A stretch of 64,000 nucleotides of DNA from positions 64,001 through 128,000 of the IMG/VR virus record IMGVR_UViG_3300011008_000004; one strand, 5' to 3'. The stretch comes from a virus (Duplodnaviria; Caudoviricetes). How positions within the stretch are numbered: the first letter of the stretch is position 1; every line of letters starts with the position of its first letter. This document shows, piece by piece, positions 1 through 64,000 of this stretch. The position numbers and the translations under genes were made by a program. The notes under the pieces were generated by a model. The model saw only the letters and a program-made list of their open reading frames with translations, made no database searches and was not told the DNA's origin.

Positions 1-9
1 TCGTATAAA

Positions 10-600
10 TTATACAATTCCTGATGTTACGTCTTTATAACTTTTAAATAGATTATCCATAAAATTAGACCAGTAATTATATTTTTCAATATCTTCACCT
101 GATATAATGTATTTACTATGAACTCTATAATAAAGTCCTTGTTTAGCATCTTTAAAGAATCTTTCTCTAACTGTATTATTAATTATAACACTATCACAAT
201 AAGATACATCTTCTCTTCCAGTTCTTCTAGCAATAGAAATTTGTTTACTATTATTCTTACGAATTAGTTTAGATGTGCCTTCAACATAATAAACTACCTT
301 GCTATTTAAGTCTAAAACATTAGCGCTTGGAAGCGGCTTTTCAATGATTTCTGAGGCCTTAGAATCACCTACACGCTTAGAAACTAATTCACTAAATAAT
401 TTATACAATTGACACATATCGTCCCTACAATTAGCTACTAGCGTATGATCATCTAGCTGTTTCCAATGAGAATTAGCTCTTATAAATCGCATTACTTCAT
501 TAGCATTAAGTTCGAATTGCTTATAAATGTTTAACGTATCTCTCATCTTATTATCAGATAAGAAAAATATACGATTTTCATTATCATATCTAATAAACAT
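10..600 (-). CDS. hypothetical protein
   Basis: 196 aa ORF, TAA stop, overlaps upstream ORF stop; no recognised motif. Confidence 0.6.
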   Translation of the reverse strand: MFIRYDNENRIFFLSDNKMRDTLNIYKQFELNANEVMRFIRANSHWKQLDDHTLVANCRDDMCQLYKLFSELVSKRVGDSKASEIIEKPLPSANVLDLNSKVVYYVEGTSKLIRKNNSKQISIARRTGREDVSYCDSVIINNTVRERFFKDAKQGLYYRVHSKYIISGEDIEKYNYWSNFMDNLFKSYKDVTSGIV

Positions 601-1019
601 TATTCAGCTCCTTTAGGACCTTGTGGACCTGGATCATCTAAATGTGTAGGTTTAATATCTAAAGCTTTTTTAAGCTCCATCATAGAGTAAGCATACTGAA
701 TTTCTTCTTCACTGCTAAATGGACACTTATTATTTAATATCTCAGGACAATCTTCTTGTAATTTACAATAATAAGTTTTTTCTTTAGTTTTAAAATCTAT
801 AATACAACCTAAACCTGGACACTCTTTATCACATTCAATGTCTTTAGTTTCAAATACTTCGGGATGTGAAATATACATTTGAATCATGTTCTTAAATGCA
901 GGAGTTAACATATTTAATTGTTCTTCATTAAACACTAGTTCTCCTGTGGAATCATATGTTAAAGCACTAAAGAATTCTTTTAATGCAGGTAGGTTAATTT
1001 TATCGGGATTATATTCCAT
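600..1019 (-). CDS. hypothetical Cys-rich protein
   Basis: 139 aa ORF coupled to ssb. Confidence 0.6.
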   Translation of the reverse strand: MEYNPDKINLPALKEFFSALTYDSTGELVFNEEQLNMLTPAFKNMIQMYISHPEVFETKDIECDKECPGLGCIIDFKTKEKTYYCKLQEDCPEILNNKCPFSSEEEIQYAYSMMELKKALDIKPTHLDDPGPQGPKGAE

Positions 1020-1021
1020 AA

Positions 1022-1417
1022 TTAAAACGGTAATTGATCGTCATCATCTTCAACAGATGACTCTTCTTTCTTACGATTATTAGGTTTATAGTCTTGACTA
1101 TCATCGTTAGACTTAGACTTCGAATTTAAAAACTCAACTTCAGAAGCAACTATCTGTGTTTTGTATCTCATAACACCTTCTTTATCTTGATAGTTATTGT
1201 TTTGAATACTTCCAACAACACAAACTTTACTACCTTTGCTTAAATATCTTCCACAGTTGTCAGCTAAGCCTCTCCATGCCACAATTTGAAAGAAATCAAC
1301 ATCATCAGAATAATTTCTGCTTACAGCTATTGAAAAAGTGCAAATAGATGTACCATCATTTATACTCGCAACTTCAGGGTCTCTTGTTAAGTTTCCAATT
1401 AATGTAACTTTATTCAT
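1022..1417 (-). CDS. ssb: single-stranded DNA-binding protein (bacterial type)
   Basis: MNKVTLIGNLTRDPE start, acidic DDDQLPF C-terminus. Confidence 0.95.
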   Translation of the reverse strand: MNKVTLIGNLTRDPEVASINDGTSICTFSIAVSRNYSDDVDFFQIVAWRGLADNCGRYLSKGSKVCVVGSIQNNNYQDKEGVMRYKTQIVASEVEFLNSKSKSNDDSQDYKPNNRKKEESSVEDDDDQLPF

Positions 1418-1443
1418 TATATCACCTCAATACTTTTATACAA

Positions 1444-1614
1444 TTAGTCAACTAACTTAATGTCAGATTTTTCAACAATTATCGATCTAAATGTAGTATT
1501 TTCTATAACATATTTATCATCTATAGATCTTTTAACGTCATAGTACTTATCAATCTTATATAAATTGTTGTTTCCTACATATTCTACAGTTTGTCCAGCT
1601 TCAAATTTGCTCAT
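1444..1614 (-). CDS. small hypothetical protein
   Basis: ORF MSKFEAGQ... with GAGGTG SD, downstream of a sigma-A-like promoter. Confidence 0.5.
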   Translation of the reverse strand: MSKFEAGQTVEYVGNNNLYKIDKYYDVKRSIDDKYVIENTTFRSIIVEKSDIKLVD

Positions 1615-1643
1615 AATACACCTCAAATTTAATATTTTTAATT

Positions 1644-1672
1644 ATTGTATCACATAAATAAAAAAGAGTCAA
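1644..1672 (-). promoter_or_regulatory. sigma70/sigmaA-type early promoter
   Basis: TTGACT-N17-TACAAT with TG extension; overlaps terminator. Confidence 0.75.
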
Positions 1673-1690
1673 TCAAATTGACTGACTCTT
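1661..1690 (-). terminator. intrinsic terminator
   Basis: AAGAGTCA...TGACTCTT stem followed by T-run. Confidence 0.7.
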
Positions 1691-2607
1691 ATCTGAATAA
1701 TTTTTATTTAAATAATTATCCACTTGTCTAGAAACTAATGCTCCAGAACTTTCTGCTACTATAACTTGTCGCATTGCTTCTCTCATGCAATCTCCAGCAG
1801 CATATATTCCTGAAAATGTATTTATAGCTCCTATATAACCGTTACTGTCTAAATCTACTACATCTTTAAATGGTTCATTATTAGGAACTAAACCAATTGC
1901 TAAAAATACACCATCTAATTCTAATGTATATGTTACTCCTTCTTTAAAGTAATCTATACCTACTAAATTGTTGTCATCGTCTATGCGATAGCTTTGAACT
2001 TTGGCGCTGGTAATAATCTCTATATTAGCTTTAGCATATATATTTTCTTGTAATTTTTGTTCCCCAGTTAATATCGCTAAATCTTGAACAACATAAACTT
2101 TTTAGCGATATTAGATAGTTCTAACGCTTCTTGTAAAGCAGAATTCCCACCACCAATAACCGCTACAACTTTATCTCTATAAAAAGCTCCATCACACATT
2201 ACGCAGAAAGATATGCCTTTTCCAATTAAGTCTTCTTCATTAGGTAAACCTAATAATCTATGCTTAGTTCCACTAGCAATTATAACTGATTTAGCATAAT
2301 ATTCATCACCAAAAGCAGTTGTTATAATTTTAGTACGACCTTTACGATCTACTTTAACTACTTCATCATATATAACGTTTATATTATTGTATTCTAGTTG
2401 TTCCAATAATTTAAATCCATATTCTTCACCAGATATAGAATTAAAACCAGGAATATTTTCAACTTTAGGTGAATTTAATATTTGCCCACCTACAGCTGTT
2501 TTCTCAAACATTATAACATTTTTATTAGCTCTATTAAGATATATCGCAGCAGAACAGCCGGCTGGTCCTGCGCCTATAATAGCGCAATCAAAAATAATTT
2601 TATCCAT
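1673..2607 (-). pseudogene. trxB: thioredoxin reductase, frameshifted at ~2099-2103
   Basis: GAGPAG, CVMCDG, GGGNSA motifs; C-terminal half (KVYVVQDL...GIYAAGDC...RQVIVA) continues in the -1 frame after GCT AAA AAG; one extra A restores a 311 aa TrxB. Confidence 0.85.
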
Positions 2608-3059
2608 TACTCACCTTTTCTAAATCTATAAGTTATATCTTGTTTATTAGGTTTCATTTTATACATTACTTGATTAGTTGTTATCTTATTTAATGGACCT
2701 TTATCCTCTTGATAACTTCCAACTTTATAATAATCTAAATGTTTAGATAACTCTTCATCGAAAATATCATCGCCACTATACATTGCAACTAATAAATTTT
2801 TAGAATGAATGTAATCTGCTAGTGCAATTATTTCTTGATGTCTATTATCTCCGCCCATAAAACATATACAACTTATATGCTTATTTTTAACTATAAGTTT
2901 ATCTATCTCATTACAAGTTAGTTCAACACCTATATCTTCTCTCAAATGTGGAGAATGACAATTTTTACATAAGTGTGGACATCCTGAGATCTCAAGTGCC
3001 AGACTTATTTCATCTGGCACTTCTTGAAAAACTATAGAATAATCTACGTATTTAATCAT
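2607..3059 (-). CDS. nrdG: anaerobic ribonucleotide reductase activase (radical SAM)
   Basis: FQEVPDEISLA...CPHLCKNCHS CxxxCxxC motif, next to nrdD. Confidence 0.93.
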   Translation of the reverse strand: MIKYVDYSIVFQEVPDEISLALEISGCPHLCKNCHSPHLREDIGVELTCNEIDKLIVKNKHISCICFMGGDNRHQEIIALADYIHSKNLLVAMYSGDDIFDEELSKHLDYYKVGSYQEDKGPLNKITTNQVMYKMKPNKQDITYRFRKGE

Positions 3060-4141
3060 TTTATTGTATCTTCTTTAGCGTAATAACGCTTAATAGCTTC
3101 AGCTTTTCTAACATCACTAAAATTAGATATTCTTTTTAAATAACCAATAATTCTTGTAGCTTTATCAATATTTGTAGATCCACATTTTGGACAATGATCT
3201 AAATTATCTTTGGTTATATGACCACATTCATTACATATTGTATTTGGAATATTAAATGTGCCATAACTACAACCAGCATCAATCCAAATATCCATTAACT
3301 TTCTATATTGTGATTTGCTTAAATGTGAATCTAAGTTACAATGATAGGCACTTCCGCCATCTAAGTTTCCGATAAAATCTTTTCCTTGTAGGTAAGATTT
3401 TTCAATTGGATCATATGTAGGATCTTCAACAGGATAAAAATAAGAATTATATAGATTTCTAGTTTTAGGAACTACATACCCATCACGTTTATCCCAAGCG
3501 TATAGTTTAGCTCCTGCATTCTCTGCAGGCACAAACTCTGTGTTATATTTCAAATGTTCGGAATGATGAATTGTATTCAAGTTCTTAATTGTAGTTAAAA
3601 TATCATAAGCAAATTGCTTATACGCTTTATTATCGGATTTAATCGCAATATCCTTGTATTCATCAGGTACAAATTCATTCATACTTGCTAAAAATTCTGC
3701 GCCCTCAATAAAACCATTTATACCTACTGTTAAAAATTGCTTATCCAAATCGATGAATCCAGCGTTATAAACTGTAAGTAAATTAGCGTTATACATATCC
3801 CATAAGTGATCATTCCAAGCTTCTAAATACTTATGAACTCTATCAACTATATCTGTAATATACTCAGATAAAGTCTTCCTATTTCTTTTGTATTTCTTAT
3901 TTACTTCTTCATTAAACCAATTTTGAACAATTCTATTTATATTCAAAGTAATAACTTTCTTAGATCCAGTTTCTACACCGCCAGCCCCTAATGTATAACT
4001 AAATACATTTTCTTCAATTGCATTTTTCAACCTGCAATTATGAGTTAGTATATCATTAGCATAAAACCAATGATTCTTTTGTAATTCAATATCATATACT
4101 TCTTTAGTTGTAGCTTCTACTGTTACTGATCTTATTTTCAT
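3056..4141 (-). CDS. nrdD: split-intein C fragment (35 aa) fused to NrdD C-terminal half
   Basis: Start MKIRSV after GAGGA SD; VYDIE...FYANDILTHN/C intein blocks F-G; then CRLKN, PAEN, Zn site CNECG..CPKCG, glycyl-radical RIIGYL. Confidence 0.93.
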   Translation of the reverse strand: MKIRSVTVEATTKEVYDIELQKNHWFYANDILTHNCRLKNAIEENVFSYTLGAGGVETGSKKVITLNINRIVQNWFNEEVNKKYKRNRKTLSEYITDIVDRVHKYLEAWNDHLWDMYNANLLTVYNAGFIDLDKQFLTVGINGFIEGAEFLASMNEFVPDEYKDIAIKSDNKAYKQFAYDILTTIKNLNTIHHSEHLKYNTEFVPAENAGAKLYAWDKRDGYVVPKTRNLYNSYFYPVEDPTYDPIEKSYLQGKDFIGNLDGGSAYHCNLDSHLSKSQYRKLMDIWIDAGCSYGTFNIPNTICNECGHITKDNLDHCPKCGSTNIDKATRIIGYLKRISNFSDVRKAEAIKRYYAKEDTIK

Positions 4142-4158
4142 TCTATAACTTCCTCTAT

Positions 4159-5448
4159 TTAACATTCATGTATATGTATTCGCTCATGATGCTCATAATC
4201 AATACAAATTTTTCTTAAAATATTGCTATTATTATAATCTTTCCTTCTACACCAACATATATCTAACTAATCAGTATATAATAGCTAATGCGCAAATTCA
4301 TATAAATCTTTATTGCTAATTTCTTTTATATTTAATATTTTACAAAAAGATTTATAGTCTAATACATGTAAAATTAAACCTAAATTATGCATACTACTAC
4401 ATATTTCTTTGTATTTGTCAGCATCATAGCGCTATAAACTAGACTTTATCTCATAAAACTCATTATTTACTTTAAAATCAGGTAGATAAGAATATTTATT
4501 GCAATTAATTAAATTTATAGTTTCTGCTTCATATAAATAATCAATATTATTTAAATATAATGTGGCAGCTACCTTAAATTCTTCAAAACTTCTACAGTAT
4601 TTATGCAAACCTATATTTGGACATTTAAATTTTATACCATAAGAAGTAAGCTTAAATGTGCCGTCATATGCATATGCAGACTATCTTTCTGCTTGAAATT
4701 TACTTAATCTCTATCGTGCTTCAGGCGTTGAAGCAGGATTATTTTCGTGCCAGATTTGACGCTATAATTCACGAAGTTCTCTGCCTCTATCAGTGTCACT
4801 GTAAAATTTTTTCTTATTTTGTGATAAATTCTATTTATGCTTTTCTGTAAAAATATTCTTAACATTAACATCTAGATTGTAAGTCTTACAGTAATTTTCC
4901 CATGATATATTATGTGATCTTACAACATGATCTTTAATAGCTACACGATATTTACCACATATTTCACATTTAAATGGCTTATCAATATCATTTTCATCTT
5001 TATGTAATATAACATTGTGTTTCTATTTCAAATGTTTACAATATTCATTTTTATACTTAAACTCTTTTCCGCATATCTCACATCTGTAATAACCTATCTT
5101 TTTCTTAAGTTTAACAGATATAGGATATTCAGGATATTCTAATTTGTAATCGTTTATATCAACATAGCCATGTTGTTCACGTAAATGTCTAAGTAAAGAT
5201 ATCGCTTTTTTACCGCATATAGGACATATTACATATTCAGCATTGCGAGCTTGCTCATACTTATCTAATACATCTATGCATTCTTCATAGATATCTAAGT
5301 GATATTTATGAAGATGATGTTTTAAAGATTGCTGTGTAAAACTCTCTTTATAATGTTTACCGCATATAGGACATAGCTAATTGCCTACCTAATTCTTGCC
5401 TTCAAACTTTTTATAAATTAGATTGTATTTCTACTGAGTTGTTAACAT
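4159..5448 (-). CDS. TAG-recoded endonuclease: four C2H2-type zinc fingers plus PD-(D/E)XK domain (putative free-standing homing endonuclease)
   Basis: Manual translation: 429 codons open with 11 in-frame TAG, GAGGT SD, TAA stop; CPICGK..H..H, YRCEICGK, KPFKCEICGK, then RSFEE...YLPDF...YEIK. Confidence 0.85.
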
Positions 5449-5599
5449 TTATACTATCTACCTCATTTAAATATTTGGTGATAATATAACGAATTTCAGC
5501 CGTTTCATTTCTAAAATCTTTTTCAGCTTCTATTTGTAATCTTTTATAAATAGACTCCGGGAGAGCGATTGTTTTTATAATTGTTTTTTCTTTTTCCAT
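5411..5599 (-). CDS. ribbon-helix-helix (Arc/CopG-like) DNA-binding protein
   Basis: KTIALPESIYKRLQIEAEKDFRNETAEIRYII pattern; preceded by GCTAAATTA motif. Confidence 0.7.
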   Translation of the reverse strand: MEKEKTIIKTIALPESIYKRLQIEAEKDFRNETAEIRYIITKYLNEVDSINVNNSVEIQSNL

Positions 5600-5641
5600 A
5601 CTATCACCATTATCTAATTTAGCTAGTAAATTTAATTATTT

Positions 5642-6934
5642 TTAATCTTTTTTAATCAATTCATATCTTTCAAAGTTGTTAACTAAATCTTTTGCTTTAA
5701 TTTCTACTTTGTCACCAGATACATTATCAACTACAAGAAGCACATGTTCAGGAGTAACTTCTAAAACACTACCATCTTCTGATTCTATCTTAATTAAATT
5801 AGGATACTCATTGTCTTTTATAAGTACACCAGTGATATCAGAATATTCTATCATATCTTTTTCAATATTATATGACATTGTTTCATAATCACTATAATCT
5901 TTACTGTGATTTATACAGAAAGTGCTAATTGGCATAGTAATAATTTTTAAAGATGTCTTATGTCTGATCGTTATCAACTCATTTCCCTTAAAACAACAGC
6001 TAGCTAATGCATCAGCTGAATCTGAATTATATAAAAAGAATGAATGACCTTTGGACCACATTTCAGCAGTGAAATCAGCCATTTCTTCATCTACATATTT
6101 ATGTGTATCTTTGTCCCATAGCAAATTCATTGTCTCAACAGGAAATGTGATAACATCATGGGTTCTTTCATTATTAAACCAATTCATAAACATTTTCTGT
6201 AATTCTTTTGTAGATTCCCAATTAGGTTCATCACCATCTGGGAATATAAAATCTTTAAATATTGAATTAAAATATCCCTTATCAAAATAAGCAATATTAG
6301 TAAATGGTGATTGATAACCTCTAGCGCCTGCAGGTTGATTTATACAGTAAACAAATTGTTGAAATAAATCTTCAATTTTATTTCTTAAAGTAGCTCTTCT
6401 ATTGCCAAAAGCTTCTACAGTTTCATCTAAATTTGTTATATAATCTTCACCGTAATCTACTCTTAAAAAGTGATCTAAATAAGGTAAAAATTCTGGAACA
6501 GCGACAGCCCCTGCAAATTGACCTGCTATTAAAAATACTAAATTTGTTAAACCACCTATAAATGAATCTGAATGTTTAGGCGGGCCACTTGTTCCGCCTA
6601 ACTTCTTTAAGCCATCTAATAAAAATGGATATAATGAAATAGCTACACAATATGGCATAATTGAACTCTCATCATGTGAATATATGATGTGATTTTTTAA
6701 ATCTAAATCAAACTGATCACACAACTCTTGGCCATATTTAATCAATAAATATTTCTTTGTTATAGCACGATTTACGTCTATAAAATCAGGCTTAGATAAT
6801 TCTGAAGACATTGTTGCTACATTCTTAGTAGTTACATTAGCATTAGCATCTACTTCAGAACCGGATGCAGCGTTACACGCTTGTTTATAATTCTCAATAA
6901 ATTTAAGTTTCTTATTTAAAGTCCTTTCATCCAT
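5642..6934 (-). CDS. nrdD: NrdD N-terminal half fused to split-intein N fragment (117 aa, from 5995)
   Basis: NAASGSEVDANANV, YSHDE, PYCVAIS, GARGYQSPFTN; ends ALASC/CFKGNE (block A) ...VTPEH (block B), then TAA. Confidence 0.93.
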   Translation of the reverse strand: MDERTLNKKLKFIENYKQACNAASGSEVDANANVTTKNVATMSSELSKPDFIDVNRAITKKYLLIKYGQELCDQFDLDLKNHIIYSHDESSIMPYCVAISLYPFLLDGLKKLGGTSGPPKHSDSFIGGLTNLVFLIAGQFAGAVAVPEFLPYLDHFLRVDYGEDYITNLDETVEAFGNRRATLRNKIEDLFQQFVYCINQPAGARGYQSPFTNIAYFDKGYFNSIFKDFIFPDGDEPNWESTKELQKMFMNWFNNERTHDVITFPVETMNLLWDKDTHKYVDEEMADFTAEMWSKGHSFFLYNSDSADALASCCFKGNELITIRHKTSLKIITMPISTFCINHSKDYSDYETMSYNIEKDMIEYSDITGVLIKDNEYPNLIKIESEDGSVLEVTPEHVLLVVDNVSGDKVEIKAKDLVNNFERYELIKKD

Positions 6935-6936
6935 AA

Positions 6937-7179
6937 TTATTTCGCCTCGTGTATATAATTCATTATCGCTTTGCCATATATAATTTCTTGTCTAGTTACA
7001 AGTTCACCATTTTCATCTGTTTCTGTAATTTCGACTCGTAAAGCTGGCGTCTGCCTTACACCTTCAGCTTTCATAATATTAATATCTTGACAATCTTCAT
7101 AAGATATATTATTTTTATCCAACAACATATGAATTACACGACATTGTGGACAACCTGGTTGACTATATAATTTAATCAT
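6937..7179 (-). CDS. glutaredoxin/NrdH-like redoxin
   Basis: LYSQPGCPQC, TPAL motifs; upstream of nrdD. Confidence 0.85.
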   Translation of the reverse strand: MIKLYSQPGCPQCRVIHMLLDKNNISYEDCQDINIMKAEGVRQTPALRVEITETDENGELVTRQEIIYGKAIMNYIHEAK

Positions 7180-7279
7180 AAAACCTCTCTTTTATAGATA
7201 AAACCGTCTATTGTTATAGATGGTTGTTACTATACAACTTCTAGCAATCTTAAATTTCTTGTGTTTAATTTAGCTCGTT

Positions 7280-7400
7280 TAAGACGATATAGACTATCCG
7301 TGAACTACCGATAGCTGAAGCAATCGGCTTCCTGCTCAATGCAACCACTGTTGCAAGTATCAACAGGCTAACCCCGTAGTCCCTACGGTTTTTATAATTT
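7280..7400 (-). ncRNA. TnpB omegaRNA (right-end scaffold) with guide GGATAGTCTATATCGTCTTA
   Basis: Stacked hairpins downstream of tnpB stop ending in TTCAC; flanking 20 nt is the predicted guide. Confidence 0.7.
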
Positions 7401-8783
7401 TTATACTTTATTGATTATACAGAAGTCTAAGTCCTTCATTCAGAATATTTATTGCCGCATTCTGATCTCTATTATGATGTGTTCCGCAATCTGGACAAGT
7501 CCATTCTCTTATAGAAAGAGAATTTACAATATCTTTGTGATAACAACCACATTCAGAACAAACAATGGTTGTAGGAGTAAATCTTCCTATTTTAACTAAT
7601 TGTTTTCCTTGAGATTCTAATTTCTGTTGAAGTCTTGTTCTAAAATAACCAAAAGCATTATCCATAGTTGATTTTCCTAGTCTTAGTGCTTGAGATTGAG
7701 CTTTCATATCAATATCTTCAATACAAATTATATCATATTTCTCTGCAAGTTTCTTAGATTCTTTTTCAATGAAATCTTTTCTTTGATTAGTTATTTGTTC
7801 ATGAATTTTTGCAACTTTAATCTTTTGTTTTTCATAGTTATTTGAGTACAATTTCATATGAGATAACTTACGTTGTTCTTTAGCTAATTTTGGTTGAGAT
7901 TTCTTGAATAATTTTACAAACCCCTCAGGTTTATTGTTTTGGCTATCAACATAAAACTCTGGAGCGCTGTAATCTAATCCAACTGCTTTATTTTTGTCTA
8001 ATTTTATTTCAGGTATTTCATACTCATATTCAGCAAGAATACTTATGAAATATTTACCTGAGTTTGTTTGAGAAATGGTTGCTGATTTTATAATGTAATC
8101 TTGCGGAATGAATCTATGTTCAACAAATTTAATAGGTCCAAGTTTGGGAAGCTGGATTCTATTATTAGAGATAATTCTTATTGAATTGTTTACACAATTA
8201 GTAGTATAAGATTTTTTATCAAATTTTTTCGATTTGAATTTAGGAAATCCATTTTTAATATTTCTAAAGAAATTATTATAAGCTGTTTGTAAATGCATTT
8301 GCTCATTAGCTAAAGCTAAAGAATCAACTTCTTTTAACCAATCGAATTCTTCTTTGTATTGAGCAGGTGTGTTTTTGAGATTAACCTTATCTTTCTTATA
8401 AGCCTCAATTTTATCAGCTAACATCTTATTGTAGATAAATCTACAGCAGCCAAATGTTTTTTGTAGTAATATTTCTTGCTCTTTATTTGGATACAGGCGA
8501 TATTTGAAACATTTATTCATGAACAACTTCCTTACTAAAATAAAAATAGCTTATTTGATTGGCGGATCAAATAAGCTATAATTACTCTATATCAAACTAT
8601 TGCTAGTTTAATAACATTATAATATACAATATTGATTCCGCCAAATCAACAATAATCATTTCTGATTACAGATAATTTAGCTAATAAAATACATAGAAAA
8701 ATACCGAAATTCAAAGAATATTTCAAATCATCTAAAGCAATTCATCCGATGACTGAAGTCAAAGGATTTCCTGCTGAGTTAGG
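7300..8783 (-). mobile_element. IS200/IS605-family (IS1341-like, tnpB-only) element
   Basis: tnpB; subterminal hairpins at both ends; right end ...GTAGTTCAC; left flank TTTAA (candidate TAM); boundaries inferred. Confidence 0.8.
7408..8526 (-). CDS. tnpB: RNA-guided endonuclease TnpB
   Basis: FKYRLYPNKEQ HTH_OrfB start; RuvC D (GLDY), E (IEDI), D (RDQNAA) intact; CSECG/CPDCG zinc ribbon. Confidence 0.95.
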   Translation of the reverse strand: MFMNKCFKYRLYPNKEQEILLQKTFGCCRFIYNKMLADKIEAYKKDKVNLKNTPAQYKEEFDWLKEVDSLALANEQMHLQTAYNNFFRNIKNGFPKFKSKKFDKKSYTTNCVNNSIRIISNNRIQLPKLGPIKFVEHRFIPQDYIIKSATISQTNSGKYFISILAEYEYEIPEIKLDKNKAVGLDYSAPEFYVDSQNNKPEGFVKLFKKSQPKLAKEQRKLSHMKLYSNNYEKQKIKVAKIHEQITNQRKDFIEKESKKLAEKYDIICIEDIDMKAQSQALRLGKSTMDNAFGYFRTRLQQKLESQGKQLVKIGRFTPTTIVCSECGCYHKDIVNSLSIREWTCPDCGTHHNRDQNAAINILNEGLRLLYNQ

Positions 8784-10073
8784 TTAAATTTCATACATTT
8801 TTACTGGACAATCTTTTAAAATATCTACAATATCGTCATACAATAAAATTGGTTGTTCTATCAATTTATCTTTAATAATTTCTAACAACTTTCTATTATT
8901 TTTTAATATTTTAGTAGCTTTATTGTAGAATCTATGAATCTGTCTAACAACTTCATCATCTATTCGTTTGCCACGACCAAAATCATTTCTTCCAGTAGCT
9001 CTCATATATTTAAAGCCATTAACACCTAAAGCACCAATAGCTAAATCCATATTATTTTTTAAATCTTTCAGATCTGAGAATGTACCTAAATCTATATCTT
9101 TAAATATAAGTTCAGTAGCAGCTTTACCACCTAAATCTATAATACAATTAGTAGCATAATCTTTATAGCTATAATTACATATTAAATTTTCTTCTCTCCA
9201 GCCATCACCTTTTAATGTAAAACCTCCAATATTACCACTAACTACATTAGATATCATATCTACTTCGCCACCTAAAGCTAATGCAACTATTGCATGACCA
9301 GCTTCATGATAGGCTGTTCTAAGCTTAGATTCTGAAGTAGCTTCACCATATGTCTCTCTAGTTCCTAAGACACCATGTAATAAAGCCTCTTTAATATCTT
9401 CTTTAGTAATGTATTGTCTTTTAGCGAAGCCTGCACTTAAACTTGCTTCAGATATAACATTCTTTAATTCAGCGCAACTTCTATTGCGCATAATTCTAGC
9501 AATTAAATCTGCTGGAACATCTAACTTATATGATGTGTTACTTAAATAATAATTTATAATAGCTAAAGCATCTGCATTATTAGGCATATCGAAATGCATA
9601 TGTCTACCTAATCTACCTGCTCTTTTTAAACTATAAGGTAATACGTCTATGTCATTAGCTGTAGCAACTACAAACACATCTTGATCCTGTAAATTATCCA
9701 AAATACTCTGAATAACGATAAATTCTTCATCATTATAGCGATCTTCATCACTTTCAGCGAATTTATCTAAATCATCTAATAATACAATTGAGGGCTGATT
9801 CTTTATAGCTTCTTCAAATGTAGCAGTTATATACTCTATAAACTTCTCATCTGGTTTATCTTTTCTAATAATATAACTATTACGTTTAGATTCATATAAA
9901 AGTGATTCAGCGGCTAGTGTTTTGCCCAAACCAGGTTTGCCATAGATTAAAATAGCTTTTGGTAAATCTACACAGTATTTCTTATATTTTGAAGTATGTT
10001 TCAACATATCAGCTATGCACCTTAAGTCTTTCTTAAAACTTTCATAGCCAATAATTCTATCAAATTTATCCAT
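8784..10073 (-). CDS. FtsH-like AAA+ ATPase with M41 peptidase domain, no transmembrane segment
   Basis: GKPGLGKT Walker A, LLDDLD Walker B, RAGRL SRH, TAYHEAGH zinc motif. Confidence 0.88.
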   Translation of the reverse strand: MDKFDRIIGYESFKKDLRCIADMLKHTSKYKKYCVDLPKAILIYGKPGLGKTLAAESLLYESKRNSYIIRKDKPDEKFIEYITATFEEAIKNQPSIVLLDDLDKFAESDEDRYNDEEFIVIQSILDNLQDQDVFVVATANDIDVLPYSLKRAGRLGRHMHFDMPNNADALAIINYYLSNTSYKLDVPADLIARIMRNRSCAELKNVISEASLSAGFAKRQYITKEDIKEALLHGVLGTRETYGEATSESKLRTAYHEAGHAIVALALGGEVDMISNVVSGNIGGFTLKGDGWREENLICNYSYKDYATNCIIDLGGKAATELIFKDIDLGTFSDLKDLKNNMDLAIGALGVNGFKYMRATGRNDFGRGKRIDDEVVRQIHRFYNKATKILKNNRKLLEIIKDKLIEQPILLYDDIVDILKDCPVKMYEI

Positions 10074-10336
10074 TACTCACCTTTAATTTCTTCATTTTCA
10101 TACTTGCTAATAAGTCTTTCTAAATACCACTTAGCTTTCTTTAAATCTTGTAATGGTTTACCTTTAAATGGATGTCTCCACATATATTTAACTACTTGCC
10201 AACTTAAACTAGCATCTATAGCATCTTTATATCCTGATATCATAGAATCCAAAGCATCTATGCATTCTATTTTACCTGAAGTATAGTGGCTTGGACTATT
10301 TACCATTTTTTCATCACAATTTTCTAAATTACTCAT
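10073..10336 (-). CDS. DUF3310-like phage protein
   Basis: VNSPSHY...IECID...KYMWR...DLKKAKWYL. Confidence 0.85.
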   Translation of the reverse strand: MSNLENCDEKMVNSPSHYTSGKIECIDALDSMISGYKDAIDASLSWQVVKYMWRHPFKGKPLQDLKKAKWYLERLISKYENEEIKGE

Positions 10337-10881
10337 TGCACTACCCCTAATTGTTTCTCTATTTCCATCACTTTTTCATAAATATAATCATAACCATCTA
10401 TAAAGCCATTTATTGTTTCATAATCTATTTTATAGTTATTTAACATCGCTTCTGTAGATGCTTCAATAATATTTGCTTCAAATTCTGTTTGATTACGACC
10501 ATTTGGGTTATATTCTTTAACTCTTTTTAAGAAAAAGTTTAAATTATTATAAGTATTAAATAAATCTACAGTTGCTTTCCTAAAATTTTCAGTATAATCA
10601 GCTGTAGGAACGTATAAAGTACTTAGCGGTAATGGACTATCAGTTATAATTACATCAACTTTACCATAACATCTGCTCAATCTAAAACTTTGCTTGCCTA
10701 AAATATAAAATTGATTCTTAAAAACTTCTTTATTCTCTTCCCAAACTTTGTCTTTAGCAAACTCAGTAACTAGTTCAGCATCTACTCCGGCCATCTTTAA
10801 TTTTGAAAATATATAAGCAGCTCCAGTACTTTTACCAGTACCTGGTCCACCAAACAAATTAACTACTAATGTGTTTTTCAA
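10333..10881 (-). CDS. P-loop nucleotide kinase (NadR/AAA_28-like)
   Basis: NLFGGPGTGKST, ITDSPL, GRNQTE. Confidence 0.8.
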   Translation of the reverse strand: MKNTLVVNLFGGPGTGKSTGAAYIFSKLKMAGVDAELVTEFAKDKVWEENKEVFKNQFYILGKQSFRLSRCYGKVDVIITDSPLPLSTLYVPTADYTENFRKATVDLFNTYNNLNFFLKRVKEYNPNGRNQTEFEANIIEASTEAMLNNYKIDYETINGFIDGYDYIYEKVMEIEKQLGVVQ

Positions 10882-10892
10882 ATGTAATCTCC

Positions 10893-11993
10893 TTAGAATG
10901 GATCATCCTTTATGTTATTAGCTTCTTCAGCTTCTACTAATTTCTTTCTTAATGTATCTTCATATAATTTCAATAATCTATCATCATAAGTATATTTAGA
11001 TTTTATATTTTCTAAATAATTGACATTATCTAAATTATACTCTTCTTCATATTTATAAAAGTGATTCATTATATTATCTACAAATAGAACTTTCATATCA
11101 AGTTCACAACAGCCTCTTTCATCAAACCATTGATCTTTCATAAAAACTCTATCTCTAATCTTATACAGCTTATAAGCATCTACTTCTCTATAGAATATAG
11201 GATAATACTCTGATTTGCCATATTTTCCTTCTACATTATTGAAGTTTATAAACCAACTTTTATTTTTAACAATTGCAGCAGCAATATCTGACATAAATCT
11301 TAAATTTCTAATATACTTATCGTAGTCGTTTAAGTCTATTTCACAATCTCTAAATTCATGATAATCAAATAATGTATCAAAACCTTCTTTATACATTTTC
11401 TTATATCTTTCTAAGAAAGTTGCATTTGTATCATCTTTCTTCTTATACAAAGAAGCTTTTTTAATATTTATAATTCCTAATCTATAAATTGGAATGTCCG
11501 GATAGTTTGTTTTTAATTGAAAAATATATCTATAAATTTGATCTATATAACCCTTCCAATCAGGTGTTTGAGAAGATGTTTTATAATCCATCAATACCCA
11601 ACCTTTATCAGTTTTGCATAATAAGTCTAATATGCCTACAAAATCGTGTTTCTCATAAGGATCAGAAGGTAATTCACTTTCTAAAAATAATTCATGATTT
11701 TCTTCTAAAACAGTACAGCCTTCTAAAACCTTAGCCATTATTTTATCTTTATGTAATTGATAGCCATAAGCCATAGCCGTAGCCATTATTTCCTGTTGTG
11801 TAAGCTCTTCTATAGACTTTTTATTAAAATATTCTAATAAGTCATCGGTACTATGTTCTATACTATAATGAACAGCTGAACCTACTGCGAATGCTGCTTT
11901 TTCTTCTTTAGGTTGAATTCCTTCTATCGCTGATAAGTAATATTCAGCTGGATTATTTATAATGTTTTGTAACTTAGAATGACTTAATTTCAT
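10893..11993 (-). CDS. PD-(D/E)XK exonuclease (AddB/Cas4-like)
   Basis: LSHSKL start, GSAVH, GILDLL...DYKT. Confidence 0.8.
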   Translation of the reverse strand: MKLSHSKLQNIINNPAEYYLSAIEGIQPKEEKAAFAVGSAVHYSIEHSTDDLLEYFNKKSIEELTQQEIMATAMAYGYQLHKDKIMAKVLEGCTVLEENHELFLESELPSDPYEKHDFVGILDLLCKTDKGWVLMDYKTSSQTPDWKGYIDQIYRYIFQLKTNYPDIPIYRLGIINIKKASLYKKKDDTNATFLERYKKMYKEGFDTLFDYHEFRDCEIDLNDYDKYIRNLRFMSDIAAAIVKNKSWFINFNNVEGKYGKSEYYPIFYREVDAYKLYKIRDRVFMKDQWFDERGCCELDMKVLFVDNIMNHFYKYEEEYNLDNVNYLENIKSKYTYDDRLLKLYEDTLRKKLVEAEEANNIKDDPF

Positions 11994-12033
11994 TTAATAT
12001 TTCCTCAATATAATTATACACAATTAGCCTAAT

Positions 12034-12068
12034 AAAAAGATACTCGTAAGTATAATTCTTACGAGTAT
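12034..12068 (-). terminator. intrinsic terminator after prfB
   Basis: TACTCGTAAG...CTTACGAGTA stem plus T-run. Confidence 0.7.
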
Positions 12069-12080
12069 ATTCACAAAAAA

Positions 12081-13181
12081 TTAATTCATTTTTCTTAAGT
12101 AATCACATATAAAATTATGTATATCACCATTCATAACTGCTTGAATATCGCTAGTCTCAAATCCTGTTCTATGATCTTTCACTAGTGTGTAAGGACAGAA
12201 AACATATGATCTTATTTGACTGCCCCATTCAATTTTCTTTATAGGACCTTTTAAATTTTGAACTTCTTGTAATCGTTCTTCCTCTTTCCTTTCTGCTAGT
12301 AAATTTCTAAGCATACACATTGCTTTTTCTTTATTTTGCAACTGACTTCTTTCTTCCTGACATTCAGTCACTATGCCTGTAGGTTTGTGTAAAATTCTAA
12401 CTTTACTTTCAGTTTTATTTACGTTCTGTCCACCAGCTCCAGATGATCTACAAGTTGTAATTTCTATATCTTCTGGCCTTATAATCATATCACTATCATC
12501 TTCAAGTTCAGGCATAACATCTACTGAAGCAAATGACGTGTGTCTTCTTCCACCAGCATCAAATGGAGATATTCTAACTAATCTATGAATACCCTTTTCA
12601 GCTTTTAAATAGCCATAAGCATTTGTGCCTATAATTCTAAATGATACAGATTTTAGTCCTGCAACTCCATCAGCTAGTCTATCTATTTCTTCTAGTTTAA
12701 AATCTTGTTTTTGACAGTAGCACATATACATTCTATAAAGCATCTCAGTCCAATCACAAGCCTCTGTACCACCTTCTCCTGAATGTAATGTTACTATAGC
12801 ATTTAAGCTGTCATACTTGCCATTTAATAGTGTCTCTAAATGCAATGTATCTACTGCTTTTTCTGACTCTTCAAGCATCTTAGTTATTTCACTTATTATA
12901 TCATCATCTTCAACAATCTCTAGCATTTGAAGTAAATCTATGACCTCAAATAAGGTCTTATGAATACTTTCATAACGATCTACAAGACTTTTTAAATTTG
13001 ATAACTTCTTAGAAATTTCAACTGACTTGGAAGCATCAGACCATACTGCCGGACTTTCTAATCGTTGACAGTACAATTCTATATTATGACGCATATTATT
13101 AAGCTTTTCTTCACTAATAGAGCTATTTAATAAGTCTATAGCCTCATTAGCTCTTTGCTTTAATTCATCAGTTACTAACAT
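12081..13181 (-). CDS. prfB: peptide chain release factor 2
   Basis: [19 protein letters not shown] (SPF peptide anticodon), [17 protein letters not shown]. Confidence 0.96.
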
Positions 13182-13321
13182 AAACTCTTGAAATAATTCT
13201 CCAAATCAGTTACATAGAGATATAAACATCTTTTAGTCTCATCTTCATACAGTTCTTGTGTATGTTCATCAAGAAATTCTTTTAATTCTTTTAATTCTTC
13301 TAAATATTCTTCAGGACTCAT
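13172..13321 (-). CDS. small hypothetical protein ending TAG-TAA
   Basis: [11 protein letters not shown]... coupled to upstream gene (ATGA overlap) and overlapping the prfB start. Confidence 0.5.
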
Positions 13322-13836
13322 TGTAAACCTCCACGCATTAATACTTTCTTAGTATTTTCAAATGACTTTCTACTAACTAACGCGTCTAACGTATGTTCTA
13401 GTAAACTCACAATGTTAGCATTGGATATATTATGTTTATCATATCTTATACTTAATGAAGCACAAATGTCATTAGGTTCATGATCAGATAATCTAATTTT
13501 AACTTCTTTATCGAATGAATCTAAATGAAACTTGAAATAAATAGAGCCACCGTAACTCTCTTCTTCAGTGAATTCAATATGTTTCTTATTAAAGTAGTTT
13601 CTAATTATATTAGCAAACTTCTTTTTCTTATACATATTTTCAACTGTTTTCTTAGATTCTTGTAAAAAAGCTTTGTCAAAACTTAAATATCTAAATTCAC
13701 CTGATTCTAAAGCATCAGCTTCATTCTTCTGTAATTCTCTTATTACTTCTAAATCGTCATGTTTAAATGGTGCAATTCTTATAACGCTCTTTCTAGTTCT
13801 TGGGTCTATAAATAATTCATATACTTGCTTTTTCAT
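13318..13836 (-). CDS. hypothetical protein
   Basis: 172 aa ORF; SIYF...KIRLSDH motif seen in small phage proteins. Confidence 0.6.
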   Translation of the reverse strand: MKKQVYELFIDPRTRKSVIRIAPFKHDDLEVIRELQKNEADALESGEFRYLSFDKAFLQESKKTVENMYKKKKFANIIRNYFNKKHIEFTEEESYGGSIYFKFHLDSFDKEVKIRLSDHEPNDICASLSIRYDKHNISNANIVSLLEHTLDALVSRKSFENTKKVLMRGGLQ

Positions 13837-15758
13837 AGTAAACCTCTGAACTCTTCTTCAGTCATAACTCTTACACCTAATTCTTTTGCTTTCTTATTCT
13901 TAGAACTTCCTGAATTAGGGTCATTAGTTATAAGACACTCTGCTTTCTTAATATTATCAGTTATCCCGTATCCATTATCTGCCAAAAACTTTTCAAATTC
14001 TTTTCTAGATATAGACAAACTTCCAGTTATTGCAACAAACTTTTCTATAACATTTGTTATAGCAAACTTATTAAAACTAAAATTAAATATTCTAGATAAA
14101 TTGCAGATTAAGTTATTAGCAACTACTTCTGTAAGTTTAGAATATATTAAACTAGATGTATTAATCTTATCTATTTTATTATAACTTTTAGCATAATCTT
14201 CATATAATTCATCAAATAATTTAGAATTAACGATGTCTGCTGCAATAGTTTTACCAACACCTGGAATATTTAAAGCTTCTAAGAATGTTTGTTTATCCCA
14301 AAGATTATTCATTACACCATACACACTGGTAAGTAATTTAATCATCATTGGTTTTTCACCTTCTAAAATATCTTCTAATCTAGTTTCAGTGAAAAATAAA
14401 TAAACAATATACTCATTTAAGTTCCCATAATTATCTAAAACTTTGTCTAGTATATGTTCAATAATAGCGGGTCCTATACCTTTTATGTCTCTGCACATAA
14501 TTTCAATAAATCTATATGCATTCATATATTTAGTACCATTGCATTCAGGATTGTTACAAATTAAACTTACGCCTGTTTCTGTTACATTTAAAGGTTCTCC
14601 ACAAATAGGACATACTTTAGGTATAATCATATTATCTGATTCTTTGACAATATGATCTATATAAGGAATAACTTCACCACTTCTAAGGACATTTATGATA
14701 GCACCAGGACCAATTTTATTGTCATTTATAAACTTATAATTAAAACCAGATACATTCTTTACAATAGCACCTGATAACTCTACAGGTTCTATGTTTACTA
14801 CTGGAATCATTTTTCCAGTTCTAGATAATTCCCAACTCACATTAGTTACAGTAGCATCTTTAGATTCTGCTTTAAACTTATAAGCAATTTCATCGTACTC
14901 TATAGACGTACTAGAATTTATATAACATATATTCTTTGTAAATACTAAACCATCTGTAGGATACTTAGAGAAACTTTCTAACGCGTAAATTTCTGCTAGT
15001 CTTTCATCAGTTACTAGTCTCATATTGCAACTAATATTGCTTACTACTTCAAAACCCCAAACAGCTAGTTGATCTCTTATTTCACCTATAGTATATGCGC
15101 CATCATCAACTGATTCATCTGCTAGTATTTTATATGTTACAAAGTTTATATATTGACAATCTTCTTCAAAGTTATCTTTTCTATTAAGAACACCTGTTGA
15201 TACGTTTCTAGCCATTTTAGCTTCAGGATGCAATTCTTTATATTTATTAAAATTATCTTTTGACATAACAACTTCGCCACGAATCGCCCCAGTAAAAGGA
15301 ATGTTATGAATAGATAACTTATCTTTTAAATTATCACAAATTAAAACTGCTTTACTAGATACATCTAAACCTGTGGCGCCATCACCTCTAGTTAAAGCTC
15401 TTTCAAATTCCCCATTTACATAATAAAGAACCATCGTAGAACCATCTAGCTTAGACGATATACTATAATTAGAATCTTCTCCGTAATTAGTAAATTCTGA
15501 CATTGCATGAATCTTTTCTAAGCTTCCAACTTTTTCATATTTATGTTGAAATTTCTGTAAATCAGATTCATTTACATTAAAACCTTTAGCAGGTTGTCTT
15601 AAATATTTTGATCTTGGATATCTAGCCTTAAAATCATCATATAATTCGTCAAATCTTGCATCTGATACTATAGGACTTCCACTATAATATGCTTGAGACA
15701 TATGAGATATAACTGACCAAAATGATTTTTCATTAGATCTAAAATCTTCTATAAACAT
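13833..15758 (-). CDS. ligA: NAD-dependent DNA ligase
   Basis: SKLDG, ALTRGDG, RGEVV, IAYKF, RSGEVIP, zinc finger, C-terminal BRCT. Confidence 0.95.
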   Translation of the reverse strand: MFIEDFRSNEKSFWSVISHMSQAYYSGSPIVSDARFDELYDDFKARYPRSKYLRQPAKGFNVNESDLQKFQHKYEKVGSLEKIHAMSEFTNYGEDSNYSISSKLDGSTMVLYYVNGEFERALTRGDGATGLDVSSKAVLICDNLKDKLSIHNIPFTGAIRGEVVMSKDNFNKYKELHPEAKMARNVSTGVLNRKDNFEEDCQYINFVTYKILADESVDDGAYTIGEIRDQLAVWGFEVVSNISCNMRLVTDERLAEIYALESFSKYPTDGLVFTKNICYINSSTSIEYDEIAYKFKAESKDATVTNVSWELSRTGKMIPVVNIEPVELSGAIVKNVSGFNYKFINDNKIGPGAIINVLRSGEVIPYIDHIVKESDNMIIPKVCPICGEPLNVTETGVSLICNNPECNGTKYMNAYRFIEIMCRDIKGIGPAIIEHILDKVLDNYGNLNEYIVYLFFTETRLEDILEGEKPMMIKLLTSVYGVMNNLWDKQTFLEALNIPGVGKTIAADIVNSKLFDELYEDYAKSYNKIDKINTSSLIYSKLTEVVANNLICNLSRIFNFSFNKFAITNVIEKFVAITGSLSISRKEFEKFLADNGYGITDNIKKAECLITNDPNSGSSKNKKAKELGVRVMTEEEFRGLL

Positions 15759-15789
15759 TACATAACCTCTCTTTATATTTCTTTATATT

Positions 15790-15818
15790 ATTATACATTA
15801 TAAAAAGAAAATAGTCAA
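15790..15818 (-). promoter_or_regulatory. sigmaA-type early promoter
   Basis: TTGACT-N17-TATAAT. Confidence 0.8.
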
Positions 15819-15835
15819 CTATTTTTAGCAAAATA

Positions 15836-15866
15836 AAAGCACTGAGATATCATTATCCCAGTGCTA
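15836..15866 (-). terminator. intrinsic terminator closing the tail-fibre module
   Basis: AGCACTG...CAGTGCT stem plus T-run. Confidence 0.65.
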
Positions 15867-15890
15867 AATAACTTAGTAATAACGTTTATA

Positions 15891-16631
15891 TTATATATAC
15901 GAATATACTACACCACAACCATGCGTATCATTAGCTGTATAACTTAAGCCATAATCATGATAATATAATACACCACTACCATCATGTAAACTACTAATTA
16001 AATCTAATGTAAAACCAGATATAGTTTCTCCCGGTGTATCCTCTGTTTCATTATTTACATCGTTATTTATCTTATAATTGACTCTAACCCTATCAGTGTT
16101 ATTAAAAATCCAAATAGCAAATTTTGGATTAGAGCTATCTAAAATTCCTAAATCATAGGTTTTAGTAGAACCGTTATAGGAAATATCTAACTTCAAATGC
16201 CAATTTTCAGTTCTTAACCAAATATTAGTTTTACCTGTATGAGATGTGCTTTCATCAGAACTAAAACAAATCACATTACCAGTAGAACGCAATATACTGT
16301 TTCCTGCGCTAAAATAAATAGCTTCAGGAACCACGCCCGCTGAAATATAACTAGAATGACTACTAGCACTAACTGGAAATGACATATTTATTTTAACCAT
16401 AGCTGGATTTAGTTTATTACTAGTATTATATATAGGGTAATTTGGATCCCAATCTTTATTTCCATAATAAGGCCCGCCATAGTAATAATACAACCTATTA
16501 TTATTTAATGCTTTACTAGAATCCATAATAGCTGTATGCTTACGACCGATGATATTATGGTTGTCGTCTATTGCGTAAATATCATGAACCTTTTTGTTAT
16601 TTTGCGTTATATAGTGGGTTATTTTAGACAT
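15891..16631 (-). CDS. hypothetical protein, possible fibre accessory or receptor-binding subunit
   Basis: 246 aa, beta-rich composition, directly downstream of fibre gene. Confidence 0.5.
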   Translation of the reverse strand: MSKITHYITQNNKKVHDIYAIDDNHNIIGRKHTAIMDSSKALNNNRLYYYYGGPYYGNKDWDPNYPIYNTSNKLNPAMVKINMSFPVSASSHSSYISAGVVPEAIYFSAGNSILRSTGNVICFSSDESTSHTGKTNIWLRTENWHLKLDISYNGSTKTYDLGILDSSNPKFAIWIFNNTDRVRVNYKINNDVNNETEDTPGETISGFTLDLISSLHDGSGVLYYHDYGLSYTANDTHGCGVVYSYI

Positions 16632-16646
16632 ACTTTATCCCCATTA

Positions 16647-18062
16647 TCAATTAAAAACTATGCCTTCTATATTAGAAGCAGTATTAGCATGATTCACATT
16701 ATTAATGGTAAAATATATAGGTTTATCATTGATACTACCAGCAACCGTAGCATTAGTAGCTACTAAAGTAGCAGTATTATCCCCTTTTCTCCAAACATCT
16801 GTGTCATCTACAGGGGCTACGTTCACTTTTAAATTCCCAGTCATAGTGCTACCTGATTTATAGACAAAATAAGTACCTACAAAATTATTTACCCAAGTTT
16901 CAAGATATTTTCTATTTACTACGCCTTCATCATCTTTAGGGGCCGACATTACTCTAGCTGAGCCATCTTCATAAACTTCAAATGCATTACTTTGTACACT
17001 TCCAGCTTGAAGGCCGTTACCTACAATAAAATACGCGCTATTATTTTCTTTATTACTAATGCCAATTACTGTTTGATATGGCCTTGTGGCTTTTAAGTTA
17101 TTACCGAAAGCAAAAGACGCGAATTGAGACGCTGTGCACGCATTTCCACCAGCAAATGAACTCTCCCCGCTAGCTATGCATGCATAACCTTGCGCGTGTG
17201 AATGTTCTCCACTAGCTATAGTAGACATACCTTCTGCGTGAGCACCTCTTGCAGTTGCTTGAGTGCCATCACCTTCTGCGTGCGCCCAACAATTATCAAC
17301 GCTAGTCATATTAGGGTTTCCAACTATACAGTCACCGCCTGTAGCAAAAGCCCCACGTCCATATAACGTATTACCAGAACCTAACGCAACACTTCTTTCA
17401 CCGTTTACAGTATTACCTTTACCTAATGCCGCAGAATATCTATCATTGATAACATTGTTAACTCCTGCTATGAATGATGCCTTGCCTTCATTGTTATTGT
17501 TAACTCCTGATATGAATGATGTCTCGCCTTCATTATTATTGGACTTCCCATTTATAAATGAAGCCATACCATTATTGCTGTTACCAAAGCCACTAACTAA
17601 ACTCGCAACGCCTAAATTAGGATCCATAGCACTGCCATTTATGTTATTCGCGCCAAGAACCATACTTGAAATCCCGTAATTACCATTACTTACATTAGTA
17701 GTGATTCCTAAACCTGCAAGAATATATCTAGTAGAACCTTCTTGTGTTATAGGTCCATCAGCAATCTGCTCAGCCATTGCCTGTGTCATACCTTGTGATA
17801 CAAGGTATGCAACTACCACCGGACGAATATAAGCATTTAATTCTACATAAGAAGCTCCTTTCTACACAAGCGAACTAAGACCCACACCATTCTATAAATT
17901 ATCATTATTAGATGTAATAGACTCTAATAAATTTAACTATGTAGAACCATCACCTATATATAACTTATTCTCGGTCTTATCATAAAATGGCTAACCATCA
18001 AGTAAACGCAAGGTACTGCTTTTTCTTTTCTCTGAGGTACCTCTCATAATCTAAATTGACAT
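16647..18062 (-). CDS. tail fibre / receptor-binding protein with YadA-head-like repeats (TAG-recoded N-terminus)
   Basis: Reading TAG as Gln gives MSIQIMRGT...LLDGQPFYDKTENKLYIGDG (typical fibre N-terminal anchor), in frame with the 16647..17819 ORF; AHAEG/SHAQG repeats. Confidence 0.82.
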
Positions 18063-18235
18063 AAATAAAAAACGCTCCTTTTTACTTGGAGCGCTTTAAT
18101 CTATGATAAAAATGTAAAAACTCCCTCCCACTCAACTATTTCTTAGGGTACTCTAAGTTTACTGAGGGGGGGGGACGCGTAGCTTCTACATTTCATCTAA
18201 CGCTCCAAAAATTTTCAATTTATAAGTAATTTAGC
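18063..18235 (-). promoter_or_regulatory. structured leader of fibre gene: GCTAAATTA motif, leader ORF 18143-18196 with C9 tract, SD-containing terminator hairpin
   Basis: Hairpin AAGCGCTCC...GGAGCGTTT then T-run; alternative pairing with upstream TTGGAGCGTT. Confidence 0.65.
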
Positions 18236-18244
18236 CACCTAAAG

Positions 18245-18892
18245 TCACTTATTTTCTTCTAATTTTACTTCGCCTTTTTCAACTTTTTCATTGAACTTAA
18301 TTGCATCATATATTTGTTTTACATTACCGCCAGATTCTTCAATATCTTTTTGAACATCTTTTAAGGTGATATCTAAACTATCGCAATAAGCTTTAATTAC
18401 TTCAGCTCTTTCTTCATCGGTAGCTTTATCCCATTCATCATCAATCTCTAAACCAATATCAGATAATAGTAAACCATCTAAAACATTAACAAGTCTTTGC
18501 ATTACATATGCTGTTAAACCTGTCATCTTTTGAGTCATCCATTGACCTAAAGGCGTACAATATTGAACTTCAATATCAGTATTTCTTGGAATGATATATT
18601 TCTTACTCGGTAAACAAATATCTTCTTCTTTAGATATCGTTAAACCTGTTACTCTTGATATAAATGGGTTTATATAAGTTATAGGTTGTTTATCTCCAAA
18701 TTTAAGACAAATAATTCTATTTCTATAACCTATTTGTGGAGCAGCTAAAGCTGTTAACTTTTTAGCTTCCATAACTTCTTTAATCGCTAAAATTGTTTCA
18801 CGCATTTCAGCATTTTGTTTCTTTGGATTTATCTCATCACATCTATCTGAAAACTTATCGTAATCTTTTATAGCATTAAGAATCTTCTTCAT
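18245..18892 (-). CDS. def: peptide deformylase-like protein with degenerate active site
   Basis: LAAPQIG, YINP retained; EGCLS becomes EDICLP, HExxH becomes QRLVN. Confidence 0.8.
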   Translation of the reverse strand: MKKILNAIKDYDKFSDRCDEINPKKQNAEMRETILAIKEVMEAKKLTALAAPQIGYRNRIICLKFGDKQPITYINPFISRVTGLTISKEEDICLPSKKYIIPRNTDIEVQYCTPLGQWMTQKMTGLTAYVMQRLVNVLDGLLLSDIGLEIDDEWDKATDEERAEVIKAYCDSLDITLKDVQKDIEESGGNVKQIYDAIKFNEKVEKGEVKLEENK

Positions 18893-19178
18893 CTTTATTT
18901 TCCTTTTCTTTAGATTTTACATATAGCTTATATTCATCTTCAATCATATTAGCATCTATAGTAATCTCTACATCTTTATAATCATATGTTATCTTAGCTG
19001 AATCTAATGTCATTTGAGTTAGTTCATCTTTCTCTTCTGTCGCATCATTAGATTCTAGTTTTGAATACATTTTACCGAATTCATTACTATCAACTAAATC
19101 TATCTCATATAGATCATCTTCAACATATGAACCGGGTTTATCTATTTTTAATTCTTTTAAAACTTGTCCAATACTCAT
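18876..19178 (-). CDS. hypothetical acidic protein
   Basis: 100 aa ORF in operon. Confidence 0.6.
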   Translation of the reverse strand: MSIGQVLKELKIDKPGSYVEDDLYEIDLVDSNEFGKMYSKLESNDATEEKDELTQMTLDSAKITYDYKDVEITIDANMIEDEYKLYVKSKEKENKDEEDS

Positions 19179-19180
19179 AC

Positions 19181-19711
19181 TTACTTACCCGATGAACCAA
19201 AACCTGTTGCACCACGTTCTGTATTCATAACTTCATCGAATTTATCACCATAAAATTCTTTTGCATCTACAAATTCTGCTTTGAAAGTTAGTTCTAATTC
19301 TATAGAACAAGGTCTATCGCCTTTATTTATAGTTATTTCTTCATCAGTTATATTTTGAATTAACGCATTAATTTGGCCACGATAACCTCTATCAACCCAA
19401 GCTGAACCAACATTTATACCTTTTAAGAAATTTCCACTTCTAGATTCTGCTTTAATTCCAAATGGTTCTGGAATAATAACACCTATACCAAGAGGAACTT
19501 TAGCACCAGAATGTGCTGGAATCTTAACGGTTTCTAATGCATAAGCATCATAGCCACAATCACCTTCTTTTTTACGAGTTGGAAGTTGACTATTCTTTCC
19601 AAATGTTATATATGGAATCTTAACAACTGCTTCTTTATTATCAAACAAAGCATGATTTTCTAAATATGCTACTTTTTCTTCTAATGCTTTAATCTTTTTA
19701 TTAAAAAACAT
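19181..19711 (-). CDS. dut: trimeric dUTPase
   Basis: GDCGYD, SRSG, VDRGYRG, RGATGFGSSG. Confidence 0.93.
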   Translation of the reverse strand: MFFNKKIKALEEKVAYLENHALFDNKEAVVKIPYITFGKNSQLPTRKKEGDCGYDAYALETVKIPAHSGAKVPLGIGVIIPEPFGIKAESRSGNFLKGINVGSAWVDRGYRGQINALIQNITDEEITINKGDRPCSIELELTFKAEFVDAKEFYGDKFDEVMNTERGATGFGSSGK

Positions 19712-19744
19712 TTTATCACCTCAATATTCTATACAATTATATAC

Positions 19745-19775
19745 AAAAATCGCTGACGATTATGTCAGCGATTTT
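19745..19775. terminator. intrinsic terminator (likely bidirectional)
   Basis: AAAATCGCTGAC...GTCAGCGATTTT. Confidence 0.75.
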
Positions 19776-19792
19776 AATTTAATTTTATTATT

Positions 19793-20503
19793 TTAGATTA
19801 TGCTATCAAGATTTTCAGCGCCTTCTCTATAACCATTGATAGTTTTTACAGCGCCGTCTGCGTCTGTATTAGCATCAGTATAAATGTCTGTAACCTTATC
19901 AATAGCTTTAGTTGCATCTTCACCTTTTTCTTTAGCTTTTTGTAACTTATTAGTAAGTCTTACAAGAGTTCTAAATTTAGACTTTGAACTAATTTTCTTT
20001 TCAACTGCCGCTTCAGTTAAAGGTCCTTTAATTTGATCAGCAATGTTACAAATATTTGCTTGATTTGCACACATAGGTTGAATGTACTGATCTACTTTTT
20101 GTAATCTCGCCGCATCTGCTTGAGCCCCATCGATAGTAATATGAATACCTTTAGCATCTAATGCTTGAAGATATGGTGTTAAAAAGTTAATATCACCAAC
20201 TTGAATACAATCTTGTATGATTTGATTAAATTTAATCATTATAGATGATACTCTATCAGGATATTCTACTGATTCATCACCTTTACCTCTTTCAAGAGGA
20301 TTACCATTAACCCAGCCACGACCATAGTAGTAACTATAATCTTTAAATCTTGTAATGACTTGCTTATCTAAAAGCAAATCTTTACTTGCTGCATCGGCTG
20401 TTTCATGCATGTATTTATATTCTGTTTTTTCATCTGTGTCAAGTTCAACAGCTTCAGCAATGAGTTCTTGTTGTTCTTCATTGAATAACTTTAATTCTTC
20501 CAT
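19793..20503 (-). CDS. hypothetical protein
   Basis: 236 aa, own sigmaA promoter and terminator, GAGGTG SD. Confidence 0.7.
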   Translation of the reverse strand: MEELKLFNEEQQELIAEAVELDTDEKTEYKYMHETADAASKDLLLDKQVITRFKDYSYYYGRGWVNGNPLERGKGDESVEYPDRVSSIMIKFNQIIQDCIQVGDINFLTPYLQALDAKGIHITIDGAQADAARLQKVDQYIQPMCANQANICNIADQIKGPLTEAAVEKKISSKSKFRTLVRLTNKLQKAKEKGEDATKAIDKVTDIYTDANTDADGAVKTINGYREGAENLDSII

Positions 20504-20533
20504 ATTTCACCTCAAATTTAATTTTATAGTTAT

Positions 20534-20562
20534 ATTATAAACCTATAAATTAAATAAGTCAA
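20534..20562 (-). promoter_or_regulatory. sigmaA-type early promoter
   Basis: TTGACT-N17-TATAAT. Confidence 0.8.
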
Positions 20563-20569
20563 CTAAATT

Positions 20570-20950
20570 TTAGTTATTTAATGTTAAATAATTTGGAATT
20601 TCTAAACTATCTATAAGATGTGTAGGATTATTATCATTCCAAAGAATACACATATAGTCAAATACGGTTATTTCAGCACCAAACTTTGTAAATACAGTTT
20701 TAGTAGTTCTAACCCAATCATTCAATTTTATAATTTCTTTTCTTTTTAATCTATCATTATACATGCTATGATCAAAATAAGAAGATTCATCTAAACGAAT
20801 ACAACCTTTTCTTTCGGTTTGCTTATCATAGAAATGAAAATGAGGTATAGGTCCTTCACCTCCATATATTGTAATCTCTATATTGTCTATAGATCCTACT
20901 CTTGCCATTTCCAATAACGTATGTTTACCACTAGTTAATTCAAAATCCAT
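20570..20950 (-). CDS. DUF4160-like hypothetical protein
   Basis: EGPIPHFHF motif. Confidence 0.5.
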   Translation of the reverse strand: MDFELTSGKHTLLEMARVGSIDNIEITIYGGEGPIPHFHFYDKQTERKGCIRLDESSYFDHSMYNDRLKRKEIIKLNDWVRTTKTVFTKFGAEITVFDYMCILWNDNNPTHLIDSLEIPNYLTLNN

Positions 20951-20961
20951 ATAATTATTCC

Positions 20962-21894
20962 TTAAATATAGTTTTCTTTTGTAAGCAAACTTAAAAGTTG
21001 TTTAGACACATTTGAAAGTTTATCAATTAAATCAGTTTTAGTAATTTTCTTATCATTTAACCAGTAATCTTGTTCTAATTCAATTAAAATTGGTAAATCT
21101 TTTTCTCTAAAATCAGCTGGAACTTTATCAAACTTAAAAGTTTCTTTATCTTCAGGTTCTTCTAATATTTGATCTATCTTACTTTTATCTTTCATATAAA
21201 TATGCATATTACTTGCAAAATGTTTGTATGTTCCAACTTCTAAGCCTAATTCAGCAGCCATTAACTCTTGCATAAATGTAAACATAAATACATCATACGT
21301 TGTTCCAAACAATAAATCATTTGAACGCATTCCTGCAATCATATCTAATTTATTATTTCTAACAAAGAATTGTAAGAAATATGTACAAGTAGTATCTTTA
21401 GTTGCATACATTTGAACTGGTTTTATATGAATAACTGCTTGTCTTGAAAATGGATCTTTAGTTAAAGTTTCTTTTACAAAGTCCCATTGAACTCTATAGT
21501 TATTATGATCTGCTACATATTCTTCATATGGTTTTTCATATTCTGAACCATAACCAATTGCCGGCATTTTATTAAAAATATATTTGCCATATGCTGAATT
21601 ATTATGTAAACCATCATCTGAAAGAGGAGCCCATTGTTTAGAATATTTACTAATAAATTGAACATCATCTCTTCCTGTTAAATACCACATCAATTCGCCA
21701 AATATATACTTAGTTATACTTGATCTACAATCAATATTAAGTAATCTATCACGTGGATTCTCAATTTCGAAATAACCAGGAATTATTTCTTTCATATCAA
21801 ATCCACGAACAGTTACATCATCGCCTTCATTTAATACTTTATTTATCATACCATAGTATGCTTTTTGGAAATTCTTATACACTATATAAATCAC
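20962..21894 (-). CDS. thymidylate-synthase-family dCMP hydroxymethyltransferase
   Basis: SRQAVI, DTTCT catalytic Cys, MRSND..G...YD (Asp at the dUMP/dCMP specificity position). Confidence 0.8.
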   Translation of the reverse strand: MIYIVYKNFQKAYYGMINKVLNEGDDVTVRGFDMKEIIPGYFEIENPRDRLLNIDCRSSITKYIFGELMWYLTGRDDVQFISKYSKQWAPLSDDGLHNNSAYGKYIFNKMPAIGYGSEYEKPYEEYVADHNNYRVQWDFVKETLTKDPFSRQAVIHIKPVQMYATKDTTCTYFLQFFVRNNKLDMIAGMRSNDLLFGTTYDVFMFTFMQELMAAELGLEVGTYKHFASNMHIYMKDKSKIDQILEEPEDKETFKFDKVPADFREKDLPILIELEQDYWLNDKKITKTDLIDKLSNVSKQLLSLLTKENYI

Positions 21895-21912
21895 CTCAAT
21901 ATTTTATACAAA

Positions 21913-23142
21913 TTAGATAATTTCTAAAAGTTGTTTAAAGATAACTTTATTATTCAAATACTTGTTACAGAAATTAAATGCATTTTCTCTATATTGATTA
22001 TATAAATCTTTGTTATCACTTAATTTGCAAACTAAATCAACTGCCTCTTGAGGATTCTCTTCATCTAAGAAAATCATTCCTGTCTCTGTTCCGTAATCTA
22101 CAAGAGATTTACCATTTATTTTAAATGATTCACCCCATTTCTTTCTATAAATAGGAACAGTTCCAACTGCAACAGTTTCCATCATTGCATATTCCATAAT
22201 ATCAGGTAAGAATCTATCATCTAACAATAATAATTCAATACCAAATTGTTGTCTGCTCATACGACCCATTGCTTTTTCATTATCATATGGAGGTAACATA
22301 TATGCGTTATGATTTCTTTCAAATACTACTTCATTATTATTCATCTTATCAATATAATCATTAGTAGTCCATAACGTATTGTCATCTCTCACAATCTTTA
22401 CAGGATCCCAAGATTTATATAAAAATTGAAGGCTTTGAATAGACATCTCAATTCCTTCTAAAGTCGCTATAAATCCTCTATCTCTGAAATACTTCTCATG
22501 CATTTCTCTAAATAACCAAGGACCTTTCCAAGCAGCAACTCTTCCTAAGAATTTAATAGTTCTATACTCTTTTTCTTCAAATGGCTTCCAAAATCTCTTA
22601 TACTTATCAAAATCTAAGCCATTAATTCCATTAAGCTTATCTGATGCTGTTACAAGATTATTCAATGTAATGTCATGTTTATTACAGAATCTTACAAAAT
22701 CGCCGTCGTGTGAGTGAGTAATAACTTTATCTACATACGTGAAAAATTCTTTATATTGTTCTTCAGCATAAAAATTTCTATTAATTGAATGAATCTTATG
22801 GTCTACTTGAATATAAGTTGTAGGAATATTACAAGCCTTAACTTTCTTTATAATATCCATAAATACATTCTTTGTTTCATCTGTAAAGTTTTTAGCTGGA
22901 ACACTTAAAATAATAACTTTATCTGCTTTCATGCAAGCATTTAAAATTGTTTCAGTATCTTTTGTGTAACTAATAATCTCAATATGATTAGGATGAGACT
23001 TTTCTCTCCCCCAATGTTTATCTTTATTAGCTAATGTTCTGCAAGTATCGCCAATAAATTCAATATAACTTTGAAGTTCTACTGCATACTTAGTATTACC
23101 TGTGCCTTCAACACCTCTACCCATTAAAATAACATAATTCAT
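21913..23142 (-). CDS. DNA alpha-glucosyltransferase-like (T4 Agt-like)
   Basis: N-terminus LMGRGVEGTGNTKY resembles T4 Agt MARGLEGCGVTKF; GRVAAWKG; MEYAMME. Confidence 0.8.
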   Translation of the reverse strand: MNYVILMGRGVEGTGNTKYAVELQSYIEFIGDTCRTLANKDKHWGREKSHPNHIEIISYTKDTETILNACMKADKVIILSVPAKNFTDETKNVFMDIIKKVKACNIPTTYIQVDHKIHSINRNFYAEEQYKEFFTYVDKVITHSHDGDFVRFCNKHDITLNNLVTASDKLNGINGLDFDKYKRFWKPFEEKEYRTIKFLGRVAAWKGPWLFREMHEKYFRDRGFIATLEGIEMSIQSLQFLYKSWDPVKIVRDDNTLWTTNDYIDKMNNNEVVFERNHNAYMLPPYDNEKAMGRMSRQQFGIELLLLDDRFLPDIMEYAMMETVAVGTVPIYRKKWGESFKINGKSLVDYGTETGMIFLDEENPQEAVDLVCKLSDNKDLYNQYRENAFNFCNKYLNNKVIFKQLLEII

Positions 23143-23145
23143 AAA

Positions 23146-23664
23146 TCACCTATTCAAAAATTTTAATAATTCTTCTATAACTGCTGTTGTATCAATTTCA
23201 CCTTTATAAGATGTGTCAAAATGCTTCTTAAGTTTTATAACATTTACTCCTGCATTTTTTAATAACTGATAACGTTGTTCAAACATTGTTTTTTCTTTTG
23301 TAACAAAATCCCAATCAATCTCTTCATTCTTATTCGCATATGCTCTCGCTATAAACCCATAATCAGCATCTACGACAACAATATAAGTTTCATTATTGAA
23401 ATCTTTACAAATCTTTAAAAGTTGCTCTTGTGTCATTTTAGAGTCTCTACCATACAATTCTGGATAAATAGTTTCACCAATATAAAACCTATCAAAAATC
23501 ATATTTTGTGAACTCTTTAGTAAGTCCTCATGAAATTTATAATCATTTGGACATTTACTATCAACATGCTCAATTTCAAAGTCTTTAAATTCAACTGTAC
23601 TTTTTATTGCAGCTATTAAAGTACTTTTACCTACATTATTAGGTCCTTCAATAACAATCTTCAT
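23146..23664 (-). CDS. dNMP (thymidylate-like) kinase
   Basis: IEGPNNVGKST, FDRFYIGETIY. Confidence 0.82.
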   Translation of the reverse strand: MKIVIEGPNNVGKSTLIAAIKSTVEFKDFEIEHVDSKCPNDYKFHEDLLKSSQNMIFDRFYIGETIYPELYGRDSKMTQEQLLKICKDFNNETYIVVVDADYGFIARAYANKNEEIDWDFVTKEKTMFEQRYQLLKNAGVNVIKLKKHFDTSYKGEIDTTAVIEELLKFLNR

Positions 23665-23676
23665 TTAATCACCTTT

Positions 23677-24024
23677 TTATTTATTATACAACGTTTTATC
23701 TAAATCGTCAATAACTTTTTCATTCTCTTCTAAAATTGTTTCTTTGGTTCTTTTTTCAGCAATCTTTAAAAGTTTATTGCCCATTTGTTTATTATATGTA
23801 TTCACTTTTTTAGTTCTAACAGGTCTATTAAGCAAATACATTATGTAAGATAATGTTTGATAATTAGTTTTTAATGGTGCAATAACTGTTTCTAAATTTT
23901 GCATAATATTTGGATCTATCATTGTTTTATCAGCTTGCTGTGCATAAGCATTTAAGTTTTTTTGCATAATTAAAAATTGTTTTTCAACTTCATTATAATA
24001 AATTTCAACATCACGTTTACTCAT
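23677..24024 (-). CDS. hypothetical protein
   Basis: 115 aa ORF with GAGGTG SD. Confidence 0.6.
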   Translation of the reverse strand: MSKRDVEIYYNEVEKQFLIMQKNLNAYAQQADKTMIDPNIMQNLETVIAPLKTNYQTLSYIMYLLNRPVRTKKVNTYNKQMGNKLLKIAEKRTKETILEENEKVIDDLDKTLYNK

Positions 24025-24056
24025 AAATCACCTCAATACTTTAATATATTATACAC

Positions 24057-24086
24057 AAAAGAGACCAGCATTTAGCTGATCTCTTT
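24057..24086 (-). terminator. intrinsic terminator
   Basis: AAAGAGA-CAGC...GCTG-TCTCTTT stem. Confidence 0.6.
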
Positions 24087-24099
24087 AATTTTTTTTCAA

Positions 24100-24342
24100 T
24101 TATTCTGTCTCTTTTAAAGTAGTTATATTCACTTCAATATGATGAACATAAACTATATTTACTTCAAATTTATCAACACACAATATGTTATATTTTGGAT
24201 CTTTAATAACTTCTTCATAATCTATATATGGTTCAGCGCCATCGTCCCAAATAACTTTGCCATCTATACTTACTTTAATGATTGCTAAATCACTTAACCA
24301 GTGTAAAACCTTACCTACTTTAACATCTGAAAATTTACTCAT
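24100..24342 (-). CDS. hypothetical protein
   Basis: 80 aa, ATGA-type coupling. Confidence 0.55.
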   Translation of the reverse strand: MSKFSDVKVGKVLHWLSDLAIIKVSIDGKVIWDDGAEPYIDYEEVIKDPKYNILCVDKFEVNIVYVHHIEVNITTLKETE

Positions 24343-25172
24343 AATTCTTCGTCCTCTATAACTATACAGTTACATATTCCGCTATAAGCGGTACAAGCAT
24401 CTAATGCTACAATACCATCATCAATAAATGGCTCAAATGACTTTAACCAATCGCCCTCAGTCTTTTTAGGAAATTCTTCTCTTTGATGTAATAAATTTGA
24501 CCAACCCCAAGAACAATGCCAATGACCACAAATAATAGTTTTATTCGGTTCTTTTACACCTCTTTGATATTGTTGCATGCCATTCTTCCATCTAGCATAC
24601 TCCCAAAAAGATGATGTTCTCCAATTATCATCATATATATCATATTTGCCATATACATCATAATAGGATAAATCATTATTAGGATCAGGTTTACCGGGAA
24701 TCCAACCATGCACAAAGATATTATTTTTAGTCTCAAAATAGTTTATAGATTTTTTATTTATAAAATCTAAATATGGTTTCATTCGTTCTTCAATAACTGA
24801 GAATACGTTATTATCGTTAATAGCGTTTACTTGCATTCTCCAATAATCGTCTCTAGTTAAATCACATAAACCTAAAATAGTATCAAATGTGCCATTATGC
24901 CAATGATGACTTGAGGGTTCATATCCGTGTATCATTTCATCAACGCACTCAAATAGCAAATCTTCATGATTACCACGAACATATATAAATCTATCACCTA
25001 ATGATTGCACAAACTTTAAAACTTCTAATGGCTTCTTGCCTCTATCAAATAAATCACCACATACAATCAAATAATGATCTTTATTACTTTTATCAAAACC
25101 TTTATCATTCAAAGCTTTAAACATTTCATCAGCAAATGAATGTATATCAGACATTACAAAAAATTTATTCAT
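24339..25172 (-). CDS. calcineurin-like metallophosphoesterase
   Basis: SDIHS, GDLFDRG, RGNHE, HGW, GHWH. Confidence 0.9.
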   Translation of the reverse strand: MNKFFVMSDIHSFADEMFKALNDKGFDKSNKDHYLIVCGDLFDRGKKPLEVLKFVQSLGDRFIYVRGNHEDLLFECVDEMIHGYEPSSHHWHNGTFDTILGLCDLTRDDYWRMQVNAINDNNVFSVIEERMKPYLDFINKKSINYFETKNNIFVHGWIPGKPDPNNDLSYYDVYGKYDIYDDNWRTSSFWEYARWKNGMQQYQRGVKEPNKTIICGHWHCSWGWSNLLHQREEFPKKTEGDWLKSFEPFIDDGIVALDACTAYSGICNCIVIEDEEL

Positions 25173-25318
25173 CTTTTTTCACCAAATCATCATACAATAT
25201 AGTTATCAGATAAGTATTATCATCACCAATGCATGTGTTTACACTTATCACTAACTTATCTTTTATAAATTCATTTACATCTAATTGCAGATACTTCAAA
25301 TCTTTTGACTTAAATAAT

Positions 25319-25669
25319 TTAATTTTCATAAAATTTACCTTTTATATGTATTGCTTTACTTAAATCATATGGGATATTAGCATCTAATGCAAACTCTGGA
25401 AATGGTTCTATTCTATATTCTATAAAATGCTCTCGTAATAATTTCTTTATCATTTTAACAACAACTTTTGGAGATGCGTCCTATTTAGTAGATCTATCTA
25501 AAAAGAACCACTAACCTGTAGTTAAAATCATCATACTAATATTTTTATTAATTATAACTGCATATAGCATTATATTGTCATCAGACACAAATAATGGCGC
25601 ATACTACACTAACCAATTCACAGCGTTATCAGTTAGACGTAATTCTTCATACTAATTTATCTTTTTCAT
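25319..25669 (-). CDS. TAG-recoded hypothetical protein
   Basis: 116 codons open with 4 in-frame TAG; ATG overlaps upstream TGA; ends TAA. Confidence 0.65.
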
Positions 25670-25977
25670 AAATCCTTTACATATGGATCTAAGAAATTCT
25701 TTATAGTTTCAGCATGACATCTCTTAGGCGCACACCAACAAAACAATCTTAATCTCCCATAAGCCTTATAAATTAAATATAGCCTTCTAAGTTCATCAAT
25801 GAACTCGTCTTCATCTTTTATTCGTTTATTGAAATATTCTATATACTTATCACAAACATCATCTCTAAATGATTCATCCTTCATATAAAAAGGATTTCCT
25901 AAAACTGATTCACGATCAACTCTAATGTCAAATGGTTGAGATGGTTTTTCGAAATGCATATTTTTAATTTCAATCAT
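25666..25977 (-). CDS. DUF4326-family protein
   Basis: VDRESVLGNPF...LFCWCAPKRCHAE. Confidence 0.85.
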   Translation of the reverse strand: MIEIKNMHFEKPSQPFDIRVDRESVLGNPFYMKDESFRDDVCDKYIEYFNKRIKDEDEFIDELRRLYLIYKAYGRLRLFCWCAPKRCHAETIKNFLDPYVKDL

Positions 25978-26049
25978 AATTATTTATACAAAAACAAAAG
26001 ACTATCTAAAAGATAGTCTTTATCACAATTAAATTACCGTTGAAAAATA

Positions 26050-26517
26050 TTATTGAAACAATTTAAATGGATTGAATGTAAACATGTCATTCAACATGCT
26101 ATTCATCTCATCGACAATGTTGTCATATTCGCGCTTCGCTTCATCACCGGTGATGTATCTAACATAAGGCTTGTTAAATTTATCATTATATTCTACCATA
26201 GCATTACGCTTATCAGTAGCGGCCTTATCAACATTGTCCCCAGCTTCTTTAAGTATCTCATTAGCTCTTGCGTTAGCTTCTTCGATAATCTTACGTGCTT
26301 CGGCTTTTGCTTCATTATACGCTTCAACTGCTAAGTTGTAAGCATCTTTAGCTGCATCAATTTTGTCAGCCAGTTCTTTACGCTCTTTACTGATTTCAGC
26401 CTTTTTAATTTCTTCAGCCATGCGTTTTTCTTCTTGTGCTTTGTCAAATGCTTTATCAGCTTCTTTGCACTTTTCTACTGTGCTATATTCTTTTCCGTCT
26501 TTACCTATAATTTGCAT
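26050..26517 (-). CDS. coiled-coil hypothetical protein
   Basis: 155 aa, AGGAG SD. Confidence 0.65.
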   Translation of the reverse strand: MQIIGKDGKEYSTVEKCKEADKAFDKAQEEKRMAEEIKKAEISKERKELADKIDAAKDAYNLAVEAYNEAKAEARKIIEEANARANEILKEAGDNVDKAATDKRNAMVEYNDKFNKPYVRYITGDEAKREYDNIVDEMNSMLNDMFTFNPFKLFQ

Positions 26518-26583
26518 CTTAATCTCCTTTTCTTGAACTCCTTACCTAATAGGACTTATAGTTCAACCATATCAGATTTTATT

Positions 26584-26756
26584 GTGAACTACTTATTACT
26601 AAAGTAATAAGCTTCCTGCTCAAGTGTGCTATTGCACACAGTATCAACAAGCTATCCCTCGAGTTCCTCAAGTTAGTTTATTTAATTACCTTAATCGATA
26701 AAAGGTAAATTAAATTTTTTAACCTATGACTAAAGTCAAAGGTTATCTTTTCTAGG
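26584..26756 (-). mobile_element. miniature non-autonomous IS200/IS605 derivative (orphan omegaRNA scaffold)
   Basis: Collinear with both ends of the 7300-8783 element (GTGAACTAC...GCTTCCTGCTCAA...AGTATCAACA.GCTA; ATGACT.AAGTCAAAGG) with compensatory stem changes, no ORF. Confidence 0.8.
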
Positions 26757-26780
26757 TTATATGTTAACGGTAATTTAATT

Positions 26781-27980
26781 TTAATGTAAAATAATTCTAC
26801 ATATAGCTTCTATAACATTCTCTTTAGAAACTATAATTAAATTTTGACTAGGTGTTGATGTCAATCTTAAATCTTTAGCATATGTATCAGTTCCCATTAA
26901 ACTTGAACATGAACATACAACTGTACGATTCTTCTCATCTCCACTAAAGTGATGCAAATGAGCTGTACACAATAAATCCCAATGCTGTTCAGTCATCATT
27001 GATAATTTATCTACAGCAGTTACATGTGAGTCTTTATCGCCATGAACACCTAAAATCTTATGACCTAAAACTTCAAATGCGCAAATATCATCACCGTAGA
27101 AATTTTCGTTTATATTAACATCACAATCTTTTAATCTTTGCTCTAAATACCAAGGTGTCAATCTTTGCAATGTTTCAACAGCTAAACTTGCCTCTTTATC
27201 TGGTTCTAATCTAGAGTGATTATCTATAGTACTATAATATTCTACTTTTACATATTTAGACAAGTTATAAAGTAAATCAGCTAATATCTCTGTTACTTCC
27301 ATTATCTGCGTAATAACATCACATCTACTTTCAAGCTGAATGGTTTTATGAATTCTTCCAGCAATTAAGTCTGATAAATCTACTACATATAACTTCTTAA
27401 TGTTATAAAATTGTAATCTTTCAACTACTTTCTTAAATAATTCAGCTACACGTTTCTTACAGATTTCTGGACTATATTCATTTATAAAATTCTTAAAGAC
27501 TAAGCCATAGTGCCAATCACCTATCTCTAAAATAGCTTCATATTTAGCGTTATCTATATTTAAGCCTTCAACTATTTTATTAGGAATGTAAGGTTTTTCT
27601 TTAGCAGCAGCAATAGCAGCTTCTACTGCTATGTCTCTAATAGTTTCTTTACGTGCTAAATCTCTAATATATTTTCTATTAGCATTCGCTTCATCTCTAA
27701 ATTTAACACGTTCTTTTTGAAGATTTACTAATTCTTCTCTAATATCACTAACGTCATCGCAATAAACGCTAGATAATGCATTTAGTTTATCACAATTATG
27801 AATTCTGTAATATTCTTCAGAGTAATCTAAACCAAATGCTTCATTTACTAGATTCTTTATATTTGACCAAGTAAGTTTATTGTCATCACTTTTAACTTTA
27901 ACTAAATGGTCTATAAATTCAGAGACTGACATTCCTTCAGCTTTATCTAATAAATTGTCATAAAATTCTTTATCTATCAT
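26781..27980 (-). CDS. phage metallophosphoesterase/nuclease with N-terminal helical extension
   Basis: GDWHYG, SDLIAG, DNHSR, HGD, AHLHH. Confidence 0.82.
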   Translation of the reverse strand: MIDKEFYDNLLDKAEGMSVSEFIDHLVKVKSDDNKLTWSNIKNLVNEAFGLDYSEEYYRIHNCDKLNALSSVYCDDVSDIREELVNLQKERVKFRDEANANRKYIRDLARKETIRDIAVEAAIAAAKEKPYIPNKIVEGLNIDNAKYEAILEIGDWHYGLVFKNFINEYSPEICKKRVAELFKKVVERLQFYNIKKLYVVDLSDLIAGRIHKTIQLESRCDVITQIMEVTEILADLLYNLSKYVKVEYYSTIDNHSRLEPDKEASLAVETLQRLTPWYLEQRLKDCDVNINENFYGDDICAFEVLGHKILGVHGDKDSHVTAVDKLSMMTEQHWDLLCTAHLHHFSGDEKNRTVVCSCSSLMGTDTYAKDLRLTSTPSQNLIIVSKENVIEAICRIILH

Positions 27981-28038
27981 TTAAGCCTCCACACCATAAC
28001 TAATTTAGCAGTCACGATGTTAATTGAAAACACTAGAC

Positions 28039-28260
28039 TTATTGTCTAGTGTTTCCAAGATATAAGTCTACAGTTGTAGCAAATAAATTAAATAATTTAT
28101 TATACTTTTCGTCTAATGCTTTATAAGCATTTTCATATTCTGCGCATTGTTTTTCTTTTGCTTCAAGTTGTGCTTTCAAAGTATCAACTTCAGTATTCTT
28201 ATTATCTTCAATAATAGGGGTTACTTTTGTTTCTTCATTAACTGTGGTTTTAGTTGCCAT
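28039..28260 (-). CDS. coiled-coil hypothetical protein
   Basis: MATKTT start after GGAG SD. Confidence 0.55.
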   Translation of the reverse strand: MATKTTVNEETKVTPIIEDNKNTEVDTLKAQLEAKEKQCAEYENAYKALDEKYNKLFNLFATTVDLYLGNTRQ

Positions 28261-28852
28261 CGTTATTCTCCTTGTTTTCATTACTAATATATTCTACAGA
28301 ATTTTCTTCTATTATTTCATCATTTTCATTTAATTTTTGAGTAGTTTTATTTAAATTTAAAGTTTTCATAATACCTTTAACTGCTTCAACTACTCTCATT
28401 CTAGATTCTCTATCTAAAACAGGCGCGCCATCTATGTTAATTTGGTTATTCTGCTGATTAACTACGATAGCCGGTGTTTCATCTACTAATTCAATAGATT
28501 TATTGGCTCTATCAATTGTGGATTGAACCACTGTCATATAATCTAATAATTCTTTATTACTAAACTCTCCTGGCTTTTTATCAAATCTTTCAATCATTTG
28601 ATCGCCAACTTTATCTAGTAATGAATTTAACTTCATAACTCTAACAGCGTTTCTTTTAGCTTGATTTAAGTTGAATAATTTAGTTAAATTTTTAACTTTA
28701 TCTAAATCTTGCTCTTCTATTAAATCATTTGTGATCTTAGCTGTTTGATTATCTAATGGAATAACACTAATTAAATCATCTATAGAAACAGGAACTTGTT
28801 CAGATATTTCTGCTGTCTAGTTTTGTGTTAAATCTTTATTTTCTTCACTCAT
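28250..28852 (-). CDS. hypothetical protein (one TAG at codon 12)
   Basis: Extends ORF 28250..28636 upstream to an ATG overlapping the previous TGA. Confidence 0.7.
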
Positions 28853-29172
28853 ATCAAATTCTCATATATGTTAGACATAGCTTTTATAACTGATTCATCT
28901 AAGCTTTTAATTAAACCACTTTCTCGTTTATTAACTGTATCTACAATAAGTTTATTAAATTCTGCACTTGGAATAAACTTATATTTTATTTCATTATTTT
29001 CTAAAGATATATAAATTTTTCCTTCAAATGTATCAATCTCTGAAATAGTCTTACCTTCTTTCATATCAAGATACAAATCATCGCTATGTATCATATTCAT
29101 ATAATTCTTTAATTTAGTTAAAGATTTCATTGCAACCCCAGAAATTGAGCTGCATTTATCAATTATTCCCAT
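28849..29172 (-). CDS. hypothetical protein
   Basis: 107 aa ORF in operon. Confidence 0.6.
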   Translation of the reverse strand: MGIIDKCSSISGVAMKSLTKLKNYMNMIHSDDLYLDMKEGKTISEIDTFEGKIYISLENNEIKYKFIPSAEFNKLIVDTVNKRESGLIKSLDESVIKAMSNIYENLI

Positions 29173-29174
29173 CG

Positions 29175-29375
29175 TTAAATATCCTCTAATGTCTTACTTA
29201 TAGTCTTTAAAGACTTACGTTTTAATTCTGCAAAAGCAATGTCACTAACAGTGCTCATGTCACGATAATATGATTTTAACGCTAAATCCAATCTTTTTTG
29301 AACTAATGATGCAAATAACTCTTTTGCATCTACATCTATATATTTATTTAAATCATTTATAATATTAGTTATCAT
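29175..29375 (-). CDS. hypothetical protein
   Basis: 66 aa ORF in operon. Confidence 0.5.
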   Translation of the reverse strand: MITNIINDLNKYIDVDAKELFASLVQKRLDLALKSYYRDMSTVSDIAFAELKRKSLKTISKTLEDI

Positions 29376-29742
29376 TAGAAGTTCCTACGAAATTATAGTC
29401 TTTAAGTATCTTACAAACTTGTAAATAAATAGATTTTACGTTACGTAATTCTGATGACTTAAAACCAATGGTTCTTATAGCCGCATCATAGTCTTTACCA
29501 TCAATATTAACATATTGATAAAGCAATATAATATTTGCTAATGACTTAGTTTCAGCAATTGTTGGAATTCTTATGGTTCTCCCACCAAATATTGCACATA
29601 AATTTAAAAAATTAGGTTTGTCTAATGTATAAGCTAATTCACTTATAGAGGAATACTCTTGAATATCTGTAAGTTTATATAATACAAACATCAGTAAAGC
29701 ATATTGGTCTGTTTCTTTTAATGTACTTAAATTCTTTTTCAA
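29365..29742 (-). CDS. Mor/C-like transcription regulator (tentative)
   Basis: LCAIFGGRTIRIP resembles the FGGxxxxIP motif of Mu Mor/C activators. Confidence 0.55.
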   Translation of the reverse strand: MKKNLSTLKETDQYALLMFVLYKLTDIQEYSSISELAYTLDKPNFLNLCAIFGGRTIRIPTIAETKSLANIILLYQYVNIDGKDYDAAIRTIGFKSSELRNVKSIYLQVCKILKDYNFVGTSNDN

Positions 29743-30599
29743 CTGTCAGTCTCCTTTAATATTTCTGATAAATTATCCTTTATAACATCTTCAATAACTT
29801 TATCAGATAAATCATATTCTGCACTTATCTCACGAATATTAGATGTAAATGCTCTCTTAATCTTTTGCATTAATACATGTATATATGTCTCAAAATCACT
29901 TCCTAAACCATAAGTTATAGAAGGCGCATCACTGTTTATTAAGTAAAATTTGGATATAGCATTCTAAATTCTATCATCTAAACTATTGCCACTTCTTAAT
30001 CTATCAATTTTCTTCTTTTGTTGCGGTGTTAAAGATATAGTATCTATAAACGATTTAACAATTGATATGTATATGTAATGAGCCATACGTGTATTATTTC
30101 CATAGGCACATTCTTTAACTACTTTCTTAAATAAACCAGGCAGTGATCTTAAATATGATCTCACTTCAACTAGTCTCATCTAACCGGCATCAGCTCTTAT
30201 TGGACCAGCCATATAATTTTTAAAGAGTTCAGCAGCTTCTGCATCACCTTCTCTTGTACTAAATCCAAATTCTTGAGCTGCAAACTCACACTTCTTAGGA
30301 TATAACACAGCTTTCATGTAATTAAGACATGATTTTACAGGAGATAAAAACTTTGGATCAGTCTCCGGTAAAAATTGTCTATCAGTAGTCATACGTATAT
30401 ACGTTATATTTGCTAAATAGTAAGCAAACTACTCGCTATAATACTACTTATTAAAATATTTCTTCTTTAGTATTAGCATATAAGCTATCTAAGTAAGTTC
30501 AGTATAAACTCTTTCGATAACTTTAGGGTCTTTACTCATAATATTAGCGTCTACATCTATACATAAGTCTACGAAACGCTACGTTGGTTTTCTAATCAT
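29739..30599 (-). CDS. TAG-recoded hypothetical protein (286 aa)
   Basis: ORFs 30180..30392 and 29964..30179 abut in frame across TAG; ATG and TGA overlap the neighbouring genes. Confidence 0.8.
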
Positions 30600-32470
30600 A
30601 CTATTCTACTTATCCCGTATCTATCTTTCTCAACAGTAATTATAGAATCTTCAGGCAAATTAAGATCTGAATGGTGCGTAACTATAAATACGCTTTCAAT
30701 ATCATACAATTTATTAGATATTAAATCAATAATCTTCTGGCACCCAAGTCTATCGCAAGCATCAAATAATTCATCTGCAACTAAAATATTACAGCTAAAA
30801 CCTAAAAACTTGCACAACATGTCTCTTATTGCAAACTGAATAATGATATCTACCTTTTTAGCTTCACCACCAGACAGAGACTCAATTTGCTTGCCATCAT
30901 ACATAATATCTATGTTATTTCCATTAAGTATAAAGTCTAATTTATCAGTTCCAAAAACTTCTAAACTATATTCTTTAGCTTTTTCATTTATAAAACTAAT
31001 AACATTAGAAAGCAATAAACCTCTAAAGTCTCTAGTAGCTAATGTAAACATCTTGTTCACAACGCATTGCCTTGCTTCTATATCTTTCTTTATATTATTA
31101 TTATACAATAATTCTTCATTTATAACGCGTGCGCTATTTTCTAAATCAGCGATAGCGGTTACAATACTTTGTTTTAATGTATCAAAAGATTTTCTATCTG
31201 ATTCAAGTTTATTAAGTTTATCTTTGTCAATGTTATAGATTCCTTGTCTTTCATCTACAGTTCTCTTCAAATCATCGTATGATTTTCTAAGAGCATTGCC
31301 TTTTTCATATGATTCTTCTTTTAATTTATTGTAAGTTTTATCAAGTTCATCTATTTCAATCTGTTGTTTATCTGTAATTTCTTTTAATTTTTTATTAAAG
31401 ATATCTAATGTATCATTTGTAGACTTTAATTCATTTTTTAAATTAGTAGTATCGGGCTTATTTACATTGGGAATCTTTTGTCCGCAAGTAGGACAAATAT
31501 CTTTAATATTGTCTATCTTAGTTATTTCATTCTGTAATGAATTAACTTTTAACTTTAACTCAGATATATTTTTATTAGTATCTTCTAAATCCTGTTTATA
31601 CTTACTTTGAATTTCATTCACTTCAGCAGACTTTCTATCTGATAACATAGCATAAACATTACGTTCATTATTTAGATCAGTGAATAAGTTATTTAGTTTA
31701 ACGTTATCAGCCTCTAGATTGACTCTAGTGACTTCTAAAGATGATTTAAGTGTATTTATTTGATTATCTAATTCAATAGTATCACTTAACTCGTTTAATT
31801 TATTTTTATTAGTTTCTACTTGTTCATTTATAGATTCTAATTTAGTATTTTTAGTTAAAATAATATCTTCGACATCTCTTAACTTTTTAGATAGAGCTTG
31901 TTTTCTATCATTTATTCTTGTCTTTAAGTCCTCAATCATAAAGTCTGATTTAGATAACTTTTCAAGAATTTCTTTACGTCCACTTGGAGTATTATTAGTA
32001 AATCTTTGTGGAAGTCCTTGTCCTAAAACAATAACAGAACCTATAAGTTGAGAATTCAAATCTGGAATATATTGAGTTAATAAAGCTTCACTATCTCTAA
32101 TTCCTTTACCACTTTTATCCTCACCATTTATATAAATTTTAAGATCAGTCTTAAATTCTTTAGTATCTTTATATCTACAAATCTTATACTGATCATTGTC
32201 TATATCAAAATATAACTCAACTATAGCACCATCATCACCATTATGATTTACTACATCTTTTACGCCACGAATAGTTGTTCCAGTTAAAGCATAACTTATA
32301 GCTTCCCAAATAGAACTTTTACCAGAACCATTAGATTGTGAATTATCTGTAGGATTATAATTTACACCTTTTACAATTGTGTAGCCTCTATTTGTTAAAT
32401 CAATATCTGCATCTTTAAATGAAAAGAAGTTACTAAATTTAATTCTTTTAAAATTTATAATCATTTGCAA
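30596..32470 (-). CDS. sbcC: SbcC/Rad50-like ATPase (gp46-like)
   Basis: NGSGKSS Walker A, coiled coil with CPTC hook, LSGGE signature, DELFD. Confidence 0.93.
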   Translation of the reverse strand: MQMIINFKRIKFSNFFSFKDADIDLTNRGYTIVKGVNYNPTDNSQSNGSGKSSIWEAISYALTGTTIRGVKDVVNHNGDDGAIVELYFDIDNDQYKICRYKDTKEFKTDLKIYINGEDKSGKGIRDSEALLTQYIPDLNSQLIGSVIVLGQGLPQRFTNNTPSGRKEILEKLSKSDFMIEDLKTRINDRKQALSKKLRDVEDIILTKNTKLESINEQVETNKNKLNELSDTIELDNQINTLKSSLEVTRVNLEADNVKLNNLFTDLNNERNVYAMLSDRKSAEVNEIQSKYKQDLEDTNKNISELKLKVNSLQNEITKIDNIKDICPTCGQKIPNVNKPDTTNLKNELKSTNDTLDIFNKKLKEITDKQQIEIDELDKTYNKLKEESYEKGNALRKSYDDLKRTVDERQGIYNIDKDKLNKLESDRKSFDTLKQSIVTAIADLENSARVINEELLYNNNIKKDIEARQCVVNKMFTLATRDFRGLLLSNVISFINEKAKEYSLEVFGTDKLDFILNGNNIDIMYDGKQIESLSGGEAKKVDIIIQFAIRDMLCKFLGFSCNILVADELFDACDRLGCQKIIDLISNKLYDIESVFIVTHHSDLNLPEDSIITVEKDRYGISRIV

Positions 32471-33501
32471 ATCTCCATTAACTCAGATTCTAACACATTT
32501 TCCGGATCTTCTATATTGTCATTACAGCACTTAATAAATTCGTTTATATGATCTACACTTTGTAACTCTTTAATATCGCTTGTAGGAACATCAGATGTAT
32601 CATGAGACACACAAACTTTATACGTTATTATCTTATCATTAGCGTGTAAAATATCTCTAATGTCTTTTATTATGCTGTTTGGAGCCTTAACCGATACAGC
32701 TGAATTATTACCTAACTTGTCTAAAACCTTATTTAATTCATCTAAAGTCTTTACTTCAAATTTATAAAATAGCCAAGCATATGGGTTATTTATAAATTCT
32801 AATTCTAACGTATCTGTATCTAAAATCCAACCGCCATACTTATAGTTAAAAGCATCATTTGTAAAATTGAAGCAAGAATAACTTCCTAAATTTAATCCTT
32901 TCTTAGAAAACCAACCACCATTATGTAGATGTCCATTTAAAAATAAATCACAGTTAGCATCTATTTCTTCAGTAGTAAAACCATCTTTAGAAATGAACCC
33001 GCCATACTGAATTCCTGCAATATCATTATGAGAAATTATAATATGTTTAGTTGCTTCTTTACTTTTAACTAAATATGTGTCTAATGGTTGTTTATCACTA
33101 TGTAGTATATAAGGTAAGAAATGGATCTGAGTATTTCCAGCCATTAAACTAAAACCTTGCATATCAATTACATTAGATGTTTCTGTTGCTAACATTTTAG
33201 TTACATTATATCTTAAACCACTATTTGCGCTTGACTCATGATTTCCTACTAAAAAATACTTTGGAAGACTATTCCATTTAACACTTTTTACTGCTGTTAT
33301 TTCTTTATCTGACACCGTGGCACTATTAAACATGTCACCAGCAACTATCATCACATCGCAATTATGACTAACTGCATAATCATTATAATAGTTAAGTCCT
33401 TTTATGCTTTGATCCAAATTAGCCGTATAAACTTCTCCAGCACCTGAAATTATACTTGTAGTTTCTGCAATATGAATATCACTTATAATTAAAGCTTTCA
33501 T
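32461..33501 (-). CDS. sbcD: SbcD/Mre11-like nuclease (gp47-like)
   Basis: SDIH, AGDMF, GNHE, NGHLH; start reassigned to MKALII. Confidence 0.9.
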   Translation of the reverse strand: MKALIISDIHIAETTSIISGAGEVYTANLDQSIKGLNYYNDYAVSHNCDVMIVAGDMFNSATVSDKEITAVKSVKWNSLPKYFLVGNHESSANSGLRYNVTKMLATETSNVIDMQGFSLMAGNTQIHFLPYILHSDKQPLDTYLVKSKEATKHIIISHNDIAGIQYGGFISKDGFTTEEIDANCDLFLNGHLHNGGWFSKKGLNLGSYSCFNFTNDAFNYKYGGWILDTDTLELEFINNPYAWLFYKFEVKTLDELNKVLDKLGNNSAVSVKAPNSIIKDIRDILHANDKIITYKVCVSHDTSDVPTSDIKELQSVDHINEFIKCCNDNIEDPENVLESELMEICK

Positions 33502-33520
33502 AAAAACCTCTTTATAAAAT

Positions 33521-33549
33521 ATTATACATAAACACAAAACAAAAGTCAA
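33521..33549 (-). promoter_or_regulatory. sigmaA-type promoter overlapping terminator 33541-33569
   Basis: TTGACT-N17-TATAAT; palindrome AAAAGTCAATCAT..ATGATTGACTTTT. Confidence 0.78.
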
Positions 33550-33575
33550 TCATAAATGATTGACTTTTTATCTTA

Positions 33576-34130
33576 TCATATATCTTTAGGAGATTGGTCT
33601 CCCCATCTATCCCAACCATCTACAGCTTGTCTCGCAAATAATTCTATCTTTTTAGATTTAGGAAACATATTACAAATTCTATCTCTAATCTCAGCTGGTT
33701 TAGTTGAATGTGAAGAAATCTTTTGACTTATAAACTGTTTAGTTCCAGGATTTCTAACTCTATCACTTGGAATCTTTCCTTTCTTAAATATTAAACACAT
33801 TTCACATTGTGGCATTGTATAATTTCCAACATTTGCGCGTTCTTTATACCATACAAATCCAACTGTAACGTATTTAAATCCCCAACTTTCACCAACCTCT
33901 ATGCATCTTTTAAGTTCTGCACTTACTACCCACATAAACATTAAGCAATCATCATCAGCTATTTTAGAAACATGTTCTCCAAAATAAGTTAATTCATTGA
34001 ATGTCATTGTGCGATAATATTCATTAGCTGGTCGCCACTTTGTCCCACCTGAACCGCCATATTGCCACGGCGGATCTACATATATAATTTGATACTTATT
34101 TTCTGTATTGTAAATGTCTATATTAGCCAT
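33576..34130 (-). CDS. MT-A70-family N6-adenine methyltransferase
   Basis: IYVDPPW, FMWV, WGFKY, HSTKP, IELFAR. Confidence 0.9.
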   Translation of the reverse strand: MANIDIYNTENKYQIIYVDPPWQYGGSGGTKWRPANEYYRTMTFNELTYFGEHVSKIADDDCLMFMWVVSAELKRCIEVGESWGFKYVTVGFVWYKERANVGNYTMPQCEMCLIFKKGKIPSDRVRNPGTKQFISQKISSHSTKPAEIRDRICNMFPKSKKIELFARQAVDGWDRWGDQSPKDI

Positions 34131-34138
34131 ACTACCTC

Positions 34139-34981
34139 TTACACTAATTTAAGCATTAGATAACTTAATGCATATTGATCACTTATAGTACCTTCAACTA
34201 TACCAAAACTTAAATCTTTACAAATTTTCATTATATTTGCATAACTGTTATCTTTAGTATCTATAAGTTTTTTCTTTGATAAATTATACAAACTAAAAAG
34301 TATAGTCATCGATGATTCATTTAATTTTAATCTATTCTTAAATACTTTATTTATAGATGCTGGACATTTCTTATTATTTATAATGTCATTTAATAACGTA
34401 TACATATTTATTTGTCTATAATCAGAAAAACCATTTTCTAACATATAAGACATTACAACATTTGAACTACTTTGTTCTAATGTAAATATTTTATCAATTT
34501 CATTTAAACATTCACCTAAATCACAATTGCAATAATCTATTAAAGTTAAAAGTTTGTCTTGATCTACAGATACACTATTTTCTTCACACTTCTTTAATAA
34601 ATACTTTAATATCGTGTAATTATCTAACTTTGGAAATGTTATAAAATAATCTTTATACTTTTTATATGTATCAGATTTCTTATCAAATTCACTATATCTT
34701 AAAATTATACGTTTATTAGTTTTAACTAATTCATCAACATAATTAGAATTCTTACAAACATTCTCATCATTCATAACTACATATATGACATCTTCTTTCA
34801 TATTATTATGAATATCATATAAAACATTATCAACACTATCATAATATTTTAAAGGTCTACTGACAGTATTTGAAATATTAGTTATATATTGTTTCGCTAA
34901 CGCTTGTTCATCTTCTATAAATATTAAAAAGTTAGGAATATTATTAGTCAATACAGCAGCTTTAAGAGCTTTTATTTCCAT
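34139..34981 (-). CDS. clamp loader delta (HolA)-like subunit
   Basis: Degenerate AAA+ layout, DLGECLNEIDK, next to dnaX. Confidence 0.65.
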   Translation of the reverse strand: MEIKALKAAVLTNNIPNFLIFIEDEQALAKQYITNISNTVSRPLKYYDSVDNVLYDIHNNMKEDVIYVVMNDENVCKNSNYVDELVKTNKRIILRYSEFDKKSDTYKKYKDYFITFPKLDNYTILKYLLKKCEENSVSVDQDKLLTLIDYCNCDLGECLNEIDKIFTLEQSSSNVVMSYMLENGFSDYRQINMYTLLNDIINNKKCPASINKVFKNRLKLNESSMTILFSLYNLSKKKLIDTKDNSYANIMKICKDLSFGIVEGTISDQYALSYLMLKLV

Positions 34982-35283
34982 TAGTTAAAAGCCCTCCAAA
35001 TATTCATTACATAATCATCTATAATCATAGTTTTTATAGCTGGCTTATCTAATTCATACATTTTCTTACAATCATCACTAGCTACTAAAATTCTACAAGC
35101 TCTCAATGTGTCCATTTTATTTTCTTTCAATAAATCATTCACATATAAAACTACTTCATTTAAAAAATCTAATAATTTATAATATTCTGGATTGTCTAAT
35201 TTTGAAGCTATATTCAATGAATTAGCTAATGAAGCTCTTGACATATTATCTATTACATACTTTGCAAATTCTTTTACGTCCAT
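34981..35283 (-). CDS. hypothetical protein (possible clamp-loader collar subunit)
   Basis: Between dnaX and holA-like genes. Confidence 0.5.
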   Translation of the reverse strand: MDVKEFAKYVIDNMSRASLANSLNIASKLDNPEYYKLLDFLNEVVLYVNDLLKENKMDTLRACRILVASDDCKKMYELDKPAIKTMIIDDYVMNIWRAFN

Positions 35284-35285
35284 AA

Positions 35286-36296
35286 TTAATCCTCATTAGT
35301 CATTTCTAAAAGAATCATTCTAATAAATACTTCAGCATTACTAGAAGTTACATTCTTTCTACATTCAAACAATCTTGTAGCAAACTTAGTTAAAAATTCT
35401 AACTTATCTTTATAAAGTTTATCTTCATAACTACGTGGAATATTTACACAATTTATGCTATAAGTTTTATCATATATTGCATACTCTATAACAAACGATA
35501 ACAGTGAATCATAAACTTGAACTAAATCATTACTTATAGATTTTAACTGTTCTAATTCATTTAAACTTTTTGTTATATCTTTATTTAATAAATTATTAAC
35601 TATTTCTAATAAAGATGCTTCTTTAACTAAACCTAAAACCTTTTCAATGCTATCTAAAGTTAAATCATTCGAATAATCTAAACATTTATCTAAATCAGTT
35701 ATAGCATCTCTCATATAACCATCAGCTTTAATCGCTATTCTATCTAAAGCTTCTCTTTCATACTTACTATGAGTTATTTCATTACAAATATATTCTAACT
35801 TATCAGCTATTGTTTTAGTATCAATTCTCTTAAAATCAAACCTTTGAACTCTTGATAAAATAGTTCCAGGAATTTTATCAGGATTTGTAGTACATAAAAT
35901 AAATACTGCATGTTTAGGCGGTTCTTCCAACAGCTTTAATGCTGCATTCCACGCAGCGCTTGTCATCATGTGACATTCATCTATGACATAAACTTTATAC
36001 TTACAATCAATCGCCATTTGTTGCGAATCTGAAATTAAAGTTCTAATGCAATCTACGCCATTGTTAGATGCAGCATCAATCTCTATAACATGACCTTCAT
36101 TATCATTCAAACTGTTTGCAAAAACTCTAGCTGTAGTTGTTTTACCACAACCATGAGCTCCACAAAATAAATATGCATGTTTTATCTTCTTAGTCGCTGT
36201 TTGTCTAGATAATATACTAACTATAGATTCTTGACCAACAATTTCTGCAAATGATTTAGGTCTTAATAATGTTGCTAATGTATCGTTACTCATCAA
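35286..36296 (-). CDS. dnaX: DNA polymerase III gamma/tau-like clamp loader
   Basis: RPKSFAEIVGQ, GCGKTT, EIDAASNNGVD, IDECH, LLEEPP. Confidence 0.93.
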   Translation of the reverse strand: MMSNDTLATLLRPKSFAEIVGQESIVSILSRQTATKKIKHAYLFCGAHGCGKTTTARVFANSLNDNEGHVIEIDAASNNGVDCIRTLISDSQQMAIDCKYKVYVIDECHMMTSAAWNAALKLLEEPPKHAVFILCTTNPDKIPGTILSRVQRFDFKRIDTKTIADKLEYICNEITHSKYEREALDRIAIKADGYMRDAITDLDKCLDYSNDLTLDSIEKVLGLVKEASLLEIVNNLLNKDITKSLNELEQLKSISNDLVQVYDSLLSFVIEYAIYDKTYSINCVNIPRSYEDKLYKDKLEFLTKFATRLFECRKNVTSSNAEVFIRMILLEMTNED

Positions 36297-36320
36297 TTAC
36301 CTCTGATTTATTTTACAAAA

Positions 36321-36680
36321 TCATTTTGTTATTGTTACACATTTTTTAATAATCCAACCAGTCCAGTTATTGCTTGTAGAGTCATACAAGTCAACTAGAA
36401 GCATCTTCTCAGTTTCCTTTAATATCTTACCATACATCACTAAACTTGGGGGTGGATTACCTCCATTCCATTGTTTATGAAAATCGAATGAAGGCGATGG
36501 ATGTATAAACCAGTCTACAAACTCAAACTTAGTATCTAAAACTGGCTTATCATCTCTATTATATTGTTTCATAAATACAATTTCTTTAAAATCATTTGGA
36601 ATAGTGGTTGATACTTTTCCATCAACTTTAAATTCTAAATTAGTACACTTTTGAAGTTGTTCTTTTAATATATCATTCAT
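36321..36680 (-). CDS. hypothetical protein
   Basis: 119 aa ORF. Confidence 0.6.
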   Translation of the reverse strand: MNDILKEQLQKCTNLEFKVDGKVSTTIPNDFKEIVFMKQYNRDDKPVLDTKFEFVDWFIHPSPSFDFHKQWNGGNPPPSLVMYGKILKETEKMLLVDLYDSTSNNWTGWIIKKCVTITK

Positions 36681-37296
36681 TCTTCAATATTTTACTCTCA
36701 TCAAATGCAGTTGCTTGCATATCACTTTGTGCAAGTAATAACGCTAATGGGCATCTTTCATATGCTGTTAAAACATTCTTAGGCGTAAATACATCTGTCG
36801 ATACATCTATGCCATTCATGTGATACAATACTGCAATTTCTTCCTCATAAGTAAGATTAATAAATTGCTTTATCATATAAACTGAATTCTCTGAATGACT
36901 ACCATAAAACAATCTTTCTTCATCAGGTTTAACACCGTAATAATCTACTTTTATCCAATTACCATCTTCATCTTTAGTGTTTCTCTGTTCAAGACTATAA
37001 AAATTTACTTTAGATAAATCATGAAGTAGTGATACTAAAGCAATTGTTTCTTGAGAATATGGACTATGTTCTAAATCACCGTATTCATATTTAATCATTC
37101 TAATAAGTCTATTAAACACATTTAAACTATGTTGAACTAAACCACCTTTTTCATTTAAATGAAATTTAGTACTAGCTGGGGCTTCTTTCATATCAGATTT
37201 ATCTAACCAAGCTAATAATTTATCTATACCTGGTCTGTTAACATATTTAGATAAATAGTTCTTAAATTTCGTATAATTATTTTCAAAATCTATCAT
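36673..37296 (-). CDS. HD-domain phosphohydrolase
   Basis: APASTKFH, GGLVQHS, LLHDLSK. Confidence 0.88.
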   Translation of the reverse strand: MIDFENNYTKFKNYLSKYVNRPGIDKLLAWLDKSDMKEAPASTKFHLNEKGGLVQHSLNVFNRLIRMIKYEYGDLEHSPYSQETIALVSLLHDLSKVNFYSLEQRNTKDEDGNWIKVDYYGVKPDEERLFYGSHSENSVYMIKQFINLTYEEEIAVLYHMNGIDVSTDVFTPKNVLTAYERCPLALLLAQSDMQATAFDESKILKNE

Positions 37297-37307
37297 AATA
37301 ACCTCTT

Positions 37308-37652
37308 TTATAAACTAAGCATTTTAGTTTTAATTTTTCTACGTTTAACTAATGTTCTCTTATATAAAGCTCTATCATTTGCAGTAATATTATTTACACC
37401 AGTATGCAAGCCACTTCTAGTTGCATTGAATATAGTCTTCCAATTAGGAACTACATTATACTTCACACAACATTCACTAACATTAAATCTTTGTGCAAGA
37501 GCTTGAACTGATAAACCTTTACTATAAAGTTTTAACATCTTCTTACGATCCTTATCAGTTAAAACTCTCTTTCTGTCATAATTAGTACCTTGAATCTTTA
37601 CAATTTTATCAATAACTGTATTACTTAACTTTAAAACTTGTCGTCTTTTCAT
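37308..37652 (-). CDS. helix-turn-helix protein
   Basis: GLSVQALAQRFNVSECCV. Confidence 0.7.
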   Translation of the reverse strand: MKRRQVLKLSNTVIDKIVKIQGTNYDRKRVLTDKDRKKMLKLYSKGLSVQALAQRFNVSECCVKYNVVPNWKTIFNATRSGLHTGVNNITANDRALYKRTLVKRRKIKTKMLSL

Positions 37653-37866
37653 ATCTTTTACCTCTAATCCATAATATCATACCCCAAACAAATATGTCAA
37701 TTACTTCTCATCTTTCTTTTCATCTGTTATAGTTATGGGTGTACTATTATCGTAGTAATTTTTATCATAACTATTATTCACATCAATAGCGAATAATGCG
37801 ATAAATACAGTTAAAACTACCATTAAAATATATCTAATCATCTTATTTTACCTCTTAAAAATATAC

Positions 37867-37900
37867 AAAAAGAGAATTCCTCATTTGAAGAATTCTCTTT
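37867..37900. terminator. intrinsic terminator
   Basis: AAAGAGAATTC...GAATTCTCTTT. Confidence 0.7.
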
Positions 37901-37906
37901 AAATTT

Positions 37907-38296
37907 TTACTTATTATTTAAATATTCTAATAATTCTTTAAACAAATATTCATCTATAATATAATGATTTTCATTATAAGGTGCATCCGGTCCAAAATTA
38001 AAAACAACCGCTTGATGCTCTTTATTGCAAAATATCATTTCATTACGATTCTTTTCAAACCATTCTCTCTTTATAGATATTGAATCCGAATTAGAAGTTT
38101 TTGTTTTGCATTCTATTAAAAAGCTTTCAGCGCCCTTTGTTGTAACATCACCTTTGCCGGAAAACATTGTGGCTCCCGAATTTGCAGTAGTTCTACCACC
38201 TACAGTTTTAGCTACATAATCTTCTTGTCTTTTAGAATAATATCTAGTAGGCTTCTTCTCGTCTTTAAATGAATATTTTTCAAACTTTCCAGCCAT
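37907..38296 (-). CDS. Holliday junction resolvase (Hjc-like PD-(D/E)XK)
   Basis: QE..VA, NSGA, KGDV, LIECKT. Confidence 0.8.
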   Translation of the reverse strand: MAGKFEKYSFKDEKKPTRYYSKRQEDYVAKTVGGRTTANSGATMFSGKGDVTTKGAESFLIECKTKTSNSDSISIKREWFEKNRNEMIFCNKEHQAVVFNFGPDAPYNENHYIIDEYLFKELLEYLNNK

Positions 38297-38299
38297 TAA

Positions 38300-39607
38300 T
38301 TATTCTGACTCCCTAGAAACCATAACAGCCGTTTCTTCATCCATTACAGTTATCCTTTCTTGCTTATTAATTTCTTCAGCTTCTTTTAAGGTTAAAGATA
38401 CACCTTGGTCTTCTTTTTGAATAGCTGCAGCAGTTTCTGCATCTAACAAGTTGCCAGAGAATTCAGATGAAGAAGATAACTTTTCATTTAACGCTAATGT
38501 ATACTTTTCAGTAAATTCTTTATGAGATTTGAAATATTGATATAAATCATCTTTCTTACCACGTAAATCATTACCATTTTCATCTTTCATTAATAGTTTA
38601 GTGTTAGGATCTAAAACTTCATACGTTACATTATTAAGTCTATTTATCATGTTAAACTTAGTGGCAATATTGAACATATCTTTAGTCACGTCCATATACG
38701 CTTGTTTACCTGTTTCATCAAACATATAAGTAATAAAACCACCACCACGAGTCGTAGGAGCTGTTTTATTTTTTAAGAAACTAAACTGAATTCTATAACC
38801 TGATGCGCCTTGTCCAGTTGCTGCATTCTTTTCTTGACCGGCTTTAGTAGAATTAGCTAATTCTTCACCATTTTCATCTAAGAATTTTCTCTTACCAAAT
38901 CTAATTCTCACACTTGCGTAGAACTTTATAGCATCACCACAAGGTTCATCTAAAATATCAGCGCCTGTAAACGTCTTACCTTTAATTCTAGTTTGGTTGA
39001 TAAGCATTAAATCAATGTCATTAGCTGCAATAGTAGGAATCATTTCACGTTGCCACTTATATAAGAACTTAGCGAGTGTTCCTCTCATACCATTGTCTTT
39101 TTCAAACTCATTTTCATAGTCAATAGAAGGAACTAATGCAGGAATAGAATCCACTATAATTAACGATATATCTGAAATACTATTAGCCATATCTAAAAGT
39201 GTACCTAAAACTAATTCACCAGATTCACCAACATCAGGTCTATATAAATAAACTTTGTCTGGATCAAAATTATTAGCTTTAGCATGATACTCAACATCGT
39301 ATGTGCTTTCAATATCTGCATATAAAATAGACTTATCTGGGAAATTTCTTTGATAGTCTGCAATTATAGCGCTTACACCAGATGTTTTTCCGGTGGAGTT
39401 TAAACCTGATACCTCTATAATTCTACCTTTATGTGGAATACCACCCCAAGTAGGATAAGCAATTCCAGGACATAAACTTTTAATTCTAGTATATTGCGGA
39501 ATTAAACTTGATTTTTGTAAAATATTTTCATTTTTTCTTGTTTTTGCAAATTGTTTAGCATAATCTGCAAATGTCATTTTAACTTTTTCAGCCATATATC
39601 TCCTCAC
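38300..39607 (-). CDS. recA: RecA-like recombinase
   Basis: GGIPHKGRIIEVSGLNSTGKT, IIVDSI, INQTR, GDAIKFYASVR. Confidence 0.92.
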   Translation of the reverse strand: MRRYMAEKVKMTFADYAKQFAKTRKNENILQKSSLIPQYTRIKSLCPGIAYPTWGGIPHKGRIIEVSGLNSTGKTSGVSAIIADYQRNFPDKSILYADIESTYDVEYHAKANNFDPDKVYLYRPDVGESGELVLGTLLDMANSISDISLIIVDSIPALVPSIDYENEFEKDNGMRGTLAKFLYKWQREMIPTIAANDIDLMLINQTRIKGKTFTGADILDEPCGDAIKFYASVRIRFGKRKFLDENGEELANSTKAGQEKNAATGQGASGYRIQFSFLKNKTAPTTRGGGFITYMFDETGKQAYMDVTKDMFNIATKFNMINRLNNVTYEVLDPNTKLLMKDENGNDLRGKKDDLYQYFKSHKEFTEKYTLALNEKLSSSSEFSGNLLDAETAAAIQKEDQGVSLTLKEAEEINKQERITVMDEETAVMVSRESE

Positions 39608-40107
39608 TGATCTTCATAATTATCAGTTAACTTTCTATCGCTTGCTCTAGAAATTAGAATACTCTTTAAAGAATCTACAACTCTATGAGCTTCATCTAAC
39701 TTTGTTTTTATTTGACTTGCTATTAATTTGTACAACTTAGCTACAGCTTTATCCTTACTCGCAGATAAAATTGCGGTATTTTTTCTTTGTTCGTTATTAC
39801 CTTCAGCTGTATTAAATGCATCTGCCTGTGTTTCATCTTGAACAATTTCAGCTATTTCAGATGCTATATTAGTTTTATCTTTTATATCGCCTAAATCATA
39901 AGCTTTTAAAGATAATTGTAATTCAGCTCGTCTAATATCTTCATTAGTCAGTTCGTTTATATTATCATTTAAATATTTTATAAGTTCATCTATAGATTTA
40001 GTGTAGCCTTTAACAATATCTTTCGCTTGTGAATTTAAACTATTATATATTGTTTGAATATCACTCATACCGGTAGATAAATCATTACTTAAATTGTTTA
40101 TATCCAT
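39604..40107 (-). CDS. helical protein, possible recombination mediator
   Basis: Coupled to recA, coiled-coil composition. Confidence 0.5.
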   Translation of the reverse strand: MDINNLSNDLSTGMSDIQTIYNSLNSQAKDIVKGYTKSIDELIKYLNDNINELTNEDIRRAELQLSLKAYDLGDIKDKTNIASEIAEIVQDETQADAFNTAEGNNEQRKNTAILSASKDKAVAKLYKLIASQIKTKLDEAHRVVDSLKSILISRASDRKLTDNYEDQ

Positions 40108-40162
40108 AAACTCCTCTCAAAATATCATTTTACTTATATATTTATACAAAAAATGATAAAAT

Positions 40163-40192
40163 AAAAGCACTAAGAAATTAATCTTAGTGCTT
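40163..40192. terminator. intrinsic terminator
   Basis: AAGCACTAAGA...TCTTAGTGCTT. Confidence 0.7.
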
Positions 40193-40211
40193 AAAATTTA
40201 ATTACATTTAA

Positions 40212-40814
40212 TTACTTTATAACTTCATAAACATCTTCATCTGCATAGGCTTCAAACCACTTATGCGCATAACTCCCTTCATATACTACGGCTCTTAAAC
40301 TAGTTACATCTTCAAAAGCATCACCGTCTATAAACTTAACACTTCTAGGAATAGCTATTTTATCACCAAGATCACAATAAGCAAATGCGCCTTGTTCTAT
40401 ACGCTCTACACCTTCATCTATAATAATGGTTTTTAACGATTCACATCCACTAAAAGCATAAGACCCGATAATTTTCACAGTGCCAGGTATATGTACTTTT
40501 TCTAAGTTTTCACACATCCAAAAACAACCCCAACCTATCTCAGTTATGTTTTCAGGAAATGTTCCTACCTCACCTAGCATCTTATCATTGTAATAATAGT
40601 ATTGAGGTAACGATGTTATATGAGACATTACATCTATATCTGCTTTATTTAATATATTCACCAATGCTTGCATAAAGTGTGCCTGCATTTCTTCATCAAC
40701 TTCATCAGTAAATGATACAACATTTTCAAATAGTTTATCGAAATTATTAGCGTTTAAAGCTTTTATATTTTCTTCATCACTTAAAAATTTATCAACTATA
40801 TCATATATAATCAT
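40212..40814 (-). CDS. BspA-type leucine-rich repeat protein
   Basis: IPGTVKIIGSYAFSGCESL repeats. Confidence 0.88.
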   Translation of the reverse strand: MIIYDIVDKFLSDEENIKALNANNFDKLFENVVSFTDEVDEEMQAHFMQALVNILNKADIDVMSHITSLPQYYYYNDKMLGEVGTFPENITEIGWGCFWMCENLEKVHIPGTVKIIGSYAFSGCESLKTIIIDEGVERIEQGAFAYCDLGDKIAIPRSVKFIDGDAFEDVTSLRAVVYEGSYAHKWFEAYADEDVYEVIK

Positions 40815-41428
40815 ACTTCAAAATTCCCATCAGAGCAATGTATCGTAATTTTGTGTGACTTACCTGTAAACATAGTACCAGATCTAAATAATCTTTCACA
40901 AGAATTGATAGTATTTTGTACATAAATATCTTTTAAATTATCGCAACCGTCAAATACATCACGTCCAATATATAATGAACCTTTACCAAAATATACACTA
41001 TTTAAATGAACACAGCGAGCGAATACACCTCTATACAAACCTAGTAAATTATCATCAAAATGTACTGTTCGTATATTATTACAACTAGAAAAAGCATAAT
41101 TCTCTATGTACTATAATTGACTGTCTTCTTCAAATCTAATATCTACAAACTTGCCTTTAGAAAAAGCCAAAGGACCGATATATCTTACTTTATTAGGAAT
41201 AAACAGATGATCAATAGATGTATCTTCCATATATTTTCCAGGAATTTCAAGTAAATTATTTAATGGATTTAACCCAGCTTTTACTAATATTTCATTTATA
41301 TAAGAACCAGGTATCTACAAAGCCTATGCTTTATTAAATAAGTCTAAGAAATTACTATCATTTATTAGTGTTATATTAGCATTATCATTTAAAAAATCTT
41401 CTATCTTATAGCTTAATCTACTATCCAT
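40811..41428 (-). CDS. BspA-type LRR protein (TAG-recoded)
   Basis: In frame with 40811..41038 through at least 3 TAG; IPNKVRYIGPLAF repeats; follows GCTAAATTA. Confidence 0.75.
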
Positions 41429-41487
41429 TATATAGTTCCTACATATTTTTTACTTTTAATTTAGCTAAATGTAAAAGAGACTGTTGA

Positions 41488-41973
41488 TTATTCAACAGTC
41501 TCTATCTTTTTCATATAGTCAAATATAATCTAATAATCTGACGTTAAAAATACTTTTTTAGCTTCTGATGGCACTTCAAAAACTTTAAACTATTCATCAT
41601 TAACCATTTTTACATTTATAGATTTATAACCAGATTCTTTAAGTCTTTTAACTTCTTCAATAGGAATAAAACACACTTTCTTATGATCTATAAACCATAG
41701 TACAACAAATGCACCGTAGCCTTTAGGTCCAATAGAATGAATCAAATCTTCATACTATCTTAATTTTGCAAAGTTAAAAGTATTTCCTTCTACACTCTTA
41801 CACTCAATAGCCAAACCATATGGGTATTTATATACTAAGTAATCAGCTAATTGCGCAGATGAATGGCCATAACCATTTGTCAAGTCTCTTAATCTATAGA
41901 CGAATATGTCACCTAATCTTAAAAAATCTGCTTTCACCTATTGTTCAAATTCTTTTCCACGATTTGCGGCCAT
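41488..41973 (-). CDS. RecU-like resolvase (4 TAG)
   Basis: MAANRGKEFE, ADYL...IECKS; ends TAA inside terminator hairpin 41473-41503. Confidence 0.8.
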
Positions 41974-42020
41974 TAAAATATTTCCTAACTATTATATAAA
42001 ATTTATATAATAATTTAGCC

Positions 42021-43160
42021 TCAAATCTTATCATCTATAAGAATTTCAGGAATAAGCTGAACTAAACCTTCACCACTATTTATCGCTAAAGCAGGGGTTG
42101 TACCATATGAAACATCTAACGTTTTAGAATTCATAGCTTTTAGTTGTTTCATTAAATCTGAAAATCTAATAATAGATTCATGTTCAAATGCATTTTCACT
42201 CGATATATAAGGAATTCTTTCAAAATTCTTATTCGTTATAGATACGAACTGGACTTCATTCTCCTTAAATACAAGTTTAGAATATAGCATTACTTCTATA
42301 CCAAACTTCTTATCGAAAACCATCAATCTTGCTAATGCTTTATCTACTGCTTTTTTATCTAATATAACATGTGTTACATGAGATACAGATGCTAATTTTC
42401 TTAATCTTATTGATGGATATGTGTCAGTTAATGCTTGACTTTGAATAACTAAAACTAAACTTATATTATTTGCCTTAAATTTAATTTTACTAGCATAATC
42501 ATAATTAGCTGATGAATCAATCATCAACTCAACTTCATCTATACTATTGAATACTTCTAATAGCTTTGCTTGTGTTACATTTAATAATATCTTAAAATCT
42601 TTATTTCCAAGTCTCTTAAATGTATTTACATATAAATTTTCAGTATAAGTTAAAGCACCTTCTTGATCCACATAAATAAATTGCTGAATTTCATTAGAAA
42701 ATACTGAATCTACGAAACCTTTAGTATTTATAGTCGCAACTGAAGACAGATCATTACCACTTAAAATGATATTATCTACTGTGTCTCTAAATTTAATAAC
42801 ATCTACGGATTTTACATCATCTAATTCCTTTATAATTGGAAATGTAAATTCACTGTTAGAAGTTTTAAATATTAAAGCGTTCATTCTCTCAAACATTTCA
42901 ACGTAGTCATCATCTAACTTTGCAACTAATGGGACAAAAGTATCAGATACTATAGTCGCATGAATTTTATCAGAATTATCACACTCAATTGGAATTACTG
43001 CTTCTAAATAATAATCATAGTTAGATACTTTTAATGTCATCGTATTATCTTCAAATGATTCTAATTCTATCCAACCAGACTTAGGATTTAACTTAGTTTT
43101 CTCTATAGCTAAATTCATTTTAGCTACTATATTTTTTAATTCTGTTATGTTAACTTTCAT
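42021..43160 (-). CDS. dnaN: DNA polymerase III beta-like sliding clamp
   Basis: 379 aa, beta-clamp length and pattern, next to polymerase, with clamp loader nearby. Confidence 0.7.
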   Translation of the reverse strand: MKVNITELKNIVAKMNLAIEKTKLNPKSGWIELESFEDNTMTLKVSNYDYYLEAVIPIECDNSDKIHATIVSDTFVPLVAKLDDDYVEMFERMNALIFKTSNSEFTFPIIKELDDVKSVDVIKFRDTVDNIILSGNDLSSVATINTKGFVDSVFSNEIQQFIYVDQEGALTYTENLYVNTFKRLGNKDFKILLNVTQAKLLEVFNSIDEVELMIDSSANYDYASKIKFKANNISLVLVIQSQALTDTYPSIRLRKLASVSHVTHVILDKKAVDKALARLMVFDKKFGIEVMLYSKLVFKENEVQFVSITNKNFERIPYISSENAFEHESIIRFSDLMKQLKAMNSKTLDVSYGTTPALAINSGEGLVQLIPEILIDDKI

Positions 43161-43179
43161 AATTATCTATACAAATTCC

Positions 43180-44055
43180 TTACACTTCGTCTCTTAATAG
43201 ATCATACGTTCCATCACAAAACTTATCTAAAATTTCATCACTAAATTCTTCATGTTCTGCTTTAACTTCTGCTATTGCTTGTTCTCTAGTTTTACCGTCT
43301 TTTTCAATAGCTGTTGAAATATACTCTTGAATTTCATTCAACATTTCATCCGCATACCATCTCTTTAAGATATATGGATCTGTAACAAATGGAACGTCGA
43401 CCTCAGGCTTAGCTGCATTAGACATTAAATAAGCCAATCTTTCAGAAACTTTTTCAGCGTTTTCTACAGGACATTCTCCTAATAATTCATCATGCACAGG
43501 AATTAGTAATTTATAACCAAGATCATTTATTTCTTTATCTTTAAAAATATTAACCATCGCTTTCTTAGTTAAAGATGCTGCACTTCCTTGAATTCTAGCA
43601 TTCGTACATTGTGTCATTGTTTTTGAAATAAATGCGCCATTATCTAAAACGTCAACTCCATTTTCTTTAGCTAATTCTTTAAACTTAGTTTTAGTCTTAA
43701 AACCTTTACCAGCATAGTTAGTATTATATTCATTAGTCCATCTAGCTGTAGCTTCTTTATCTTCAACTTCTAAAAATACATCTTTAGCTTGACAATCTAA
43801 AAACAGATCACAATTAGTACTCACTTTCTTTTTAGCTGTTACTTTAACTTCCGGTAAATTTGCATCAGGTAAGTGTCTACGTCTACCCATATAATCTTCA
43901 ACATAACCTTGTTCTTTAGCAGCTATAGCATTGCCATCTGTAAATTCTTTTATTTTAGGAAACTTTTCATAAAAATTTTTAAGTATTTCTTGGCATTCTT
44001 CATATGAAACCTTTAATTGTTGTGACATAAGATTAGCGCCCATGCCATACATAAT
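43180..44055 (-). CDS. polA: family A DNA polymerase, final exon (motif B end, motif C)
   Basis: IMYGMG, GYVEDYMGRRRHLP, NARIQGSAA, LIPVHDELL. Confidence 0.93.
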   Translation of the reverse strand: MMYGMGANLMSQQLKVSYEECQEILKNFYEKFPKIKEFTDGNAIAAKEQGYVEDYMGRRRHLPDANLPEVKVTAKKKVSTNCDLFLDCQAKDVFLEVEDKEATARWTNEYNTNYAGKGFKTKTKFKELAKENGVDVLDNGAFISKTMTQCTNARIQGSAASLTKKAMVNIFKDKEINDLGYKLLIPVHDELLGECPVENAEKVSERLAYLMSNAAKPEVDVPFVTDPYILKRWYADEMLNEIQEYISTAIEKDGKTREQAIAEVKAEHEEFSDEILDKFCDGTYDLLRDEV

Positions 44056-45245
44056 CGTTTTATTTTAATATTTCTATTAAACCAGACTATCTCATAATCC
44101 TATATTTAGGATTTTACGCACTTCGATTAGTAACAATCTCTAATCTACACACATGTCTGTGTTAGTCGTTACACTTTATCTATGAATTTCCACTTAAAAC
44201 CATAAGCGTGTTTTGCTTTACCTTTACACACAGCTGATATAGCTTTAGCTGATGCTAAGCTAACAGCTATCTTATGTTCAACCAAATATTTAGAAGCCTA
44301 TGTCATAGATTTAAATGTCATTAAAATCTAATTATTTGATCTATCAATCATTGCAACTGATTTACTATTCTTATCTGAAATAATATCTCTAGTATGCTAA
44401 GAATGATGTTTATTAAAGAATGAATTGCGTTCACCCACACGTTGTGAAGCTAATATGCTTAACTTTTCATTCTTTACGCCACTATTCAATCTAGATCTAG
44501 ATCTATTAGTACACTTCTTTAATCCCTTATTAGGCGAAATTCTTCCTTTCAATTTGTTAGATATTTCTAAATTAGATTCATACTAATGATCTAAATTAGC
44601 CTAAAATTGTTTACTACATTCATATGCTTTCTAATATAATTCTAAATCAATATCATCTATATTAAAATCTTGTAAAGACTTACCATGTAATATATAGCGT
44701 ATAGATAAAATATTTTTAGATATATCATCATTAGATTTACTACATAATGCTAAAAAATAATGTGATTTTATATGATCTTTATATAATAAATTCACTAAAT
44801 TATTTTCAGAATTGTCTACATCTAAATTATTAGATATGAAATAATATTTGGGAATTATGTGATGCTAGTTATGTCTATAAGATTCATAATTAGTATCAAT
44901 GTTACTAATAATTAAATTTACATATTCATTTAAGTATTCATTATCAATAAATATATTAGTTTGCAATAATTTGTGTTTTAAGATATCAAAATTTATGTTA
45001 TTCATACACTCTCCTGTATAATTTAGCTAGGTATTGTGTATGTTAACATACATAAATCTTAGCACGGTATTATCTGCTATCCAATCGCTGGACCGTAGAA
45101 TCTCTTACGAAGCTTATTCGCACAAAGTCTTAGTTCACTTCTACCGTTAGCAACTATCACTAGTTACACCTCTTTGTAATCAGAGTTCACGTAATTATTC
45201 GATACACATCACTGTGTAAAGGGGCATTATATAACCTTTCAGTCT
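44056..45245 (-). ncRNA. group I intron in polymerase motif B
   Basis: 5' exon ends GGU, intron ends G; IGS AUAAUGCCC pairs with both exons; R-like GUGUAACGACUA and S-like GAUAGUCU; splicing restores KTLMLG-IMYGMG. Confidence 0.9.
44169..45005 (-). CDS. intron-encoded HNH homing endonuclease with NUMOD3/NUMOD1 (7 TAG)
   Basis: QHHIIP...DNSENNLVNL...H...H; GERNSFFNKHHS; HAYGFKWKF; AGGAG SD; own GCTAAATTA motif. Confidence 0.88.
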
Positions 45246-45511
45246 ACCCAACATTAAAGTTTTACCCTTTTTTCTTAATTGTTTTCCTGCAAAGTTAGGA
45301 GAACCATCTTCCCAATGTTCCATACATTCCCAATAATCTTTATGGACTGCTGGTGCATATATAGTTGCATATGGGTCACGTTTCTCTTCAAATGTTCTTC
45401 TCAATTCTGGATCTTGAGAAAGATGAGTGAATAACCGTGGTTCTTGCGCTGACTTCAGGAAAAGTCTCCTCCCACAATTGAATAATTAATTCGTGTTCTT
45501 AGACTTCTCAT
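45246..45511 (-). CDS. polA: family A DNA polymerase, second cistron first exon (motif A interrupted by 8-nt insert at ~45450-45457)
   Basis: Strong SD AAAGGAGGTGA; MRSLRTRINYSIVGGDFS-TGA-AG-SAQEPRLFTHLSQD...RKKGKTLMLG. Confidence 0.85.
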
Positions 45512-45632
45512 TAGCATCACCTCCTTTAGTACCCTCTTGGCACCATCTAATATTTTAATATCTACAAAATGAATACTCACTTTATAGGTAATTCTACTAA
45601 ATTGTATATATTTTCTTATCTTTCTTTAAATT

Positions 45633-45794
45633 TTATACCTTTTGTTTATACGTAAGCAAAGCTTTTACAGATTCTTCATTATATCTATATTTACCATTTA
45701 TATTAGAATCTATTTTTATCAAACCTTGTTTTACATACTTATACAATGTAGGCTTGCTTATCTTCAACAAATTCATCACTTCTTTTGCTTTCAT
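45633..45794 (-). CDS. 53 aa MerR/HTH_17-type DNA-binding protein (like the IS607 TnpA N-terminus)
   Basis: MKAKEVMNLLKISKPTLYKYVKQGLI; ATG overlaps the polA-N TGA. Confidence 0.75.
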   Translation of the reverse strand: MKAKEVMNLLKISKPTLYKYVKQGLIKIDSNINGKYRYNEESVKALLTYKQKV

Positions 45795-47347
45795 GCTACG
45801 TCCTCTAAGGTTAATTTTATTTTATTTTCTAAAACTTCTACTTTAGTTACCTTATAAAACTCATCATCACTTCCAGTGATAATATCATTTTCTTTTATAT
45901 CTTTTATTCTAACCCATTTATTGTTACACATTACATCTACATAATCATTTAAAATTATTTCATTAGAATCTTCTATATTCTCATCTTTATATTCCGTAGA
46001 TGCTTTAAACATCATTCTCATTGAAGTTTCATGTGAAGGAATCTGTTGTAGATTTGGATTAGTTGAACTAAATCTCCCTGTTCTTACGTTATTATCTTCT
46101 GCACCCATTTGATTAAAGTTAGCATGAAGTTTGCCATCTTTTTCAGAAATACAATTTGGAAGAGATTTAGTAAATGTTTTCATTAAAATACTAAAGTGTC
46201 TATAATCTAATAACGCTTTTGTAAATGGGTGATCTATCGCTTTTAACGCTGCTTTATCAGTAGACTTATTTTCATCTAATGGTTTTATCTTTAATATATC
46301 ATATAAAACTATTTTAAGTTGAACTGGACTTTCATAATTTATTGGATCATCTAATTGTCCTAATGATCTATAACTATCTAACTCTTTCTTATATGGGGCT
46401 AATATTTCATTCATCTTATTAGATGCTTTTTCTAAACCTTTAGTATACTTATCATCTAAACGTTTAACATAATCTACGTCAAGACAAATTCCATCATCTT
46501 CCATTTTAGATGTTACTAAAACTATTGGGACTTCTACTTCACTAAATAACTTGTATAATTTTTCACAGCCCTTCTGCTTAAATAACTCTTCTTGATATTG
46601 TTGTAATTTATAAGTATCAAAAGCATCAATAGCTGCATATAATGCAAATATTTCAGGATCGACCCAAGCATAAGGTAAACCAGTAAATAATTTTTCAATA
46701 TTGTATGAACCAATTGTAGGATCTATATGGGTTTTATATTGAAACTTCAATTTAGCTTGTTCATTTTCATTCATCATTTGAGCTGCTATCATTGTGTCCC
46801 ACCATATTGGAAGATATACACCCATAGTGTTAAAACAAACTCGTATATCAAATTTCCCATTATGATATATCATTTTAGTATTATTATCTTTTAATTTTTG
46901 AAATACTTCCTTTACGCACTCATCTGATACTTGATCTTTTAATCTTTCGTCTGTTCCAGGAACACAGTGATTCATTGGAACATATACTGGTTTTGTATTT
47001 GGAAGATACATACACAAACCCATTAACTTACAAGTTAGTGGATCCAAACTATTATTAGTTTCTGTATCGAATGACAAATAATCTACTGCAATGGCTCTAT
47101 CTATATACTCTCGTAATTCATCATCAGTCCTTATAACCTTAACAAAGTTTTTATATCTTCCTAAAATTTTATAAACTTCTTTTGAGATATAATCGAGTCT
47201 ATCTTCTAGTGGCATACTAGAGATAGACTCTTTCTTTTTAACAGCATGAGTTTTGCCAAGTTTTATAAGTTGAAGACGAATAGCGTCATTATTTATAACA
47301 GGAACTTCAAAATCATCTAGCAATGAAGCTTTTCTAAATTCCGCCAT
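45791..47347 (-). CDS. polA: family A DNA polymerase, first cistron (3'-5' exonuclease, thumb, start of palm) with Hint-like tail
   Basis: FDTET, HNGKFD, YAAID, RTGRFSSTNPNLQQIP, RMMFKAS then ~68 aa KWVRIKDIKENDII tail and TGA. Confidence 0.93.
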   Translation of the reverse strand: MAEFRKASLLDDFEVPVINNDAIRLQLIKLGKTHAVKKKESISSMPLEDRLDYISKEVYKILGRYKNFVKVIRTDDELREYIDRAIAVDYLSFDTETNNSLDPLTCKLMGLCMYLPNTKPVYVPMNHCVPGTDERLKDQVSDECVKEVFQKLKDNNTKMIYHNGKFDIRVCFNTMGVYLPIWWDTMIAAQMMNENEQAKLKFQYKTHIDPTIGSYNIEKLFTGLPYAWVDPEIFALYAAIDAFDTYKLQQYQEELFKQKGCEKLYKLFSEVEVPIVLVTSKMEDDGICLDVDYVKRLDDKYTKGLEKASNKMNEILAPYKKELDSYRSLGQLDDPINYESPVQLKIVLYDILKIKPLDENKSTDKAALKAIDHPFTKALLDYRHFSILMKTFTKSLPNCISEKDGKLHANFNQMGAEDNNVRTGRFSSTNPNLQQIPSHETSMRMMFKASTEYKDENIEDSNEIILNDYVDVMCNNKWVRIKDIKENDIITGSDDEFYKVTKVEVLENKIKLTLEDVA

Positions 47348-47365
47348 ATTGTCTCCTTATATCTA

Positions 47366-48076
47366 TTAAACTTTTCTTGGTTTTATACAAGCATCCATAA
47401 ATGGATCGTCATCATCTACTATTGTAGATTTAACTTCTTCTTTTGGTTGCTCTTCTTGTTTAATAGTTTCTACAAAATCAGAATGACTCGTATTAGCTTT
47501 TACATCATCTTTATTAGATTCTTTTTCAGCCTGTTTCTTTTTTAAGTATTCTTCTTTAGGAATGTAGTTTGAAACATGCTTTGGCATTTCACCAGTCTTT
47601 AAAAACTGTTTAAGCTCATCTACACTTCTTGTAAGATAGAATCTATAAGCTAACTTGTTGTCTATTAAAGATTCGTCTACAGGTGCATAATTTTTAGCAT
47701 TCAAGATATCAACACTATACTTAGGAAACTCTTTACCTTTACGTGTAATTCTAACAACACATTCACTAATATTTCCCCAATCTTTTTCAATTTCTGAAAA
47801 TTGAGTAAGAATCTTATCAGTTCTACACCAAATCTTTTCTTTCTCATCAGCATAATCAAAAAGATGTACGAATATCTTTTTAGCGGGTTGTTTCTCATCA
47901 CTACATATGGGACATCCATCACCTGCACACTTAACCATTTTAGGTTTGCCATTAACTTCTACTTTATGAATCATTACTGATTCAATTGTTTCAACTTTAC
48001 TATGTAATACTCTTACAATAGCTGAATCACCATCGTTGTTTAAGTTGAAAAATTCAATTTGTCTATTCTCTTCCAT
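47366..48076 (-). CDS. phage SSB (gp32-like)
   Basis: FFNLNNDGDSAIVR, C-X4-CPIC, acidic DDDDPF near C-terminus. Confidence 0.72.
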   Translation of the reverse strand: MEENRQIEFFNLNNDGDSAIVRVLHSKVETIESVMIHKVEVNGKPKMVKCAGDGCPICSDEKQPAKKIFVHLFDYADEKEKIWCRTDKILTQFSEIEKDWGNISECVVRITRKGKEFPKYSVDILNAKNYAPVDESLIDNKLAYRFYLTRSVDELKQFLKTGEMPKHVSNYIPKEEYLKKKQAEKESNKDDVKANTSHSDFVETIKQEEQPKEEVKSTIVDDDDPFMDACIKPRKV

Positions 48077-48129
48077 AAATCTCCCTGTGACCTTATGTAT
48101 GTGTCACTCATAATAATATATAAAATCGC

Positions 48130-49107
48130 TTACATGATTTCTCTTTCAGAATAAATTTTTTCAAACTCATGCTGTTCAAGATCATTTATATCCTTTCCTT
48201 TAGGTACTCTCATACAAGTAACGATTTTTCCATGTAAATTTTTCGCTATGTTATATAAACCATGTCTTCCGGCAGTATCATTATCTAAAGCTAAAATTAT
48301 CTCTCTTTGTGGTAACTTATCTAATAATTCTATTTGATAGTCGCTACCAGTACCAAATAATGCTATCGCTTCTTTCCCATATACATAACATGTTAATGCA
48401 TTTATAACACTTTCACAAACTATAACTTCATTAGTTGTTAAATAATCTAAACCATAAATTGGTTTTGGATATATTTCTGGCATATCGAATCTTTTATAGT
48501 TTACATTTCTTCTTGCCACAAATAAACATTTGCCATCTACCCAAACTGGAAATGTTAAAGATTTAGTTTTTGGATCATAACCTACATCGAATTTATTTAT
48601 AATATCATCTGTAAGTTTACGTTTAAACATATATGGGTGTATAAAATCATATGACTTTAATTCATCCAATGTTACAGTAGGTAATGTATTATAATTATTC
48701 TCATATTTTTCATGTTTTTCTAAATCTGTTATTTCTCGCTTTTCTTCTATGAAATCATAATTAGATACATTCAATATCCACTCAGTCGCATCTCTATATG
48801 ATATATTTAAACAATCTGATACAAATTTAACAAAACCTGCTTTATATCCACATGCAAAACAATGAACTGTCCCTGCCGGAATCGCTTCTCCATTTCTAAT
48901 TTTATCTATCAATAAAATATCACAAGATGGCGTGTTTTCGTGGCCATCTGCGTGTATTGGACAAGTTATTCTCGCATTGTTATTATTAGAATAATCTATA
49001 ATATTTAGTTTATCAATATGAGACACGTACAACTGTTGTCTTAACATTTCCAATAAATCTCTTATAGGTGTTTGTATCTCTTTATTGTTATCAACTATTA
49101 ATGGCAT
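48130..49107 (-). CDS. dnaG: DNA primase
   Basis: CPIH..HENTPS, HCFAC zinc finger; CESVIN TOPRIM, ALDNDTAG. Confidence 0.9.
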   Translation of the reverse strand: MPLIVDNNKEIQTPIRDLLEMLRQQLYVSHIDKLNIIDYSNNNNARITCPIHADGHENTPSCDILLIDKIRNGEAIPAGTVHCFACGYKAGFVKFVSDCLNISYRDATEWILNVSNYDFIEEKREITDLEKHEKYENNYNTLPTVTLDELKSYDFIHPYMFKRKLTDDIINKFDVGYDPKTKSLTFPVWVDGKCLFVARRNVNYKRFDMPEIYPKPIYGLDYLTTNEVIVCESVINALTCYVYGKEAIALFGTGSDYQIELLDKLPQREIILALDNDTAGRHGLYNIAKNLHGKIVTCMRVPKGKDINDLEQHEFEKIYSEREIM

Positions 49108-49116
49108 ATAACCTCA

Positions 49117-50424
49117 TCAAAATACTGAATCTGATTTTTGAGTATCATTATATTGTTGCGGCAGTGTCTGTGAAGCTGCACCTTTTAATGCGTCTGTTTC
49201 ACTTGGAATATAATGTAAAATACCATTATTCAAATCACAGTAATACGTTAATTTATCTCCAGAACGTGAACCTCTACTCTTACCTAATGTTAAAATATAA
49301 TTATCACCTTTTCTTTCAACAAATAAAACAATTGTAGAATCTTGGCCTATTCTATCACTTTCTGAAATGTTCTTTGTAGATGGCCCACCACTTTCTGTAG
49401 TATCTTCACGATTCAATTGAACTGCTGATAAAATTGGAATTTTCTTCAATCTTTGTAAAGTTCTTAAATCTTTAGAAATATTTATCATCTGTTCTCTTGG
49501 ATTTTTTGCATGCTTTTCATCATTTAATAATGAAAATTGGTCTACACACAGCATTTCTAAATCATACTTCTCTATAAAAGCTCTAAGTTTACTTACAGTT
49601 ACATTACCATCAAACATATCAGGTGTTATACAATAGATATGTCCTGAAACTACTTTATTTAATGACTCAATATATGATTCATATTTATCTTTTATATATT
49701 CATTTCCGTGATTTAATGCACCATTTGGAATATTTCCTAAAAATGTGTCCATACGATAACCAACTAAATCAACTTCCATCTCGCCAGAATAATAACCAAC
49801 TCTTAAACCTTGTTTAGCTGCTTGCAATGCGAAATATATTAACCACCAAGATTTACCTATACCCGTTCTTGCAGCTATAACAGCTGATTCATTCTTTCTA
49901 TCCCAACCGCCAATTATCTGATCTAATTCAGTTAAACCTGTTAAAGTAAATGAACCAACTGGATCTGCACATCTCTCTTCAAAACTTTCATATCTAAGTT
50001 TTGCATCGTCTATTAAATCTATTGCTTTTGTATTTTTAGATTTTAAGTGACTTTGACTTAATGTAGCCATCTTTTCAATAGCTTTGTCAGTTTGTTCATT
50101 TTTAATTAGTTCACCTAATTCTTTATACTCAACAATAATATCTCTGTATAACTTCGCTTCACTTAACTTAGATAATAAATAATCATCTGGATCAGTTATA
50201 GTTATCCATTCAAAATTATCACTAAACTTTCCTTGAAAAGTTTCTTTTGAAGGCATTTGATTATAACTTTGATAATACTGAGATATAAATTCAAAATGAT
50301 CTTTATATGTAGTGAAATAATCAGATGTTATTCCATTTAATATTATAAATTGCATCGAGTTATCTTGAAATAATTTATTGATAACTTGCAACTCAGTCAT
50401 TGCTTGATAAACACCATTTGCCAT
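49117..50424 (-). CDS. dnaB: replicative DnaB-like helicase
   Basis: ARTGIGKS, SGEM, VDQ, QLNR, SDRIGQD. Confidence 0.92.
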   Translation of the reverse strand: MANGVYQAMTELQVINKLFQDNSMQFIILNGITSDYFTTYKDHFEFISQYYQSYNQMPSKETFQGKFSDNFEWITITDPDDYLLSKLSEAKLYRDIIVEYKELGELIKNEQTDKAIEKMATLSQSHLKSKNTKAIDLIDDAKLRYESFEERCADPVGSFTLTGLTELDQIIGGWDRKNESAVIAARTGIGKSWWLIYFALQAAKQGLRVGYYSGEMEVDLVGYRMDTFLGNIPNGALNHGNEYIKDKYESYIESLNKVVSGHIYCITPDMFDGNVTVSKLRAFIEKYDLEMLCVDQFSLLNDEKHAKNPREQMINISKDLRTLQRLKKIPILSAVQLNREDTTESGGPSTKNISESDRIGQDSTIVLFVERKGDNYILTLGKSRGSRSGDKLTYYCDLNNGILHYIPSETDALKGAASQTLPQQYNDTQKSDSVF

Positions 50425-50427
50425 AAA

Positions 50428-51126
50428 TTACACACCTTCTGCATTACGTTTATCAGAACCTTTAAACTCAATTGTAATTGACTGTCCTATAATTCTACTA
50501 CTTAATCTAGTTCCAAGTTTCTGTTCTATCGTTTGTAAATTATAATTAGTTGAATACATTGTAGATTTACCTATAGCTAATCTTTGACTTATAACATTCA
50601 ACATATAATCTTGTTCAAATGGAGTCCAATCTTTATAGTTTATTTCATCAAATATAACTAAATCTGCACTTATAATATTTTCATCAACATATTTAAAATA
50701 TGCATTTTCTTTAGAAATATTTGCTTTCATTGCACTAATAAATTTAGGCATAGACACAAATAAGCCTCTACATTCAATATCTGTAAAAGGCCAAATACTA
50801 TCAAAATAAGCTAATAACTCTTTCTTAAGCCATTCAGTTTTACCATTACCAGTATTTTCACTATAAATAAGTAAATTTTTACCTGACTCTACGAAATTCT
50901 TTATATCACTTTTAATATTCTTTAATTTTGTAAACGCTTCATAATCAACTGCATCAGGCTTCAAAGGAATTGGATATTTTTGCTTTCCTTCTAAAGTTGC
51001 CATATGCGTTAAAGCGTCTATTTTATAATGTCTAATGCAAAATTCATTGCCACATTTACTATGATCACAAATTGCTTTATACCAACATTGTTCTTTAGTA
51101 TTTATATCATATTCAAAATCTTTCAT
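50428..51126 (-). CDS. DnaC/IstB-like helicase loader
   Basis: NTGNGKT, LVIFDEI, YSTN, RLSSRI. Confidence 0.85.
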   Translation of the reverse strand: MKDFEYDINTKEQCWYKAICDHSKCGNEFCIRHYKIDALTHMATLEGKQKYPIPLKPDAVDYEAFTKLKNIKSDIKNFVESGKNLLIYSENTGNGKTEWLKKELLAYFDSIWPFTDIECRGLFVSMPKFISAMKANISKENAYFKYVDENIISADLVIFDEINYKDWTPFEQDYMLNVISQRLAIGKSTMYSTNYNLQTIEQKLGTRLSSRIIGQSITIEFKGSDKRNAEGV

Positions 51127-51857
51127 TAAAATACCTCATTAACAATGTTAGATCCATTTGATTTAATATCATTATAACTTGCAAAATTCGATGAATTAAA
51201 CTTATGCTCTTTTTCATACGTCTCTATAGCCCAAGTTAAATCTCTTAAACCACCTTTTATTGCTATCTTTAATAAATCAATCTTCACAGCTTGACTGCCT
51301 TTTGCATATTGTTCAAGTTCTTGTTGTGCAATATTCACACTTGATGGAGATAAAAATCCCTTTGGATTAGTATATACGGCGTCAATCCAATCACATAAAT
51401 ATTGTTTTATAACTTGATCGTCACAATTTACTACACGCTTTAAACTATTTATATGAGTTTGTCTTTTAGACATAGGTTCAACTCTCGGTTTCTTAATAAA
51501 TTGTTTTGCTGATGAATTCTTAATAACGTCTTCTGGATTAGAAGACTTCATTATTTTATCTAATTGATTTTCATATAAGATATAATAATTTTTATTAGGA
51601 ACATTTTTAAGTGGTTTCACACTAATAACACCACATTCACTTAATGCTAATTCTACATCAATCTGCTTTTCATCTTCCAAAGCTGTTCTTTCATAAATTT
51701 CTTGTCTTGAAATAGCTAATGTATCATTATCATTTATAAGTTTATGTCGTATTTGAAACGCTCTTTCTTCTTCAATACAAGTTAAAAATATAGCTGAACA
51801 TACACCAAATACTTTTGCTATATCAACATTGTAACTATTGCTATTTAAATAAGTCAT
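51126..51857 (-). CDS. putative replication initiator
   Basis: YNVDIAKVFGVCSAIFL winged-helix-like N-terminus, directly upstream of loader and helicase. Confidence 0.55.
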   Translation of the reverse strand: MTYLNSNSYNVDIAKVFGVCSAIFLTCIEEERAFQIRHKLINDNDTLAISRQEIYERTALEDEKQIDVELALSECGVISVKPLKNVPNKNYYILYENQLDKIMKSSNPEDVIKNSSAKQFIKKPRVEPMSKRQTHINSLKRVVNCDDQVIKQYLCDWIDAVYTNPKGFLSPSSVNIAQQELEQYAKGSQAVKIDLLKIAIKGGLRDLTWAIETYEKEHKFNSSNFASYNDIKSNGSNIVNEVF

Positions 51858-52732
51858 TAAGCCTCCTCAGCTACTTTGCTTTTCTTTTCAAATGAATAAG
51901 ATACTTTTTTAGTCTTACCCCATCTTAAATTCTCATTAAAATTTCCATCTAATTTCTTATAAGCTTTTAACACATTTTCAATAATATTCCAAGCTTCAAT
52001 TAAATTTTTCTTATTGTCTTCTGTACATTCTTCTTTAGTCATATATACAAAATCATCTATATGACTAGGCTGAATTTTCTTATCACAATTCAACATTGCA
52101 TCTAATAGTCTTTGACCCATAGGATTATGTTCAAGTTTAATTCTCATATCAACCATTATAGACGTTAAATCACTCGACTCATATGACGGCATAAAATTCT
52201 CATCTTCATACATCTGATCTAATGATGCACACATATGATTCATTGAAGTTTTTAATTTTAATTTATTTACGCTTCCTTCTTCCTTAACGCCATTCTTATG
52301 ATCACACTCATATTTTTCAAGTCTCGCATTAGAACCCATTTCATATAAAACTTCACCGATTCTATTTGCTAAAGACATATTAACTACTTTACTTACAAGT
52401 TTATCGTCAATTGTTTTTTCTAAAACAAATGCTTTCATTGTACATTCAAAAGTTCTATAAATTATTTGAGAATAAAAATCTTTAAACTCTGGATGTCGAC
52501 TAAGTTTTGCTAAAAACAATTTCTTATAATACATAAACCATTTAGCAACTAAACCATTATCAAATGGTTTACTATAAGTAGTTCTCATGTGCACACTACC
52601 ATTTTTACAAACGTGCTCCTGCCTGCTATAACCAGCCTTTAGTGCAATATCAATAGTTAAATCTTTTATACTATCATATTGTCTAGGATCTGCGTCTGCA
52701 ACACTTTGAATAATTTGGTACAATTTAATCAT
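51857..52732 (-). CDS. hypothetical protein, first gene of replication operon
   Basis: 291 aa, GAGGTG SD, behind tandem early promoters. Confidence 0.65.
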   Translation of the reverse strand: MIKLYQIIQSVADADPRQYDSIKDLTIDIALKAGYSRQEHVCKNGSVHMRTTYSKPFDNGLVAKWFMYYKKLFLAKLSRHPEFKDFYSQIIYRTFECTMKAFVLEKTIDDKLVSKVVNMSLANRIGEVLYEMGSNARLEKYECDHKNGVKEEGSVNKLKLKTSMNHMCASLDQMYEDENFMPSYESSDLTSIMVDMRIKLEHNPMGQRLLDAMLNCDKKIQPSHIDDFVYMTKEECTEDNKKNLIEAWNIIENVLKAYKKLDGNFNENLRWGKTKKVSYSFEKKSKVAEEA

Positions 52733-53008
52733 ACTTCACCTCACTATAGTATTGTAACACCTATTTTTAAAAATGTACAACATTTATGACTATAATTTTT
52801 AACTTTTTTCAAAAAATTTTCTAAAACATAATAACTAATATGCAAAAATAAGTCAACTACTTTTAGATGACTTTTTCGAAAAATATGTAATTATACTAAT
52901 GCGATATATTTATAATTATATTCTAATAGTATATAGCATAATTCCGGAAATAACGCAAAAATACAAAATCTGTCACGGTTTTATTGCTCTATTCATTAGT
53001 TTAATGAT

Positions 53009-53037
53009 ATTATAACACTACGAATAAAATATGTCAA
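53009..53037 (-). promoter_or_regulatory. sigmaA-type early promoter
   Basis: TTGACA-N17-TATAAT with TG. Confidence 0.8.
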
Positions 53038-53039
53038 AT

Positions 53040-53067
53040 AAAAAGGACTGAATTTACATCAGTCCTT
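53040..53067. terminator. intrinsic terminator
   Basis: AAGGACTGA...TCAGTCCTT. Confidence 0.7.
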
Positions 53068-53077
53068 AAAAATTAAT

Positions 53078-54742
53078 TTACTCACTAAAAATATTTAAGT
53101 CTCGTATAGCGTTATTATCAGTTAAATATCCTGCAAGTTGTTCTTTTCTATCTAAAATTTCCGCTACACGTTCGTCGTATGAATCATTTGTTATTAAAGT
53201 TATTATAGTACAAGCATTCTTCTGTCCTATTCTATATATTCTATCAGACGCTTGACTGAAATCTGCTTGTGTCCAAGGTGTATCTATGAAAATCATGTAT
53301 GATGCAGCTGTTAGAGTATGTCCTGTTCCCATTTTTTGCCATGTAGCAATCATTACTTTACAGTCATCATCTGCGTTAAATCGTTCTTTATTTATATTAA
53401 TTTCTTCATCGTCTTGATCGCCAGTACATACAACAGGATTATATTGACTTAATATGTCTTTTTCAGCGTAAGCAGCACCTTTAAATGTGTTAAATACAAC
53501 AACTTTATCGCCCTGACCAACAATCGTATCTACTAATTCTTCAAGTCTTTCTAACTTTGCAGACTTTGTAACGGCTGTAGAAACGATTCCTGGATAAGCT
53601 GTTATTTGTCTTAATCTTAAGTTAATTGTAAGCTCCTGAATGATACTAGGCCTTTCAGGCAGCAAATCTAGCTCTTTCGCTATACCATCTGCAACATCAT
53701 CATATAATTCTTGTTGTTCTTTACCCATATCGACGTATTCTGTAACAAATGTTCTTTCAGGTAAATCCAATACGTCTTTCTTCAAACGTCTTAACGAACA
53801 CGATGAGATTAAGTCTTGTAATAAGTTCAAATTCTTGTAACCAACTACTTGAACACCGCCAAAACCACCATAAACATTATACATAGACTTGAATTGTCCA
53901 TAATTACAACTCACATTATCAGTCCATTTTAATGGCACATAAGCATCTTCTGGCTTATTCATTATGACAGTTCCAGATAATCCTATACGTCTTTTAGCTT
54001 TTAACTTCATTAAAGTTCTAGCTGACATACTACTTGGATTCTTTACACGATGAGCTTCATCAAAAACTATCATGTCAAACTTTGTTTTACTTTTCTTAAA
54101 AACATCAGCAAATTCTTTACTTTGTAAAGTTTGCATATTAGTTATAACAAAAAATTCTTTTATGTCACTAGCTAAATGATTTAATCTGTCAGCAACTGAT
54201 CCTACAACTAAATTACCACGTCTATTTATTCTTTGGCCTAATATAACTGCGTCTAAATCTGAATATAGCTTTGTTTCATTTAACCAAGTCTTCTTAAGAC
54301 TATTTACGCCACATATAATTAAACAATGTTGTAAACCTTCTTTTATTCTAAGATTATCTGCTAAACAAATCATTTGGAAAGTTTTTCCAAGTCCAGCGTC
54401 ATCTAATAACAACCAGCCATGTTCATTGCTTAGTCCAAAATTTATGCCATCTTTCTGATGTTTATATGGTTTAACTTTAAAATCATAATCTTCACACGTT
54501 AAATCTAATTTATTGTTTGTAACATATGGGATAAATTTACAATCATCAAATCTAGTTATTAAATTAACTAAAAATTGAAGCTTATTTACAGGGGCTTCAA
54601 ATGTATTAGTTTTATGATCATATACTATATTAGTAGTCTAAATGATAGTATCAAATAATTGTCTTTCTATAATTCCTAATTGAATGAATAAAGACGTTAC
54701 AGCTGGAATCTTTTTAGCTTGATTCTCAGTTATTATTGTCAT
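53078..54742 (-). CDS. SNF2-family helicase (single TAG near codon 35)
   Basis: PYKHQ, DDAGLGKT, FDEAH, SGT, GTGHTL, QASDRIYRIGQ; extended to ATG overlapping upstream TAA. Confidence 0.88.
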
Positions 54743-55068
54743 TAAAATTCTTCCTTACAAGTTATTTTATCATTACCTAATTTATAAGAATAATCTGAAT
54801 CAAAATCTAATGTTTGATCAATATCTACTTTGAAATTCATCTTTGCATCAATCGTAAATGTTTTACCACATTTGTCGCAAGTATAAACTTCTTTAGTATC
54901 TAAACTTGTTCCGGTAAAATCAATAATCTTCCCAGATTCATCTCTTTGGATATCACCAGGGTTCCCAAATACTGCATTTGGAATAAATAATTCAGCAGGA
55001 AGATATTCATATCCACAATTAGGACATTCAATAACAACAAATTTATTTTTAGTTTCTTTCATTTTCAA
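54742..55068 (-). CDS. zinc-ribbon protein
   Basis: CPNCG...CDKCG. Confidence 0.7.
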   Translation of the reverse strand: MKMKETKNKFVVIECPNCGYEYLPAELFIPNAVFGNPGDIQRDESGKIIDFTGTSLDTKEVYTCDKCGKTFTIDAKMNFKVDIDQTLDFDSDYSYKLGNDKITCKEEF

Positions 55069-55255
55069 AAATTCTCCAATTTATTTATATAACTTTATAC
55101 AACACGCGCGCGCGAAAAAATGAAAAATTTTGAAAAAAATAAAAAATTTTTAGTTATTTTAAGATTAGTAAAAATTATTATGATTATTCATATTAGTGAT
55201 ATCGCAAGATATCACGTAGGTCACCTGATGAACTCGAAAATCAGTTTTTATGACA

Positions 55256-55285
55256 AAATAAAAGACCGTTAAAATTAACGGTCTT
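55256..55285 (-). terminator. terminator of structural operon
   Basis: AAGACCGTT...AACGGTCTT plus T-run, immediately after recoded TAA stop at 55290. Confidence 0.72.
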
Positions 55286-55289
55286 CTAA

Positions 55290-55892
55290 TTATAATCTCA
55301 CAATAGTCTGCTACTTTACTTTATTAACTCTCACTGTTTCTGCAATAGGCGCACTTTTTGACGCTTTCTTTTTAGTAGATTTAACTACAGGTTGCTCGAC
55401 AACAACTTCTTCTACTTCTGTAGTTTTTCTTATAATTTCGACTGTGCTTCCTACTGGAACTACATATTTTAAAACTTCTGAAAGATACGATAGATCGACT
55501 GTCTCATCTGAAGTTAATTCAACTTTTATTACGCCATTCTCTACATTAGCTACTTCAACTTTACTAACATTATAATATGCATTTATTACGCTAATTACCG
55601 CATACTTTATACTATTTATATTTCCCTTATTTCTTATAACATAAGGAAACAACGTTAAAATATTTCTTAATATATCTGTAGAAATATAATCATTACTTTT
55701 AAATCCAAGTCTTCTTGCTAATAGTGTAATTAATTTATCATCAATAGTTTTAGTGTTGAGTTGCTTTCTAATTTTCTATTGAGCAATTATATTTGAATTT
55801 ACTAATGTATCATATAATCTACATAGTAACTAAAAGTCTCTAGATAAAGTGGTGTAAACTTCAGGTACATTATCTTCTAATTTAAATAACAT
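55290..55892 (-). CDS. baseplate wedge / P2 gpI-like protein (TAG-recoded)
   Basis: VPEVY..SRDFQLL, LLARRLGF, RNKG; 3 TAG, TAA before terminator. Confidence 0.7.
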
Positions 55893-55905
55893 TCCAATTT
55901 ACCTC

Positions 55906-58900
55906 TTACTTTATAATAGATAAGTCACTAATAACTAAATTAAGAAGTGGATTAGCTGATGTTGCAGCTGAATTATACATCTTAGCCATTACGTATCTAT
56001 TTAATATATGATTTTTATTAAAGAAAGTATAAGGCTGTGTAGGATCCAATATAGGTTGATCTGGTTCATATGTTGGATCAAATTCACTACATTCATAAAA
56101 ATATGTACTAGAAGCGTTATTTAAATTGAAATAACTTTTATCACCTTTATTATCTTCTAAAATCTTTAATAGCGTTTTATATCCAATATCTGATGCCTAG
56201 TACCATTCAGCGTCCACATCATATATAACAGGTTGGTAGTACTCACCAGATACGCCTGTTTCTATATTTACTTCAGCACCATTTGTTTCAGTCAAAATAT
56301 AATTAACATGACCGTCATTATACTTATATCTAAAAATTATAGGATAATATATAGTATTATCATCTACAACGTCTGCAATTAGATATGGAACTTTCACCTT
56401 ATCAGCTTCAAATGATTCAGGTTTAGTACTATACTCAACATCTTCAGTATCAGTATAATTATATACATTATCTCTTAATATGTCATCAGATGATAATATT
56501 ATTTGCTATTGAATACCTATACTTAATAACTTATTAAAACTTATATATTTAGAATAGTCTTCAACGGTATCGCTGTACGTTACTAAATTATAAGCAATTG
56601 ATTTTACTTCAGGTTCATCGCCAGCGCCTTTTTTATCGTATGTAGCACTATACACCAATGTTTGACTATGACTAATATACGTTGGATCACTACTTATAGT
56701 CTATTTTAAATTATATGTTTTAGATGCATCATTTAATATTAAGCCATATCTACCAGTGATATTTAAATCACCAGATTCATACTCTGTGTAATTAGTATCT
56801 GTGGCTGATTTATATTTAATAATATAATGTTTGTCTCCACTATTGTTTATAGCGAATGTAGTTTCATCGCTAATACCAATGTCTCTTAATAAAGCTCTGT
56901 TATCTTCTGCGCCACTTACATCACTAAAATAAATCTCATAGCCACTACCTATTGTGGTTATATCATTTAATATCAATCCTATATATGATGTTTGTTGTCC
57001 AGAACCAGCTGTACTTAATAAATCAGATACACGATATGAAAAACTATCTATAGATTGTAAATCACCATATCCTTGCAAAAAGGCTAGGTCTATAAACTAC
57101 TGCTTATACTCATCTAGTAATTTTTTAGCCTCATCACCTTGCTTTACAGTTGAATTATATACGCTTATCGTTGAACCTTCACCTACTATCTCAAATTCAC
57201 TTGGTACGCTGTTGCTATATGTAATTCTTATGATATAAGAACCTGTAGGTATATAAATAGATTTATTAGCACTGCTCATTGATAAAAATGCTTGTAGCAA
57301 CTACTTATCACTAAAATATAATTTATCATAGTCTACAGAATTTGTTGGAACATACACACAATCATACTTTACTTGAGATAAAACTGCAATCTAATTAGTA
57401 CCTATTGATACCGCAGATGCCGCAGTTTCAGTCATATCTAAGTTGAAATTTAATCTTATATACTTATCAGTTAAATCTTCAATATAATCTCCAGCTTGTG
57501 CGTCTTCTTTAGTTTCATATAGATATATATGTTCTGAATCAGCTAACTTATAAACGACATTCTTTTTTAATTTTCTGTTTCCTACACATTTATAATATAA
57601 ATAATTAGAGTATATAACATCGTCTTTATATAACGTTGTCCAAATGCTTAGCTGTTCATTAGATTGAATTTTAACTGTTGTACTATTACCATAAGCTATA
57701 CTACCACTACTTCTAGTAAAACATCTAGAAGATATTATAGCATTATCATCATATCTATATACAGGTTTACCACCAACTACTTCATACACATACTTAACAG
57801 GCAAACTATTATAATTAACTTTCTTGTAATCGTCTGGTAGTTCACGAGAACTATCAGTCATATCAGTATAATTCTAACCAAATCTAATATCTAAACCTTT
57901 ATATCTAGTAGACCAAGGCGTTATGCCTGCTAATATAGATCTTTTCATTATGTCTAATACTTTAAAGTAACTATTGAATAAATCATTGTCTACTTTTTCA
58001 TAATCATCATTAGCAATAGGTTGCAATGCTACATATTGAATTCTATTATCAGCGCTCTTTATAGTTTCAACTAATTCACCATAGTCGGGCATTTCACCAA
58101 AACCAAGTTGTCTAGCATTAAATCTAGCCCATAAAGCTTTTACGATATTAGTCTTAACTTCATTAGCATCTATCTATGATACCTTATTATTTAAGTATAT
58201 TTGACCTTCTAAATCGTATGTAACAATGATAGGTTCACCGTTAAATTGACGTTCATGATTTAAAGATTTAACATTTTTTATCGATTTATTTATAACTGAT
58301 GACGCATCATCTACACCTATACTATCTTGATAATCTTTTAAATATTCAAATGTGGCATCAAAATTCTTTAAAGATTCTACACTTACAACTGATTTTAATG
58401 GGAAGAATCTAATAGCATATGGACTCATTGTAGAAGTGTCTACACTATCTTCATCTTTTGCATTACTTTTAAGAATGTCTACATGAATTTTGTTTTCAGC
58501 ATCAAAACTTTTAACTAAATAAGACTTGTACAAGTCATTCGTTCTATCAGATACTTGAATATTTGAAACTATGTTATTATTCTGAGAATCTTTATATTCA
58601 TATAAATAGTTCTTATAATCTAACAGTGAAACTAATGTATCAAAAACATTCTTAACTTTATCGTAGTTAAGATTCATTTCATCAATAGTCATAGGATCTA
58701 AACCATTCATTGTGCCACTTAAATTAGTGATATATGTAAATAGATCATTTAACTTTATAGCGTTAGATTCAACATCAATAATATCTAATCCCTCAGGATC
58801 TTTTGCATTATCATTACTAAAGAATTGAGAAATTGTTTTAGCGGTTACGTTGCCATTTAAACCACTGGACTTTATATATTTAATGTATAAACCATCTTTA

Positions 58901-59709
58901 ATTAACGTACCAATATCATCTGGGAATTGAATATAACAAGCATTATTAACTGCATCTACACCGAATTTATAAACTAATTGACCAGATAATGCTTGAGATA
59001 AGTTATCTATTGGCTTCCACTTTAAAGTTAAGCCTGATTCAGTTGAATATGTTATATCACTAAAATCTTGTTCAAATGAAATAAATATACCATTTTGAGC
59101 AATATTACTTTCAGCAAAATAAACTCTATTTTGACTATCTAAATACTCAGCTGTTATGCAATCATCACCATTTACTTCTAAGTTCAATGCCACGCCTTCT
59201 ATAACAGGCATTATTTGTCTCTAATCAACATCAGTGAATGTTAATGAAGTTAGACCAGTATAGACTGTTTGTTGTTCATTATCACTAAATTGAGAGAACA
59301 TAGGAATCTGTAAATTAGCATCGGCTATAATCGCTGTGCCATCTCCATTTTCGCCAGTTTTAACCTTTGTAGCAAGCCCATTTCTCTATAAAGTTAAATT
59401 GGTTGTAGCACTTATGTACCAATCTGGATAGTAACCCATTGTGTTATAAACATCATAAGCACTTCTTAACTGCGTTAAAGATTGAGGAAATAATTCTAAT
59501 ATATTTTTATCAATATTATAATTTAGTTTATCAGTCATTATAGCTGATTCTTTCAATAGAACAGCTAAAGGGTCTGACTCATTAGCTTCACTTGGAACCC
59601 ATTTATTAGTAAGATTAGGAACTAACTTAAGAATTTCAGTCCATAAGCTTTCAAAATCTTTATTTATAAATGATATATTTGAAGCATTTTTATCGTTGTT
59701 ATATATCAT
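55906..59709 (-). CDS. large baseplate wedge protein (gp6/gpJ-like N-terminus), ~1267 aa, TAG-recoded
   Basis: Seven ORF-track fragments share one frame and each ends in TAG; SFINKDF..., NESDP, LNYNID. Confidence 0.82.
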
Positions 59710-60077
59710 AATTCCTCCGTATTAAGCATATTTATACTGTAATTAATAAAACTATAATCTAGCATGTTTTGAGCTTTAATATTTACATACACATTCTTGC
59801 CTTCAGATGTCACTGAAATATCTTTTCTTTCTACACGTACTTGAGGTAGAAATAATGATATCGCTGTGAACACATCGTCAATAACTAAATCTCTAAGTAC
59901 TACATTATTTCTTTCAAAAAATAATTTCTATAAGTTAACGCCGTAATAAGGATCGCCTAATAAAGTCTTTTTAAATGACTTTAGCAACAAAGCCATATTT
60001 TGCTTTGTTGCATCTAAATCTTTAATGATATTGGTTTTATTATTAGACAGCATGTCTGGAAATTTCACAGCATTCAT
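59706..60077 (-). CDS. gp25/gpW-like baseplate protein (TAG-recoded)
   Basis: LLGDPYYGVNL motif; start/stop overlaps with both neighbours. Confidence 0.78.
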
Positions 60078-60454
60078 TATTGATTTACCTTATCAAATAT
60101 TTGTTTATACGTAAGTTTACCTAAATTGACTTGAGTACTAGTATTTAAGTTTTCTTCTATATTTGCGCTCTTTAAATTAGCTCTAACTTTATAGTCATCA
60201 TTTTTAGAATTATCTAATTTTAGATAACCTATAATTATAGGCTTACCGTTATCATCATCTTCAAAAGCAACTATAACTATATCGCCTATTTCATAATCTA
60301 TGTTAAAACCTGGTAAGCATAATATTGTAGCCCAACTTAAATCTTCATCAGCTGTAGAATGTGGGTCATTAGCTATGCCATCAAAAATAGGTATTCTAAC
60401 TCTTATTTTACTAGATTCATAATCTATTTTATTTATAATAGCTCTAGTTATCAT
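60077..60454 (-). CDS. baseplate spike (gp5/gpV OB-fold-like)
   Basis: IRVRIP...W...GDIVIVAFEDDDNGKPIIIG. Confidence 0.75.
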   Translation of the reverse strand: MITRAIINKIDYESSKIRVRIPIFDGIANDPHSTADEDLSWATILCLPGFNIDYEIGDIVIVAFEDDDNGKPIIIGYLKLDNSKNDDYKVRANLKSANIEENLNTSTQVNLGKLTYKQIFDKVNQ

Positions 60455-60474
60455 TGCACTCTCTTTTTTATATT

Positions 60475-61743
60475 TTAATTTAGCTCGTCGTCTTGATTTA
60501 TACGAAGTAGAGATAGCGTTGTAGTATAACCTCTTTCGTCTATCTTATCTTCCTACTTAGTTATAGCATATATACCTGAACTAGTGTGTTTTCTACCAAA
60601 GAAATACACATTAACTCTAACATATGTCATTAACATTACTGCTCTTAATAAACCTTTTAAGGTGATAGTTGCAGTAATAGGATATTGAGTCATATTAGAC
60701 CACCAAGACTTATCAGCTTCAGTAGTTAACATTAAACTAGATGATTTAGTCAGTGTAGGAGAATATACTTGTGTCATATCTCCAGAATCATCTATCCTAT
60801 ATACGAAATCTGATTGATTTATATTCTATGAAAAATCATATAATATCGCATAAGCTTGTTCATTCTATATCTAAAAATTAGATACTATATCTTTTCCAGG
60901 ATAACCTACATCTATAGTGTAGTAATCAATTGATGAACTACTGTTTATATTTGTAAGTAATTTAGATACTTTAAAATAAGGGCCATCAAGCAATCCTGAC
61001 GTGTCATCATAAACAGTTAGAACGTACTTACTAGATTTCTTAATAGTATTATTAGCATCTCCAGAACTTGTCATACAAGATACTAAATAATTAAGATAAT
61101 CTAATATTGTAATATTTTTCTTAGCTTGAATAGTTACTTCTTTATCATCAGCTTCGATTAAACCTAATTGTAATATCTAATCTTCATTATGCATCCCATA
61201 AAATATGTCTTGCAAACCATATGTTTTATTAAATAAGATTTGTTTAATTACATCACTCGGTTTCTTACTTGAATATTTAGGAAATGTATAAGTACCAGCA
61301 CTTAAATTTATAGCAGTACTTACAGCTGATATAGTGTATGTTATTTTTGAATTAGCCGCGTCTAATGATTCACTAACTTTTGTAATTATGCCTTCTTCTT
61401 CTCTATACATATAAGTAGGTGTAGCACAATCACCATATGTAAATACGATTTTACGTGATTGATTAACTGAGCTTAAAACTCTATCAATCATATTAGGATC
61501 ATCATTCTATGTTATAGGATATACTAATGATAGTGAATATCTATTTACTGATCCATTTACTTTTGTTACAGTTAGTGACTATATATAATTTGGATATGTA
61601 ACTTTAACAGCTGAGTACAACTATTTATTCATCTCAACTGTTACATTTTTTCTACTATACATACCAAACGTATAATTACCAATTTTTACAGATATATGAG
61701 GTGCTTCTACACGCGTTGTTGTTGAAAGTAATGCAACAGACAT
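60475..61743 (-). CDS. baseplate hub / gpD-like tail protein (TAG-recoded)
   Basis: Three in-frame fragments joined through TAG; C-terminal SGIYAITK..D.IDERGYTTTLSL. Confidence 0.72.
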
Positions 61744-61745
61744 AA

Positions 61746-62063
61746 TTACCTCTTTACAAATGATATAGAATTTATAGCCGGAACTTTAATAGCACTTCCT
61801 ACTTTAGGTTCCTCTAAGGAATCTAGAATTTGGTTAAAATCGCATATAACCCAATAATATATAGGACTGCCATAGTAATCTAATGAAATGCTATCCCAGC
61901 TATCTCCAGCTTTTACAGTGTGTAAAACATAGCCTATATCAGTATTTAGATTGCTAGTTAAACCATAGTAATATCTATTATCTTTTTCACTGTAATAATA
62001 TGGAAAACTTTCATATCTTGAAATGCCTTGATACTATTTGAAATTCTTTTCAGCATTCTTCAT
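61746..62063 (-). CDS. LysM/gpX-like baseplate protein (TAG-recoded)
   Basis: HTVKAGDSWDSISLDYYGSPIYYWVICDFN. Confidence 0.78.
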
Positions 62064-62073
62064 ATAAAGCACC

Positions 62074-62664
62074 TCACTTCTTGTACATGTTCTTCGTTAA
62101 AGCAGTTTCTAATCCTCTAAAACTACCCCATTTCGCAATAGTATCAGCATCATATGGATCTACTTCGCTTATAGTGAAAGTTATCTATACTTGTTGATAT
62201 TTATTTCGCATGTCTAATGCTCCTGAGTATGTAACAGAAACATTACCATCTACAATGCCTTTTATAAATAAAGTATTACCAAATCTAACAGCGACCATTG
62301 GAGGATTAACCATTTTATTAGATATTTCTTTTGCCTTAAATGAAGGTAAAGCCATTGCTTGTAAATACTTAATCAATGTATCTATGTAGTCATCAGTTAA
62401 TTCATCTTTATCTAAAAAATCTATATTATCAAAATTTACTTGAGACATAAAATCTCTATGTAAATCTAATGTAAACTGAATAGATCTAGGACCCGCATAT
62501 GAATATGAATAAATAGGTGCTGTTCTAGATAATGGATTAGTCTTACTAAATGTAGAGCCTAAAGCATCTGTGAATGTTTCAGGATATGTAGGAATTATTA
62601 CATATTTATCTAGTTGATAAATATAAATGTAATTCTCTATTAAATCATACGCTTCTTTACGCAT
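62074..62664 (-). CDS. tail tube initiator-like protein (TAG-recoded)
   Basis: RTAPIYSYSYAGPRSIQFTL...PPMVAVRFG; read-through to TGA. Confidence 0.65.
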
Positions 62665-63851
62665 TATGAAGAACTCCTATCAAATAATTTAGAAGGCTAA
62701 CCTTGAGCTCTCATTATTAAATCTTCAATGTCTTTATCTATATAACCTGTAAAATCTCTAATAAGTTCTGGATCTTGCTTATCATAATGAACCTGCTAGT
62801 CTCTAAATGTATTATAGATAAATTTATGCATTCTAGTATCAAATTCACCTAATATATACTTATCAAACTTACGTCCTTTATATAATTCAGCGAACTTATT
62901 AGATGATATAATCTTTTGAATATTAACTATATTTTGAATTATTTCGTCATTAGGGGTTATAACATTACCTACTAAAAATTCAAATAATCTATCAGCAAAA
63001 GCATGCTGTGAAAAATAATTCTTTATAACTAATGTAGGATTCAAACAAAAATCATTTATATAGTTATCTACTTCTGTAATTACAATTGAGCTCTGTACAG
63101 AAGCTGGAATCTATATAAACATATGAAGATATCTTTCATATGTAAATTCACTTTGGTCATTAGCTTCATTAACTTCAAATACATATGGAACTCTAAAAGA
63201 TAATCTTGGATTATACACCTGATTCTATGAAGGTTGTTTGGTTAGTAACTTATTGTTATCATAGAATCCAAGTTGCACGGTGTTGTATGAAGTAGAACTT
63301 TCACAGTATATTTTATATTTCTTGCCAAATTTAACGGGTAACACAATAAGTTTCTTAGTATAGTCTACCTAAGAACTCACAATCTTAACTTCACCGCCTA
63401 CTTGTTCCATAGTTATAGGTAATGAAAATTTATCAATATATCTATTTGAAAAACAATTATATAAAGACATTAAATTTATATTATAATAGTCTCTATAAAA
63501 TCTTAAATATTCACCTAATCTTTCATGTACATCACTACTATAATAATTAACATTTGACATATAATTGTCTGTCAAATTATTATAATCTTGTCCAGGAATA
63601 TATGCTTGTACGTTTTCATCTAAGTCTGGCTCAAATGATACGCTATTACTTTCTTTATGCTTTTTTACTAAACCTTTATAAATATATAATTCGTTAGGAT
63701 AAGGCGTAAATGTATACTTAGTTTCTGATTCTTGATCATCATCAGGATCTCTAAAACAGTCACTCAAGACTCGTATCTTTGGAATATAGTAATTATATAA
63801 TAGGTTCTATATATAAGCACCCTATAAAGTATTTTCATCAAATCTTTGCAT
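62664..63851 (-). CDS. structural hypothetical protein (TAG-recoded)
   Basis: GAGGA SD, MQRFDEN start; joins fragments 63369..63767 and 62796..63044; TAATG overlap. Confidence 0.7.
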
Positions 63852-63882
63852 TTATAATCCTCAATGTAAATCACGTAAAAAA

Positions 63883-63999
63883 TTATTGAATTAAACTTCT
63901 AACAACTATAGGCGCAATCTCAGTGCCAACATCACTATCTGTAACTTTAACTTTTAAAGTACCGTCTAATGCTGCCTATATAGCCAACAATATGTTAGT
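63883..63999 (-). CDS. 3' end of an upstream structural gene (partial)
   Basis: Frame open from window edge to TAA with one TAG. Confidence 0.4.
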
Positions 64000-64000
64000 C

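Follow-up and report, generated by a model that had tools for sequence, protein, structure and literature searches.

A fractured nrdD gene with a candidate naturally split intein and a zinc-finger nuclease gene in a TAG-recoded phage

The nrdD gene of the phage studied here is broken into two, which raises the questions of how an intact class III ribonucleotide reductase (RNR) could be produced and what the DNA in the gap encodes. The window, the whole stretch of DNA that was analysed, comprises 64,000 nt of IMG/VR record IMGVR_UViG_3300011008_000004; the phage genome is 214 kb in size and complete (100%, terminal repeats). ORFs and profile matches confirmed the arrangement proposed in the initial annotation, with two minus-strand genes, NrdD-N and NrdD-C, separated by a stop-to-start distance of 1,500 nt. 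The first ORF (5642–6934) encodes 430 aa, consisting of an N-extein of NrdD residues 1–313 ending ...ALASC (5996–6934) and a 117 aa IntN (CFKGNE...ELIKKD; 5645–5995), and is closed by a TAA stop (5642–5644). The initial annotation had ended IntN at TPEH, which was incorrect: these four residues, at intein positions 81–84, form block B. The second ORF (3056–4165) carries a 35 aa IntC (MKIRSV...THN; 4037–4141) from the ATG at 4141, with the ribosome-binding site AGAGGAAG 7 nt upstream, and continues into a 326 aa C-extein that begins with Cys+1 (CRLKN; 3056–4036).

The two halves matched the Pfam NRDD profile at positions 37–296 and 252–560 of 562 (E 2e-36 and 8e-47) and scored 393 and 343 bits against TIGR02827, the N-extein covering positions 3–316 of 596. 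The N-extein is 83% identical to the intein-free P0071, and the C-extein, which carries a Zn ribbon (CNECGH...CPKCGS) and the glycyl-radical motif (TRIIGYL), is 79–80% identical to the intein-free P0021 and P0024. The barrel, the SCCR motif restored in silico, the Zn ribbon, RxxGY and an adjacent NrdG identify the protein as a class III NrdD of the SCCR/thioredoxin type. Intein-free relatives read ...SSCCRLRN (L002) or ...ASCCRL (T. maritima, 4COI), and the intein therefore lies exactly between the two cysteines (SC|CR). SCCR aligns with MGCR (Cys290) of T4 NrdD, and in T. maritima NrdD both C329A and C330A inactivate the enzyme (PMC4493059); as a sequence motif, the finger-loop cysteine pair named in the initial annotation was borne out.

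The module lies on the minus strand and begins with a glutaredoxin/NrdH-like redoxin gene (6937–7179; Pfam Glutaredoxin, E 1.2e-5) that has no in-frame TAG. Downstream of NrdD-C, the gene for the radical SAM activase NrdG (2607–3059; Fer4_12 and Radical_SAM matches) overlaps the nrdD-C stop by 4 nt. It adjoins a thioredoxin reductase gene, trxB (1673–2607; Pyr_redox_2, E 3.5e-26), which is read in two frames (2077–2607, then 1673–2101); there is a 1 nt frame change at an A5 run, with the C-terminal half in the other frame. No class I or class II RNR and no second nrdD was found in the complete phage genome; the split NrdD is the only RNR of this phage.

All of the class 1 splicing residues are present in the intein halves (C1, T81, H84, D17, H34, N35 and C+1). 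Cys1 is the block A nucleophile (...ALASC|CFKGNE), T81-P-E-H84 forms block B, and IntC supplies block F (VYDIEL, with D17) and block G (T-H34-N35) ahead of Cys+1. The TP[ED]H motif is kept in the IntN of L007–L009, P0123 and P0124, and nine stand-alone C-halves all have the terminal Asn and C+1. The halves are separate translation units, with the TAA after IntN and a ribosome-binding site and ATG before IntC, an arrangement also seen in L007–L009.

The profile search that had been proposed as a check gave a divided result. The NCBIfam model intein_Cterm (TIGR01443) scored 29.0 bits, above its cut-off of 15.6, while intein_Nterm (positions 1–83 of 83) reached 24.0 bits against a cut-off of 24.5. 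The halves matched complementary positions of the Pfam Intein_splicing profile (19–87 and 121–155 of 155), at 26.4 and 20.9 bits per half against a whole-domain cut-off of 35.8. IntN aligns with the IntN of L007–L009 and with contiguous inteins. A HINT fold was predicted (pLDDT 82.7) for a contiguous mini-intein allele, L006, with the split halves in the alignment. Foldseek returned 51 matches to this model at E<=1e-3, all of them inteins, BIL or hedgehog Hint domains, and the top PDB matches were all inteins, including the Aes123 PolB1 split intein (E 1e-8) and NrdJ-1 (E 6e-7). The net charges of IntN and IntC are -8 and -1, a weak complementarity unlike that of typical fast split inteins. 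Judged on its sequence, the locus is supported as a class 1 naturally split intein at SC|CR, as originally suggested, and we infer that the halves trans-splice.

The same order of N-half/IntN, nuclease and IntC/C-half was found in five other phage or metagenome contigs, three of which (L007, L008 and L009) are IMG/VR contigs of 197–218 kb; the others are L010 and L011. Stand-alone halves were also detected (P0003, P0005, P0008, P0009, P0010, P0012, P0015 and P0017; P0123 and P0124). All six loci retain C1, TxxH, the final Asn and C+1, and block F is also conserved; the L008 IntC is without the penultimate His. IntN identity among natural pairs is 33–55%, and the N-exteins of the L007–L009 phages are 37–72% identical. 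Compared with L007, IntN, IntC and the nuclease gave pN values of 0.27–0.40 against pS values of 0.76–0.80, and the ribbon-helix-helix (RHH) gene of the spacer gave 0.26 against 0.61; by this measure all four are under purifying selection.

Other phages carry different alleles at the same site. Contiguous LAGLIDADG inteins occupy it in L003, L004 and L013, a mini-intein occupies it in L006, and close relatives have no intein there. The intein is split where the three full inteins carry their LAGLIDADG domain and where the mini-intein has its linker. Phages with a contiguous NrdD intein at this insertion point include Clostridium phage c-st, MT835492 and Nitratidesulfovibrio phage SRB7757.

Read with translation table 11, the spacer between the nrdD halves contains only short ORFs and many stops. 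With TAG as a sense codon it contains two protein genes and 42 nt of non-coding DNA. Recoding of the phage is also seen in ORF coverage, which goes up from 71% to 92% when TAG is counted as sense, and in two tRNA(CUA) genes encoded by the genome. In the TAG columns of the nuclease alignment Gln is enriched 5.7-fold, and codon 229 corresponds to Gln in 28/39 sequences. The phage genome reads TAG as Gln (code 15-like). Both nrdD halves are free of TAG, whereas the nuclease gene has TAG in frame at 11 codons: 6, 20, 24, 142, 206, 229, 246, 256, 339, 388 and 394.

The first spacer gene (5411–5599, minus strand) encodes a probable RHH protein of 62 aa, with weak RHH_5/TraY matches (E 0.035–0.045). 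The last 38 nt of this gene overlap the beginning of the nuclease gene, and an orthologue in L007 is in the same position and 56% identical. The second gene (4159–5448, minus strand; TAA end) is previously undescribed and encodes a 429 aa protein with four C2H2 fingers and a PD-(D/E)xK domain. The intervening nuclease expected from known fractured genes exists, but it is open only under the TAG=Gln code and its family has not been reported in fractured genes. A family search gave 181 matches at E<=1e-3, including an end-to-end homologue, P0125 (41% identity, 1–424/1–420), and E307, D324, E333 and K335 do not vary among 40 homologues. In the AlphaFold2 model (pLDDT 89.6) these E/D/ExK residues lie on a restriction-endonuclease-like fold. 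The best VIA-align matches to the nuclease domain (residues ~270–375) include VRR-NUC, I-Bth0305I, Bax1, Vsr, TnsA and Hjc (Z 8.3–5.0), although these are middling (Z about 8) and other chains were also among the best matches. The domain is without the conserved His of the EDxHD motif that defines the Vsr-like I-Bth0305I family, so that this likeness is one of fold only.

We propose, with a probability of about 0.8, that this is a fractured nrdD whose products are trans-spliced to a 639 aa NrdD, and that the gap holds a mobile module of an RHH gene and a putative homing nuclease gene. Two polypeptides, NrdD(1–313)-IntN and IntC-NrdD(314–639), would be made, and IntN (117 aa) and IntC (35 aa) would associate to form a HINT domain. 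Class 1 trans-splicing would proceed by an N-S acyl shift at Cys1, transfer to Cys+1, cyclization of Asn35 and an S-N shift, restoring the SCCR motif with Cys+1 as the predicted thiyl-radical cysteine (T4 Cys290). The spliced NrdD would be activated by NrdG, with electrons probably supplied by the neighbouring redoxin and thioredoxin reductase. Of the 11 UAGs in the nuclease mRNA, three fall within the first 24 codons, so that translation would be completed only when the phage tRNA-Gln(CUA) suppressors are active. Such amber gating would hold back synthesis of the nuclease until a later stage; both nrdD halves, having no TAG, could be read in the host code. Late suppressor activity is an assumption from published ideas on recoded phages.

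Three other accounts of how the halves are used were weighed against trans-splicing. The halves could assemble non-covalently, with the intein pieces serving as docking domains, as the halves of the mobE-split NrdA of Aeh1 assemble without splicing. PMC2677866 mentions genes-in-pieces RNRs that work with no splicing step, and both the weak charge complementarity and the missing penultimate His in L008 would fit. We nevertheless consider this improbable, since the catalytic splicing residues are all present and C1, TxxH, Asn and C+1 are kept throughout the six loci; the break falls inside the SCCR motif, in which both cysteines are essential, and the enzyme would have to work with a 152-residue HINT domain in its active-site loop. 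That nrdD is instead a decaying, non-functional gene, a former intein and endonuclease wrecked by stops, is what the table 11 view of the spacer and the frame change in the adjoining trxB might suggest. This is very improbable: every internal stop (11/11) is a TAG, in a genome that reads TAG as sense, and the read-through nuclease matches its homologues from end to end. The exteins also keep all motifs and are ~80% identical to intact relatives, pN is far below pS, the architecture recurs in five other contigs, and the phage has no other RNR. Least probable of all is rejoining of a contiguous intein-nrdD frame at the RNA level, by group I/II intron splicing or ribosomal bypass. Group I introns occur in nrdD of T4 and many gut phages, and Lak phage nrdD has several insertions, but no intron family in Rfam matched within 12 kb at E<=1, and two conserved protein genes occupy the 1.5 kb gap. 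A conserved stop also ends IntN in all loci, and IntC has its own Met and Shine-Dalgarno sequence in each.

The role assigned to the nuclease faces a more serious competitor, namely that it serves the phage in some other way, as a nuclease or regulator (acting, for example, against the host, in recombination or in defence), and just happens to lie in the gap. Weak matches to T7 endonuclease I and the TnsA N-terminal domain were seen in some family members (Phage_endo_I in seven, TnsA-like_N in three), and Ros/MucR-type fingers occur in regulators. We regard this as unlikely, because 5/5 relatives with known flanks (L007–L011) lie between nrdD split-intein halves despite the divergence of the N-exteins among L007–L009, a placement typical of a site-specific selfish element, and because the PD-(D/E)xK catalytic tetrad is invariant. 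The gene most likely encodes the homing endonuclease that made, and spreads, the split allele.

The fractured genes of Dassa 2009 have their split intein halves on two genes of one strand, separated by a free-standing endonuclease gene, and by its sequence organization this locus is of that type, with a new host protein, a new nuclease partner and apparent amber gating. The hosts named there are gp41, IMPDH, DnaE, NrdA, NrdJ, ligase and terminase; NrdD is not listed (PMC2677866). Like gp41-1, gp41-8, NrdJ-1, NrdA-2 and IMPDH-1 (PMC2677866), the nrdD locus has two same-strand ORFs, a split between blocks B and F and an endonuclease gene in the gap; it also shares with these fractured genes a phage nucleotide-metabolism enzyme as host and, with NrdA, insertion directly before the thiyl-radical Cys. 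It differs in that the host is class III NrdD, the nuclease combines C2H2 fingers with a canonical PD-(D/E)xK domain rather than being GIY-YIG or Vsr-like, a probable RHH gene precedes the nuclease gene, and translation of the nuclease needs amber suppression.

The initial annotation had presumed that a split intein in NrdD was novel. Our literature search found no paper describing one, in keeping with the Dassa 2009 list. However, contiguous inteins at this site have long been known (c-st), and a 2026 paper noted that gut jumbo phages have nrdD in fragments, with inserted endonucleases or inteins. The c-st, MT835492 and SRB7757 inteins share the insertion point (...ASC|CF...THN|CRL) and homologous splicing blocks, but are single polypeptides of ~330–350 aa with an internal LAGLIDADG domain, whereas the present intein is in two pieces and the nuclease, which has a different fold, is encoded by a gene of its own. 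In Aeromonas phage Aeh1 (nrdA-a/mobE/nrdA-b), a phage RNR gene is likewise cut by a selfish endonuclease gene, but there is no intein and the halves join non-covalently; mobE encodes an HNH enzyme and is regulated through a promoter and an RNA hairpin rather than through codon reassignment. Its expression is mentioned in PMC2677866 as restricted to late infection.

The catalytic domain of the nuclease superposes on I-Bth0305I (Vsr-like/EDxHD; Z 7.9, rmsd 3.5 over 81 residues), as well as on VRR-NUC (Z 8.3) and Vsr (Z 6.1), with no detectable sequence similarity to I-Bth0305I or other PD-(D/E)xK-fold homing endonucleases. In contrast to those enzymes, its motif is E...D...ExK rather than EDxHD, and DNA binding is predicted to be by four C2H2/Ros-MucR-like fingers. 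The joining of a finger array to a restriction-type nuclease domain recalls engineered zinc-finger nucleases (a C2H2 array and FokI), though this protein is natural and phage-borne and its fingers are widely spaced and prokaryote-like. The FokI cleavage domain has the PD-(D/E)xK fold. The protein would provide a natural finger-array and PD-(D/E)xK architecture with a putatively long target.

These features lead us to a tentative joint proposal, which as a whole is rather doubtful: that the C2H2 PD-(D/E)xK protein founds a new homing endonuclease family ('zinc-finger nucleases' for the nrdD intein site), that codon reassignment is a temporal switch silencing the nuclease until amber suppressors are made, and that three adjacent cysteines (Cys-1, Cys1 and Cys+1) could redox-gate trans-splicing. 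If splicing were redox-gated, the oxygen-sensitive reductase would be assembled under reducing conditions only. The presence of 11 amber codons in an otherwise TAG-free, early-type operon suggests a selfish gene controllable by the genetic-code switch of the phage.

The nrdD locus yields several natural Cys1/Cys+1 split-intein pairs. A sequence-level PDB search gave no match to the gp41-1, gp41-8, NrdJ-1, NrdA-2 or IMPDH-1 inteins at E<=10, and this lack of detectable similarity to standard split-intein tools makes the nrdD pairs candidates for orthogonal protein ligation. Phage nrdD genes show an allelic series at a single site: no insert, a full intein with LAGLIDADG, a mini-intein, and a split intein accompanied by a separate nuclease gene. 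The proposal that split inteins arise when a nuclease invades a mini-intein can therefore be examined by direct comparison and put to the test.

The initial annotation described nrdD as two genes carrying the halves of a split intein, and both ORF reading and the Pfam and NCBIfam profiles bear this out. One gene (5642–6934, minus strand) encodes NrdD residues 1–313, followed by a 117 aa IntN and a TAA stop. The other (3056–4141, minus strand) encodes a 35 aa IntC with a THN end, followed by CRLKN, and contributes 326 NrdD residues. The NrdD parts match Pfam profile positions 37–296 and 252–560 of 562, and the two intein parts occupy complementary positions (19–87 and 121–155) of the Pfam Intein_splicing profile. 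With NCBIfam, intein_Cterm scored above its cut-off and intein_Nterm 0.5 bit below; comparison of IntN with PDB sequences yielded only marginal matches, to PolII inteins (E ~0.02). The exteins are ~80% identical to intact relatives, the zinc ribbon and glycyl-radical motif are present, and the neighbours in the nrd module are nrdG, a redoxin gene and trxB, as assigned by Pfam.

Intein-free relatives read SSCCRL or ASCCRL at the same place, so the intein lies exactly between two cysteines, the second of which is the +1 nucleophile. The SCCR motif of T. maritima NrdD aligns with MGCR of T4 NrdD, in which Cys290 is the radical cysteine, and both the C329A and the C330A variants of the T. maritima enzyme are inactive (PMC4493059). 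The commonest intein site in class I and II ribonucleotide reductases (RNRs) is directly before the thiyl-radical cysteine (PMC2677866), and the alignment of SCCR with the T4 Cys290 motif therefore makes the nrdD site the class III counterpart of that RNR site.

No class I or II RNR, second nrdD or other intein was found in the genome. A broken finger-loop region with 152 additional residues would probably be inactive, which makes trans-splicing the economical explanation: NrdD would be reconstituted from its two halves at the protein level. Joining of the halves at the RNA level, an alternative raised by the initial annotation, is unlikely, as an Rfam scan of window positions 1–12000 at E≤1 matched no intron family and no ribozyme, and all but 42 nt of the gap between the genes is coding. 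With the scan empty at this threshold the intron reading was dropped, and protein trans-splicing is retained as the preferred reading.

The NrdD site is occupied by a series of intein alleles. In MT835492, Nitratidesulfovibrio phage SRB7757 and Clostridium phage c-st it holds a contiguous intein with a LAGLIDADG domain inside, a further locus (L006) carries a 164 aa mini-intein there, and the site is empty in close relatives. The window intein is split exactly where the contiguous alleles have their LAGLIDADG insertion and the mini-intein has its linker. A model of the mini-intein, built with the window halves in the alignment, folds as a HINT domain, and the PDB entries most similar to it are all inteins. 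An intein-sized insert is present inside PHROG profile phrog_25611 (‘anaerobic RNR large subunit’, 978 positions), which the window halves match at positions 37–363 and 648–841; NrdD inteins are thus silently absorbed by annotation pipelines. In Cronobacter S13 and similar phages, tblastn alignments extending beyond residue 313 gave the appearance of inteins, and were rejected as alignment run-on into intein-free 610 aa NrdDs. In Prevotella phage Lak-A1 (456500–462000), nrdD is interrupted several times, by ~260 nt in the N-part, an intein-like stretch at SCC|CRL and ~1.2 kb in the C-part. In SRB7757 (L004:3765–4418), the NrdD frame is closed by a stop downstream of the intein, and a 217 aa ORF of its own precedes the remaining C-extein, which suggests a second invasion of this nrdD.

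The 1.5 kb spacer between the window nrdD genes yields only fragments under the standard bacterial code (table 11), and every in-frame stop is TAG. With TAG read as Gln, an intact 429 aa ORF extends over 4159–5448, containing 11 TAGs and ending in TAA; it is preceded by a 62 aa ORF (5411–5599) with weak ribbon–helix–helix (RHH) similarity that overlaps its start. The window covers bases 64001–128000 of one virus record of 214,257 bp. The record has terminal repeats, a completeness rating of 100%, 29.7% GC and almost all genes on the minus strand. When TAG is treated as a sense codon, coverage by ORFs of at least 100 aa is 92%, versus 71% under table 11, and in-frame TAGs appear in dozens of long genes. 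The genome encodes two tRNAs whose anticodon is CUA, at genome (G000:C1) positions 2606–2680 and 163136–163233, the second being 98 nt long with a ~23 nt extra arm at the variable-loop position. The acceptor and D arms of both look Gln-like when set against E. coli tRNA-Gln. Judged from sequence, this is a genome with TAG recoded to Gln throughout. A reading of the spacer as a degraded endonuclease or debris was rejected, given that all its stops are TAG and the genome is recoded.

For the 429 aa ORF, 181 homologues were found at E≤1e-3, and many of these align over the whole protein, including P0125 (41% identity, aligned over 1–424/1–420), and Gln is enriched 5.7-fold in the columns facing its TAG codons. 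The protein contains four fingers of the C2H2/Ros-MucR type, and in its C-terminal domain E307, D324, E333 and K335 are invariant. Searches of the sequence itself with Pfam, PHROGs and NCBIfam detected zinc fingers only, and Foldseek with the whole 429 aa model, a confident AF2 prediction (pLDDT 89.6), returned no match at E≤0.001; the nuclease domain was resolved only by a full VIA-align search. The best superpositions of this domain were with VRR-NUC (Z 8.3) and the catalytic domain of the homing endonuclease I-Bth0305I (Z 7.9), with Bax1, Vsr, TnsA and Hjc also among the best matches; all six are PD-(D/E)xK folds, and the Z values are middling. No paralogue of the nuclease was found in the genome.

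As a query, the nuclease alone found no related loci, and a seven-sequence nuclease alignment did; in all, nuclease searches recovered five with their flanks (L007–L011, phage or metagenome contigs). The nuclease lies between the NrdD-N/IntN gene and the IntC/NrdD-C gene in 5/5, and on this comparative sequence evidence split nrdD with its nuclease is a family, not an accident. The RHH gene is also present in L007, again overlapping the nuclease start, and TAG is absent from the nucleases of L007–L009, which were those checked. These three loci belong to divergent phages (N-extein identity to the window 37–72%, locus GC 22–38%), and the first IntN residue (C1), the block B TxxH, block F, the terminal Asn and C+1 are conserved despite this divergence. 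Metagenomes supplied eight further stand-alone IntC–NrdD-C proteins and two further NrdD-N–IntN proteins. In every part compared with L007, non-synonymous change was far below saturated synonymous change (pN versus pS: IntN, 0.31 versus 0.78; IntC, 0.27 versus 0.76; nuclease, 0.40 versus 0.80), dS being saturated and the values usable only as the inequality pN<pS. In L008, IntC (5128–5244) ends VNN, with loss of the penultimate His, and the NrdD N-extein (2530–3911) is itself in two ORFs (2530–2931 and 2940–3911).

TAG accounts for 11 of the 19 Gln codons of the window nuclease, and three of the 11 fall in the first 24 codons. The surrounding genes (redoxin, both nrdD halves, RHH, nrdG and TnpB) contain no in-frame TAG, and among ORFs of at least 150 aa the next real TAG-containing ones are ~11 kb and 11–12 kb from the nuclease. 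We infer that the nuclease may be amber-gated: in a host using the standard code its translation would abort at once, and it would be completed only when phage suppressors act. Such gating would parallel the late-restricted expression of Aeh1 mobE, as summarised in PMC2677866, and would fit the published proposal (10.1101/2021.08.26.457843) that recoding times late phage genes.

The window arrangement has all the features of the fractured genes described by Dassa et al. (2009). NrdD is absent from the hosts given there, and the nucleases are of the GIY-YIG or Vsr-like type (PMC2677866), whereas the window nuclease combines C2H2 fingers with a PD-(D/E)xK domain. A full-text search covering few subscription journals, in which absence is not proof, found no paper on an NrdD split intein or on a C2H2 plus PD-(D/E)xK homing endonuclease. 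A 2026 paper describes gut jumbo phages with fragmented nrdD carrying endonuclease or Intein_splicing inserts.

Directly upstream of the nrd module lies an IS200/IS605-type TnpB gene (OrfB_IS605, Cas12f1-like TNB domain; 7408–8526, minus strand), with no TnpA seen near it. At the other end, the reading frame of the thioredoxin reductase gene (1673–2607, minus strand) shifts within an A5 run (GCTAAAAAGTTT, about 2099–2104): the N-half ends nine codons past the run, and the 142 aa C-half is in the −1 frame with its stop at 1673. Possible explanations of this frame change are an indel in the assembly, a pseudogene and programmed slippage.

Follow-up and report, generated by a model that had tools for sequence, protein, structure and literature searches.

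Does the stretch between the two halves of a ribonucleotide reductase gene (nrdD), in the 64,000-nucleotide window of phage DNA analysed here, hold a functional endonuclease gene and, if so, when could its product be made? Read in the standard code, the frame concerned gives just fragments of 55-58 aa. The original prediction had proposed a hidden frame of 429 codons with 11 TAG codons, and this frame is present:

4159..5448, minus strand: putative free-standing homing endonuclease gene (P0001), 429 codons, stop codon TAA at 4159-4161

The TAG codons correspond to positions Q6, Q20, Q24, Q142, Q206, Q229, Q246, Q256, Q339, Q388 and Q394 of the translation, so that three of them fall in the first 24 codons, and neither TAA, TGA nor any frameshift interrupts the frame. 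In the homologue alignments, zinc ligands and catalytic residues that are invariant or nearly so flank the TAG codons on both sides, and the AF2 model of the 429-aa endonuclease reached a mean pLDDT of 90. Judged by its sequence, 4159..5448 is a real gene read through TAG, and with 11 such codons its product would therefore appear only once the suppressor tRNA of the phage works.

The phage genome (214 kb, 30% GC, from a gut metagenome) is TAG-recoded, with 264 in-frame TAG codons; genome-wide, the predicted genes end in TAA (188) or TGA (79) and never in TAG. Two tRNA-CUA genes were found at genome positions 2606-2680 and 163136-163233, and the window encodes a release factor:

12081-13181: RF2-type release factor gene, with the SPF205 and GGQ250 motifs present

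Eight TAG columns of the endonuclease could be aligned, and their log-odds favoured Gln (+9.1 bits; runner-up Lys, +0.3 bits), a score carried mainly by two of the eight. As counter-evidence, the original prediction had named homologues with genuine stop codons or residues other than Gln at the TAG sites; this check came out in favour of the gene, with Gln in 55 of 77 homologues at the column of TAG229. The suppressor tRNAs are merely ~56% similar to the phage's own tRNA-Gln(UUG), and their acceptor stems (UGGG...CCCA) resemble those of bacterial tRNA-Gln. In its TAG usage, tRNAs and release factor the phage is of the TAG-to-Gln recoding type (code 15 type), and within the 4159..5448 frame TAG is most likely a sense codon, read as Gln.

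The gene was said to lie between the halves of a split intein, and the junctions ALASC/CFKGNE and ILTHN/CRLKN (slashes mark the junctions) place it exactly there:

5996..6934, minus strand: N-extein of nrdD without TAG, covering P0184 residues 1-313 and closing with ...ALASC
5642..5995, minus strand: IntN, N-terminal split-intein fragment, 117 aa plus stop codon, starting CFKGNE (C314)
4037..4141, minus strand: IntC, C-terminal split-intein fragment, 35 aa, MKIRSV...ILTHN, likely true start ATG at 4141
3056..4036, minus strand: nrdD C-extein, beginning at the +1 Cys of CRLKN, TAG-free

The N-extein matched Pfam NRDD (1.9e-36) and phrog_25611 (1.6e-82) and the C-extein NRDD (7.8e-47), with profile positions 37-296 covered by the former and 252-560 by the latter. 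IntN carries a TPEH block B and IntC ends in ILTHN followed by the +1 Cys; Pfam Intein_splicing gave hits of 26.4 and 20.9 bits (6.6e-6 for IntN), under its curated 35.8. The longest ORF containing IntC would begin at 4165, and the ribosome-binding site of IntC, AGAGGAAG, follows directly after the endonuclease stop. Joined, the exteins read ...ALASC/CRL... (...GCTAGCTGT/TGCAGGTTG... at the DNA level), matching the uninterrupted SSCCRL allele present in a related phage (L014). Rfam gave no match at the gathering threshold over the whole window, so a group I intron is unsupported both at nrdD and at the split DNA polymerase. From these features we identify the locus as a fractured nrdD whose predicted split intein has a free-standing endonuclease gene between its halves.

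The protein is best described, and is supported, as C2H2-type fingers joined to a PD-(D/E)XK nuclease:

5299..5373, minus strand: finger 0, residues 26-50, CPIC..HHLHKYH, C26/C29..H44-H50, pLDDT 65-72
5170..5226, minus strand: finger 1, residues 75-93, C75/C78..H88/H93, C-x2-C-x9-H-x4-H
5017..5082, minus strand: finger 2, residues 123-144, C123/C126..H139/H144, classical C-x2-C-x12-H-x4-H
4912..4968, minus strand: finger 3, residues 161-179, C161/C164..H174/H179, KPFKCEICGK...H-x4-H, x9/x4 spacing
4666..4902, minus strand: conserved helical linker, residues 183-261, with W183, LSxNKKxFY, G222 and NNP
4162..4665, minus strand: PD-(D/E)XK nuclease domain, T7 endonuclease I / TnsA-like, residues 262-429

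The four CxxC..H..H fingers anticipated from the sequence were all found, including the one with KPFKCEICGK (residues 157-166). Finger 0 is restricted to some homologues and was modelled with lower confidence than the rest. For finger 1, alignment A1 shows invariant ligands and A2 a conservation of 90% or more, and this finger came just under the Pfam cut-off for ROS_MUCR (1.9e-5; 25.2 vs 25.4 bits). Finger 2, whose ligands are conserved, matched zf-C2H2_4 (3.8e-5) and zf-C2H2 (2e-3), both under the cut-offs, while C161, C164 and H174 of finger 3 are invariant across 78 sequences. A beta-beta-alpha fold was predicted for fingers 1, 2 and 3 in the AF2 model; the endonuclease missed the gathering thresholds of PF00096 (24.5 vs 27 bits) and PF13894 (19.0 vs 25.2 bits). 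The classical x12 spacing is found in finger 2 only, and no canonical tandem array with TGEKP-like linkers was seen, DKPFKC before finger 3 alone resembling one. The description "ZFN-like" (zinc-finger nuclease-like) thus stands for the combination of C2H2-type fingers with PD-(D/E)XK but not for the arrangement of the fingers, which lie 29-48 residues apart. The linker possibly binds DNA; among six family members searched, it gave no credible Pfam match, NUMOD3 included.

In the nuclease domain, the RSFEE, YLPDF and YEIK motifs proposed earlier lie at residues 286-290, 321-325 and 332-335, and the key residues are R286, S287, E290, E307, D324, E333, K335 and K345. Searched against the PDB, the profile of the C-terminal domain (A3) matched T7 endonuclease I (1m0d, E=3.8e-9), pairing the RS..E, YE, PDF and ExK motifs and matching E290, D324, E333 and K335; the E/D/ExK catalytic set is invariant in 78 sequences. 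Pfam recognised Phage_endo_I (PF05367) in 16 and TnsA-like_N (PF08722) in 10 of 78 family members, and no family at E<=0.01 in the window protein's own domain (P0001:262-429). The AF2 model of the domain (pLDDT 95) had VRR-NUC (Z 6.9), I-Bth0305I (Z 6.6) and TnsA (Z 6.2) as structural neighbours, and every fold neighbour was a PD-(D/E)XK protein, the matches being modest (Z<=6.9). Neither the full-length nor the nuclease model found a PDB entry at E<=1e-3 with Foldseek (E>0.01), the weak rows being only C2H2-array plus TnsA, Vsr or I-Bth0305I entries. The E-D-x-H-D active site (EDxHD, Vsr-like) is absent; the family consensus is RSFxEF...YE...PDF...ExK, with no conserved catalytic His.

The endonuclease belongs to a family of uncultured phages. 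It matches 181 database representatives at E<=1e-3, and 23 still match at E<=1e-30, more than chance would give; the whole family keeps E/D/ExK and three fingers, and the window copy has four fingers. No GenBank phage (INPHARED, 50,697 records) was matched by tblastn of P0001 and P0025, and P0001 alone found no related locus in IMG/VR. Alignment A2 was too diverse a query for related loci, and the subgroup alignment A4 retrieved 1 viral and 5 metagenome loci. The endonuclease gene lies between NrdD-N and NrdD-C in every one of the 12 informative loci of homologues (L004-L009, L011, L012, L018, L019, L021 and L022; L010 and L020 repeat L008 and L018). One NrdD half was visible or identified in four further loci (L013, L017, L023 and L025, the C-half of the last solely through a precomputed NRDD Pfam annotation). 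Seven homologue loci were compared residue by residue; each has the same SC/CRL junction as the window, and the seven share the Cys1 and block B of IntN and the HN plus nucleophile of IntC. Among the 8 sequenced junctions IntN measures 116-126 aa and IntC 35-43 aa; the IntC fragments listed as homologous to that of the window begin MKIK.. and measure 35-41 aa. This fixed nrdD split-intein site is what would be expected of a cognate enzyme, and it favours the homing role that the original prediction had assigned.

A small ORF and a short motif precede the endonuclease, the two elements that had been proposed there as an overlapping RHH gene and an upstream GCTAAATTA:

5411..5599, minus strand: RHH-like ORF (P0002), 62 aa, sharing 38 nt with the start of the endonuclease gene
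5615-5623, minus strand: promoter-like motif GCTAAATTA, 15 nt upstream of the start codon (ATG) of the RHH-like ORF, followed by GGTGAT (RBS-like)

P0002 matched nothing in Pfam, NCBIfam or PHROG. Its ESM Atlas model (pLDDT 0.71) resembled RHH/Arc/CopG clusters (TM 0.73-0.80, feature score 0.92), and we treat the predicted RHH fold as a lead only. The ORF is a conserved partner of the cassette in related loci: in L014-L017 and L025, a P0002 homologue (60-90% identity) stands ahead of an endonuclease gene that lies within nrdD. The RHH gene is missing from most loci of the endonuclease family. The GCTAAATTA motif occurs 9 times in the window against 2.5 expected, always on the coding strand, and genome-wide 30 times on the coding strand against none on the opposite one, mostly 20-50 nt upstream of start codons; it is also found upstream of the RHH homologue in L025. 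A conserved RHH operator was not found, the imperfect palindrome seen by eye around CTAG (5600-5640) not being kept in L017 and L025. The RHH autoregulation put forward in the original prediction is so far not supported; that this protein may contribute a further layer of transcriptional control is speculative.

The distribution of TAG is uneven. The flanking nrdD halves and the neighbouring genes have none. Among all genes of at least 150 aa, the endonuclease ranks fourth in TAG density and a second endonuclease (HNH/NUMOD3, between the DNA polymerase halves) ranks second, the densest TAG gene of the genome being a reverse transcriptase. TAG makes up 58% of all Gln codons of the endonuclease, the top of the genome's range. 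In L006 the homologue carries 6 TAG codons between nrdD halves free of them; in L017 two TGA codons lie in frame within the homologue, one of them at the near-invariant Trp183 column. In-frame stops are absent from the homologues in L004, L005, L007, L008 and L025, so the family as such is not gated. No minus-strand terminator-like site was found inside the cassette. For a TGA-recoded phage intron endonuclease, Borges et al. (preprint, doi 10.1101/2021.08.26.457843) proposed late translation by way of the recoded stop, and the pattern of TAG in the endonuclease as against nrdD would fit a late-gated translation of the same kind. In the original prediction the nuclease was "locked off until TAG is decoded". 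Such a putative lock is consistent with the TAG-free flanks and with the recoded stops in the homologues of two other recoded phages.

Taken together, these results favour, at a probability of about 0.78, a fractured nrdD with a split-intein homing cassette whose zinc-finger/PD-(D/E)XK nuclease is gated by TAG=Gln. The anaerobic ribonucleotide reductase is encoded as N-extein plus IntN and IntC plus C-extein, and the two halves would presumably be rejoined at ...ALASC/CRL... by protein trans-splicing, to give a product of about 640 aa. Between the intein halves, the promoter-like motif, the small RHH-like gene and the free-standing homing endonuclease gene would form a mobile cassette. The endonuclease would bind and cut the intein-free nrdD of co-infecting relatives near the SCCRL-coding site, and repair would then copy intein and cassette into the cleaved allele. 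Since the endonuclease has 11 TAG codons and the nrdD halves none, an early read-through transcript would give NrdD but no nuclease, the latter being produced only under active amber suppression, presumably late.

The TAG codons of the same gene, with the same homing role, could instead have accumulated passively because the gene is dispensable or is anyway transcribed late from its own promoter; their density would then mark late expression and not cause it, and there would be no regulatory lock. CAG becomes TAG by one transition, the genome is AT-rich, and its 264 TAG sites are common in many late or accessory genes, the reverse transcriptase above all. The cassette also has a GCTAAATTA motif of its own, and within the TAG-free block this motif is over-represented ahead of genes rich in TAG (6/12 vs 10/138, p=3.6e-4, a post hoc comparison); several homologues have no in-frame stops. 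We nevertheless regard passive accumulation as less likely than a lock: three TAG codons in the first 24 and a share of Gln codons at the top of the genome's range speak against it, as does the repetition of the enrichment in TAG- and TGA-recoded relatives whose flanking nrdD halves are clean. The outcome is in any case equal for passive codons and for a lock, namely no protein without suppression.

Two further readings deny the gene its homing function. Homing endonuclease genes often degenerate once fixed, and the TAG codons might be real stops in a decaying pseudogene, the split intein alone being functional; the standard code breaks the frame 11 times, and a short contig (L024) bears a frameshifted copy. 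However, all 11 interruptions are TAG, where TAA should dominate at 30% GC, with no indel; TAG is a sense codon throughout the genome, and the zinc ligands and catalytic residues are all intact. This reading is barely credible, and we rejected it because the interruptions are exclusively TAG and every motif is preserved. Alternatively, the protein recruited to nrdD might be a nuclease specific for junctions or DNA structures, or a regulator that binds DNA; the RHH and zinc-finger proteins would then chiefly control the transcription of nrdD-C or of the cassette. Among proteins of solved structure, the one nearest to it in sequence resolves Holliday junctions (T7 endonuclease I, specific for structure and not for sequence), one finger is Ros/MucR-like, the RHH-like partner would have a typical repressor fold, and I-TevI also acts as an autorepressor. 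We consider this quite improbable, since the E/D/ExK set is invariant in 78 sequences, in the 12 informative loci the gene is confined to one intein allele, at the canonical place for an endonuclease insertion, and the phage already has a resolvase of its own:

41488-41973: RecU-like resolvase, separate gene of the same phage

The homing cassette gated by TAG=Gln, the reading we prefer, bears on more than this locus. More tentatively, with the odds somewhat against it, we suggest that a natural zinc-finger nuclease family serves as the nrdD split-intein homing enzyme, that stop-codon control was gained independently in TAG and TGA lineages, and that the RHH-nuclease cassette swaps modules. If so, recoding would be a general means of taming selfish nucleases in early essential genes, and the cassette would exchange modules between sites, the zinc-finger type being found in the window, L017 and L025 and a DUF7487 type in L014. 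With the locus as described, the short list of homing-endonuclease types gains an uncharacterised architecture, and class III RNR (NrdD) joins the hosts of fractured split-intein genes. The 8 sequenced junctions provide a natural allelic split-intein set, and TAG, TGA or no stops, depending on the phage, beside a clean host gene allow a comparative test of whether recoding times harmful or late functions.

Among known proteins, T7 endonuclease I (PF05367; 1m0d) shares with the nuclease domain the PD-(D/E)XK core E...D...ExK, with RS..E, PDF and ExK aligned, and with TnsA (PF08722; PDB 1t0f), which has this core too, the alignment spans 125 residues and takes in a C-terminal subdomain. The first of these enzymes resolves junctions, the second is part of a transposase, and neither has zinc fingers. 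Phage proteins of similar overall build were found in BFVD (Foldseek E 4e-9 to 1e-5, 300-420 aligned columns), such as an "Endonuclease" of Bacillus phage SP-15, a "TnsA endonuclease N-terminal domain" protein of Campylobacter phage CP20, and "Zinc finger C2H2-type" or "Endonuclease I" proteins of uncultured Caudovirales. These relatives are remote (11-18% identity, generic annotation, and a TM of ~0.2 because the domains are flexible), and none is linked to an nrdD intein. DNA-binding modules joined to an endonuclease-I/TnsA-like nuclease are thus a widespread phage build, and in the literature searched we did not find C2H2-type fingers, a helical linker and such a nuclease used together as a homing enzyme.

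A restriction-enzyme-fold catalytic domain also serves homing in I-Ssp6803I and I-Bth0305I (EDxHD family, PMC3239194). The likeness to these enzymes is in the fold only: the window protein has a canonical E-D-ExK site instead of EDxHD, other DNA-binding modules and another genetic context. Engineered zinc-finger nucleases likewise place C2H2-type fingers N-terminal to a nuclease domain of the PD-(D/E)XK superfamily, to which the FokI cleavage domain belongs; given this parallel in build, the recognition rules of the phage enzyme could interest genome engineers. Unlike the engineered enzymes, it has fingers 29-48 residues apart, two of them with the short x9 spacing, and an extra helical linker domain.

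Fractured genes as described by Dassa et al. (2009, PMC2677866) occur mainly in phages, often in nucleotide-metabolism genes; the hosts reported were gp41, DnaE, NrdA, NrdJ, ligase, terminase and IMPDH, the endonucleases were of GIY-YIG or Vsr-like type, and that work includes neither NrdD nor an enzyme of the zinc-finger/endonuclease-I-like kind. The window locus resembles them in its two same-strand host ORFs, the first closed by IntN and the second opened by IntC, and in the endonuclease ORF between the halves with control elements of its own, and it differs from them in having an RHH-like gene as partner and recoded stop codons, both new here. In the TGA-recoded "Agate" phages (TGA=Trp) studied by Borges et al. 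(doi 10.1101/2021.08.26.457843), the endonuclease of a group I intron in an early gene preferentially holds the recoded stop, and late production was predicted. Unlike that case, the endonuclease of the window is free-standing within a split intein and has TAG=Gln, and a single family carries both recodings, TAG in the window and L006 and TGA in L017.

When positions 4159-5599 were read in the standard code, only short ORFs were obtained. With TAG taken as a sense codon, the minus strand revealed the single 429-codon frame that had been predicted, harbouring 11 TAG codons and no TAA, TGA or frameshift. The four fingers, the KPFKCEICGK stretch and the RSFEE, YLPDF and YEIK motifs attributed to its product were all found, as were the overlapping small gene and the motif preceding it:

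4159..5448 (-), endonuclease gene, 429 codons with TAG read as Gln
endonuclease residues 26-50, 75-93, 123-144 and 161-179, four CxxC..H..H units
endonuclease residues 157-166, KPFKCEICGK
endonuclease residues 286-290, RSFEE
endonuclease residues 321-325, YLPDF
endonuclease residues 332-335, YEIK
5411..5599 (-), 62-codon RHH-like ORF, overlapping the endonuclease start by 38 nt
5615-5623 (-), motif GCTAAATTA, 15 nt ahead of the ATG of the RHH-like ORF

The observation of an amber-bearing endonuclease gene is real, and comparative evidence supports its main reading: a homing endonuclease that joins zinc fingers to a PD-(D/E)XK domain, belongs to the nrdD split intein and can be translated only when amber codons are suppressed.

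The source contig (214,257 bp, 29.7% GC, 99-bp end overlap), of which the window covers bases 64001-128000, carries almost all its genes on the minus strand. Two tRNA genes with a CUA anticodon lie outside the window, at genome positions 2606-2680 and 163136-163233; the second is 98 nt long and contains a long insertion or variable arm. Each starts with UGGG and ends in CCCA-N-CCA. The phage also encodes a TAG-free class I release factor of the RF2 type (12081-13181, minus strand; SPF at 205, GGQ at 250), which fits TAG-specific recoding. The predicted genes contain 264 in-frame TAG, and every one of them terminates in TAA or TGA. TAG-bearing genes fill ~117-203 kb of the genome and also form islands within an otherwise TAG-free replication and nucleotide-metabolism block (DnaB, UvsX, ligase, DNA polymerase, SbcCD, NrdDG). 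When the 8 alignable TAG positions of the endonuclease were compared with 77 homologues, Gln scored +9.1 bits and the runner-up, Lys, +0.3, the Gln score being carried mainly by two of the eight alignment columns; in the TAG229 column, 55 of the 77 homologues have Gln. The check proposed in the note, for non-Gln residues or genuine stops in these columns, thus came out in favour of Gln.

An exhaustive profile-free search with the endonuclease retrieved 181 cluster representatives at E<=1e-3, of which 23 passed E<=1e-30; the top match shared 41% identity across the full length. In a 78-sequence alignment, C161, C164, H174, K212, G222, S287, E307, D324, E333 and K335 were invariant, and C75, C78, C123, C126, H139, H144, H179, W183, R286, E290 and K345 were at least 90% conserved; the N-terminal finger (residues 26-50) was found in some family members only. 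A confident full-length AlphaFold2 model (mean pLDDT 90) predicted four beta-beta-alpha fingers, with residues 183-261 forming a helical linker to a C-terminal alpha/beta domain, which reached pLDDT 95 when modelled separately. The profile of this domain matched T7 endonuclease I (1m0d; E=3.8e-9) with RS..E, YE, PDF and ExK aligned, and 16 and 10 of the 78 family members matched the Pfam families Phage_endo_I and TnsA-like_N, respectively. Its structural neighbours were all PD-(D/E)XK proteins: VRR-NUC (Z 6.9), I-Bth0305I (Z 6.6) and TnsA (Z 6.2, alignment spanning 125 residues). The zinc-finger Pfam scores of the window protein fall slightly under the curated cut-offs, the classical x12 spacing occurs in finger 2 only and the fingers lie 29-48 residues apart. 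Therefore, the natural ZFN-like enzyme of the original prediction stood as far as C2H2-type fingers joined to a PD-(D/E)XK domain, but not as a canonical tandem finger array.

The ORFs flanking the cassette are the two halves of nrdD, the class III ribonucleotide reductase gene. NrdD-N terminates in the intein N-fragment (IntN, ...ALASC/CFKGNE...TPEH...), and the C-fragment (IntC, ...ILTHN/CRLKN) opens NrdD-C. Among homologue loci, the endonuclease gene lay between NrdD-N and NrdD-C in 12 of 12 informative distinct ones, namely those with both halves visible (L004, L005, L006, L007, L008, L009, L011, L012, L018, L019, L021 and L022; L010 and L020 were left out as repeats of L008 and L018). Contexts in L013, L017, L023 and L025 were consistent but incomplete (contig end, or a half identified indirectly), one half having been identified by the junction motif alone in L013 and by precomputed Pfam annotation alone in L025. 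Every recovered genomic context places the family at the same spot. The junction ...S-C/C-R-L... was present in the window and in all seven homologue loci where it was located (IntN 116-126 aa, IntC 35-43 aa), indicating that the gene sits where an endonuclease is normally inserted in one intein allele. This position is shared by phages, T4-like ones with gp23 (L008) included, with endonuclease identities of only 25-50%. The arrangement argues for the proposed homing role; we infer both the enzymatic activity and the target, and an uninterrupted SSCCRL allele in the related phage L014 is a potential one.

In L014 (3979-7994), nrdD is intact at SCCRL, but an RHH gene and a gene for a DUF7487 PD-(D/E)XK nuclease interrupt it ~70 residues upstream. 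The N piece closes with a tail that shares 46-52% identity with the end of the window IntN, and the next piece begins MKIKNV.., resembling an IntC head. Cys1, TxxH and HN are absent; the two ends may serve as docking tails derived from an intein but without splicing. nrdD has a third break further downstream. In the window, a TAG-free TnpB/IS605 OrfB-like gene (7408-8526, minus strand; matches to HTH_OrfB_IS605, OrfB_IS605 and Cas12f1-like TNB) lies immediately upstream of grx-nrdD, and L007 and L013 likewise have TnpB genes close to nrdD. A thioredoxin-reductase-like gene (2050-2610 and 1673-2101, minus strand) shifts into the -1 frame at GCT AAA AAG (~2098-2106), with the N half at 2077-2607 and the C half running on in the new frame down to 1673. 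Programmed slippage on AAA AAG, an error in sequencing a homopolymer, or decay into a pseudogene could each account for the break.

Neither nrdD half contains TAG, and nearly all neighbouring genes lack it as well. The 11 TAG make up 58% of the endonuclease's Gln codons (2.6 per 100 codons), which ranks it fourth in TAG density among the genome's genes of at least 150 aa. Rank 2 is another endonuclease, HNH/NUMOD3 (44169-45065, 8 TAG), between the halves of the DNA polymerase gene. In the L006 homologue there are 6 TAG and none in its nrdD halves; the nearest relative accompanied by an RHH gene, in L017 (51% identity), carries two in-frame TGA, of which one falls in the near-invariant Trp183 column, and its neighbours are clean; homologues from apparently unrecoded contexts have no in-frame stops. 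These results indicated that the same selfish gene acquired whichever stop is reassigned in its phage. For TGA-recoded phages, the same was described by Borges et al. (doi 10.1101/2021.08.26.457843) in a group I intron endonuclease, and these authors proposed that in-frame stops postpone endonuclease synthesis until late. In the window gene, TAG first appears at codon 6, and a search of the cassette for minus-strand terminator-like sites found none. IntC probably starts at ATG 4141 (MKIRSV...), which is served by a separate RBS, AGAGGAAG, directly past the endonuclease stop; hence, an early read-through transcript could yield NrdD-N and NrdD-C without any nuclease, which would then presumably be synthesized late. 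A live alternative to such gating is that TAG accumulated passively in a gene that is expressed late or dispensable.

Other TAG-rich genes were also observed. The split polymerase gene (43180-47347, minus strand) comprises ORFs 45791-47347 and 43180-44052, and the stretch at 45066-45790 contains no open frame; an Rfam scan of the window gave no group I intron match. Within the HNH/NUMOD3 ORF, GCTAAATTA at 45019-45027 followed by AGGAGAG..ATG suggests the true start. A RecU-like Holliday junction resolvase gene (41488-41973, minus strand, 4 TAG) and a BspA-type LRR gene (40811-41428, minus strand, 3 TAG) form a further island in the replication block, both preceded by GCTAAATTA. The most TAG-dense gene encodes a reverse transcriptase (RVT_1; 13 TAG in 344 codons; genome 41491-42525, L001:492-1526, outside the window); it adjoins other TAG-rich ORFs and LRR_5 proteins and may be part of a diversity-generating retroelement.

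The 62-aa RHH-like protein had no family match, and its Atlas model resembled RHH/Arc/CopG clusters with TM 0.73-0.80. Its homologues (60-90% identity) were found in window-like loci only, each directly ahead of an endonuclease gene that interrupts nrdD. In L017 and L025 this gene encodes the zinc-finger enzyme (L025 with the same 38-nt overlap and a preceding GCTAAATTA), and in L014-L016 another nuclease (DUF7487, with repeats and PDF/EIK). Genome-wide, GCTAAATTA occurs in 30 copies, each on the coding strand and most of them 20-50 nt upstream of start codons (window sites 5615, 7266, 8673, 18227, 28001, 41457, 42011, 45019 and 60476), often followed by TATA-rich sequence, and is likely a phage promoter element. 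In the TAG-free block it precedes 6 of 12 TAG-rich genes versus 10 of 138 others (p=3.6e-4, a post hoc comparison involving choices made by hand). The RHH protein could act as a regulator of the cassette, perhaps of its own gene too; a search for a conserved operator found none.

A tblastn search of 50,697 GenBank phage records returned no homologues. In BFVD, distantly related phage proteins built along similar lines (Bacillus phage SP-15, Campylobacter phage CP20, uncultured Caudovirales) indicate that the general design is widespread but uncharacterised. In the limited literature collection searched, no publication on an NrdD split intein or on this endonuclease architecture was found. The nrdD locus has the same 'fractured gene' arrangement that Dassa et al. 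2009 (PMC2677866) described in other host genes with GIY-YIG and Vsr-like endonucleases; that paper does not mention NrdD, and uses 'zinc' solely in describing Vsr. Both the fractured arrangement and the gating idea have precedents; as far as could be checked, the endonuclease architecture, the NrdD host, the RHH-nuclease cassette and the TAG/TGA convergence in one family are new.

Follow-up and report, generated by a model that had tools for sequence, protein, structure and literature searches.

Element B and its place in the phage genome

A spacer of 263 nt separates two minus-strand genes of a gut phage, whose record of 214,257 bp has direct terminal repeats and a G+C content of 29.7%. The window, that is, the whole stretch of 64,000 nt analysed here, comprises bases 64001–128000 of this genome, and positions below are those of the window unless the genome is named. 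On the upstream side of the spacer lies a gene of 399 aa (26781–27980), on the downstream side a gene of 155 aa (26050–26517), and between them, oriented like all the genes around it, is element B, a 173-nt gene-less mini-element of the IS605 family (26584–26756, minus strand). Its left end is located 20 nt after the stop codon of the former gene, and its right end, 66 nt before the start of the latter. The only frames overlapping the element are chance ORFs of 25–30 aa, and thus no protein-coding gene is present inside.

Read along the minus strand, B starts directly after TATAA (26757–26761), identified as the TAM since it is common to B and to element C described below and forms the junction in the empty allele; the first bases of the element are CCTAGAAAAG. 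The left end (26721–26756, minus strand), recognized from its identity to the left ends of elements A and C and from its fold, contains a subterminal hairpin AACCT-TTGAC / GTCA-AGGTT. It is followed by a filler of 45 nt with an AT-rich 13-bp hairpin (26680–26715, minus strand), seen in the fold and, according to the alignment, absent from A and C. The right end (26584–26681, minus strand) is a complete omegaRNA scaffold of approximately 98 nt, with three stem-loops, an enclosing helix CUUG..CAGG and the terminus GTAGTTCAC, which contains the last bases of the element at 26584. The scaffold is predicted to fold in the same way as those of A and C (z –3.0). Directly 3' of GTAGTTCAC begins the guide-forming 20-nt flank AATAAAATCTGATATGGTTG (26564–26583, minus strand). 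This flank overlaps the 5' arm of a hairpin TTGAACT..AGTTCAA (26526–26567, minus strand) located ahead of the ribosome-binding site of the 155-aa gene; in a 69%-related phage contig (L097) the hairpin is retained via compensatory changes (TTGAGTT..AACTCAA).

Database searches with the locus yielded little. No Rfam family was matched in the whole window at the gathering thresholds, and a search of INPHARED phages with the region 25600–28000 produced a single 66-nt match at chance level in a Yersinia phage. The right flank of B had no exact match in IMG/VR and JGI metagenomes, and the related-locus search in IMG/VR with the 399-aa neighbour protein gave no match. The exact search with the private terminal hairpin of B revealed no other occurrence, and hence no sign of a proliferating B lineage.

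Related elements in the phage and in other genomes

Element A (7300–8783, minus strand) is a tnpB-only element of the IS605 family, whose parts, all on the minus strand, are the TAM TTTAA (8784–8788), tnpB (7408–8526), an omegaRNA scaffold (7300–7397) and a guide flank (7280–7299). Its product, TnpB-A, is intact (372 aa), contains the Pfam domains HTH_OrfB_IS605, OrfB_IS605 and TNB, has GLD, IED and RDxN at the RuvC positions, and aligns end to end with the ISDra2 TnpB structures (E 4e-66; PDB 8bf8, 8ex9, 8h1j). Beside A, an NrdD-like gene (5642–6934, minus strand) has a match to an intein-splicing domain, which at 26 bits is below the Pfam cut-off of 35.8; this match points to a neighbourhood rich in selfish elements.

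A second tnpB element, C, was found by whole-genome BLAST with B and is located outside the window, at 195,800–197,296 of the genome (L094:8600–10096, minus strand), following the TAM TATAA. Its tnpB is 57% identical to that of A and is frameshifted in a T6 run, yielding ORFs of 260 and 94 aa; the split is identical in two other assemblies (L100, L101), which possibly share their source sample with the window and so are not counted as independent. At the conserved Gln of the YPxxEQ motif tnpB-C has an in-frame TAG, probably read as Gln, as the phage appears to use TAG as a sense codon. We considered this TAG as a nonsense mutation and rejected this possibility, the phage having proved TAG-recoded; the frameshift stands. 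Two tRNAs with anticodon CTA are encoded in the genome (L087:2606–2680 and L092:15536–15633, at approximately 2.6 kb and 163.1 kb). With TAG as sense, the coverage by stop-to-stop ORFs increases from 0.77 to 0.90, in some 10-kb bins from 0.44 to 0.87 or from 0.63 to 1.0, and the related contig L097 can be translated only with TAG as Q. No Y1_Tnp (tnpA) match was found in the 214-kb phage.

Sequence comparison places B nearer to C than to A, in the same sub-lineage as C. The right-end 98 nt of B are about 70% identical to those of A, and the left-end 50 nt, about 65%, compared to 84% identity between the left ends of B and C. Both B and C have the stem GTGTGC..GCACAC and are preceded by TATAA, while A is preceded by TTTAA, with the 5' segments of the left ends differing accordingly.

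The search for related loci with TnpB-A produced only two, and hence the DNA pattern of the right end was used instead. Exact-pattern scanning with the conserved right-end core yielded 24 loci in IMG/VR and 50 in genomes, of which approximately 45 are true members of the family, the remainder being GC-rich chance matches. The family is found in Methanolobus, Desulfosporosinus, Clostridia, Anaerolineales-free lineages and phage (IMG/VR) contigs, and one member (L045) is a classic unit of Y1 tnpA and tnpB. An alignment and a covariance model, R1, were built from 34 foreign members, with no sequence from the present phage genome included. Their consensus fold contains four helices, in which 97% of the cells pair across the 34 relatives, and shifting the helix partners by 1–3 columns decreases the pairing to 26–58%. 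Double-sided changes number 120, compared to 33 in shuffles, and none of 500 shuffles reaches 120. All 38 distinct terminal segments fold into hairpins of 6–10 bp.

When applied to the whole 214-kb genome, R1 has exactly three matches, each spanning the full model: A with 101.1 bits, C with 95.3 and B with 91.8 (E 1.2e-20, model positions 1–101 in B). This confirms the observation of a second scaffold in the window and means that the phage contains no further copies. In A the model starts 10 nt past the tnpB stop codon, so the conserved scaffold of the family is outside the ORF, and B contains the whole of it.

These results bear on most of what the first-pass annotation had proposed for the locus. 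That B matches both ends of the tnpB element and contains no ORF is borne out by the identities, the R1 score and the short chance frames given above, as is its description as an orphan omegaRNA scaffold followed by a guide-forming flank of its own, the R1 match being of full length and AATAAAATCTGATATGGTTG directly 3' of it. Both compensatory stems named there are real, including TGCAAC..GTTGCA in A versus GTGTGC..GCACAC in B, and a third covarying stem can be added (CCGTAG..CTACGG in A, CTTGAG..CTCGAG in B). As GTGTGC..GCACAC is also present in C, however, that change was inherited and is not private to B, and all the compensatory changes may predate the internal deletion that made B. Selection on the structure, suggested earlier for the orphan, is thus proven for the family, but not for B itself. 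The suggested check for further copies and for a tnpA retrieved C, nothing beyond A, B and C, and no tnpA in the phage; A is therefore the only tnpB in the window, as stated, but not in the genome, where C carries a second one.

Other gene-less copies of the family are also observed, on phage contigs (the L016/L033/L034 type, L024, L031 and L015) and in a MAG (L048). In those with a placeable left end (the L016/L033/L034, L024 and L031 types and L048), the deletion stops 5–45 nt upstream of the first stem, and so the complete three-stem block is retained. The copies on phage contigs (e.g., L016:2738–2890, L034:5720–5869, L024:1360–1513 and 5590–5744) are about 150 nt long, with the three stems of the right end following straight upon the left-end hairpin; the insertion site of several is a TTTAA located a few bases past a stop codon, and L024 contains two copies in 5.9 kb, with no tnpB. 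One gene-less copy (L081) has no middle stem, and four members from IMG/VR phage contigs (L021, L022, L023, L036) have an insertion of approximately 25 nt in the middle stem-loop.

Allelic states and transcription context of B

Comparison of public runs over the region 25900–27400 demonstrated that the spacer exists both with and without B. In a 667-nt contig from a horse metagenome (run X2), which is 99.5% identical to the window and has three mismatches, none of them near the site, 26583 is followed immediately by 26757. The shorter arm of the contig measures 122 nt, and the two arms have no letters in common at the joint. This joint fixes the limits of the element to the base and means that target-site duplication is absent; the limits 26584–26756 given in the first-pass annotation are exactly the 173 nt skipped by the contig. 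The empty allele consists of TATAA followed by the unchanged 20-nt match to the guide, no variant being listed in 26564–26583, so that a near-identical phage carries a natural, perfect TAM and target. The earlier suggestion to look for an empty site preceded by TATAA or GTTAA has hence been answered in favour of TATAA. In the 69%-related phage contig the homologous spacer is also uninterrupted, leading from the stop codon through about 20 nt and ACATAATAAATAAAAAATCTAATATGGTTGAG to the ribosome-binding site of the gene downstream.

The filled allele is present in the record of the window, in a 206-kb ENA assembly (L099), which may derive from the same sample and so is not an independent observation, and in runs X1 and X3. 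One more contig (L096), with the neighbour gene 99% identical, stops 5 nt past the stop codon, short of B, and does not cover the allele state. The filled allele of X3 is diverged and has one, pair-preserving, change in 73 nt of the scaffold compared to five changes in 75 nt outside it, although these counts are small. In the same run, at least three contigs match the right end of B and then continue into unrelated flanks (loose ends at 26584), so that similar right ends are located at other sites in that metagenome. B is a presence/absence polymorphism among near-identical phages and is not fixed in the population. As excision of IS200/IS605 elements is scarless, the polymorphism is compatible both with the recent arrival of B and with its loss by excision.

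The scan for sigma-70-type promoters around B did not exceed shuffles, and no terminator-like site was found in 26450–26900. A promoter-like motif, GCTAAATTA, occurs in nine copies, all on the minus strand, compared to 2.5 expected, and one of them (28001–28009, minus strand) is located 21 nt upstream of the 399-aa gene preceding B, which makes it a possible source of read-through into the element. Other copies are at 8673–8681, within A and upstream of tnpB, at 7266–7274 and at six further sites. The motif also precedes tnpB in C and in the closest foreign relative (L077), and thus the IS seems to carry a promoter motif of the phage type. B itself has no such motif, unlike A and C. Longer transcripts are known to be processed into omegaRNA by TnpB (PMC10278001). 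In metatranscriptome run X9 contigs cover the flanking genes only and have no bearing, either way, on the transcription of B.

Origin of B and the possible use of its RNA

B is almost certainly a PATE, that is, a non-autonomous, internally deleted derivative of an IS605-family tnpB element, as it is gene-less, has both IS605-type ends, is inserted after a short motif with no duplication, and depends on outside proteins. Taken as a whole, the best explanation, with a probability of roughly 0.7, combines this origin with mobility in trans, transcription by read-through and homing. B would move, or would have moved, by means of a Y1 TnpA acting in trans and coming presumably from the host or a co-resident element; we presume such a transposase because the family includes elements with both tnpA and tnpB. 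The RNA would be supplied by read-through from the upstream 399-aa gene, and the scaffold with its 3' flank would be loaded onto the intact TnpB-A. The complex could then cut co-infecting genomes carrying the empty allele, TATAA and target, whereupon recombinational repair, with the filled genome as donor, would insert a copy of B (homing or retention, as in Meers et al., 2023).

The steps from loading onwards are the more fragile part of this explanation, and that loading onto TnpB-A, cutting of empty alleles and copying-in actually happen seems to us somewhat doubtful. In their favour are the undamaged scaffold of B, the intact TnpB 18–19 kb away, and the perfect TAM and target allele in circulation. 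On the other hand, TnpB-A shares no more than 57% identity with the closest TnpB, that of C, whose gene is frameshifted; an own promoter is missing from B, and tnpA, from the phage. Besides, as A follows TTTAA, and B and C follow TATAA, TnpB-A may have another TAM preference and may not accept the target of B. The earlier proposal that one TnpB uses guides in trans is therefore supported in part, as regards the orphan scaffold and the empty allele, and is weakened by the affiliation of B with the sub-lineage of C, by the TATAA versus TTTAA difference and by the lack of the promoter motif in B.

A rival explanation is that of an inert passenger, a PATE brought by a host TnpA that simply persists, its RNA being a part of a polycistronic transcript, unbound by TnpB or unproductive with it, and the polymorphism reflecting only insertion or excision by TnpA. 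We consider such an outcome about evenly balanced, since the TAM of B disagrees with that of the sole intact TnpB, the tnpB of the cognate lineage is broken, no own promoter is present, B is single-copy and has no relatives with its hairpin, and the covariation is inherited from the family. Against this explanation, the scaffold of B is undamaged, scoring 91.8 bits compared to 95–101 for the tnpB-linked copies. TnpA should require the terminal hairpin only, as established for IS608, and yet independent PATEs of the family almost always retain all three stems; the changes in the X3 allele, few as they are, also cluster outside the scaffold.

At the other extreme, the locus could be a part of an evolved weapon, or marker-exclusion system, in which dispersed guide cassettes arm one TnpB against competing relatives. 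Three guide-forming right ends (A, B and C) are indeed present with one intact TnpB, a perfect empty-allele target occurs in nature, tnpB has a phage promoter-like motif, and PATEs of the same family are found on other phage contigs. Still, there are just two extra guides, each explicable by ordinary decay of an IS, no guide is directed at anything but the empty site of its own element, which is the rule for IS605 elements, and B is not fixed in the population, which makes such a system improbable; the term "dispersed guide cassettes", used in the first-pass annotation, overstates what is one PATE and one decayed element. Even less probable, and in our opinion hardly to be expected, is the co-option of B for a cis role at the RNA level, for instance in processing, insulation or termination, between the genes of 399 and 155 aa. 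Its position in the spacer, 20 nt past a stop codon and 66 nt ahead of the next start, and its several stable hairpins would fit this role, but near-identical phages manage with no B, no terminator-like site is detected in 26450–26900, and its structure is the one common to the transposon family rather than specific for the locus.

The closest known elements, the PATEs of haloarchaea (PMC3119063) and Geobacillus stearothermophilus (PMC10055086), are also short and gene-less, share both ends with tnpB/tnpA-bearing elements, are inserted after a short motif with no duplication, and have an omegaRNA at the right end, with TnpA and TnpB acting in trans. PATE-like elements are present among the 47 IS605-type elements of G. 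stearothermophilus, and according to the same study (Meers et al., 2023) it is common for PATEs to carry omegaRNAs on which the TnpB of another IS acts in trans. B differs from them in residing in a lytic-type, TAG-recoded phage of 214 kb that has no tnpA, in that the sole intact TnpB of the genome comes from a sister sub-lineage whose TAM is different, and in that a natural empty allele is documented. Similarly to ISDra2 (PMC8612924), to whose TnpB the TnpB-A protein aligns over the full length, the guide is taken from the DNA that directly follows the right end, and the TAM with the rejoined empty site makes up the target. The scaffold of the B family (approximately 100 nt, three stems), known here from sequence analysis, is, however, wholly downstream of the tnpB stop codon, and the TAM of ISDra2 is TTGAT, compared to T(T/A)TAA in the B family.

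The proposed outcome also resembles that of the free-standing homing endonucleases Seg and Mob of T-even phages (PMC13565253), where a phage nuclease cuts the insert-less allele of a co-infecting phage and repair copies the insert, but recognition here would be by an RNA guide. As the nuclease gene in A is 18–19 kb away from B, A would not be co-converted with B, unlike in the case of Seg and Mob. A 2026 review lists "transposon non-restorative homing" into co-infecting phages or plasmids (Table 1 in PMC13565253). In cyanophage A-1(L), a tnpB-only IS copy is missing from close relatives, its role is not known, and homing has been suggested (bioRxiv 10.64898/2026.02.14.705889); an orphan guide element was not reported there. 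Our literature search found no paper in which a phage carries an omegaRNA-bearing PATE and the empty allele is described as well. As orphan PATEs are known from bacteria, the present case extends a known kind of element to a phage and is not a new kind.

From the practical point of view, the family provides a compact omegaRNA scaffold (about 100 nt) that is wholly outside the tnpB ORF and is accompanied by rich covariation data. For the role of TnpB inside phage genomes, the locus offers a clean natural test, having one intact TnpB, three guide-forming right ends and an exact empty site in the wild. If the TAM mismatch bars the use of the RNA, the locus shows how fast orphan guides become useless after the decay of their own nuclease. 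If TnpB-A does use the RNA of the PATE, homing alone could suffice for gene-less elements to pass from one co-infecting phage to another. One may speculate further, although we think it unlikely, that in TAG-recoded gut jumbo phages a single phage-expressed TnpB serves its own guide and those of PATEs and decayed sisters, the PATEs spreading by RNA-guided homing with no phage transposase. If true, this would be an RNA-programmed counterpart of marker exclusion in T4, in which the nuclease and the elements driven by it are unlinked.

Follow-up and report, generated by a model that had tools for sequence, protein, structure and literature searches.

The polA locus and its genome context

The window, i.e., the whole stretch of 64,000 nucleotides that was analysed, is part of a complete phage genome of 214,257 bp with terminal repeats and a GC content of 29.7%. 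It contains polA, the sole locus for a family A DNA polymerase in this genome. The gene is in pieces: two cistrons are separated by an ORF, the second cistron is interrupted at its codon 18, and an intron is located in motif B. The features of the locus are given below in the order in which they are read, together with the release factor gene of the phage.

45791-47347, minus strand: first polA cistron, 518 aa, encoding the 3′-5′ exonuclease and the N-terminal polymerase part up to ..SMRMMFKAS, followed by a beta-rich tail of about 70 aa
45633-45794, minus strand: ORF of the HTH_17/MerR type, 53 aa, between the polA cistrons (PF12728, 44.2 bits, E 2.4e-11)
45518-45526, minus strand: Shine-Dalgarno sequence AAGGAGGTG, which belongs to the second polA cistron and precedes its ATG (45511) by 8 nt, read from the sequence
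45458-45511, minus strand: 18-codon leader MRSLRTRINYSIVGGDFS at the start of the second cistron, with the catalytic Asp of motif A; the last codon is the putative take-off codon TCC
45451-45466, minus strand: inverted repeat GACTTT-TCCT-GAAGTC (arms 45466-45461 and 45456-45451), spanning the putative take-off codon and the stop
45450-45457, minus strand: 8-nt insert TGAAGTCA, taken as untranslated (stop TGA, spacer AG, putative landing codon TCA)
45246-45449, minus strand: polA exon 2 in the -1 frame, starting with GCG, AQEPRLFTHLSQD...KTLMLG, 68 codons, covering what remains of motif A and the region up to and including the first half of motif B
44056-45245, minus strand: group I-like intron in motif B, 1,190 nt, with an HNH/NUMOD3 homing endonuclease ORF (44169-45005) that contains in-frame TAG
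43180-44055, minus strand: polA exon 3, with the second half of motif B, motif C and the C-terminus (PF00476, 123 bits)
12081-13181, minus strand: release factor 2 gene prfB of the phage (TIGR00020, 450 bits at a cut-off of 370; PF00472)

The first cistron has precomputed Pfam matches to PF01612 and PF00476, and its tail corresponds to a domain that is inserted in frame in the unsplit relatives P0113 and P0118. Altogether, the locus contains the exonuclease and polymerase domains and motifs A, B and C of a family A polymerase, motif A being complete after the proposed hop and motif B after splicing (RKKGKTLMLG, then IMYGMG). The exon junction in motif B, ..KTLMLG{IMYGMGANL (the brace marks the splice point), is continuous in the intron-less loci L011 and L013. 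Since Rfam searches yielded no credible family for this intron (whole window at the gathering threshold; 43900-46100 by E-value), it is termed group I-like from its exon junctions only. The intron ORF matches NUMOD3 (E 3e-4), and the stretch 44169-45065 contains eight TAG codons, seven of them past the ATG at 45005. A blastn search of phage GenBank sequences yielded only a 43-nt match in the intron core, to Brochothrix A9-like phages.

TAG is a sense codon in many late genes of the phage, which has two tRNA(CUA) genes; CUA is the only suppressor anticodon in the genome, and a tRNA-Ser is not encoded by the phage. TGA is a working stop that terminates 64 of the 208 ORFs on the minus strand with a length of 120 aa or more. 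The polymerase exons lack TAG apart from the motif A site. The serine codon TCC is rare in the genome (71 vs 1,175 for TCT), and one may speculate that a rare take-off codon aids dissociation of the tRNA.

An insert in motif A and its counterparts in relatives

The minus strand from 45475 to 45435 reads GTG GGA GGA GAC TTT TCC TGA AG TCA GCG CAA GAA CCA CGG, with TCC at 45460-45458, TGA at 45457-45455, AG at 45454-45453, TCA at 45452-45450 and GCG at 45449-45447. The zero frame, which extends from stop to stop over 45455..45625, ends with ...RINYSIVGGDFS*. The -1 frame (45195..45485) encodes AQEPRLFTHLSQDPELRR...KTLMLG, reaching down to 45246. Deletion of the 8 nt yields D-F-S-A-Q-E-P-R, which confirms the first-pass annotation: its description of an 8-nt excess in motif A of the second polA cistron was exact. 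The second of two ATG codons, at 45511, is taken as the start of this cistron because L006, a close relative, has ATG TAA at the position of the earlier one. The region 45410-45560 is reproduced by an independent Logan contig of 151 nt (run X2, contig depth 2) without a difference or a gap. Run X2 may be identical with the source sample, and the support comes from assembled contigs.

About 30 related loci were retrieved from IMG/VR, metagenome assemblies and GTDB genomes. In the ten uninterrupted relatives examined (unsplit L003, L008, L010, L012, L015, L016 and protein P0004; split L013, L022 and L027) motif A reads D[FY]S[AQ]QEPR and always has eight residues, the length that the window sequence attains without the 8 nt. 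Short inserts in motif A were identified at 12 split loci, where they form ten distinct alleles at three positions. Each allele is listed with the codon before the insert, the insert and the codon after it.

Window, after Ser: TCC, then TGAAGTCA, then GCG
L006, after Ser: TCT, then TAACGATCT, then GCG (exon 2 is 90% identical to the window)
L002, after Ser: TCT, then TAGGAATCT, then CAA
L011, after Ser: TCT, then TAGGAGTCA, then CAG
L001, L009 and L014, after Ser: TCT, then TAGTCT, then CAG
L025, after Ser: TCG, then TAGAATCT, then GCA
L038, after the second Gln: CAA, then TAGTTGTAA, then GAG (two stops)
L007, after Glu: GAA, then TGAA, then CCA
L020, after Glu: GAA, then TGAG, then CCA
Logan contig X1, after Glu: GAA, then TGACTGAA, then CCA

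The inserts are 4, 6, 8 or 9 nt long, and each of the stops TAA, TGA and TAG occurs among them. In every one of the ten alleles the codon directly 3′ of the putative take-off codon is a stop, and deletion of the insert restores the motif of eight residues; four alleles (4 and 8 nt) break the reading frame. Compared with the take-off codon, the triplet at the end of the insert is identical in five alleles, synonymous in four and near-cognate in one, the L038 allele (UAA after CAA), where tRNA-Gln could pair via a first-position G.U. The match between the flanking codons could partly stem from tandem duplication and not from selection. Inserts are present at 12 of 17 split loci vs none of seven unsplit loci, these being raw counts of loci that are not phylogenetically independent. 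A pattern scan of IMG/VR returned only two relatives, both already known.

Recurrence at 12 loci excludes chance or assembly error as a general explanation, and the use of all three stops together with four frame-breaking alleles means that codon reassignment cannot account for the set. Reassignment of TAG to glutamine as the cause was likewise rejected, given the TGA and the frame change in the window and the TAA in L006 and L038. The case that the first-pass annotation had named as speaking against its proposal, a lone loss-of-function allele among intact relatives, is not what was found, since stop-bearing inserts recur in relatives. Of the conservation it had asked about, the Ser-stop-Ser arrangement recurs, with other lengths and stops, and the hairpin is not supported as a conserved signal.

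Between insert-bearing phages, exon 2 has dN/dS values of 0.012-0.14 at dS 0.39-2.4. For the window and L006, dN/dS is 0.096 at dS 0.70; for L001 and L014, which share the same insert, it is 0.012 at dS 1.55. In the 18-codon leader the protein is kept and the changes across relatives are synonymous. These substitution patterns show purifying selection on both flanks of the insert. In the clade with the TAGTCT insert, the third base is kept in 12 of 13 same-residue codons just 5′ of the take-off codon vs 22 of 46 downstream; this raised synonymous conservation could reflect a further signal. Sliding identity between L001 and L014 and between L001 and L009 revealed local conservation only, in the last ~50 nt before the take-off codon. 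A recent transfer of the whole cassette 5′ of the insert was rejected, as no cassette-wide jump in identity is visible.

Translation of the interrupted message

We consider it probable that ribosomes bypass the 8-nt TGAAGTCA as a non-coding gap, and that a short, frame-independent stop-hop thereby restores motif A. The serine codon UCC (codon 18 of the second cistron) would be in the P site and UGA in the A site. Ahead of release, the peptidyl-tRNA-Ser would unpair and then re-pair at the cognate UCA 8 nt downstream; decoding would restart at GCG and yield ...INYSIVGGDFS-AQEPR... with a canonical motif A and the predicted junction peptide INYSIVGGDFSAQEPR. UCC has no cognate triplet at -1 or +2; the UCA at +8 is the only one in the vicinity. 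The same scheme would fit all alleles: with the stop in the A site, the tRNA would pair again at the first cognate triplet that follows, 4-9 nt away and in any frame. We infer the hop itself, its efficiency and the origin of the inserts from sequence comparison. The take-off and landing codons of the window are not identical, and the hop needs one tRNA-Ser that reads both UCC and UCA. Because synthetic stop-hops are of low efficiency, an essential polymerase would need a further stimulator or would have to make do with little of the C-terminal chain.

The 8-nt core of the hop proposed in the first-pass annotation, from UCC over UGA to UCA, is thus the best supported reading, and its judgement that a -1 shift is less plausible is upheld because UCC cannot re-pair at -1. 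Its accessory elements, a hairpin, an internal Shine-Dalgarno sequence and a switch operated by release factor 2 (RF2), fared less well. The pairing GACUUU-UCCU-GAAGUC is present, with a local folding energy of -5.9 kcal/mol at the inverted repeat; the value is -8.5 in L001, which has a perfect 7-bp version, and -1.6 in L006, which has almost none. Each insert was swapped for all alternatives that keep a stop, a spacer and UCN, and the observed hairpins ranked at fractions of 0.08-0.91 among these constraint-matched inserts (window 0.115). Being no more stable than the matched inserts, and weak in the closest relative L006, the hairpin is not supported as a selected signal; the pairing is largely a by-product because UCN is complementary to the GA of GGA-GAC. 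The internal GGAGGAG, which had been proposed as a Shine-Dalgarno sequence, consists of Gly-Gly-Asp codons, and similar G-rich runs are present in uninterrupted alleles. A Shine-Dalgarno sequence within the gap, approximately 6 nt 5′ of the landing site, was not found in the window, where the gap is too short for it.

According to the proposed switch, the hop competes with the RF2 of the phage, so that rising RF2 shuts off polymerase synthesis. The phage does encode RF2, with prfB located in the window, and the UGA at the site is a stop read by RF2; in TAG alleles a late suppressor tRNA could likewise turn hops into read-through. An off-switch of this kind is not general, however: close relatives carry UAA or UAG at the same place, the complete 123.5-kb phage G001 has a UAG allele but no release factor gene, and the uninterrupted relatives manage without such a switch. 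We regard RF2 control as quite unlikely.

Conventional recoding of several kinds, together with a polymerase that tolerates one to three extra residues in motif A, would also produce a continuous protein. The 8-nt alleles would then be read by a -1 frameshift (window product DFS-LKS-AQEPR, with the peptides INYSIVGGDFSLKSAQEPR and INYSIVGGDFSLK/SAQEPR), the 4-nt alleles by a +1 frameshift giving DFSAQE-E-PR, and the in-frame TAG alleles by suppressor tRNA read-through giving DYS-QS-QQEPR. The two tRNA(CUA) genes of this TAG-recoded phage are in line with the last of these, and TCT TAG TCT CAG looks as if TCT CAG had been duplicated in tandem and one CAG had then changed to TAG, which is synonymous if TAG encodes glutamine. 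Formally, the 4-nt alleles amount to a +1 shift at a stop, and a classic shifty stop, CCC-TAA-C, is present in the topA relative L033. We nevertheless consider mixed recoding unlikely: it takes three separate mechanisms to explain a single family of inserts, the TAA in L006 and L038 is unreadable, and the tRNAs on UCC, UCG and GAA would find no triplet to pair with at -1 or +1. It would moreover add one to three residues to a motif that has exactly eight in every uninterrupted relative, and the polymerase exons are free of TAG elsewhere. For the in-frame TAG alleles in TAG-recoded phages, plain read-through could serve.

That the insert is removed or repaired at the RNA level, as a micro-intron or by editing, so that the ribosome reads a continuous message, is very improbable. 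In its favour, polA already needs splicing 200 nt downstream, the phosphodiester of the insert is occupied by a putative group I intron in L019, and L023 and L026 contain intron-like sequences there. The inserts, however, lack conserved ends (5′ T; 3′ T, A or G), occur at three different positions and have no Rfam match in the window, and we know of no bacterial intron of 4-9 nt, whether self-splicing or protein-dependent. Slightly less probable still is a non-functional interrupted allele, whether through an assembly or sequencing artefact, through decay of the gene or in a defective variant that depends on helper phages. The data are at the level of contigs, and the lone independent contig, with its depth of 2, could stem from the source sample, which leaves some room for this explanation. 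Against it, inserts are carried by 12 independent loci from different studies, L006 has 35x coverage according to its contig name, and the N-terminal cistron of L025 was found on 13 contigs. Downstream dN/dS is 0.01-0.14 at high dS, also between L001 and L014 with their shared insert; all other motifs are intact, and the complete genome has no second polA locus.

Two further possibilities were rejected. Termination followed by reinitiation, which would produce a three-piece enzyme, is not compatible with the lack of a start codon or Shine-Dalgarno sequence after any of the inserts. A split intein would require a C/S/T+1 residue or an HN junction, neither of which is present, and the tail of the first cistron is an in-frame domain in P0113.

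Homing elements, a second interrupted gene and known bypass systems

The first-pass annotation had not drawn a link to homing elements. In L019 a putative group I intron of approximately 326 nt is located at the phosphodiester that links the Ser codon to the codon after it, the same site as that of the inserts after Ser. In a focused search of 371 nt, L019:3873-4182 matched RF00028 over the full model with 34.6 bits (gathering score 50; E 2.5e-7); the exon ends with AGT and the intron with ..ATGG. Rfam scans of the whole L019, L023 and L026 loci returned no match at E <= 0.01. Intron-like intervening sequences were observed at the same spot in L023/L024 and in L026. Because a putative intron and intron-like sequences occupy this phosphodiester at the Ser codon, the motif A DNA appears to be a homing site.

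The slot between the two cistrons is also occupied by different ORFs, either small or selfish. In L011 an intact GIY-YIG ORF (PF01541, E 1.6e-7) lies directly upstream of the second cistron; apart from this, the locus and the unsplit, uninterrupted L010 share 89% DNA identity, and the alignment restarts exactly at the landing codon. L006, L007 and L020 have a 92-aa P-loop ORF in this slot, and L021 has a 433-aa ORF followed by a TnpB gene. Over 244 nt on the downstream side of motif A the X1 contig does not differ from the window. The two part exactly at this motif, which indicates recombination there; within motif A, three synonymous differences in five codons separate the two, and insert and position differ. 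We infer that the inserts are immunity scars, which would destroy the target of a homing endonuclease or intron in the motif A DNA and persist because they can be bypassed. This follows the logic proposed for the mobA/gene 60 cassette of T4.

A second case was found in the same genome. At about G000:C1:58395 on the minus strand, topA is preceded by a strong Shine-Dalgarno sequence and reads ATG ... GTA GAA TCG CCT TAA CTT AAC AAA, i.e., MGKLLKYLIIVESP*LNKIKTI. Without TAACTT the VESPxK motif is restored, which is continuous in 113 of 120 topA relatives (VESPNK in 109), among them the 83% identical P0123. Comparison with these relatives shows that the phenomenon is not confined to polA. The topA case is weaker than that of polA because the landing triplet CUU (take-off CCU) would be only near-cognate for tRNA-Pro. 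In L033 and L034, this position of topA has a 1-nt version that reads CCC TAA C, a classic +1 shifty stop, with a NUMOD3 ORF upstream. No relatives of topA were found in the viral-contig scan or in G001.

To our knowledge, there is essentially one well-established natural bypass outside yeast mitochondria, that of T4 gene 60 and its homologues. A search of the accessible literature for natural bypassing returned only gene 60 with its topoisomerase homologues, a terminase candidate from a Streptomyces phage and the yeast mitochondrial byps. The polA locus resembles gene 60 and MobA (Huang 1988; Bonocora 2011; Manning & Atkins bioRxiv 10.1101/2022.08.31.505936) in that a mobile insertion divides an essential replication gene into two cistrons. 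In both systems the gap is found near the start of the second cistron (at codon 18 here and at codon 46 in T4), the codon next to the take-off codon is a stop, and the landing codon matches the take-off codon; the gap is, moreover, placed where DNA can be shielded from the endonuclease. The polA locus differs in the gene (topoisomerase in T4) and in the length of the gap, which is 50 nt in T4 and 4-9 nt here. MobA is an HNH endonuclease, whereas the endonuclease beside the polA gap, where present, is of the GIY-YIG type. In contrast to gene 60, no conserved take-off stem-loop, gap Shine-Dalgarno sequence or barrier to forward slippage was found here, and the inserts have three positions. A cassette homologous to MobA/gene 60 was rejected: the gene is polA, the ORFs between the cistrons are HTH_17, GIY-YIG or P-loop ORFs, and homology to MobA was not detected. 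The polA inserts are thus an analogue of the MobA/gene 60 element and not a member of its family.

Whether the findings extend to a general class is, in our judgement, evenly balanced. Natural stop-hops of 4-9 nt would in that case form a family (motif A at three positions and the Toprim motif of topA) of homing-immunity scars that ribosomes skip, and in TAG-recoded phages with RF2 and suppressor tRNAs the choice of stop could tie polymerase synthesis to the reprogramming of termination. If this is true, translation is a level at which conflicts between mobile elements can be settled, and the family of ten alleles would provide a natural series in length, stop and position on what hopping ribosomes need. 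Annotation is also affected: gene callers cut these polymerases short or, under code 15, silently read through the TAG alleles, and phage replication genes are mis-annotated as a result.

According to Atkins et al. (2016, PMC5009743), matched-codon stop-hops are established in E. coli, no natural in-frame one was known at that time, and the existence of natural counterparts of gene 60 with shorter gaps had long been presumed. In the synthetic E. coli stop-hops the P-site tRNA likewise pairs anew downstream, whatever the frame (Weiss, Dunn, Atkins, Gesteland 1987; PMC5009743), and their form, 9 nt for one residue, is matched exactly by the TCT TAG TCT of L001, L009 and L014. Those constructs are artificial, non-programmed and of low efficiency, whereas the polA sites are natural, conserved and located in an essential gene. 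The byps of Magnusiomyces capitatus mitochondria are also short bypassed inserts in essential genes and show the behaviour of mobile or recurrent elements; unlike the polA inserts, they are 27-55 nt long and GC-rich, start with an unreadable sense codon and have no link to homing endonucleases. The terminase candidate of the Streptomyces phage phiHau3 (PMC10732093) is likewise a fragmented phage gene, for which mass spectrometry in E. coli supports bypassing at a slow codon; it concerns another gene and differs in its rare UUA trigger, longer gaps, proposed regulatory role and lack of a homing-site context. In the +1 shift of prfB (CUU UGA C) an A-site stop promotes forward re-pairing of the P-site tRNA, and the GAA UGA R alleles of polA as well as the CCC UAA C of topA in L033 are formally +1 sites too. 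In these polA alleles, however, GAA has no re-pairing at +1 (AAU), a Shine-Dalgarno sequence 3 nt upstream is absent, and the cognate triplet occurs only at +4 (GAA or GAG); compared with the +1 of prfB, the window case needs +8.

Inserted domains and selfish elements in polA

The first cistron of polA, which lies on the minus strand, ends in a beta-rich tail of about 70 amino acids, and the split into two cistrons comes after this tail.

window 45791-46010 and 45458-45511: polA split region

Two relatives with an unsplit 905-aa protein (P0113 and P0118) carry the same domain inserted in frame, so the tail, judged from these sequences, is a genuine inserted domain and not junk. In this phage clade, selfish elements have a hot spot in polA. 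Four relatives (P0039, P0053, P0082 and P0108) carry an intein (C...HN) in polA between RFS and CTNPNLQ, with an HNH_3 domain in two of the four. About 20 polA forms of approximately 440 aa, for example P0074, were found among the relatives, and what looks like a further intron site lies after RFSST(D/N)P. The slot 3′ of the first polA cistron is also occupied in relatives. At locus L021 (3584-5584) it holds a 433-aa ORF outside all known families and, after it, an IS605 OrfB/TnpB gene; at locus L026 (3551-5062) it is occupied by a 503-aa ORF without a Pfam match.

A virome contig from sequencing run X1 is 100% identical to window 45200-45443 across 244 nt of polA exon 2. At motif A it changes to other upstream sequence and to a different insert, TGACTGAA, located between GAA and CCA. 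This switch points to a recent recombination that would have occurred precisely at the motif-A site.

The motif-B intron and TAG codons

Motif B of polA is interrupted by a group I-like intron, which was not recognized by Rfam.

window 44056-45245: group I-like intron containing an HNH/NUMOD3 endonuclease ORF

Its first ~43 nt (window 45195-45237) are 93% identical to a sequence at the terminase/gp71 region of Brochothrix phage A9-like genomes, and this stretch is probably a common intron core. The polA exons contain no in-frame TAG, whereas the endonuclease ORF contains seven (eight in the translated stretch 44169-45065). Within an early gene, the selfish endonuclease ORF seems to be written in the late, recoded code. 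TAG reassignment fits with the presence of a phage RF2 and two suppressor tRNAs.

window 12081-13181: RF2 gene, a single continuous ORF without a prfB-type frameshift
phage genome G000:C1, 2606-2680 and 163136-163233: tRNA(CUA) suppressors

Interruption of the topA Toprim motif

In the phage genome, 5.6 kb before the window start, the Toprim motif VESPNK of topA is interrupted by 6 nt made up of an in-frame TAA and a CTT (minus strand of G000:C1, about 58350-58440; L032:2393-2440), 14 codons 3′ of a strong SD-ATG. Among 120 topA relatives VESPxK is uninterrupted in 113, with VESPNK in 109. A topA relative (L033/L034) has a 1-nt shifty stop, CCC-TAA-C, at the same position as the 6-nt interruption, and this stop is adjoined by a NUMOD3 ORF.

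Follow-up and report, generated by a model that had tools for sequence, protein, structure and literature searches.

Introduction

In T4-like phages the MobA element splits a topoisomerase gene into genes 39 and 60, and gene 60 contains a translational bypass of 50 nt (Bonocora et al., 2011 PNAS, PMC3182709; Manning & Atkins, bioRxiv 10.1101/2022.08.31.505936). The element adds a C-terminal extension (CTE) as well as an N-terminal one (NTE), supplies anew the target region that was deleted and carries the bypass, and variants are known that contain GIY-YIG or VSR genes, that have lost the endonuclease or the bypass, or in which the halves are re-fused (bioRxiv 10.1101/2022.08.31.505936). The CTE of T4 gp39 and the NTE of gp60 form a pendant insertion that was proposed to aid assembly (PMC11461880). 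In the so-called fractured genes, a free-standing endonuclease gene lies between the two parts of a split intein, gp41-1 being one example (Dassa et al., 2009, PMC2677866). In the case of the "genes in pieces" nrdA-a/mobE/nrdA-b of phage Aeh1 and of the split gp43 of T4-related phages, the pieces assemble to active enzyme without splicing (PMC2677866; bioRxiv 10.1101/2022.08.31.505936).

How does a split polymerase gene compare with these systems? The window analyzed here, 64,000 nucleotides of a phage genome (positions 64,001 to 128,000 of IMG/VR record IMGVR_UViG_3300011008_000004), contains a family A DNA polymerase gene in two pieces, PolA-N and PolA-C. The locus corresponds, in a polymerase gene, to the arrangement known from T4 mobA/gene 39-60 and is not a new kind of system, the T4 element being the closest analogue of the module that separates the two pieces. 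As with MobA, a free-standing homing endonuclease cassette interrupts an essential enzyme of replication at a motif that binds catalytic metal, adds an in-frame CTE to the first and an NTE to the second open reading frame and provides the displaced target residues anew; a non-coding gap, stop codon first and flanked by matched codons, follows soon after the restart, and near-identical uninterrupted alleles are found together with variants in which the endonuclease is swapped or lost, the gap is lost or the halves are re-fused. Unlike MobA, the host gene encodes a family A polymerase and not topoisomerase II, the CTE is recognizably derived from a Hint domain, the NTE comprises 9 instead of about 45 residues, the gap, a candidate bypass, spans 6–12 instead of 50 nt, and the window's copy carries no endonuclease gene. 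With the fractured genes the locus shares the gene order, a Hint piece that ends the N-fragment, a host that is a replication gene of phage-like sequences, and the split intein gp41-1 as best sequence match of its tail in the PDB, but only about the first 55 Hint residues are present, C-intein and catalytic residues are lacking and ligation is impossible. Aeh1 NrdA and split gp43 resemble it in having an intein-less enzyme gene interrupted by an endonuclease insertion, with element-encoded terminal extensions added, and also in assembly without splicing, which for the PolA halves is proposed; the host enzymes differ, and their extensions are not known to have been linked to Hint domains. The locus links inteins and their fractured-gene forms with the intein-less gene-breaking endonuclease cassettes (MobA, MobE) that add docking extensions, and since the PolA extension is still half an intein, it suggests that the latter class can arise from inteins.

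Architecture of the split polymerase locus

The phage genome of 214 kb is complete with terminal repeats and contains a single recognizable DNA polymerase gene, the family A gene PolA; genes for PolB or Pol III alpha were not found in it. By their matches to PF01612 (DNA_pol_A_exo1) and PF00476 (DNA_pol_A), the PolA pieces comprise a 3'-5' exonuclease and a polymerase domain; with the interruptions taken out, comparison with unsplit homologues recovers motif A (D[YF]S..E.R) as well as motifs B and C (HDE), all intact. The dN/dS ratio of the PolA-N body is 0.08 against the related locus L020 and 0.08–0.095 over the comparisons made. Given this constraint and the lack of any other polymerase in a complete genome, the gene must work. 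A protein search of a phage collection returned only unsplit relatives with some 33% identity.

All coordinates of the polymerase locus refer to the minus strand. The first open reading frame (47347–45791) encodes 518 amino acids. Residues 1–450 (45998–47347) constitute the PolA-N body with 3'-5' exonuclease, thumb and first palm strand and end with RMMFKAS, as delineated by Pfam and by tblastn against unsplit homologues; the two Pfam domains reach residue 452. In the unsplit homologues (phiCTP1, Flasso, Dp-1 and closer metagenomic relatives) the MF.AS strand leads through a turn of 3 residues into the motif-A strand, whereas in the window 68 extra residues, the CTE (residues 451–518; 45997–45794), separate KAS from the TGA stop codon (45791–45793). 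This stop overlaps the ATG of the next open reading frame (ATGA), which encodes a 53-residue HTH_17/excisionase-like protein (45633–45794; PF12728, E 2.4e-11; excisionase families in PHROGs). PolA-C restarts with the Shine-Dalgarno sequence AAGGAGG (45526–45520), a spacer of 8 nt and an ATG at 45511, 9 codons upstream of the motif-A strand. The leader or NTE, MRSLRTRIN (45485–45511), consists of the ATG and 8 mostly basic codons and is assigned to the cassette by a 12-locus alignment; it is followed by YSIVGGDFS (45458–45484), where the palm resumes with the catalytic Asp and which matches the motif-A strand of unsplit homologues. Shine-Dalgarno sequence, start codon and leader are the same in 11 related loci.

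These data bear out the first-pass annotation of the window in its claims that a family A polymerase is split into two polypeptides, that PolA-N runs about 68 residues past RMMFKAS into a beta-rich tail before it stops, and that PolA-C has its own strong Shine-Dalgarno sequence and restarts where the palm resumes: PolA-N and PolA-C are truly two cistrons. PolA-C does not hold as a plain open reading frame, as a TGA (45457–45455) ends the frame 18 codons after the start and the gene continues in another frame.

Relationship of the tail to Hint domains

The CTE consists of an acidic linker of about 14 residues and a six-stranded beta domain of about 54 residues. AlphaFold2 (AF2) predicts tail residues 20–75 as six beta strands with a pLDDT of about 87. 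A profile built from the tail, run against 1.84 billion library proteins, matches those with tandem PT-HINT, Hint or Intein_splicing domains (E 1e-10 to 6e-8), and Pfam confirms the Hint domains of these proteins. Searched against the PDB, the profile finds the gp41-1 split intein as its best sequence match (E 0.009, residues 9–55), and alignment with hhalign to the mini-intein of a related PolA pairs tail residues 23–48 with intein residues 3–28 (E 1e-4, probability 58%). Moreover, the top matches of the AF2 model in Foldseek are inteins (probability 0.97–0.99), as are all of the best six matches in a VIA fold search, with Z scores of 5.3–6.3 that are moderate (Z < 8). The Hint models of Pfam do not match the tail directly, as no Hint family was found on the first open reading frame at E ≤ 1. 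The tail is Hint-derived and related to the N-lobe of the Hint/intein fold, and the resemblance to the N-terminal part of a Hint fold that had been noticed from the sequence is confirmed by profiles and fold matches alike. Its dN/dS of 0.44–0.46 is five times that of the PolA-N body (0.46 against L020).

Distribution and mobility of the cassette

At least 13 related phage contigs, representing distinct loci, share the split layout with tail, stop codon, Shine-Dalgarno sequence, start codon and basic leader at the same site. A clean two-cistron form is L007, in which PolA-C is open over 383 codons without any other interruption. At E ≤ 1e-3 the tail profile matches 447 protein cluster representatives, and at the stricter E ≤ 1e-10 it matches 79; in about 130 of the 150 matches listed, counted by hand, the tail forms the C-terminal end of a PolA-N piece; a word-index protein search with residues 440–518 found only the window's own protein. 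The element is widespread, occurring in hundreds of protein clusters of metagenomic phages, and standard gene callers list such split polymerases as truncated or fragmentary. Tail and leader are both kept in every split allele seen, those that lack an endonuclease gene included, and even in a secondarily fused form (P0056/L072).

In a polymerase tree of 34 rows comprising split and unsplit alleles, the two states are interleaved down to near-identical sister pairs, such as L035 (split) with L034 (unsplit) and L005 (split) with L022 (unsplit). Nine changes of state are needed on this tree, at least 7 of them forced by well-supported branches, and the number is no lower than random labels would require. 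In both sister pairs the DNA identity ends cleanly just after the MF.A codons. The slot between the halves holds a GIY-YIG gene in L013 (Pfam, 1e-10), an HNH gene in L035 (phrog_655, 7e-17) and a large homing endonuclease gene in L008 (phrog_3339, 8e-66); in the window it holds only the 53-residue HTH_17 open reading frame instead, which is absent from L004, L005 and L007. The changes of state beside near-identical unsplit alleles, together with the endonuclease genes of the relatives, indicate that the module behaves as part of a mobile cassette. Like elements of the MobA/MobE type, it comprises two adjacent cistrons at a fixed site with CTE and NTE (13 loci) and spreads patchily among near-identical uninterrupted alleles with clean breaks of identity. 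Judged by these comparisons of sequence, the module is the pair of C- and N-terminal extensions of a mobile gene-splitting cassette. As the window's own cassette is devoid of an endonuclease gene, the mobility of this copy is deduced from its relatives. Some of the patchy spread may be due not to repeated gain but to precise losses that occurred repeatedly when unsplit alleles recombined with split ones. The notion of a domesticated remnant, put forward in the first-pass annotation, is not supported in view of the 7–9 or more changes of state, the near-identical unsplit alleles and the homing endonuclease genes in the slot.

Assembly of the two halves

How could an active polymerase arise from two pieces? 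The observed anatomy, the Hint relationship of the tail, the missing splicing residues, the patchy mobile spread and the endonuclease genes in the relatives' slot are probably best explained by a PolA that was split by a cassette, bears a dead half-intein as extension and assembles non-covalently without splicing. Accordingly worded as a model, a mobile cassette of the homing endonuclease type would sit in the turn of the palm beta-hairpin just before motif A. Its 5' end would provide, in frame with the host gene, the acidic linker, a catalytically dead intein N-lobe of about 54 residues and the stop codon; its middle part would be a slot for a free-standing endonuclease gene (GIY-YIG, HNH or other in the relatives); and its 3' end would supply the Shine-Dalgarno sequence and start codon of PolA-C, the 9-residue basic leader and the motif-A strand. 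PolA-N and PolA-C would then assemble non-covalently, with neither protein nor RNA splicing joining the halves.

It could be imagined that the tail is instead part of an atypical but active split intein and that the halves are ligated by protein trans-splicing, as the layout is that of the fractured genes, with a Hint piece ending the N-fragment, an endonuclease gene and a restart (PMC2677866), and the tail resembles gp41-1. However, the position of the intein nucleophile Cys1 is occupied by Ile465 in the window and by I, E, K or T in 13 relatives, and the tail ends before block B, so that the tail amounts to the N-lobe and falls short of the full Hint fold, which spans blocks A, B, F and G. 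The C-side piece is limited to the 9 leader residues, the last of which varies among N, K, R, H, E and P in the relatives, and is followed by Y, M or K (12-locus alignment) and not by the Cys, Ser or Thr that succeeds the terminal His-Asn of inteins; across the relatives no TxxH block, conserved terminal Asn or +1 nucleophile was found in tail or leader. In real inteins of the same gene family, for example in L030 and P0004, C1, TxxH and HN|C are all present. Lacking a C-intein and having a truncated, catalytically dead N-piece, the locus is neither a fractured gene nor a natural split intein, and as no splicing residue is conserved, splicing is excluded, in agreement with the earlier observation that the splicing residues are missing; trans-splicing by an unorthodox route appears extremely improbable. 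Hardly more credible is an RNA-level intron extending from KAS to YSIVGG with the tail as read-through product, even though a probable group I intron lies further downstream in the same gene and relatives contain introns at other sites: the tail is a protein domain conserved over the 447 clusters with a dN/dS below 1, Shine-Dalgarno sequence and start codon are conserved, stop and restart codon of L004 are only 13 nt apart, and a scan of window positions 42500–48000 against Rfam at E ≤ 1 gave no match. The gene contains three interruptions, one of them a stop codon plus frameshift inside motif A, which would suit a decaying pseudogene in a phage that relies on the host polymerase. This explanation, too, is very unlikely given the strong purifying selection on the body, the recurrence of the same interruptions by conserved rules in many phages, the motifs A, B and C, which prove intact when the interruptions are taken out, and a complete genome that offers no other polymerase.

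Within the preferred model of non-covalent assembly, CTE and NTE may help the halves to dock, by analogy with the extensions of T4 gp39/gp60 and Aeh1 NrdA. A complex prediction for the L007 tail (residues 8–70) with the first 47 residues of the L007 PolA-C scored 0.31 against a mark of 0.32 and points neither way. In the AF2 model of the L029 read-through (translation table 6), a single chain that comprises tail, leader and motif-A strand, confidence is high for the tail domain, and since leader and strand have a pLDDT below 50, the model says nothing on docking. As the tail folds autonomously and confidently in the model, it may not need a complementing strand, such as the clasp proposed in the first-pass annotation would provide. 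Alternatively, the tail could be a tolerated passenger or have a separate task, for instance in binding DNA or another replisome protein, with the native interface alone holding the halves together as in other split polymerases. Consistent with this are the predicted autonomous fold, the fivefold higher dN/dS of the tail, the T4 insertion that hangs outside the domain with little effect on activity (PMC11461880) and, as summarized in a preprint, the Aeh1 NrdA halves that still bind each other after deletion of the extensions (bioRxiv 10.1101/2022.08.31.505936). Retention of tail and basic leader in every split allele, also after loss of the endonuclease gene and upon re-fusion, and a tail dN/dS that remains below 1 speak against it, and such a passenger role is considered rather unlikely. 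An equally tentative proposal goes further than docking: half-intein tail and 9-residue basic leader would be a docking module derived from a split intein, the leader might also act as nascent-peptide signal, and the locus would represent a second natural bypass family with self-immunity against its own endonuclease. If binding is true, a small self-folding half-Hint domain with a short leader could make a compact tool for protein association.

Further interruptions within PolA-C

The gap inside motif A (45450–45457) comprises the TGA directly after GGDFS, AG and a second Ser codon, TCA; PolA-C continues with AQEPR ... LMLG (45246–45449) in a frame other than that of the restart, as seen by tblastn with homologues. 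Skipping of 8 nt, from TCC to TCA, restores DFS-AQEPR. Gaps at the same place in eight related loci measure 6, 6, 6, 7, 9, 9, 11 and 12 nt. In all nine gaps the stop codon comes first, Ser codons flank eight of them on both sides, and three are out of frame. Since these three could not be read in frame and motif A would be lengthened, plain stop-codon read-through was rejected. Presumably, ribosomes complete PolA-C by hopping a short way from Ser to Ser past the TGA, and the leader may be the signal for such an ultra-short hop (6–12 nt) over a stop codon within motif A. Short ribosomal hops could be studied in this gap of 8 nt as a simple natural system.

PolA-C also requires removal of a probable group I intron inside motif B (44056–45245; exon edges taken from homologues), behind which the last part of the gene (43180–44055; IMYGMG ... 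VHDEL ... stop) completes motif B and encodes motif C (PF00476, tblastn). The intron contains an open reading frame for an HNH/NUMOD3 endonuclease (45005–44169, minus strand; HNH in PHROGs, NUMOD3 in Pfam) that is open only if TAG is a sense codon. It is intact, and not a decayed gene, once its 8 TAG codons are read as sense. The window's own intron gave no match in the Rfam scan. A search of the window for tRNA genes found none. The only match in a nucleotide search of the phage collection, 43 nt shared with Brochothrix phage A9, lies inside this intron. At the same site L005 has an intron without open reading frame, which yields a weak match to Intron_gpI of Rfam (20 bits, E 0.006).

Organization of the split polymerase gene

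The complete virus record (214,257 bp, with direct terminal repeats) contains a single match to a family A DNA polymerase, which is the locus described here, and none to a family B or Pol III alpha polymerase. The gene, on the minus strand, is broken into pieces. ORF1 (PolA-N; 47347-45791, minus strand, 518 aa) encodes the 3'-5' exonuclease domain and the polymerase domain as far as the RMMFKAS strand (residues 444-450). In the unsplit homologues compared (phiCTP1, Flasso, Dp-1 and nearer relatives from metagenomes, among them L022 at 73% identity), no more than a turn of three residues separates the equivalent strand from the motif-A strand and D[YF]SQQEPR, whereas in the window KAS is followed by a tail of 68 additional residues and a TGA stop. 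This stop is overlapped (ATGA) by the start of a translationally coupled 53-aa HTH_17/excisionase-like ORF (45633-45794, minus strand). PolA-C has its own Shine-Dalgarno sequence, AAGGAGG (45526-45520, minus strand), with an 8-nt spacer to the ATG at 45511 (minus strand), from which nine mostly basic codons, the leader, run into YSIVGGDFS. The first-pass annotation had described the tail, the stop and the strong restart at the motif-A strand accurately, as sequence and unsplit homologues confirm, but the PolA-C frame as it defined it stops after 18 codons.

Scans of viral and metagenomic contigs yielded 13 distinct loci, all split in this way and each with a tail of 60-80 aa after MF.AS, a stop, a strong Shine-Dalgarno sequence, an ATG or TTG, a basic leader of 9-10 residues and the motif-A strand. 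The cleanest case is L007, a locus on a 126-kb contig with two cistrons and an unbroken PolA-C frame of 383 codons. A profile built from 14 tails and searched against 1.84 billion cluster representatives matched 447 proteins at E<=1e-3 and 79 at E<=1e-10. By our count the match ends at the protein C-terminus in about 130 of the 150 rows listed, and these proteins are therefore PolA-N fragments.

Origin of the tail

What kind of domain is the tail? Pfam's own Hint models do not match it. The tail profile matched tandem Hint domain proteins and one intein-bearing SNF2 helicase with E values of 1e-10 to 6e-8, and in these matches Pfam finds PT-HINT, Hint and Intein_splicing domains. Among PDB sequences the naturally split gp41-1 intein ranks first (E 0.009, residues 9-55); lower in the ranking come an intein-like domain of bacterial origin and the KlbA intein. 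Alignment by hhalign with the genuine mini-intein of a related PolA (protein P0004; E 1e-4, probability 58%) places intein residues 3-28 on tail positions 23-48. AlphaFold2 predicts six strands in tail residues 20-75 (pLDDT about 87), for which Foldseek returns the MchDnaB-1 and gp41-1 inteins as best matches (probability 0.97-0.99, E about 0.1). In a fold search independent of Foldseek the six best matches are all inteins (Prp8, PI-SceI domain I, MchDnaB-1, gp41-1, PolII and VMA1), with Z of 5.3-6.3 and rmsd of 1.8-2.6 across 47-56 residues. The single scores are moderate; it is the agreement among profile, hhalign and fold matches that identifies the tail as a homologue of one lobe of the Hint fold, bearing out the similarity claimed at first pass.

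Judged by its residues, this half-Hint module cannot splice. Intein Cys1 aligns with Ile465 in the window and with I, E, K or T in relatives, the tail ends upstream of block B, and the C-intein position holds nine residues only, the last of them variable and followed by Tyr, Met or Lys. The earlier remark that splicing residues are missing thus holds for Cys1, block B and a conserved leader-end residue. A true intein (C1, TxxH, HN|C) occurs alongside the half-Hint tail in some relatives, inserted in the same polymerase at GRFS|C upstream of NLQQIP (L030:6303 onwards; P0004, P0006, P0020, P0092), and the L030 and P0004 copies show how a functional intein of this family is built.

Assembly of the two halves

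How could the halves be joined? Protein or RNA splicing is ruled out by the absent splicing residues and by split locus L004, in which only 13 nt separate stop and restart. Non-covalent assembly remains, in which PolA-N and PolA-C would bind each other as translated. It is possible, though short of probable, that the half-Hint tail and the leader dock the halves as a clasp. In T4 the two extensions of the split protein make up a pendant domain, some 70 residues in size, that lies outside the TOPRIM fold and is proposed to help assembly (PMC11461880). For Aeh1 NrdA, a summary in the MobA study states that halves lacking the extensions still bind each other, with activity abolished (bioRxiv 10.1101/2022.08.31.505936). 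That the half-Hint tail is a passenger or has some other function appears rather unlikely to us. The polymerase body, with dN/dS of 0.08-0.095, is under strong purifying selection; constraint on the tail (dN/dS 0.44-0.46) is weaker, but real.

A probable mobile gene-splitting cassette

The first-pass annotation was right about a Hint-derived tail that does not splice, but its further proposal, a domesticated remnant, is unsupported in view of the distribution of the split and of the homing endonuclease genes that relatives have in the slot between PolA-N stop and PolA-C restart. In a maximum-likelihood tree of residues 1-450 of 34 polymerases, from which the trait's own columns were excluded, split and unsplit alleles are interleaved. 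Nine state changes are required, no fewer than for shuffled labels, and at least seven are forced by well-supported branches. Split L035 and unsplit L034 are sisters (0.08 and 0.09 substitutions per site), as are split L005 and unsplit L022 (0.07 and 0.04); the two members of each pair are about 85-95% identical in DNA as far as the MF.A codons, where identity collapses. In L013 the slot is occupied by a GIY-YIG gene (Pfam 1e-10), in L035 by an HNH homing endonuclease (phrog_655, 7e-17) and in L008 by a large homing endonuclease (phrog_3339, 8e-66). L020 and the window carry unrelated small ORFs, the window its 53-aa HTH_17 ORF where relatives have homing endonuclease genes, and the slot is nearly empty in L004, L005, L007, L015, L021 and L027. 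In L072 (a short contig; protein P0056), tail, short linker, leader and motif-A strand form one frame, a secondary fusion.

This life history is that described for MobA of T4-like phages, which divides the topoisomerase gene into genes 39 and 60, extends the first half at its C-terminus and the second at its N-terminus, restores the target residues that it displaces, and has variants with a swapped endonuclease, no endonuclease, no bypass or re-fused halves (bioRxiv 10.1101/2022.08.31.505936). Dassa et al. (PMC2677866), in their model of 'fractured genes', supply the route by which an intein becomes a cassette of this type. On the strength of the interleaved alleles, slot endonucleases, MobA-like life history and this route, we interpret the module as the paired extensions of a mobile cassette with intein ancestry rather than as a component of the enzyme that domestication has fixed. 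By this reading the element belongs to a known type of mobile gene-splitting cassette, in a version that targets a polymerase. No account of this PolA element was present in the literature searched; its distinctive point is a C-terminal extension still recognisable as half an intein.

In some relatives the last tail hairpin resembles the leader and motif-A strand of the same locus (L005:7500-7554 and 7637-7693; L029:1150-1196 and 1215-1271). P0005 shows the likeness at its end, and one relative's tail terminates in DFSQ. The target strand could have been duplicated or gene-converted into the tail, or the likeness could be chance.

A short gap within motif A

PolA-C is interrupted by a short gap (45450-45457, minus strand), stop-led and with a second Ser codon at its end: GGDFS (TCC) is followed by TGA, AG, TCA and GCG-CAA-GAA, with AQEPR encoded in a different frame. 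Eight relatives have a gap at the same codon (L004, L005, L008, L013, L020, L021, L029 and L035; 6, 6, 6, 7, 9, 9, 11 and 12 nt in order of length), and it is present in split alleles only, being absent from four split loci and 21 of 21 unsplit ones. In all nine loci a stop codon opens the gap directly after the DFS codon, in eight a second Ser codon follows after 0-9 nt (seven relatives and the window), and in three, the window included, the gap is out of frame. Stop read-through does not restore motif A spacing; a skip from first to second Ser regains it exactly in all gap cases. The gap is thus a candidate for an ultra-short Ser-to-Ser ribosomal hop, parallel to the gene 60 bypass. The gene 60 bypass shields MobA-bearing DNA from its own endonuclease (bioRxiv 10.1101/2022.08.31.505936). 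In fused L072, a group I-type intron-like sequence with a GIY-YIG ORF (L072:386-562) starts right after the DFS codon; since this is the position of the short gaps, the site is targeted by more than one element.

Other insertions

Motif B is interrupted by a 1190-nt intervening sequence (44056-45245, minus strand) with a 278-aa HNH/NUMOD3 endonuclease ORF (45005-44169, minus strand), which is open solely when its eight in-frame TAG codons are read as sense (TAG reassignment). Rfam gave no match for the window's intervening sequence, and a weak group I match for the ORF-less intron of L005 at this site. At the intron's 5' end, 43 nt (45195-45237, minus strand) are 93% identical to Brochothrix phage A9, where the counterpart adjoins the terminase large-subunit gene, and its relatives, which suggests a shared intron core. 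The closest relative, L020 (86% identity), carries between STNP and NLQQIP a further insertion of 275 nt without an ORF (L020:6294-6568), probably one more group I intron, which the window lacks. Unsplit L036 has an in-frame TAG at about 6330, precisely where NFQNIP has its conserved Gln, so TAG-to-Gln recoding extends even to the polymerase gene in that phage.
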